Below, one piece after another: positions 1 through 4,208 of a stretch of DNA of 4,208 bases; positions within the stretch are counted from its first letter, which is position 1, and each line of letters starts with the position of its first letter. The stretch spans positions 1 through 4,208 of the IMG/VR virus record IMGVR_UViG_2660238600_000003. One strand, given 5' to 3'. The notes under the pieces are model-generated. The model did no database searches. It was not told the origin of the DNA and was given only the letters and a program-made list of their open reading frames with translations. The position numbers were made by a program, and so were the translations under genes. Source of the DNA: a virus. Taxonomy: Duplodnaviria; Heunggongvirae; Uroviricota; Caudoviricetes.

Positions 1-24
1 TCAGAGGCAGAAAACGTTGCTTAA
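1..24 (+). CDS. tnpA: Possible 3' end of the Tn3-family transposase gene (last 7 codons plus TAA stop inside the inverted repeat); partial, runs off the left edge.
   Basis: Frame 1 is open from position 1 (tca gag gca gaa aac gtt gct) to a TAA at 22-24 inside the inverted repeat. Tn3 tnpA is known to terminate within its terminal repeat. The fragment is too short to confirm by protein similarity. Confidence 0.35.
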   Translation, partial: SEAENVA

Positions 25-57
25 CGTGAGTTTTCGTTCCACTGAGCGTCAGACCCC
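1..57 (+). mobile_element. Right-hand terminus of a Tn3-family (Tn1/Tn2/Tn3-like) transposon. The 38-bp terminal inverted repeat is at 20-57; the transposon body lies to the left, outside the window.
   Basis: The reverse complement of 20-57 is GGGGTCTGACGCTCAGTGGAACGAAAACTCACGTTAAG, which matches the Tn3 38-bp terminal inverted repeat as I recall it, with the GGGG outer end at 54-57. The sequence changes character immediately after 57. The inner flank (1-19) differs from the bla-side flank found in pBR322-type vectors, so this looks like the tnpA-side end. Confidence 0.8.
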
Positions 58-1136
58 TAGTACCGAAGGGCTTTCGTCTGGGAAGTGAAGAAGCTCTCGC
101 CGGTGAACACGCAGATCATCTTCTGTATATTATCGATGAAGCCTCCGGTGTCAGTGATAGAGCTTTCGGTATCATCACCGGTGCTCTTACCGGACAGGAT
201 AACCGCATCTTATTGCTGTCACAGCCTACACGCCCAAGCGGCTATTTCTACGATACACACCATAAACTGGCCAAGCGTCCTGGTAACCCAGATGGCGTTT
301 ATACGGCGATCACGCTTAACAGTGAGGAATCACCGCTGGTAACGCCAGAATTTATCAAAATGAAGCTGGCGGAGTACGGCGGGCGTGATAACCCTATGTA
401 CATGATTAAGGTACGCGGCCTATTCCCTAAATCACAGGACGGCTTCCTTCTTGGACGTGATGAGGTTGAACGTGCGACGCGGCGGAAAGTCAAGATTGCC
501 AAAGGATGGGGCTGGCTTGCATGTGTGGACGTTGCTGGTGGTACAGGACGGGATAAGTCCGTTATCAATATCATGATGGTGTCCGGCCAGCGAAATAAAC
601 GCCGTGTAATCAACTATCGAATGCTGGAATACACAGACGTTACAGAAACGCAGCTTGCCGCCAAAATTTTCGCAGAATGTAATCCTGAGCGATTCCCAAA
701 TATCACCATAGCGATAGACGGCGATGGGCTGGGTAAAGCAACGGCGGATCTGATGTACGAGTATTATGGTATTACCGTACAGCGTATACGCTGGGGTAAA
801 AAGATGCATAGCCGTGAAGATAAGAGCCTGTACTTTGATAAGCGTGCTTATGCCAACGTTCAAGCCGCAGAGGCCGTAAAATCTGGTCGTATGAGACTGG
901 ATAAAGGTAATGAAACTATTGAGGAAGCGTCGAAAATCCCTGTAGGGATTAACTCCGCAGGTCAATGGAAGGTGATGAGTAAGGAGGATATGAAGAAAAA
1001 ACTCAATCTGCACTCACCAGACCATTGGGATACATATTGTTTCGCTATGCTGGCGGATTATGTTCCCCAGGACGAAGTGCTTAGCGTCGAAGACGAAGCG
1101 CAGGTTGATGAAGCTCTGGCATGGCTTAATGAATGA
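58..1136 (+). pseudogene. pacB: Terminase large subunit (P1 PacB-like), 5'-truncated at the transposon end. Walker B and the C-terminal RNase-H-like nuclease domain are retained; the Walker A region is missing.
   Basis: The frame of the 213..1136 ORF stays open back to the transposon boundary. The upstream in-frame translation reads ...[42 protein letters not shown], with a Walker B-like LLYIIDEAS at 120-146. Downstream motifs [14 protein letters not shown] (Asp codon 528-530), [11 protein letters not shown] and [14 protein letters not shown] are typical of terminase nuclease domains. No Walker A (P-loop) is present anywhere in the frame. The ORF-track start at 213 is a TTG with no convincing ribosome-binding site. 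The pacB symbol is inferred from the P1-like context, not from sequence memory. Confidence 0.7.
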
Positions 1137-1139
1137 ATA

Positions 1140-1156
1140 CTTGCTCTAATAAATTG
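1140..1156 (+). promoter_or_regulatory. C1 repressor operator (Op51-like), probably overlapping the promoter of the c4-icd-ant operon.
   Basis: CTTGCTCTAATAAATTG matches the asymmetric 17-bp P1 C1 operator consensus ATTGCTCTAATAAATTT at 15/17 positions. It lies 4 nt after the terminase stop and upstream of the c4/icd/ant genes. No clean -35/-10 pair could be assigned. Confidence 0.6.
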
Positions 1157-1287
1157 TGTTTTTTAACTGCCGATGTTACATTGAGCCTGACCTCTTGCGC
1201 CTTGAGGCATTTTCGGTTTATGCTTATCAGGCATCTCAGTAAAACGGGTGCCGGGATTGAGACCCCGGATAATGCAAAAGGCGACAC

Positions 1288-1310
1288 AGACGCCAAAAGC
1301 GTCTTTTTTT
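1288..1310 (+). terminator. Rho-independent terminator, plus-strand orientation.
   Basis: AGACGC (1288-1293), loop CAAAA, GCGTCT (1299-1304), then a run of seven T (1304-1310). On the opposite strand no T-tract follows the stem. Confidence 0.55.
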
Positions 1311-1355
1311 GTGTCATGCCATCGCACAGCCATACGTAGCGTTTAGCTCAGAGAT

Positions 1356-1442
1356 CAATGGTAGTGCTGGCTGGGCTGCCGAAAGGCAGGCCGGTTCCCT
1401 TTTGCGCCGGTAGTCTCAACCCAGTCAGTGCTACCGCCATTG
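1356..1442 (+). ncRNA. c4: c4-like antisense regulatory RNA (candidate; ends approximate).
   Basis: Non-coding stretch directly upstream of icd. A 14-bp interrupted closing stem pairs 1356-1369 with 1426-1442, and an internal GNRA-type hairpin lies at 1371-1390 (CTGCC-GAAA-GGCAG core at 1376-1389). Two segments are complementary to the icd translation initiation region: 1398-1405 CCTTTTGC pairs with 1477-1484 GCAAAAGG (Shine-Dalgarno), and 1356-1364 CAATGGTAG pairs with 1488-1496 CTGCCATTG (reaching the GTG start; one G-U). This matches the known P1 c4 a2/b2 versus a'/b' arrangement. Confidence 0.45.
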
Positions 1443-1495
1443 AGATTGAGACCTCACGCGGTAGCTCCTTAAATTAGCAAAAGGAGGCTGCCATT

Positions 1496-1717
1496 GTGGC
1501 TACTATCCCTACCCCTGCTCATCCTGAATTTATCTGGCGCTTTTACTCCTGCCAAAAACGTCACTATCACTTCGTTATTGCACCGACAGAAGATGAGGCA
1601 CGTTCTCAGCTTCCGGATGCTCCCTGTATTTTCTCTGCCCGCTTTTCTACCGATTCGCGCAATTCTCTCAGTTACTGGTGCCTCCCTGTTAACGCTTCTG
1701 CTCAGGAGGGACTATGA
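1496..1717 (+). CDS. icd: Icd-like small protein (73 aa; interference with cell division), first ORF of the immunity-I operon.
   Basis: GTG start at 1496 preceded by AAGGAGG (1481-1487, 8-nt spacer). The stop at 1715-1717 overlaps the ant1 ATG (ATGA). Size and position (between c4 and ant, overlapping ant1) match P1 icd. No protein-level confirmation was possible. Confidence 0.55.
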   Translation: MATIPTPAHPEFIWRFYSCQKRHYHFVIAPTEDEARSQLPDAPCIFSARFSTDSRNSLSYWCLPVNASAQEGL

Positions 1718-2829
1718 GAACGTCATTAGTCACCCGTGAAGAGATGATCGAGGCAATTGAACAGCACACTGCCTGTATCAGTACCAGGGATATACCGGGC
1801 GTTATTGCCAACTACTTCATGATCACCAAACAACTTTACCGGAGAAAGGACAAACACGCGGTTCACCGCATTCTGCTAACCGATATCCGTGAATACCTGC
1901 TCGAACAGGGTCATCTGAATTACGCAACCGTCGCAGCCGAAGCACGCAAGGAGGCACACAGAATGAAAGCTACTAACGTTAAATCAGAAAAAGTTCATGC
2001 ACCTTCAGTTCAGGAATCAGAGCTGGTGGTTGTTCAAAATCAGTCGGATGAAATTCCCGTTCTGGAGTGGCAGGGAGTGCGTGTCGTAACAACCGAAACT
2101 CTTGCTAAGGGGTATGGTACAGAAGCGATTCGCATTCGCCAGAATCATCATGAGAACAAAGTACGCTTTGTTGAAGCGAAGCACTTTTTCAAGGTTATTG
2201 GCGATGAGCTGAAAAATTTGCGGGTAGCTTTAAACTACTCACAAAATCCAGTCTCCCCCAAAGCGCGCTCTCTCATCCTCTGGACAGAACGAGGAGCTGC
2301 CCGTCACGCTAAAATGCTCGAAACCGATCAGGCATGGGCATTCTTTGAAAAACTGGAAGACAGCTACTTCCGACAAAAAGAACAGCAACCGGTCGCAATC
2401 CCCCAGACGCTTCCAGAAGCTCTGCGCCTGGCTGCCGAGTTAGCTGAACAAAAGCAACTTCTGGAACAGAAAGCCCACCAGCTAAATCAGCAGCTGGTGG
2501 CCGCCGCTTCTAAAGTCGATTTTGCCGACCGGGTATCAGTAGCTAAAGGGATCCTGATTGGGAATTTTGCAAAGGTCGTTGGACTTAAACAAAATGCGCT
2601 GTTTGCCTGGTTACGGGAGAACGGCATTCTGATAGCGTCCGGAGGCCGTAAAAATGTACCGTTCCAGCAGTACATCAACGCGGGGTATTTCACGGTGAAA
2701 GAAGTGGTGCTGGATGATGAAGATGGCTACCAGATACGGTTGACGCCTCAATTAACGGGTAAAGGCCAGCAGTGGTTGACGCGTAAACTGCTCGATGCTG
2801 GCTTGTTAAAACCGGTGGCGGCTGAATAA
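1714..2829 (+). CDS. ant1: Antirepressor Ant1 (371 aa), with a C-terminal region typical of phage antirepressors.
   Basis: ATG at 1714 preceded by AGGAGGG (1704-1710). The 371-aa product (about 42 kDa) contains an in-frame internal start giving a 288-aa product (about 32 kDa), matching the P1 Ant1/Ant2 pair. The C-terminal half (DFADRVSVAKGILIGNFAKVVG...FTVKEVVLDDEDGYQIRLTPQLTGKGQQWL) resembles phage antirepressor KilA-C-type domains, judged by eye. Confidence 0.75.
   Translation: MRTSLVTREEMIEAIEQHTACISTRDIPGVIANYFMITKQLYRRKDKHAVHRILLTDIREYLLEQGHLNYATVAAEARKEAHRMKATNVKSEKVHAPSVQESELVVVQNQSDEIPVLEWQGVRVVTTETLAKGYGTEAIRIRQNHHENKVRFVEAKHFFKVIGDELKNLRVALNYSQNPVSPKARSLILWTERGAARHAKMLETDQAWAFFEKLEDSYFRQKEQQPVAIPQTLPEALRLAAELAEQKQLLEQKAHQLNQQLVAAASKVDFADRVSVAKGILIGNFAKVVGLKQNALFAWLRENGILIASGGRKNVPFQQYINAGYFTVKEVVLDDEDGYQIRLTPQLTGKGQQWLTRKLLDAGLLKPVAAE
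1963..2829 (+). CDS. ant2: Antirepressor Ant2 (288 aa), in-frame internal start within ant1.
   Basis: ATG at 1963 with a strong AAGGAGG Shine-Dalgarno at 1948-1954 (8-nt spacer) inside the ant1 frame. P1 is known to make two Ant proteins from nested in-frame starts. Confidence 0.45.
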   Translation: MKATNVKSEKVHAPSVQESELVVVQNQSDEIPVLEWQGVRVVTTETLAKGYGTEAIRIRQNHHENKVRFVEAKHFFKVIGDELKNLRVALNYSQNPVSPKARSLILWTERGAARHAKMLETDQAWAFFEKLEDSYFRQKEQQPVAIPQTLPEALRLAAELAEQKQLLEQKAHQLNQQLVAAASKVDFADRVSVAKGILIGNFAKVVGLKQNALFAWLRENGILIASGGRKNVPFQQYINAGYFTVKEVVLDDEDGYQIRLTPQLTGKGQQWLTRKLLDAGLLKPVAAE

Positions 2830-2836
2830 TGGAAGA

Positions 2837-2858
2837 ATGCCCGGTTGATGCCGGGCAT
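2837..2858. terminator. Hairpin between convergent ant (plus) and c1 (minus); candidate bidirectional terminator.
   Basis: Perfect 8-bp stem ATGCCCGG / CCGGGCAT with loop TTGATG. It lies 8 nt after the ant stop (2827-2829) and just 3' of the c1 stop on the minus strand (2862-2864). AATTTATT follows on the plus strand; the T-tract is modest on both sides. Confidence 0.45.
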
Positions 2859-2861
2859 AAT

Positions 2862-3713
2862 TTATTGCGCGCTTTCGGGGTTGTCGTTTACTGGCTGCCC
2901 CTTCTTGGTTTTACGGCTGCGCGTAACTGATGCGGCTGACTTAACCTTTTTCTCTTCGCGAGTGATGGCAATTTGTTTTTTTACATTTTCAATATCTGCC
3001 AGGCGATATATTTTTGCTTGCGGCCAGCGGTCGCAGATGATCGGTTCTATGGAGTCATAAAGGCTAAATTTTGCTTTTTCGAATTCACCGTTGATGATAA
3101 TTCCATCACGGAGAGTTTCATCGCAGATAAACACGCCACACAGTGGCACATGGTAACTAACTGATTTACCATCATTGTAGTTAGGGCTACTGGAAATGTA
3201 GTGGACGCGCAGCATTGTTTCGCTAAAGCCGTGTACGCGCATACGGAATTTTTCATCCTCCGGGTACTGCTTCATTAGCTCTTTTGTTGCTTCCAGGTTC
3301 TCTATGTATTTCGCACTGTGCTCATTGATCCCCGCGCTTTTTTGGATGCGAATGTCCTTATCAATCAGATGAATAATGCGGCCAGCGGTCATGTTGACGC
3401 TGTTCACAGCTTCTGTCTGATAAGTTGTAACCTTACGCACACCGCGAAGGATGTTAGGCACTGGATATAAAATAGTCTTTGGGATATTGAGGTCTGGGTA
3501 CTGTTCCAGTTCCCGCGCCATTAAAGTCCATTTATCAATTTCAGCCTGAATGCTGTCAGTTTCTTTGAACGGTAGAACGACAACCGGGCGTACAGGACGA
3601 CCGTCGCTGGCTGTATCAACGTGTTGGGCGCGTGCAACAGCTTTTTTTAGAAAGAGATCCCTGAAGCTGACGAACTCCTGGTACAGTTGTTCGCCGTAGA
3701 CATAATTTATCAT
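2862..3713 (-). CDS. c1: C1-like primary immunity repressor (283 aa).
   Basis: Intact 283-aa ORF with a strong Shine-Dalgarno (GGAGGAGG 4 nt upstream of the ATG on the minus strand). The length equals that of the P1 C1 repressor. C1-operator-like sites occur in the window (1140-1156, 3808-3824), and a 69-aa gene lies immediately upstream on the same strand, as for coi-c1 in P1. Confidence 0.7.
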   Translation of the reverse strand: MINYVYGEQLYQEFVSFRDLFLKKAVARAQHVDTASDGRPVRPVVVLPFKETDSIQAEIDKWTLMARELEQYPDLNIPKTILYPVPNILRGVRKVTTYQTEAVNSVNMTAGRIIHLIDKDIRIQKSAGINEHSAKYIENLEATKELMKQYPEDEKFRMRVHGFSETMLRVHYISSSPNYNDGKSVSYHVPLCGVFICDETLRDGIIINGEFEKAKFSLYDSIEPIICDRWPQAKIYRLADIENVKKQIAITREEKKVKSAASVTRSRKTKKGQPVNDNPESAQ

Positions 3714-3781
3714 TGATCCTCCTCCAGAATTGACATGGTCAATAACGCCCGGCTGAGAAAACCGGTCATTACTGACCTATA

Positions 3782-3824
3782 TTATAGAGGGATCAAACGA
3801 AAATAATAGATTTATTAGTGCATT
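3782..3824 (-). promoter_or_regulatory. Candidate c1-proximal promoter with an overlapping C1 operator-like site (autoregulation).
   Basis: On the minus strand there is a perfect TATAAT (plus coordinates 3782-3787) about 70 nt upstream of the c1 ATG, with a weak -35. The minus-strand site at 3808-3824 (AATGCACTAATAAATCT) matches the C1 operator consensus at 14/17 positions. Confidence 0.3.
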
Positions 3825-4033
3825 TATTGTGAGTCTAACTGGTTAGTTGCCATGAGATATTCGATTGTGTCAGTGAGGTCATCCAGGTCGTCTTGGGTGA
3901 TGCGATACTCCTGATTGGATATCTTTGAGTAGTGTTCAGCAATGGCGCGGGCTGCGTCGGTTTCGGCAGGGTCTACAGATAAAGCGTTAGAGCAATGTCT
4001 AACGTCGTCGATGGTTGGTTGAATGAAAGCCAT
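3824..4033 (-). CDS. coi: Coi-like C1-inactivator protein (69 aa, acidic).
   Basis: 69-aa ORF directly upstream of c1 and co-directional with it. GAGG lies 7 nt upstream of its ATG on the minus strand. Size and position match P1 coi. No sequence-level confirmation was possible. Confidence 0.55.
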   Translation of the reverse strand: MAFIQPTIDDVRHCSNALSVDPAETDAARAIAEHYSKISNQEYRITQDDLDDLTDTIEYLMATNQLDSQ

Positions 4034-4208
4034 AATTATGCCTCACTGTATTGACAACACAGAGCCTGAAGCTCTGACCTACTGTTTCACCCATGATCCA
4101 TGCTGGGGTAATCTAACAACATTGCGCTGTGTGTAAGATGAGCAATGCATAGGGAAGGTGCGAACAAGTTCCTGATATGAGATCATCATATTCATCCGGA
4201 GCGCATCC

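Follow-up and report, generated by a model that had tools for sequence, protein, structure and literature searches.

A Tn2 insertion in pacB of a P1-derived plasmid that had probably already lost phage production

Background

The viral DNA analysed here (IMG/VR record IMGVR_UViG_2660238600_000003, positions 1 to 4,208, the whole of which we call the window; 4,208 nucleotides) begins with a few dozen bases of a Tn3-type transposon end and runs directly from there into a phage terminase gene. Did a resistance transposon strike the packaging gene of a working P1-like phage-plasmid and so end its life as a phage, or was phage production already lost when the transposon arrived? Tn2 is the commonest carrier of blaTEM-1, and the related transposons Tn1, Tn2 and Tn3 are distinguished chiefly by a short segment close to res and by their bla alleles. 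An earlier note, made from the letters of the window alone, favored the first answer; we argue below, with a probability of roughly 0.88, that Tn2 inserted in pacB of a P1-derived plasmid that was already without phage production, and disrupted a relic gene.

Results and discussion

The transposon end at the left edge of the window

Window positions 20-57 (CTTAACGTGAGTTTTCGTTCCACTGAGCGTCAGACCCC), read in reverse complement, reproduce exactly the 38-bp terminal inverted repeat of the Tn3 type, GGGGTCTGACGCTCAGTGGAACGAAAACTCACGTTAAG, which thus lies on the minus strand and matches the window once. This repeat had been recognized in the earlier note and is reproduced here; 200 dinucleotide-preserving shuffles of the sequence gave no match even when up to three mismatches were allowed. 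The transposon ends at base 57. Positions 1-24 (plus strand) translate as the last seven codons and the stop of tnpA (SEAENVA, then a stop codon at 22-24 that lies within the inverted repeat), and in plasmid pF404-1 the annotated coding sequence of the Tn3-family transposase ends at locus base 20024, which corresponds to window base 24. The 19 bp just inside the repeat are likewise the 3' end of tnpA, where the bla-side end of the transposon instead reads GGGATTTT... Since the window begins within the 3' end of tnpA, by translation and by the annotated end of the gene, this is the tnpA-proximal end (IRL) of the element, which we identify below as Tn2. The next five bases, TAGTA (58-62), are the right-hand copy of a 5-bp target-site duplication that flanks both inverted repeats in the complete plasmids pF404-1, CP098985 and CP099329.

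Both edges of the window lie 56-57 bp inside multicopy mobile elements (Tn2 at 1-57 and ISKpn26 at 4153-4208). This is probably the pattern of a short-read contig broken at repeats, and leftward extension of the source assembly is correspondingly unlikely.

The interrupted gene is pacB

The plus-strand reading frame that abuts the transposon (58-1136, with pacB codons from base 60 and the stop at 1136) is the 3' remnant of pacB, the P1-type terminase or pacase large subunit, and comprises codons 138-494 and the stop. From base 58 onward it is identical (100%, no mismatches) to pacB of plasmid p1-H9 (CP029181), an intact gene of 494 codons; RefSeq labels positions 213-1136 a hypothetical protein. 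The PacB protein is 88.7% identical to P1 PacB and matches the terminase large subunit family phrog_2 of PHROG with E values of 3e-40 and 4e-28. No family model in Pfam or NCBIfam matches it, so the terminase assignment rests on phrog_2 and on the identity to P1 PacB; a sequence search of PDB chains gave marginal matches to the Sf6 terminase (E = 0.15). The host element is P1-related, as the earlier note had supposed: besides PacB, it has P1-type c1 and coi genes (below).

The junction falls after nucleotide 411 (codon 137) of the 494-codon gene, between a P-loop-like motif, SSGHGTGKS (residues 55-63, beyond the transposon), and a putative Walker-B-like motif, LLYIIDE (window 120-140, plus strand, in the pacB frame); both motifs were assigned from the sequence itself. 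The terminase frame therefore does open at 58, upstream of its Walker B motif, as originally described. On the other side of the transposon the truncated 5' product would consist of the first 137 residues of PacB, then GV, and would end at a stop codon within the inverted repeat. Work by Skorupski and colleagues of 1992, listed in the record of phage RCS47, is said to have found pacB necessary for pac cleavage and packaging in P1.

Both junctions in complete public plasmids

A megablast search with window positions 1-130 found six complete plasmids that contain this stretch at 100% identity, and the junction is present in four of 5,426 complete E. coli genomes. The six plasmids are pF404-1 (OY754365, 126.6 kb) and pF138-2 (OY754384), both from hens in France; two plasmids named unnamed1 from poultry-farm faeces in the UK, one of E. 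coli (CP098985) and one of E. fergusonii (CP099329, 112 kb); pEF7-18-51_1 (CP063488) from a chicken in Laos; and pLR-46_1 (AP027538) from human faeces in Ecuador. Over the window pF404-1 shows no mismatches, CP098985, CP099329 and pLR-46_1 three each, and pEF7-18-51_1 ten; pF138-2 is 100.0% identical.

In pF404-1, CP098985 and CP099329 the two halves of pacB are separated by a 4,950-bp element with identical, inverted 38-bp ends, which contains blaTEM-1, a resolvase gene and tnpA and has TAGTA directly outside both ends. Plasmid pF138-2 agrees with these complete carriers in gene order and in its truncated PacB protein. Removal in silico of the element and one TAGTA from pF404-1 restores exactly the pacB of p1-H9, and when pF404-1 and p1-H9 are aligned over their whole length, the two alignments that flank the element share 5 bp of p1-H9. 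The empty site, with a single TAGTA, is found in p1-H9 and in phage RCS47. A further sibling free of the transposon is the MB30 plasmid (CP073970). The five bases at 58-62 are thus a genuine target-site duplication, and the whole left-hand context that had been predicted (tnpA, tnpR, bla, a second inverted repeat, TAGTA and the half of pacB with the Walker A motif) is present in the complete public plasmids. The window itself carries only 57 bp of the transposon, and for its own source we infer this context from the identical public records.

The three positions at which the window differs from the UK and Ecuador carriers (3648, 3890 and 3905) lie within 260 bp of one another in the c1-coi region, and the seven further differences of pEF7-18-51_1 are clustered at 1681-1855, around the end of icd and the start of ant. 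Such clusters suggest small recombination patches rather than gradual divergence. A literature search by carrier accession and plasmid name found no published description of the pacB::Tn2 allele and returned only incidental mentions of CP029181 and H9Ecoli.

Could the junction be an artefact, or the transposon only a remnant?

Common cloning vectors hold a Tn3-type 38-bp repeat, and the position of both window edges inside repeated elements, in the manner of short-read contigs, might raise the suspicion that vector or ColE1 contamination, or an assembly chimera, had joined such a repeat to phage DNA. Vectors of the pBR322 and pUC types generally carry the bla side alone; the 19 bp within the window's repeat are the 3' end of tnpA, unlike the bla-side sequence. 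Moreover, six complete plasmids from four countries, each assembled independently, share the identical junction, with a matching 5-bp duplication in all three plasmids in which both junctions were read. The tnpA-side 19 bp and the six independent assemblies rule this candidate out for practical purposes, and we give it next to no weight. The outcomes that the earlier note had named as fatal to its own reading, namely vector or ColE1 DNA upstream, or the lack of a matching duplication or of the 5' half of pacB, were both looked for in the public plasmids and neither was found.

A second caution concerns how much of Tn2 the source of the window holds. In two of the six carriers, pEF7-18-51_1 and pLR-46_1, only 1,930 and 2,925 bp, respectively, of the tnpA end are left, each abutting IS26, and bla, tnpR and the 5' half of pacB are gone from the site. 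IS26 cuts within tnpA at two different points (at 6133 of the L005 record for pLR-46_1 and at 7128 of the L006 record for pEF7-18-51_1). The Tn2 remnant and the window region of pLR-46_1 form part of a 231-kb IncFIB plasmid, an arrangement that suggests an IS26-mediated fusion. Because IS26 has removed bla in these two carriers, the window's 57 bp, which fit complete and truncated Tn2 equally well, are no proof of bla in its source, and the source might hold only such a remnant, with bla, tnpR and the 5' half of pacB deleted or moved. We consider this rather unlikely, since the window has no mismatches to pF404-1, which has a complete Tn2, and is 100.0% identical to pF138-2, which has the same complete gene order, but differs from the two truncated forms by three and ten mismatches. 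The proposed link between a resistance transposon and a phage-derived element therefore holds in part: blaTEM-1 is at the junction in four carriers, but it has been lost by way of IS26 in two of the six and is not guaranteed for the window's own source.

The element is Tn2

The earlier note had spoken of a Tn3- or Tn2-like blaTEM transposon, and the complete public plasmids contain exactly that, a 4,950-bp element with blaTEM-1, tnpR and tnpA. All 4950 of its 4950 bases are identical to the transposon of phage P7 (AF503408, positions 2619-7568; the "phi-Amp" ampicillin-resistance transposon), which Venturini et al. 2019 (PMC6906374) named Tn2 with blaTEM-1b. The P7 record itself labels the element Tn3 (and its resolvase Tn3 resolvase), and GenBank/PGAP annotations give only "Tn3" or "Tn3 family"; our typing as Tn2 consists of identity to the P7 element so named in PMC6906374, by which Tn1 and Tn3 are set apart indirectly. 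Several features expected of such an element are present: 38-bp inverted repeats, a 5-bp duplication with a matching empty site, a TnpA of about 1000 amino acids whose gene ends in the repeat, and blaTEM-1. TnpA (1001 amino acids) scores 1157.6 bits against the NCBIfam model for Tn3 family transposases, NF033527 (cut-off 500), and the β-lactamase scores 668 bits against the NCBIfam TEM family (cut-off 625) and is called blaTEM-1 at 100% by AMRFinder. The putative resolvase gene, tnpR, is divergent from tnpA and is annotated as a 185-amino acid "recombinase family protein"; models of serine recombinases match it only below their curated cut-offs. We accordingly assign the element to Tn2, a Tn3-family blaTEM transposon, on the strength of its sequence. 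An apparent match to P1 cin in pF404-1 (38.5% identity) is in fact Tn2's own resolvase.

Tn3 and Tn1 share with Tn2 the 38-bp inverted repeat, the gene order and the 5-bp duplication seen here. The Tn2 of P7 is the closest parallel, with the same 4,950-bp blaTEM-1/tnpR/tnpA sequence, 38-bp repeats and 5-bp duplication in a P1-family host; it is, however, located at the 3' end of ref with the duplication TGAAA, whereas here it splits pacB with the duplication TAGTA. P7, moreover, is still a viable phage, and the host element here appears unable to form particles.

Immunity region and plasmid maintenance

To the right of pacB the window carries a P1-type immunity region (c1 repressor, coi, and the c4 RNA-icd-ant genes). 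The C1 protein scores 611.6 bits against NF041318 (cut-off 500), Coi is 97% identical to P1 Coi, and the C4 antisense RNA (1354-1441) scores 75 bits against RF01695 (gathering score 45). An isrK-like RNA lies at 1231-1309 (56 bits), and icd, of an immI-type module, at 1496-1717; its stop is overlapped by the start of ant (1714-2829), which encodes a 371-amino acid antirepressor with ANT, ORF6N and KilAC domains. The gene tables list only the last 333 nucleotides of the ant open reading frame as a coding sequence. The immI-type module as a whole (1218-2829) lies between pacB and c1, a placement known from RCS47 and pTZ20_1P; in P1 it is elsewhere.

Phage RCS47 is like the host of the window in its P1-family backbone (96.3% identity to window 58-4208), in having the extra icd/ant module between pacB and c1, and in its TAGTA target, which is unoccupied. 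It differs in that its pacA (397 amino acids) and pacB are intact, it is classified as a phage, and its resistance gene (blaSHV-2) is not in a packaging gene. RCS47, SJ46 (blaCTX-M-27) and JL22 (blaCTX-M-55) are resistance-carrying P1-like phage-plasmids with a P1-family backbone, as here.

Just beyond coi, window positions 4153-4208 are the first 56 bp of an IS5-family element (GGAAGGTGCGAACAAG...), which is annotated as ISKpn26 in all of the matching plasmids; the insertion by coi is also present in p1-H9, which is free of the transposon. In pF404-1 a second ISKpn26 end occurs 7.6 kb further on, and the pair brackets a DMSO-reductase operon between coi and cre.

The Cre protein of pF404-1 is 99.7% identical to that of P1, and its RepA, ParA and ParB are 43%, 58% and 43% identical, respectively, to those of P1, so its maintenance module is predicted to be related to that of P1 but of a different type. 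Plasmid pF404-1 has two genes for RepB-family initiators, and the best tblastn match to P1 RepA is at record positions 7663-8475 (43%); the replication and mobilisation loci noted are at record positions 1-882, 7594-8478 and 33921-34406 (1-882 of L012, and 5495-6379 and 31822-32307 of L010). It carries a MobI(A/C) gene, yet is called non-mobilizable by MOB-suite. The MobI(A/C) gene fits the published gain of conjugation-related functions by P1-derived plasmids.

Loss of phage genes from the host plasmids

The three plasmids that were fully analysed have all lost P1 genes, though to unequal extents. In pF404-1 34% of the P1 DNA is retained and 43 of 83 P1 proteins are absent, whereas CP099329 retains 69% and lacks 14 of the 83. 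Plasmid p1-H9 (145.5 kb), in which pacB is free of Tn2, lacks the same 43 proteins as pF404-1 and, in addition, pmgP and ppp; it is collinear with pF404-1 at 99.2-99.98% identity. The proteins gp5, gp6, gp7, gp24, gp25 and gp26 are absent from all three. Among the genes missing from pF404-1 are those for the portal, head protease, lysozyme, holins, tail fibres, baseplate, tube and tape measure, as well as repL and ban; it has instead cellulose-synthase, autotransporter and DMSO-reductase genes, group II introns and many IS elements. CP099329 keeps genes for the portal, protease, lysis, sheath, tube, tape measure and tail fibres, and appears to be related to pF404-1 and p1-H9, with less decay than either. 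This E. fergusonii plasmid lacks the tciA-pmgL block of P1, and also carries several IS elements, ompC and a nar nitrate-reductase operon.

The gene directly upstream of pacB, pacA, has a 14-bp frameshift deletion between AAGCTGGCAT direct repeats, which leads to a stop at codon 264 of 397 (in pF404-1 at positions 13432-14697 of the L001 record, some 0.4-1.7 kb to the left of Tn2). The deletion is common to pF404-1, CP098985, CP099329 and the transposon-free p1-H9; P1 and RCS47 have an intact pacA without it. No complete set of head, tail, baseplate, lysis and packaging genes is present in pF404-1, p1-H9 or CP099329, and, judged by this gene content, the host is a P1-derived plasmid that should no longer be able to make phage particles.

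A published survey of P1-derived plasmids gives a similar picture. Its list includes p1-H9, with 33 of the 97 conserved genes and 3 tail genes, and pEF7-18-51_1, with 30 and 2, respectively; P1 has 15 tail genes. The survey also describes the loss of tail and other phage genes and the gain of accessory and conjugation-related genes, with resistance genes, especially against β-lactams, in 29 of 38 plasmids. Plasmids pF404-1, pF138-2, CP098985, CP099329 and AP027538 are not on the list, and in the sections consulted neither the pacB::Tn2 allele nor the pacA deletion is described.

Which came first, Tn2 or the loss of phage functions?

Since p1-H9 has an intact pacB without the transposon and nevertheless has the same pacA frameshift and gene losses, the loss of pacA and of morphogenetic genes most likely came first and Tn2 later, and this order, decay followed by insertion, is the parsimonious one. 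By this account pacA would have been frameshifted and the tail and baseplate genes gone before Tn2 arrived. Tn2 would then have entered pacB at codon 137/138 by ordinary replicative transposition of the Tn3-family kind, duplicating the AT-rich 5-bp target TAGTA, and the insertion was probably selectively neutral, ampicillin resistance aside, and would have left the lifestyle of the element unchanged. The resulting pacB::Tn2 allele now occurs in a small group of plasmids, mainly associated with poultry, from France, the UK, Laos and Ecuador, and IS26 has since cut off the bla side of the transposon in some of them.

The earlier note had suggested instead that the insertion crippled packaging and moved the element toward a plasmid-only lifestyle. 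This finds no support here, as the pacA frameshift is also in the transposon-free p1-H9 and tail and baseplate genes are missing. The stronger form of that idea, in which Tn2 hit the terminase of a functional P1-like phage-plasmid, ended its transfer as a phage and so began its conversion to a plasmid, draws on the requirement for pacB in P1 pac cleavage and packaging, and on CP099329, the least decayed carrier, which keeps many morphogenetic genes, such that the insertion could predate most of the decay. Against it, p1-H9 has an intact pacB yet carries the frameshift in pacA and lacks the same 43 genes; Tn3-family transposons are rarely lost precisely, which makes it most likely that pacA was inactivated first; and gp5, gp6, gp7, gp24, gp25 and gp26 are missing from every carrier examined. 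We therefore regard it as improbable. The history of the pacB::Tn2 carriers is, nonetheless, not tree-like. CP099329, which retains 69% of P1, and pF404-1, which retains 34%, carry the same allele, and the transposon-free p1-H9 shares the heavier decay; an allele on unequally decayed backbones together with a decayed plasmid that lacks it requires either recombination between sibling plasmids or parallel deletions. Two independent insertions of Tn2 at the same base and in the same orientation might also account for the different backbones, but seem less likely than recombination or successive deletions. We entertain as a distinctly speculative variant, with the odds well against it, that pacB::Tn2 is older than most of the decay, so that CP099329 and pF404-1 are successive snapshots and p1-H9 regained its pacB by homologous recombination, or else that the allele moved between backbones by recombination. 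If this were true, a single unique insertion would mark the steps of phage-to-plasmid conversion, or the exchanges, among poultry-associated Escherichia on three continents. Insertion of Tn2 into a plasmid already without phage production remains our preferred reading.

Implications

Phage P7 already showed that Tn2 can reside in a P1-family element, and the decay of P1-like phage-plasmids into resistance plasmids has likewise been described. The sequences concerned are publicly available with annotation, and the pacB::Tn2 allele adds a marker, and no new phenomenon or new biological question. A very short transposon end at the edge of a contig can be resolved reliably from complete public plasmids, and calls of a resistance gene on a phage-plasmid need a check of the phage gene set that remains. 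In the present case blaTEM-1 would not be spread as part of a virus; its movement would depend on transposition and on whatever means of transfer the plasmid has. The pacB::Tn2 junction is a handy marker of a small, mostly poultry lineage in E. coli and E. fergusonii from France, the UK, Laos and Ecuador.

Follow-up and report, generated by a model that had tools for sequence, protein, structure and literature searches.

A blaTEM-1 transposon splits the terminase gene pacB in a defective family of P1-like plasmids

Introduction

The pacB genes of bacteriophage P1 (PacB, YP_006576.1) and of RCS47 are the same gene as the fragment described here, which is collinear with their codons 137-494. The fragment differs from RCS47 pacB at 12 nt and 2 aa, and from P1 pacB at 186 nt and 31 aa, with the same motifs at the same positions. 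Unlike the P1 and RCS47 genes, it lacks codons 1-136, which encode the Q-motif and Walker A, its 5' part lies 4,950 bp away and its partner gene, pacA, is frameshifted. The transposon that separates the two parts is also found in phage P7 (annotated as Tn3 in AF503408), where the same element has the same 38-bp repeats and a 5-bp duplication; the P7 transposon was named Tn2, with blaTEM-1b, by Venturini et al. 2019 (PMC6906374). In P7 the element adjoins ref and packaging is not disabled, whereas here it lies inside pacB.

P1 derivatives that have lost lytic functions (pJIE250-3) or that have been remodelled by insertion sequences (pSvP1 and pTZ20_1P) are documented (PMC6906374). The plasmids considered here resemble pTZ20_1P and RCS47 in having an ant module between pacB and c1 (PMC6906374), but they differ from pJIE250-3, pSvP1 and pTZ20_1P in being far more reduced, with about 35% of the P1 DNA, and in carrying bcs, dms, hsd and autotransporter genes as cargo. 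We found no mention of the transposon-pacB junction in phage-plasmid literature such as PMC6906374, and the main text of the mBio phage-plasmid paper PMC9600943 contains no discussion of pacB. With regard to structure, the best match of modelled PacB is Sf6 gp2 (PDB 4IDH; nuclease domain 5C10), at only about 16-17% sequence identity. The isolated nuclease domain of Sf6 is a designed construct, whereas the pacB remnant is a natural truncation.

Results

The window, that is, the whole stretch of 4,208 nt analysed here, was 100% identical to two plasmids of E. coli from French hens, pF404-1 (NZ_OY754365.1) and NZ_OY754384.1, and 99.8-99.9% identical to four more, from UK poultry-farm E. coli, UK poultry-farm E. 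fergusonii, a human in Ecuador and a chicken in Laos. The junction was identical in these six complete plasmids (France, UK, Ecuador and Laos), four of which came from a search of 5,426 complete E. coli genomes. Across the six, the 4.2-kb window varied by 0 to 10 nt, and none of these differences fell in the pacB remnant. From position 58 onward the sequence matched hundreds of P1-like plasmids as well as phages RCS47, P1 and P7, in which the annotation reads pacB, then (in RCS47 only) ant, then c1 and coi.

The features around the junction are given in Table 1. In pF404-1, lpa and pacA are followed by the first 137 codons of pacB, then by the transposon (bla, tnpR and tnpA; 4,950 bp) and finally by the remnant, towards which tnpA reads. 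The blaTEM-1 transposon matched the P7 element at 100% identity along its full 4,950 bp and showed all the hallmarks of the Tn3 family, namely 38-bp inverted repeats, a 5-bp duplication and the tnpA, tnpR and bla genes. A target duplication of 5 bp is expected of Tn3-family transposition. The upstream fragment encodes PacB residues 1-137 and two further residues, Gly-Val, contributed by the inverted repeat; because of the target duplication, V137 is encoded on either side of the transposon. A first-pass annotation, made from the window alone, had proposed that a transposon truncated the gene, and the comparison with pF404-1 confirmed it, since the half with Walker A lies across the 4,950-bp blaTEM-1 element. 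We looked upstream for a Walker A joined to the remnant without an intervening transposon; the transposon is there, and the proposal stands. Alignment to intact PacB located the truncation point at codon 137.

Table 1. Features of the transposon-pacB junction and of the pacB remnant, in window coordinates
Feature	Position	Strand	Remarks
tnpA 3' end (Tn3-family transposase), stop TAA 22-24	1..24	+	RefSeq CDS 76189-79194 of NZ_OY754365.1 ends at window position 24
38-bp terminal inverted repeat of the blaTEM-1 transposon, tnpA end	20..57	.	exact reverse complement of GGGGTCTGACGCTCAGTGGAACGAAAACTCACGTTAAG; other copy at L001 (pF404-1) 7108
Target-site duplication TAGTA, 5 bp	58..62	.	flanks both inverted repeats in L001 (pF404-1); single in p1-H9 pacB
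pacB 3' remnant, codons 137-494 (358 aa + stop)	60..1136	+	identical to p1-H9 PacB; PHROG_2; fold matches
Walker B LLYIIDEAS (D162, E163)	120..146	+	strand 157-162 ends in invariant D162-E163
Coupling (C) motif LLLSQPT (S190-T193)	210..230	+	S190, Q191, P192 and T193 invariant, after strand 185-190; TTG 213 lies inside
Nuclease motif I CVDVAGG (D293), then GRDKS (D301)	522..542	+	D293 ends the first nuclease strand, 287-293; both Asp invariant
Nuclease motif IAIDGDGLG (D356)	708..734	+	aligns with catalytic D296 of Sf6 gp2; invariant
Nuclease motif III HSPDHWD (D457, D460)	1011..1031	+	align with N441 and D444 of Sf6 gp2; invariant

Two of the six plasmids, pLR-46_1 from Ecuador (locus L013, 3313-7057) and pEF7-18-51_1 from Laos (locus L014, 4309-7057), had the transposon later cut by IS26, with loss of bla, the 5' pacB fragment, pacA and lpa; what is left there is the tnpA-end repeat and the remnant. 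Plasmid pF404-1 itself is a 126.5-kb mosaic (loci L006-L008) around roughly 31 kb of P1 DNA. Its cargo includes two RepB-type replicons, a type I R-M system, bcsABC cellulose synthase, a DMSO reductase and an autotransporter, and it also bears two group II introns as well as more than 20 copies or fragments of insertion sequences.

Plasmid p1-H9 encodes an intact PacB of 494 aa, to whose residues 137-494 the remnant corresponded with 100% identity and 0 nt differences. The remnant contains the C-terminal half of the ATPase domain (Walker B, coupling motif and lid) and the whole RNase H-like nuclease domain. Searches of Pfam and NCBIfam with intact PacB and with the fragment gave no match, so the family identity was taken from PHROGs, a fold search and PDB alignments. 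PHROG_2 (terminase large subunit) matched the remnant with an E value of 4e-28 and the intact protein with 3e-40, and a match to PHROG_5902 had an E value of 6e-90. An AlphaFold model was made on an intact homologue (P0002, 94% identical) with a 44-sequence alignment and reached a mean pLDDT of 89.4. The best PDB match of this model in Foldseek was Sf6 gp2 (1e-22), accompanied by the large terminases of T4 (gp17), D6E and HK97, as well as by terminase structures consisting of the ATPase only or the nuclease only. The two-domain fold, with an N-terminal ASCE ATPase and a C-terminal RNase H-like nuclease, was present in P0002, and the remnant has a partial ATPase domain. The model puts the breakpoint within a beta-strand of the ATPase core (135-140), so that the remnant starts in the middle of a domain and not at a domain boundary.

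In the 44-sequence PacB family alignment, K444 was invariant together with the Asp, Glu and coupling-motif residues marked in Table 1 (D162, E163, S190-T193, D293, D301, D356, D457 and D460). Walker A (S56-S63) was invariant too, except for T60, which was nearly so. The P-loop GHGTGKS, residues 57-63, sits in the 5' pacB fragment across the transposon, and the remnant contained no [AGS]x4GK[ST] pattern nor any GK[ST], in agreement with the first reading of the fragment as one without Walker A. Sequence and profile alignments placed PacB K444, D457, D460 and D356 opposite Sf6 gp2 K428, N441, D444 and D296, which are metal-binding residues of the nuclease (PMC4678813). The matches from the PDB sequence search, run with the single sequence and then with a profile, were marginal (E 0.007-0.15) and limited to the C-terminal motif, and hhalign against Sf6 gp2 gave a probability of 69%, with D301 opposite Sf6 D244 in a low-confidence stretch. 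As for the first catalytic Asp, D293 is tentatively indicated by the motif pattern and by strand 287-293 of the prediction, and D301 by hhalign; both lie within the remnant, and the terminase conclusion is therefore unaffected by which of them it is. The motifs that had been called from the letters were indeed those of a terminase, since all four were present and the catalytic residues aligned with those of Sf6 gp2. That the fragment is a remnant of the P1 PacB terminase was likewise upheld, by the identity to p1-H9, by about 90% DNA identity to P1 pacB and by PHROG_2.

The reading frame of the remnant was uninterrupted over its 358 sense codons and stop, as had been claimed, and the other two frames contained 15 and 39 stops over the same interval. 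The frame opens already at position 30, with a TGA at 27-29 just upstream, and the codons in 30-59 belong to the transposon inverted repeat and not to the terminase. TTG 213 and ATG 360 had been taken as the sole in-frame starts; they are in fact the first two of 17 in-frame ATG, GTG or TTG codons, and further ones located 5' of the nuclease domain are ATG 396 and ATG 402. The poor ribosome-binding sites attributed to these starts were, on the other hand, evident. The predicted anti-Shine-Dalgarno pairing was -4.1 kcal/mol at TTG 213, +0.2 at ATG 360 and -5.5 at ATG 396, compared with -10.8 to -12.1 kcal/mol for the neighbouring icd-like, ant and c1 genes, and it was weak at all in-frame starts from which the nuclease domain would be preserved. 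The native pacB start, which overlaps the pacA stop as TAATG, has a weak Shine-Dalgarno too (-5.7). A CDS starting at TTG 213 and covering 213-1136 is annotated in RefSeq (WP_247146752.1) as 'hypothetical protein'. ORFs on the opposite strand or in other frames (432-1013, 299-613 and 85-342) had no PHROG or Pfam match and were dismissed.

Plasmid p1-H9 (NZ_CP029181.1) has an uninterrupted pacB and showed 0 differences over 4,151 bp of the window, which supports a recent insertion and bears out the recent truncation suggested in the first-pass annotation. The dN/dS of the remnant was 0.057 against RCS47 and 0.061 against P1, and the existing divergence therefore arose during the time in which the gene was functional. 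Judging from these comparisons, the open frame is most probably inherited from a working gene under purifying selection and has not been maintained since. As no substitutions have occurred after the insertion, selection on the fragment itself is neither shown nor excluded.

The partner gene pacA had a 14-bp deletion relative to RCS47, which causes a frameshift and leaves pieces of 264 and 123 codons. This deletion is common to pF404-1 (locus L001, 5518-6697), with the transposon, and p1-H9 (locus L002, 2416-3595), without it, and the RefSeq label of the gene is 'terminase, frameshifted'. In a tblastn survey of 89 P1 proteins, in which a gene was considered as kept if at least 90% of it was covered, 31 of the 89 were kept in pF404-1 and 28 in p1-H9; 35.5% of the P1 nucleotides were represented in pF404-1. 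In both plasmids this survey found none of prt, pro, lyz, lydA, lydB, lydC, sit, tub and bplA, nor the tail-fibre genes S, R and U, nor gp5, gp6, gp7, gp24, gp25, gp26, repL, ban and dmt. Among these, we take prt to be the portal gene, sit and tub to be tail genes and repL to be the lytic replicon. The P1 genes c1, coi, cre, phd, doc and lpa were present with 97-100% protein identity to P1, c1 and coi being inside the window. Plasmid pF404-1 still encodes P1 gp23 and gp22, presumably the major head and sheath proteins.

Neither pF404-1 nor p1-H9 carried the Punavirus gene set of complete morphogenesis, lysis and lytic replication. An intact PacA in a packaging-competent phage was not found either, as pacA is frameshifted and prt and 50 or more P1 genes are absent. 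The two plasmids were collinear with more than 99% identity, and a UK plasmid with the junction had the same mosaic backbone and the same bcs, dms, hsd and autotransporter cargo; the argument for a defective host rests on the junction-bearing plasmids, three of which were examined in full or nearly so. Since p1-H9 shares all of the losses and lacks the transposon, the P1 part was no longer a phage before the transposon landed, and the frameshifted pacA together with the missing portal, tail, lysis and lytic-replication genes implies that packaging was already impossible before the insertion. This overturned the implication, drawn from the window alone, that a working terminase had been freshly knocked out, because pacA was already frameshifted and about two-thirds of the P1 genes were missing.

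Downstream of the remnant, an immI-type module lies between pacB and c1 (window 1140-2829). It comprises a C1-operator-like site, CTTGCTCTAATAAATTG, at 1140-1156, an icd-like gene (1496-1717) and the ant gene (1714-2829), with ANT and ORF6N domains. Two RNAs in it scored above the Rfam gathering threshold, an isrK-like Hfq-binding sRNA (1231-1309; 56 bits) and a C4 antisense RNA (1354-1441; 75 bits). The RefSeq CDS of an 'ash family protein' at 1358-1477 overlies the C4 antisense RNA and is probably a spurious protein call. In P1 itself c1 follows pacB after 24 bp, and the host plasmid has neither simB nor simC, the P1 immI neighbours. The match to P1 and P7 ends at 4152, in the imcA region, and positions 4153-4208 are the left end of ISKpn26 (IS5 family), which RCS47 has at the same place. 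With the ISKpn26 end on one side and the transposon end on the other, the 4.1-kb P1 segment is bracketed by mobile elements on both sides.

Discussion

The primary sequence comparison, the gene survey and the structural model together are best explained, with a probability of about 0.9, by the insertional split of a gene that had already become useless, with a silent pseudogene fragment as the result. The starting element was a defective, IS-ridden plasmid of the P1/RCS47 type, with pacA frameshifted and the portal, tail, lysis and lytic-replication genes gone. A 4,950-bp blaTEM-1 transposon of the Tn3 family then inserted after codon 137 of pacB, duplicating TAGTA. It left the Q-motif and the Walker A P-loop with the N-terminal 137 residues and cut these off from the remainder of the protein, where Walker B, the coupling motif, the lid and the nuclease domain are found. 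The insertion therefore cost no working function and, ampicillin resistance aside, was neutral. The frame is still open, as the insertion happened very recently and was preceded by long purifying selection. We infer that the fragment is neither expressed nor functional; most likely it is untranslated or barely translated, and without a role. Against a silent fragment, no terminator-like site was predicted from the tnpA stop to position 1041. As tnpA reads towards the remnant, read-through transcripts are possible, and weak pairing alone does not exclude translation, given that the native pacB start is also weak.

It seems improbable, despite several points in its favour, that the fragment is expressed by tnpA read-through or from an internal start (TTG 213 or ATG 360) as a free nuclease that is toxic, is regulatory or blocks the packaging of incoming P1-like phages. 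Its frame and all its nuclease motifs are intact, its orientation is that of tnpA with no predicted terminator in between, RefSeq calls a CDS in it, and it is unchanged in six plasmids, even where IS26 removed the 5' half. This retention is, however, uninformative, because the whole window hardly varies among the plasmids. Moreover, the starts located 5' of the nuclease domain had pairing energies of +0.2 to -5.5 kcal/mol, against about -11 for the neighbours, translation from TTG 213 would yield a product that starts within the ATPase core and lacks the first strands of that core, and promoter-like matches were near chance (5 found, 2.2 expected), so that no promoter is claimed. The toxic or regulatory nuclease-only product that had been suggested at first therefore fared poorly, in view of the weak ribosome-binding sites, the lack of a convincing promoter and the lack of variation with which selection could be tested. 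We consider it very unlikely that a C-terminal PacB fragment (lid and nuclease) is made at a low level and poisons the terminase of a superinfecting P1-like phage or triggers a defence that senses terminases, such as Avs; if this were true, a gene fragment made by a transposon would be an accidental anti-phage or toxicity factor on a resistance plasmid.

The insertion might instead have killed an otherwise functional P1-like phage, with the other losses coming later, as could be suspected from the close relative RCS47, in which both pacA and pacB are intact and ISKpn26 and dms are likewise neighbours, and from the absence of decay in the remnant. But the site in p1-H9 is uninterrupted, with a single TAGTA, and this plasmid has the pacA frameshift in common with pF404-1, is built on the same mosaic backbone in collinear order and likewise lacks about 58 P1 genes. 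Tn3-family elements very rarely excise precisely, and p1-H9 thus most likely represents the state before the insertion. A phage-inactivating role of the insertion, which retains very little probability, was accordingly rejected after the whole-plasmid comparison. That the junction is an assembly artefact or a chimera and pacB is really intact is hardly credible: we found no point in support of it, the junction is identical in six independently assembled complete plasmids, and a matching 5-bp target duplication is present at the other end of the transposon.

The insertional split of pacB is an ordinary case of a known process, the remodelling of P1-like phage-plasmids by transposons and insertion sequences, in sequences that are public and annotated. 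It has little weight as a discovery, although it is a clean and datable illustration of how a phage-plasmid turns, by decay, into a plain resistance plasmid. The junction, with TAGTA at codon 137, can serve as a lineage marker for a family of blaTEM-1 plasmids in Escherichia of poultry and humans in France, the UK, Ecuador and Laos. In resistance surveillance, such plasmids should be left out of any count of transducing P1-like phages, and the RefSeq 'hypothetical protein' of the 3' fragment is in fact a pacB pseudogene fragment.

Further lesions of pacA and pacB, independent of this one, were observed among public sequences of other P1-like elements. A 1.42-kb deletion runs from early pacA to about codon 95 of pacB (locus L021, 3868-5209, in a contig of Logan ERR2203423), and its product, P0001, has 402 aa and 212 member sequences. 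A separate lesion gave a PacA-PacB fusion of 557 aa (P0004). The loss of packaging genes seems to be recurrent in P1-like elements.

Follow-up and report, generated by a model that had tools for sequence, protein, structure and literature searches.

The ImmI region of the phage-plasmids P1 and P7 comprises, in order, Oc4/Op51, P51a/b, a1 b1, c4, a2 b2, icd and ant1/ant2, and is followed by Op53-kilA-repL. In P1 it lies at 48.1–49.7 kb, ∼44 kb from c1, while 24 bp separate the pacB stop from the c1 stop. Two c4/icd regions within one genome have been reported for phage D6 (PMC6799933). In the isrK-orf45-anrP locus of the Salmonella prophage Gifsy-1, a leader sRNA activates antirepressor translation in trans (PMC4825925).

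An insertion between pacB and c1 was already mentioned by Venturini et al. 2019 (PMC6906374), and the gene order pacB-c4-icd-ant-c1 is annotated in phage RCS47. Here we analysed a window of 4,208 nucleotides (positions 1 to 4,208 of IMG/VR record IMGVR_UViG_2660238600_000003) that has this layout. An earlier note on this DNA had read it as ImmI-like and ImmC-like immunity modules fused into one cassette next to the terminase, reflecting either a distinct phage-plasmid lineage or a module shuffle. We find that the 1.7-kb stretch is most probably a complete, self-contained second ImmI-type module, a trait of the RCS47 branch that is extra to the canonical immI.

Results

Layout between pacB and c1

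The cassette lies between the stop codons of pacB (1136) and c1 (2862), in place of the 24-bp spacer of P1, and converges on c1-coi. Its parts are a C1-operator-like site, the leader with a1/b1, the C4 antisense RNA gene, icd and ant1/ant2; every ORF in it is intact. The parts that the earlier note had read here are all present at or near where it had placed them, and both its gene identities and its contrast with canonical P1 were correct. As it had also observed, kilA and repL do not follow ant; a terminator and c1 come next instead. The cassette thus lies between pacB and c1 and not in the P1-type setting, which adjoins sim and leads into Op53-kilA-repL. This mismatch with P1 immI touches the locus, not the mechanism.

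On the ImmC side, c1 (2862–3713, minus strand) encodes the primary repressor of lytic functions, a 283-amino-acid protein identical to P1 C1.100 at 281 positions. The C1 inactivator gene coi (3824–4033, minus strand) encodes 69 residues, 67 of them identical to P1 Coi, which bears out the earlier assignment of both proteins. The two genes had been described as a convergent pair; they are in fact a tandem on the minus strand, and it is the pair together that converges on ant. A putative C1 operator with three mismatches to the consensus (3808–3824, minus strand) lies between them at the Oc1a position, so that C1 and Coi orthologues stand in P1 order with an operator in between, as in P1 ImmC. 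A 31-amino-acid entry in the ORF list (3999–4094, minus strand) has the position and length of P1 and RCS47 imcB, and imcA is cut by IS5.

Operator and leader RNA

At the head of the cassette, the 17-mer CTTGCTCTAATAAATTG (1140–1156, plus strand) has two mismatches to the C1-operator consensus ATTGCTCTAATAAATTT. It occupies the position of P1 Oc4 (Op51), AATGCTCTAATAAATTT, which lies immediately 5′ of the c4 promoters. Scanning the window with the operator consensus gave two matches, versus 0.01 expected by chance. Scanned for the consensus, 1137–1230 gave no strong sigma-70 promoter, and putative promoters are placed in this interval solely by analogy with P1 P2c4 and P1c4.

The leader RNA (1231–1309, plus strand) is related to IsrK and c4-a1b1. 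It scored 56 bits against the Rfam isrK model (RF01394; gathering score 50) and 20.3 bits against the c4-a1b1 model, which is below the gathering score of 46.7. The terminator scan placed a terminator-like hairpin followed by a T run at 1288–1304, so the leader resembles IsrK both in model score and in its terminator-like end. It carries a1 (TTGAGAC, 1257–1263) and b1 (GCAAAAGG, 1274–1281), exact complements of a′ and b′ of C4.

C4 RNA and its target sites

The C4 antisense RNA gene (1354–1441, plus strand) is a full-length match to Rfam RF01695 (75 bits, gathering score 45, E = 5e-14), and in its predicted MFE fold it shares the architecture of P1 C4. Its b′ segment, CCTTTTGC (1398–1405), sits in the loop of hairpin 2 and is followed by a′, GTCTCAA (1413–1419). 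Downstream lie the target sites (1446–1484, plus strand): a2 (TTGAGAC, 1446–1452) is complementary to a′ at 7/7 positions and b2 (GCAAAAGG, 1477–1484) to b′ at 8/8. The b2 site overlaps the icd Shine-Dalgarno sequence AAGGAGG (1481–1487). Spacing is close to that of P1, with 24 versus 22 nt between a2 and b2, and 11 versus 10 nt from the end of b2 to the icd start codon.

Recognition specificity was compared with that of P1 and P7. The window C4 matches the P1 and P7 targets at 3–5 of 7 (a) and 2–3 of 8 positions (b). For P1 C4 on P7 targets, and the reverse, the values are 5/7 and 6/8, and P1 and P7 are heteroimmune (PMC6906374). Duplex energies were −29 to −32.5 kcal/mol for cognate and −16 to −27 kcal/mol for non-cognate pairs. 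Since a/b recognition differs from both P1 and P7, we predict that control of the module is independent of canonical immI and that the cassette adds a second heteroimmunity specificity.

The RCS47 cassette has b′ CCTTTGAC with b1/b2 GTCAAAGG, compared with CCTTTTGC and GCAAAAGG in the window; this difference is a three-way compensatory change. Seventy IMG/VR viral contigs with this C4 clade hold four a′/b′ combinations, and exact cognate a1, b1, a2 and b2 sites were found in 68–70 of the 70. Neither frequent frameshifts nor broken a/b pairing was seen in the cassettes examined. By its sequence, the cassette appears functional, and orthogonal to canonical immI.

icd and ant

The cell-division inhibitor homologue icd (1496–1717, plus strand; 73 amino acids, GTG start) shares 81% amino-acid identity with P1 Icd, and RefSeq names its product ‘host cell division inhibitor Icd-like protein’. 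Its stop overlaps the start of ant in the ATGA at 1714–1717. The ant gene (1714–2829, plus strand) encodes a predicted Ant1-type antirepressor of 371 amino acids with Pfam ANT/KilAC (E = 1e-30) and ORF6N (E = 3e-19) domains. It aligns to P1 Ant1 with 56% identity overall and ∼93% over the C-terminal 140 amino acids, and its N-terminal 86 amino acids are also P1-Ant1-like. The Ant2-type internal start, AAGGAGGCACACAGAATG, is conserved (Shine-Dalgarno 1948–1954, ATG 1963; together 1948–1965), is in frame with the Ant1 start and would yield an Ant2-type product.

In the cassette protein the central domain of P1 Ant is swapped for ORF6N. Profiles against RCS47 and JL22 showed that this centre (∼2058–2360) is exchanged between otherwise near-identical cassettes. 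Because the central third is unlike that of P1 Ant1, the target could be something other than C1, or more than C1 alone. Binding and inactivation of C1 by this Ant is a prediction from homology, namely the Pfam ANT domain and the 93% C-terminal identity. A terminator-like hairpin with a 9-bp stem (2837–2858, plus strand; terminator scan and fold; −21.2 kcal/mol, z-score −2.85) lies within the 32 bp that separate the ant and c1 stops.

The source plasmid and its mobile elements

The window is 100% identical to the Escherichia coli plasmid pF404-1, and derives from a P1-type phage-plasmid that has decayed and belongs to the common RCS47 lineage. In pF404-1 Tn3 splits pacB, pacA carries a frameshift and most phage genes are lost; the canonical immI is absent and no head or tail genes are annotated. 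Also absent are kilA and repL, whose possible presence elsewhere on the replicon had been raised earlier. The cassette is the sole sequence similar to P1 immI in this plasmid. The canonical c4-icd-ant copy is missing because the plasmid is a decayed remnant, and kilA and repL because most of the phage genes are gone. The phage in pF404-1 is defective, and the cassette is a still-intact passenger there. Few C1-controlled phage genes are left in this plasmid for Ant to derepress.

As a correction to the earlier reading, the window has a mobile-element terminus at each end. Positions 1–57 are the end of a Tn3-family transposon that carries blaTEM-1 and is inserted inside pacB (pF404-1 annotation). 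Its 38-bp terminal inverted repeat (20–57) and the 5-bp target duplication TAGTA (58–62) are present at both transposon ends. The 3′ part of pacB, encoding the large terminase subunit (58–1136, plus strand), was assigned by annotation and by identity to P1, RCS47 and JL22; the 5′ 420 nt of the gene are separated from it by the transposon and lie at a distance of ∼5 kb. At the right, imcA is interrupted by an IS5-like element (ISKpn26/IS5D), whose left end is annotated at 4153–4208 (plus strand); RCS47 has the identical IS5/imcA junction sequence.

Distribution and related systems

The insert was found in ∼258 PLSDB plasmids, versus 317 with a P1-type junction, amounting to ∼45% of the PLSDB plasmids that have both pacB and c1, and in 241 of 5,426 complete E. 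coli genomes. The arrangement is already known and common, not new. That this order is a P1-family norm, which the earlier note had counted as evidence against its own reading, largely holds, given these counts and the published mention (PMC6906374). Its notion of a distinct lineage stands, as the layout is that of RCS47, assigned to the ICTV species Punavirus RCS47.

RCS47 (FO818745/NC_042128), JL22, vB_EcoM-673R5 and pTZ20_1P share the gene order and the insertion point, with flanks 97–100% identical to the window. Over pacB, RCS47 and JL22 are 96–98% identical to it; the parts common to the window and P1, pacB included, are ∼90% identical at the nucleotide level. RCS47 also has the same IS5 insertion junction in imcA and, downstream, the same dmsABC cargo. 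In contrast, its cassette is only ∼92% identical to that of the window, its C4 b specificity is GTCAAAGG instead of GCAAAAGG, and the Ant centre is 70–73% identical. The source plasmid differs additionally in its Tn3-split pacB.

The P1/P7 ImmI region has the same part order and near-identical spacing. The likeness extends to the operator, the a1/b1 leader with its terminator hairpin, the C4 fold, the a2/b2 sites over the icd ribosome-binding site, the ATGA overlap of icd and ant, and the internal Ant2 start. The differences lie in genomic position, in the a/b recognition sequences, in c4 DNA that blastn cannot align, in the ORF6N centre, which P1/P7 Ant lacks, and in the downstream neighbours, Op53-kilA-repL in P1/P7 and the terminator and c1 here.

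The second c4-icd-antirepressor module of D6 (beside ref; orf84-orf82), and that of the D6-like pYU39_89, is 87–95% identical to the cassette in C4 and leader and belongs to the same a/b class. It differs in its Rha/HTH-type antirepressor and its genome position. The homologous Gifsy-1 isrK-orf45-anrP-isrJ locus resembles the cassette in having a terminated leader sRNA, to whose Rfam isrK family the window leader belongs by score, then a short ORF region and an RNA-controlled antirepressor (PMC4825925). It is, however, a lambdoid prophage locus described without a C4/icd framework, whereas the cassette leader is followed by a genuine icd and an Ant of the P1 type.

Discussion

By homology with P1 immI, we infer the following mode of action. 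Transcription would begin behind the putative C1 operator and pass through the leader bearing a1 and b1, and the C4 RNA would be cut out of the cassette transcript. Its a′ and b′ segments would anneal to the a2 and b2 sites of transcripts of this kind, masking the icd ribosome-binding site. Because this pairing would cover the site, icd and the translationally coupled ant1/ant2 are expected to remain unexpressed as long as there is cognate C4. When transcription occurs with too little cognate C4, Icd and Ant would be made, and Ant may inactivate the C1 repressor encoded by the neighbouring gene. Such a shortfall could arise on entering a cell whose prophage makes a different C4, or through titration by the a1/b1 leader.

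The module shuffle or fusion proposed earlier would mean that a single ancestral immI moved beside immC, with kilA-repL left behind or lost. pF404-1 invites this reading, since the cassette is its only immI-like sequence and kilA and repL are missing, but the plasmid is a decayed remnant, with pacA frameshifted, pacB split and head and tail genes unannotated. RCS47, JL22, vB_EcoM-673R5 and plasmid pE6474.2 hold the cassette together with a canonical c4-icd-ant1/2-kilA-repL module that is 96–97.5% identical to that of P1. The cassette c4 region gave no blastn alignment with P1 c4 and is of D6 type, and its a/b recognition sequences are unlike those of P1 and P7. Relocation is already contradicted for the RCS47 lineage, and we regard it as very improbable overall. 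The presence of both modules in intact relatives and the D6-type c4 instead identify the cassette as an additional, diverged paralogue and not a relocated immI.

Gifsy-type antirepressors can act across prophages. The cassette Ant might likewise be aimed mainly at the repressors of other prophages (lambdoid or Stx), or have another DNA-binding role, its position beside c1 being incidental to a permissive pacB-c1 gap. In keeping with this, the ORF6N centre and ∼600 nt of ant are 70–90% identical to Stx-phage ant/roi, the centre is swapped among otherwise near-identical cassettes, the same C4 clade accompanies Rha/HTH antirepressors in D6 and at roughly half the IMG/VR loci, and Gifsy antirepressors are described as binding and inactivating the lysogenic repressor (PMC4825925). 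Against this, the N and C termini are P1-Ant1-like and the Ant2 start is conserved, and the C1-type operator-like site at the cassette head would tie the module to the P1 circuit; we consider such a main target unlikely. The location of the cassette between two mobile elements of a defective plasmid might suggest an inert relic or hitch-hiking DNA that at present has no function in any host. The intact ORFs, the exact RNA-target complementarity with compensatory changes over four allelic classes in 70 contigs, and its retention in hundreds of plasmids leave this reading hardly any credence.

With the cassette taken as a second ImmI-type module, we tentatively suggest that, in RCS47-like phage-plasmids, the gap between pacB and c1 may be a polymorphic second heteroimmunity locus, with at least four C4/target alleles (two a by two b) and a swappable Ant centre. 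If so, such a locus would let elements escape, or add to, the immunity of resident P1/P7-type prophages, and its tight linkage to c1 would keep repressor and matched antirepressor together through the frequent recombination of P1-like plasmids.

No new type of mechanism is involved; the P1/P7 C4 principle appears in a second copy, and the arrangement is a known and common one to which our analysis adds modest further insight. The cassette accounts for the ‘hypothetical ORFs plus ant’ insertion that recurs in annotations. P1-like phage-plasmids often carry resistance genes in E. coli, as does the source plasmid with blaTEM-1 inside pacB, and their immunity circuits decide whether two P1-like elements coexist, exclude or induce each other. 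Taking account of a second, RNA-orthogonal module in ∼45% of the pacB- and c1-bearing PLSDB plasmids may aid the prediction of superinfection and induction.

A c4-icd-ant cassette separates pacB from c1

The window matched the E. coli plasmid pF404-1 (NZ_OY754365.1; from a hen in France) at every one of its 4208 bases, and several further plasmids were 99.8-99.9% identical to it. RCS47 was the nearest named phage (96.3% identity across 58-4208), and JL22 and vB_EcoM-673R5 were likewise collinear with the window. All the parts named in the earlier note, namely pacB, operator, c4, icd, ant1/ant2, c1 and coi, were present. Its contrast with canonical P1 was correct, since in P1 the stops of pacB and c1 are 24 bp apart and the c4-icd-ant1/2 locus immI lies about 44 kb off. 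The coi-c1 pair, described there as convergent, does converge on ant, but coi and c1 themselves are arranged in tandem on the minus strand.

Downstream of pacB, which ends at 1136, the cassette opens with the C1-operator-like 17-mer CTTGCTCTAATAAATTG (1140-1156; 2 mismatches to consensus). This is one of two matches to the C1 operator consensus in the window, compared with 0.01 expected; the other falls where an operator is known to lie between c1 and coi. An isrK-type leader (1231-1309; Rfam, 56 bits against a gathering score of 50) and a full-length C4 antisense RNA (1354-1441; Rfam, 75 bits against 45) are followed by icd (1496-1717; 81% identity to P1 Icd) and ant (1714-2829). ORF6N and ANT/KilAC domains were found in the 371-aa Ant, which can be aligned with P1 Ant1 over its whole length, and the gene has kept the P1 Ant2 start with its internal Shine-Dalgarno sequence and ATG. 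C1 and Coi matched their P1 counterparts at 281 of 283 and 67 of 69 residues, respectively. A sigma-70 consensus scan of 1100-1520 found nothing convincing as a promoter ahead of the leader, and no strong match between operator and leader. Antisense action of ant read-through on c1 was considered and is unsupported; a terminator-like hairpin with a 9-bp stem (2837-2858) separates the two genes.

Two annotations in this region deserve comment. RefSeq places a 39-aa 'ash family protein' at 1358-1477 (+), with a Pfam Phage_ASH match (E = 1.4e-6), almost all of it on the C4 RNA gene (1354-1441). We did not accept this overlying ORF as a gene; the call, and perhaps part of the Phage_ASH family too, may represent translated C4-type RNA genes. 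The a1/b1 leader scored above threshold for Rfam isrK and below it for c4-a1b1, suggesting that IsrK and C4 a1/b1 leaders are the same type of element, split between two family entries.

The cassette is a second ImmI-type module

The gene order could reflect a fusion or shuffle that moved immI next to its target repressor, as the earlier note proposed. However, RCS47, JL22 and 673R5 also carry the canonical c4-icd-ant1/2-kilA-repL module in the customary position, with 96-97.5% identity to P1; the intact IncY plasmid pE6474.2 (98.5 kb; 98.2% identity to the window) carries it as well. Relocation was rejected because these four intact relatives keep canonical immI with kilA-repL besides the cassette; the other suggestion of that note, a distinct lineage, was supported. 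In pF404-1 itself, a search at E = 1e-5 detected no second immI, kilA or repL, leaving the cassette as its sole immI-like sequence; the absence of kilA and repL elsewhere on the replicon, which the earlier note had asked about, is thus that of a decayed remnant.

With blastn the c4 part of the cassette gave no alignment to P1 c4, while it was 87-95% identical to the second c4-icd-antirepressor module of phage D6, which adjoins ref. Two such regions were already known in D6 and D6-like plasmids (PMC6799933). Ro157c2YLVW has a further C4-icd region near bof, with ant beyond the end of the linear record. The presence of modules at several positions of P1/D6-type genomes argues that C4-icd-ant cassettes are mobile. 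Scanning IMG/VR with a 24-mer of the window's C4 clade yielded 70 loci. About half of these were not beside pacB, and there icd was accompanied by other antirepressor types or none was detected; the varied antirepressors after icd point to recombination of the C4-icd front end with different downstream genes.

This gene order is common and has been annotated and published before. The GenBank record of RCS47 annotates ant between pacB and c1, and Venturini et al. mentioned the insertion (PMC6906374); our literature search found descriptive mentions only and no functional study of the cassette. At least 80% of the window was present in one piece in 258 PLSDB plasmids and in 241 of 5426 complete E. 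coli genomes. When a synthetic query joining the pacB 3' end straight to the c1 3' end was used, 317 of the 703 plasmids matching either half displayed the P1-type adjacency. The insert-bearing form thus accounts for ~45% of plasmids with both genes, so that the gene order the earlier note regarded as a departure from canonical P1 is, to a large extent, a norm within the P1 family, which that note had named as grounds against its reading.

Two variants of the junction were also observed. In one plasmid, NZ_CP080123.1 (79544-80961; H182), the pacB-c1 gap is about 420 bp, rather than 24 bp or 1.7 kb, and may be a remnant of cassette deletion or a different small insert. In phage phi456 (locus L004, 4248-5363) a truncated cassette lies directly against a copy of IS1, with pacAB missing from this location; of ant, only the last 333 nt are left beside c1, annotated 'Ant2'.

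C4 and its targets change together

The architecture of the window matches annotated P1 immI part for part. Its operator-like site (1140-1156) takes the head position of P1 Oc4. In each of the two a terminator hairpin lies 3' of b1, the Shine-Dalgarno sequence of icd shares bases with b2, and the stop codon of icd with the start codon of ant. In contrast, the recognition sequences are altered jointly at all sites. The a1 and a2 targets read TTGACAG in P1 and TTGAGAC in the window (1257-1263, 1446-1452), and a' of C4 reads CTGTCAA and GTCTCAA (1413-1419), respectively; b1 and b2 read GTTAGTGC/A in P1 and GCAAAAGG in the window (1274-1281, 1477-1484), and b' reads TCACTAAC and CCTTTTGC (1398-1405). 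The RCS47 cassette differs from the window in b only (b' CCTTTGAC, b1/b2 GTCAAAGG), which is a three-way compensatory change.

The 70 IMG/VR loci fell into four classes, combining a' GTCTCAA or GTTCCAA with b' CCTTTTGC or CCTTTGAC, and exact cognate a1, b1, a2 and b2 sites were found in 68-70 of the 70. Each of the four was represented among the loci next to pacB. This co-variation is strong comparative evidence that the pairing between C4 RNA and its targets is under selection.

Only 3-5 of 7 positions for a and 2-3 of 8 for b in the P1 and P7 targets matched the window C4. When P1 C4 was set against the targets of P7, and P7 C4 against those of P1, 5 of 7 and 6 of 8 matched; P1 and P7 are known to be heteroimmune (PMC6906374). 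Crude duplex energies ranged from -29 to -32.5 kcal/mol when the pair was cognate and from -16 to -27 when it was not. From these mismatches and energies we infer that the cassette would be regulated independently of canonical immI in genomes with both.

The centre of Ant is variable

An ORF6N domain related to ant/roi genes of Stx phages makes up the centre of Ant (about 2058-2360). This centre is the most variable stretch, with 70-73% identity to RCS47 and 45-72% to JL22, compared with 97-100% for the rest of the cassettes, which suggests domain swapping within the antirepressor. Given this domain and its variability, the target range of the window Ant may differ from that of P1 Ant1.

pF404-1 is a decayed remnant

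Both window ends lie in mobile elements. The 38-bp inverted repeat at 20-57, within pacB, is the end of a Tn3-family transposon carrying blaTEM-1, which places a resistance gene in the terminase gene; the target duplication is a clean 5 bp, TAGTA (window 1-62; pF404-1 locus L005, 3103-8062). The transposon splits pacB and pacA carries an annotated frameshift, so the packaging genes are inactivated. IS elements and cargo (among it dms, bcs and an autotransporter) take the place of phage structural genes. An IS5-like element ends within imcA (4153-4208) at exactly the junction found in RCS47 (L001, about 8096), and the dmsABC cargo that follows is also the same, which indicates that pF404-1 descends from an RCS47-like ancestor.

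Discussion

If the cassette works as P1 and the homologous Gifsy-1 isrK-orf45-anrP locus do, C4 would be processed from the transcript and block icd translation, with a polar effect on ant, and Ant would bind C1. At the Gifsy-1 locus the leader sRNA, when supplied in trans, activates antirepressor translation (PMC4825925). The cassette result refines a known system modestly: what it adds is that the insert is a complete module of the ImmI type, whose C4 specificity is its own and co-varies across four classes.

Follow-up and report, generated by a model that had tools for sequence, protein, structure and literature searches.

A c4 antisense RNA of known type upstream of icd and ant in a P1-like plasmid prophage, with a corrected map of its target sites

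The region at 1354-1441 of the stretch of DNA analysed here (the window, 4,208 nucleotides of IMG/VR record IMGVR_UViG_2660238600_000003) is an ordinary copy of the c4 antisense RNA already known from P1-type phages. The window very probably contains a standard c4-type immunity module of the P1/P7 immI kind, in a D6/isrK-type form. Antisense control of icd and ant by c4 has been textbook P1 biology since 1990, and the family has an Rfam entry. What the present analysis corrects is the site map for this allele, in which the second contact of the RNA is that of a' (1413-1419) with a2 (1446-1452) and not one with the icd start codon. It also reveals that the a'/b' specificity alleles and the four copies of their targets change together across many phages and plasmids.

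The Rfam covariance model RF01695 (C4) matches 1354-1441 on the plus strand over its full length (model positions 1-87 of 87), with 75 bits against a threshold of 45 and E = 5e-14. This bears out the earlier sequence-only reading, which had called the region a c4-type antisense RNA and whose quoted sequences all lie where it placed them. The cassette is a D6-type c4-icd-ant arrangement in a P1-like E. coli plasmid prophage, with pacB on one side and c1 on the other, and the operon context of a C4 RNA is present:

1140-1156, plus strand: operator-like site for the C1 repressor, CTTGCTCTAATAAATTG, heading the c4-icd-ant operon
1354-1441, plus strand: C4 antisense RNA gene (Rfam RF01695 match)
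1496-1717, plus strand: icd-like gene, 73 aa, GTG start (NCBIfam NF033153, 49.8 bits)
1714-2829, plus strand: antirepressor gene with ORF6N and KilAC/ANT domains (Pfam PF03374, 1e-30; PF10543, 3e-19)

The operator-like site has two mismatches to the P1 C1 operator consensus, where shuffled sequence gives a mean of 0.01 matches, and its position corresponds to that of Op(c4) as annotated in the P7 record. The icd-like product is 81% identical to P1 Icd over 64 aligned residues, and the ATG of the antirepressor gene overlaps the icd stop codon (ATGA, 1714-1717). The C1 repressor gene adjoins the module (equivalog, 611 bits).

The fold of the RNA is that of its family, a long closing stem around two hairpins with covariation support, and can be laid out as follows:

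1359-1375, plus strand: 5' strand of the closing stem, 17 bp and like a tRNA acceptor, paired with 1420-1436; many of the pairs are compensated among 34 alleles
1376-1389, plus strand: hairpin 1 (CUGCC GAAA GGCAG), from the Rfam model and the minimum free energy (MFE) fold; all five pairs covary
1390-1411, plus strand: hairpin 2, with a 12-nt loop that contains b' (Rfam model, MFE fold and allele comparison)
1420-1436, plus strand: closing stem, 3' strand; then C1437 C1438 A1439, a tRNA-like GCCA end
1360-1438, plus strand: putative mature c4 RNA, ~79 nt, 5' GGU and 3' ...GCC, by Rfam alignment transfer from P7

The MFE fold of 1360-1438 coincides with the Rfam structure (-46.6 kcal/mol, z = -5.7), and compensatory double changes are found in 16 of the 27 pairs across the 34 c4 alleles. 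The intramolecular pairing of 1356-1369 with 1426-1442 that had been proposed is correct in substance, being the closing stem, but its register in the Rfam and mature structure is 1359-1375 with 1420-1436; the fold of the precursor has another outer register, 1355-1362 with 1436-1443. The single internal hairpin that was said to separate the antisense segments is in fact two hairpins inside the closing stem, with b' in the loop of the second.

The putative ends of the mature RNA come from P7, whose c4 is annotated as 77 nt (L005, 1344-1420), by way of the Rfam alignment. On this analogy, RNase P would cut between U1359 and G1360 and leave a product ending near C1438. The sequence prerequisites for such processing are present (U/GGU at 1359/1360, and G1436-C-C-A) and align with the annotated P7 RNA. 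Moreover, the GGU at 1360 fits the GGW motif at which, according to PMC5320573 (which summarises Citron & Schuster 1990 and Hartmann et al. 1995), RNase P processes c4 to 77 +/- 1 nt.

Two separate antisense segments in antiparallel order had been proposed, and this is how the RNA is arranged, with the following sites and targets:

1398-1405, plus strand: b', CCUUUUGC, in the hairpin-2 loop; exactly complementary to b2 and b1
1413-1419, plus strand: a', GUCUCAA, in an unpaired linker; exact complement of a2 and a1
1446-1452, plus strand: a2, UUGAGAC, the upstream target on the icd-ant mRNA
1460-1492, plus strand: predicted Shine-Dalgarno-sequestering hairpin, GGUAG 1460-1464 with CUGCC 1488-1492, in MFE folds
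1477-1484, plus strand: b2, GCAAAAGG, covering the first four bases of the Shine-Dalgarno sequence AAGGAGG (1481-1487)

The sequence-only reading recognised the canonical b'/b2 contact, in which 1398-1405 pairs with 1477-1484. Here CCTTTTGC and GCAAAAGG form eight Watson-Crick pairs as exact reverse complements, and in 33 of 5000 dinucleotide shuffles the 12-nt hairpin loop has a match of 8 nt somewhere in the 62 nt downstream. The pairing covaries in relatives, and is real and non-random. The true second contact is that of a' with a2. The segment a' lies in the 8-nt unpaired linker 3' of hairpin 2, and its match to a2 alone is reached in 38 of 5000 shuffles, while the 7-bp and 8-bp exact matches to a2 and b2 jointly are reached in none of 5000. 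The offset of a2 after c4 is nearly fixed, at ~9 nt, in most related loci. Within the window, TTGAGAC occurs on the plus strand only at 1257 and 1446, and GCAAAAGG only at 1274 and 1477.

Both antisense segments are accessible, with predicted opening costs of 0.97 kcal/mol for b' and 0.01 kcal/mol for a'. Energies between c4 and its targets were obtained by summing opening and duplex energies rather than by RNAcofold-style prediction of the complex, because such prediction cannot accommodate the loop-loop and linker contacts, which cross the closing stem. The resulting net energies are -5.7 kcal/mol for a2 and -2.2 kcal/mol for b2. The value for b2 is this small because the site is partly buried in the predicted local hairpin (opening 6.4 kcal/mol), the loop of which (1471-1480) contains the 5' half of b2. 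Comparative support for the 1460-1492 hairpin is modest, with 70.3% paired against 67.4% in shuffles, and a local structure over the icd Shine-Dalgarno sequence is best regarded as a weakly supported prediction rather than a finding.

Across related loci, all six elements (a', b', a1, b1, a2 and b2) covary between alleles. For example, the complement of a' is found within 30 nt downstream in 127 of 139 loci, which carry 14 a' alleles, against a single match in 182 tests of a' against the sites of other alleles. Similarly, 124 of the 139 loci, with 34 different hairpin-2 loops, have a run of at least 7 nt of b' in their own b2, compared with 32 of 1122 cross tests. When the a'/a2 and b'/b2 cells are taken together (alignment A2), 86.4% are paired against 62.1% in shuffles, with 0 of 500 shuffles as high; double-change cells number 148 against 54, and controls in which the partner was slid reach 30-51%. 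Phages P1, P7 and SJ46 follow the same site scheme, each with its own alleles. A c4 that lacks a matching a2 was found in 12 of the 139 loci, mostly chromosomal copies from Sodalis and Acerihabitans. The patterns used to collect the loci required ATCAATGG, so variation in the 5' leader was sampled only through P1, P7 and SJ46.

In place of a'/a2, the sequence-only reading had put the second contact across the GTG start of icd, in a switch whereby release or sequestration of the antisense element by the closing stem would expose or hide it. The two segments concerned are:

1356-1364, plus strand: proposed start-codon antisense element, CAATGGTAG, made up of the 5' leader 1356-1359 and five nt at the start of the closing stem; unsupported
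1488-1496, plus strand: proposed second target, CTGCCATTG / CUGCCAUUG, whose last base is the G of the GTG start

The 9-bp complementarity does exist, with CAATGGTAG pairing to CTGCCATTG at nine positions, one of them a G-U (U1362-G1490). In each of the 113 related loci with an intact CTGCC motif, its inner 6 bp (UGGURG with CUGCCA) can still pair, and a weak analogue, UUAUGG with CCGUAA, can be made out by eye in P1 and P7. However, runs of at least nine pairs with at most one G-U between the 88-nt c4 and the 36-nt initiation region appear in 243 of 5000 shuffles (4.9%). Among 38 aligned relatives, no covariation of 1356-1364 with 1488-1496 was detected, 74.1% being paired against 74.0% in column shuffles (279 of 500 as high), and sliding the partner by +3 raises pairing to 77.3%. 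The full match occurs only with a GTG icd start, in 21 of 61 D6-type loci; 40 of the 61 start icd with ATG and have lost the three outermost pairs (CAA:UUG) without compensation, and CTGCC is absent from 26 of the 139 loci. The proposed switch fares no better, since 1356-1359, four of the nine bases, would lie 5' of the RNase P site deduced from P7 c4. The other five are buried in the 17-bp stem, and opening the segment in the precursor is predicted to cost ~12-12.6 kcal/mol, for a net +8.4 kcal/mol, or a net +13.5 kcal/mol for the part that would survive processing. In addition, GGUAG 1460-1464 is the predicted local partner of the target CUGCC and is the same pentamer as at the 5' end of c4; this shared pentamer accounts for the resemblance of 1356-1364 to a complement of the start region. 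The site was rejected in four ways, by shuffles, by accessibility and duplex energy, by per-locus tabulation and by covariation. Its complementarity is no more than chance plus shared conserved motifs, and an element toggled across the GTG, or a third contact made by the precursor, is extremely improbable.

A different kind of explanation turns on coding rather than pairing: 1358-1477 may be, or may also be, a gene for a 39-aa 'Ash family protein' corresponding to orf45 of Gifsy-1, and its translation through the c4 precursor and a2-b2 would open the icd initiation region and so activate icd and ant. The frame runs without a stop from the AUG in CAAUGG as far as the UAG at 1475-1477, scores 29.1 bits against Pfam PF10554 (Phage_ASH, threshold 26) and is called an ash family protein by PGAP. 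An SPA-tagged product of orf45 has been seen in Gifsy-1, where mutation of its first AUG lowered activation of anrP (PMC4825925). Nevertheless, 11 of 44 c4 alleles have a stop in this frame after 8-18 codons, and lengths of the hairpin-2 loop differ by non-multiples of three. Substitutions track base pairing, as the compensated stem pairs attest, and variation is concentrated in a' and b' and mirrored in the non-coding targets. Upstream of the AUG of the open reading frame, no Shine-Dalgarno sequence better than GAGA is found, and the P7 record annotates the element as an RNA. A coding role for this stretch is, on balance, very unlikely, and automated annotation here places an 'ash family protein' over a c4 RNA gene.

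Beyond the contacts of a' and b' with a2 and b2, the targets are also present upstream of c4, in a leader with its own terminator:

1231-1309, plus strand: isrK-like leader RNA carrying a1 and b1 (Rfam RF01394, 56 bits, threshold 50)
1257-1263, plus strand: a1, UUGAGAC, upstream duplicate of the a' target, exact complement
1274-1281, plus strand: b1, GCAAAAGG, upstream duplicate of the b' target, exact complement
1288-1311, plus strand: intrinsic terminator of the leader, a 6-bp stem followed by a T run (terminator scan)

These duplicates had been missed in the sequence-only reading. Jointly, a1 and b1 are matched in 1 of 5000 shuffles; a1 is present upstream in 30 of 30 loci with the a' allele GUCUCAA, and b1 in 39 of 39 loci sharing the b' loop. 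The Rfam c4-a1b1 model reaches only 20.3 bits at 1218-1271, below its threshold of 46.7, and the terminator agrees with the terminator hairpin of the isrK model. In the predicted leader fold, a1 lies in the loop of hairpin 2 and b1 is unpaired, and both are more accessible than a2 and b2, with net energies of -7.6 kcal/mol (a1) and -7.1 kcal/mol (b1) compared with -5.7 and -2.2 kcal/mol. As the leader has its own terminator, synthesis of c4 requires read-through or another promoter.

A small RNA released from the leader could conceivably titrate c4 in trans through a1 and b1, giving a system of decoy, antisense and target. P1 c4 and Gifsy-1 IsrK/orf45 would then share one mechanism, and orf45/STnc1160 and the 'Ash family' calls would be misread c4 RNA genes. 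This extension is speculative and, on present evidence, somewhat doubtful. An Hfq-binding isrK acting in trans on a read-through transcript is known only for Gifsy-1 (PMC4825925).

For the c4 cassette itself, the most probable course of events is as follows. The operon, with the C1-operator-like site (1140-1156) at its head, would be transcribed rightward. The leader would fold like IsrK, display a1 in a loop and b1 unpaired, and end at the intrinsic terminator, while read-through transcripts would carry the c4 precursor. By homology with P1 and P7, RNase P would trim this precursor to the ~79-nt RNA, which would then pair with the mRNA of the same operon at a2 (7 bp) and b2 (8 bp). The b2 duplex would mask the 5' part of the icd Shine-Dalgarno sequence, 12 nt upstream of the GTG. 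Because this part is covered, icd would remain untranslated, and ant would fall with it because its start overlaps the icd stop. In P1, c4 action also brings about premature transcription termination. The icd translation start as the c4 target, with ant affected through coupling, had already been suggested and can be accepted, with repression in vivo and icd-ant coupling expected from the work on P1 and P7. By the same analogy, c4 probably sets immunity specificity in vivo, through its a' and b' sequences. The genetics of P1 and P7 behind c4 repression and immunity specificity are reportedly the work of Citron and Schuster in 1990. PMC5320573 assigns occlusion of the ribosome binding site to the b' loop and specificity to a'.

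Comparison with known systems places the module close to several of them. The comparison with P1 and P7 c4 that had been suggested shows the same fold and site layout with different a' and b' alleles. The window shares with P1 and P7 (RF01695; Citron & Schuster 1990) the Rfam family and three-helix fold, and a common one-strand layout of operator, a1, b1, c4 (b' then a'), a2, b2 over the Shine-Dalgarno sequence, icd and ant. Further likenesses are the GGU at the putative RNase P site, the RCC(A) 3' end, the similarity of icd over its aligned residues and an icd-ant overlap that would permit coupling. However, the c4 sequences of P1 and P7 are too diverged for blastn alignment with that of the window, and the model that the window leader matches is isrK, not c4-a1b1. 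The antirepressor here is an ORF6N and KilAC protein, whereas P1 and P7 have Ant1/2, and the module lies between pacB and c1, whereas theirs adjoins sim and kilA.

The c4 of phage D6 differs from that of the window by one base (C in D6 for T1424), and D6 shares a', b', a1, b1, a2 and b2 with the window. Its icd starts with ATG (CTGCCAATATGG), where the 9-bp match to the start codon shrinks to 6 bp, and its upstream flank holds ref-like and other open reading frames, while that of the window holds pacB. A c4 homologue in D6-like prophages has already been noted (PMC6799933).

In the Salmonella prophage Gifsy-1 (isrK-orf45/STnc1160-anrP), in Stx phages and in APSE, the order is likewise an isrK-family RNA with a terminator, immediately followed by a C4-family RNA and then an antirepressor-type gene. 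For Gifsy-1, sequence complementarity is reported between IsrK and STnc1160, which is processed to ~80 nt, together with activation of the antirepressor AnrP by IsrK in trans (PMC4825925; Hershko-Shalev et al. 2016). Positions suggest that STnc1160 is a C4 RNA; the equivalent stretch has been read there as coding orf45, coupled directly to anrP without an icd.

At the level of alleles, the window has GUCUCAA as a', where P1 has CUGUCAA and P7 CUGCUAA, and CCUUUUGC as b', compared with the cores CACUAAC (P1) and CACAAUC (P7). A single scaffold carries all four pairings of two a' alleles (GUCUCAA and GUUCCAA) with two b' alleles (CCUUUUGC and CCUUUGAC), a pattern that points to the exchange of short segments as the source of new immunity types.

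The c4 system of the window is already known, and the whole stretch is found with 100% identity in E. coli plasmid pF404-1 and other P1-like plasmid prophages. Escherichia phage JL22 (Punavirus) is 98.8% identical to positions 1140-1720, while phage D6 is ~87% identical in the c4-icd part. The gene order is as follows.

Left part of the window: 3' part of pacB, with a Tn3-family element inserted just left of it
Right of pacB: c4-icd module
After the c4-icd module: antirepressor gene, with Pfam ANT/KilAC and ORF6N domains
Minus strand: C1 repressor gene (NCBIfam equivalog, 611 bits)
Minus strand, beside the C1 gene: small gene, coi in the JL22 annotation
About 4150-4208: ISKpn26 end, the left end of an IS5-family element

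The Rfam C4 antisense RNA model gives a full-length match at 1354-1441 (+) with 75 bits (threshold 45), and also matches P1, P7, SJ46, D6, JL22, an Stx2 phage and APSE-7. Existing records annotate C4 RNA in the Stx2 phage and APSE-7 and c4 in P7, there as a 77-nt RNA. Aligned to P7 c4 through Rfam, mature c4 in the window would span G1360 to about C1438, with GGU at its 5' end and C-C-A after it, like a tRNA acceptor end. This RNA alone folds into the Rfam structure (-46.6 kcal/mol, z = -5.7), comprising a 17-bp closing stem, a GAAA hairpin, a second hairpin with a 12-nt loop and an 8-nt unpaired linker. The intramolecular pairing proposed in the sequence-only reading is the closing stem, whose register in the mature RNA and the Rfam alignment is 1359-1375 with 1420-1436; in the precursor fold its outermost part adopts a shifted register, 1355-1362 with 1436-1443. 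Among 34 distinct c4 alleles gathered from viral and genome collections, compensatory double changes occur in 16 of 27 pairs, so the element is a structured RNA.

In D6-type (the c4 class of the window) and Sodalis-type loci, a 5' leader UCAAUGG is complementary to a 3' trailer CCAUUGA. When the precursor is folded, this pairing lengthens the closing stem across the tRNA-like CCA end in the shifted register, and it might influence RNase P processing. It is absent from other c4 types, where the trailer is CCAGCGA.

As summarised in PMC5320573, c4 of P1 and P7 has two unpaired segments, a' and b', whose targets a2 and b2 precede icd; duplicates of these targets, a1 and b1, precede c4. Blockage of the ribosome binding site is due to the b' loop, and specificity to a'. 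The sites can also be recognised in the sequences of P1 and P7 themselves. The window carries the following elements, all on the plus strand.

1257-1263: a1, UUGAGAC, in the isrK-like leader
1274-1281: b1, GCAAAAGG, in the isrK-like leader
1398-1405: b', CCUUUUGC, in the hairpin 2 loop of c4
1413-1419: a', GUCUCAA, in the unpaired linker of c4
1446-1452: a2, UUGAGAC, in the icd-ant mRNA
1477-1484: b2, GCAAAAGG, in the icd-ant mRNA
1481-1487: Shine-Dalgarno sequence AAGGAGG, its first four bases covered by b2
1496: icd start, GTG

The four sequence strings of the sequence-only reading all lie where it placed them, and its first pairing holds: CCTTTTGC at 1398-1405 is the exact reverse complement of 1477-1484. 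Both antisense segments are accessible, with opening costs of 0.01 (a') and 0.97 kcal/mol (b'), and neither target word recurs anywhere else on the window's plus strand outside its two listed places. The match at b2 alone was reached in 33 of 5000 shuffles and that at a2 alone in 38 of 5000, a2 and b2 together in none of 5000, and a1 and b1 together in one of 5000. A sigma-70-like promoter match (TTGAGA, 18-nt spacer, TAAATT; 9/12) at 1446-1475 (+) overlaps a2 and stops just short of b2; an icd-ant mRNA started there, should the promoter be active, would not contain a2.

The pairings were compared across 139 loci with a c4 of this kind, plus P1, P7 and SJ46, a sample containing 14 a' heptamers and 34 hairpin-2 loop regions. 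In 127 of the 139 loci, a' has its complement no more than 30 nt downstream; the complement appeared in another allele's downstream region in one of 182 cross tests. Similarly, b' matches its own b2 region over 7 nt or more in 124/139 loci, compared with 32/1122 cross tests. Offsets of a2 and b2 after c4 are nearly fixed (about 9 and about 40 nt), as are those of a1 and b1 within each c4 type (in the D6 type, for example, c4 begins about 97 nt after a1 and 80 nt after b1). On a 38-sequence alignment, 86.4% of a'/a2 and b'/b2 cells are paired versus 62.1% in column shuffles (0/500 as high), with 148 double-change cells versus 54 in shuffles and 30-51% pairing in slid controls. Furthermore, the D6-type scaffold carries either GUCUCAA or GUUCCAA as a' and either CCUUUUGC or CCUUUGAC as b', and all four combinations occur, each with a1, b1, a2 and b2 all matching (compared loci L030, L096 and L121, the window and many further loci). 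This suggests that exchange of short segments is a source of new immunity specificities.

The sequence-only reading also placed a second antisense contact over the icd start, between 1356-1364 (CAATGGTAG) and 1488-1496 (CTGCCATTG). The complementarity exists (nine positions, one G-U), but as an antisense site it failed every test applied. Overall, the observation is confirmed, and its interpretation supported, in part. An equally long or longer run between the c4 and initiation regions, again with no more than one G-U, arises in 4.9% of shuffles. In 61 D6-type loci with an identical c4 5' end, the target is CTGCCATTG in 21, CTGCCATTA in 20 and CTGCCAATA in 20; complete 9-bp pairing is confined to the loci where icd starts with GTG, not ATG, and no change in c4 compensates for the lost pairs in the others. 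The CTGCC motif is absent altogether in 26/139 loci. Pairing stands at 74.1% against 74.0% in shuffles, and a +3 slide does as well (77.3%). Positions 1356-1359 fall 5' of where RNase P is predicted to cut on the basis of P7, and the segment sits in the closing stem, costing 12.6 kcal/mol to open (net +8.4 in the precursor); the five bases surviving processing give net +13.5 kcal/mol. The resemblance can instead be attributed to a predicted local hairpin in which CUGCC (1488-1492) pairs with GGUAG (1460-1464), a pentamer also forming the 5' end of mature c4. This hairpin would bury the Shine-Dalgarno sequence, and its comparative support is modest.

The module most likely works as in P1, as a C1-controlled operon. 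A C1-operator-like site at 1140-1156 is homologous to the annotated Op(c4) of P7. The first product would be the leader with a1, b1 and a terminator (1288-1311), and read-through would yield the c4 precursor and then the icd-ant message. By analogy with P1 and P7, processed c4 would bind a2 and b2 and block the icd ribosome binding site, preventing translation of both icd and the coupled antirepressor. The icd product shares 81% identity with P1 Icd over aligned residues, and the antirepressor gene begins with an ATG that overlaps the stop codon of icd. The analysis itself demonstrates family membership, fold, accessibility, complementarity and covariation, while processing, repression and coupling are carried over from P1/P7. 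Between c1 and the coi-like gene, at 3808-3824 (-), lies another C1-operator-like site, AATGCACTAATAAATCT, with 3 mismatches to the consensus.

Directly upstream of c4, the leader matches Rfam isrK at 1231-1309 with 56 bits (threshold 50); the c4-a1b1 model matches weakly. RNAs of the isrK and C4 families are adjacent in this plasmid, D6, JL22, Stx phages and APSE (for example, window 1231-1441, and 1493-1680 and 1492-1681 in compared loci L006 and L003), with a1 forming the isrK hairpin-2 loop and b1 the stretch before its terminator. In Gifsy-1, IsrK activates the antirepressor AnrP in trans by binding a stretch named orf45, which yields a ~80-nt processed RNA, STnc1160, that according to the authors has complementary sequences in common with IsrK (PMC4825925). 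Judged by position, the start of orf45 is the AUG within CAAUGG, the c4 leader, and orf45/STnc1160 appears to be the C4 homologue. In a 2025 review, IsrK and c4 are still presented as systems without relation to each other (PMC12197685). The isrK-like leader may act as a c4 decoy.

An ORF at 1358-1477 (+; 39 aa), in the frame that corresponds by position to Gifsy-1 orf45, lies inside the c4 RNA gene and a2 spacer. PGAP labels it 'ash family protein' (WP_071527722.1), and Pfam PF10554 Phage_ASH matches it at profile positions 49-87 with 29.1 bits (threshold 26). However, the frame stops early, after 8-18 codons, in 11 of 44 c4 alleles, which together with the covarying RNA pairs makes a protein gene unlikely here. 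At least the 49-87 part of Phage_ASH may have been built on translations of c4 RNA genes.

Several variants were found elsewhere. Sodalis and Acerihabitans chromosomes (L232, L233, L246, L256, L257, L262) each hold several copies of c4. Sites resembling a1/b1 lie upstream of these copies, and a hairpin and T run follow in place of a2/b2; they look like orphan c4 genes whose targets may lie elsewhere. Phage D6 has a second, weaker C4-like match at 2616-2695 (40.2 bits, below threshold), about 550 nt upstream of its main c4, which fits the second c4/icd-like region remarked in D6-like prophages (PMC6799933). In one Stx-type locus (L185, about 5935-6085), the b2 region has grown into a tandem array between a2 and the Shine-Dalgarno sequence, with the b2-containing unit CACCAATCA repeated ~7 times.

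At the window's left edge (1-57), a Tn3-family transposase gene ends with its stop at 22-24, and a 38-bp terminal inverted repeat occupies 20-57. The insertion lies in pacB (terminase large subunit), of which the 3' 1079 nt of 1485 nt remain to the right, so the plasmid prophage is probably incapable of DNA packaging. In insertion-free relatives, the match begins at position 58. At the other edge, the ISKpn26 transposase gene of pF404-1 starts 13 nt past the window end.
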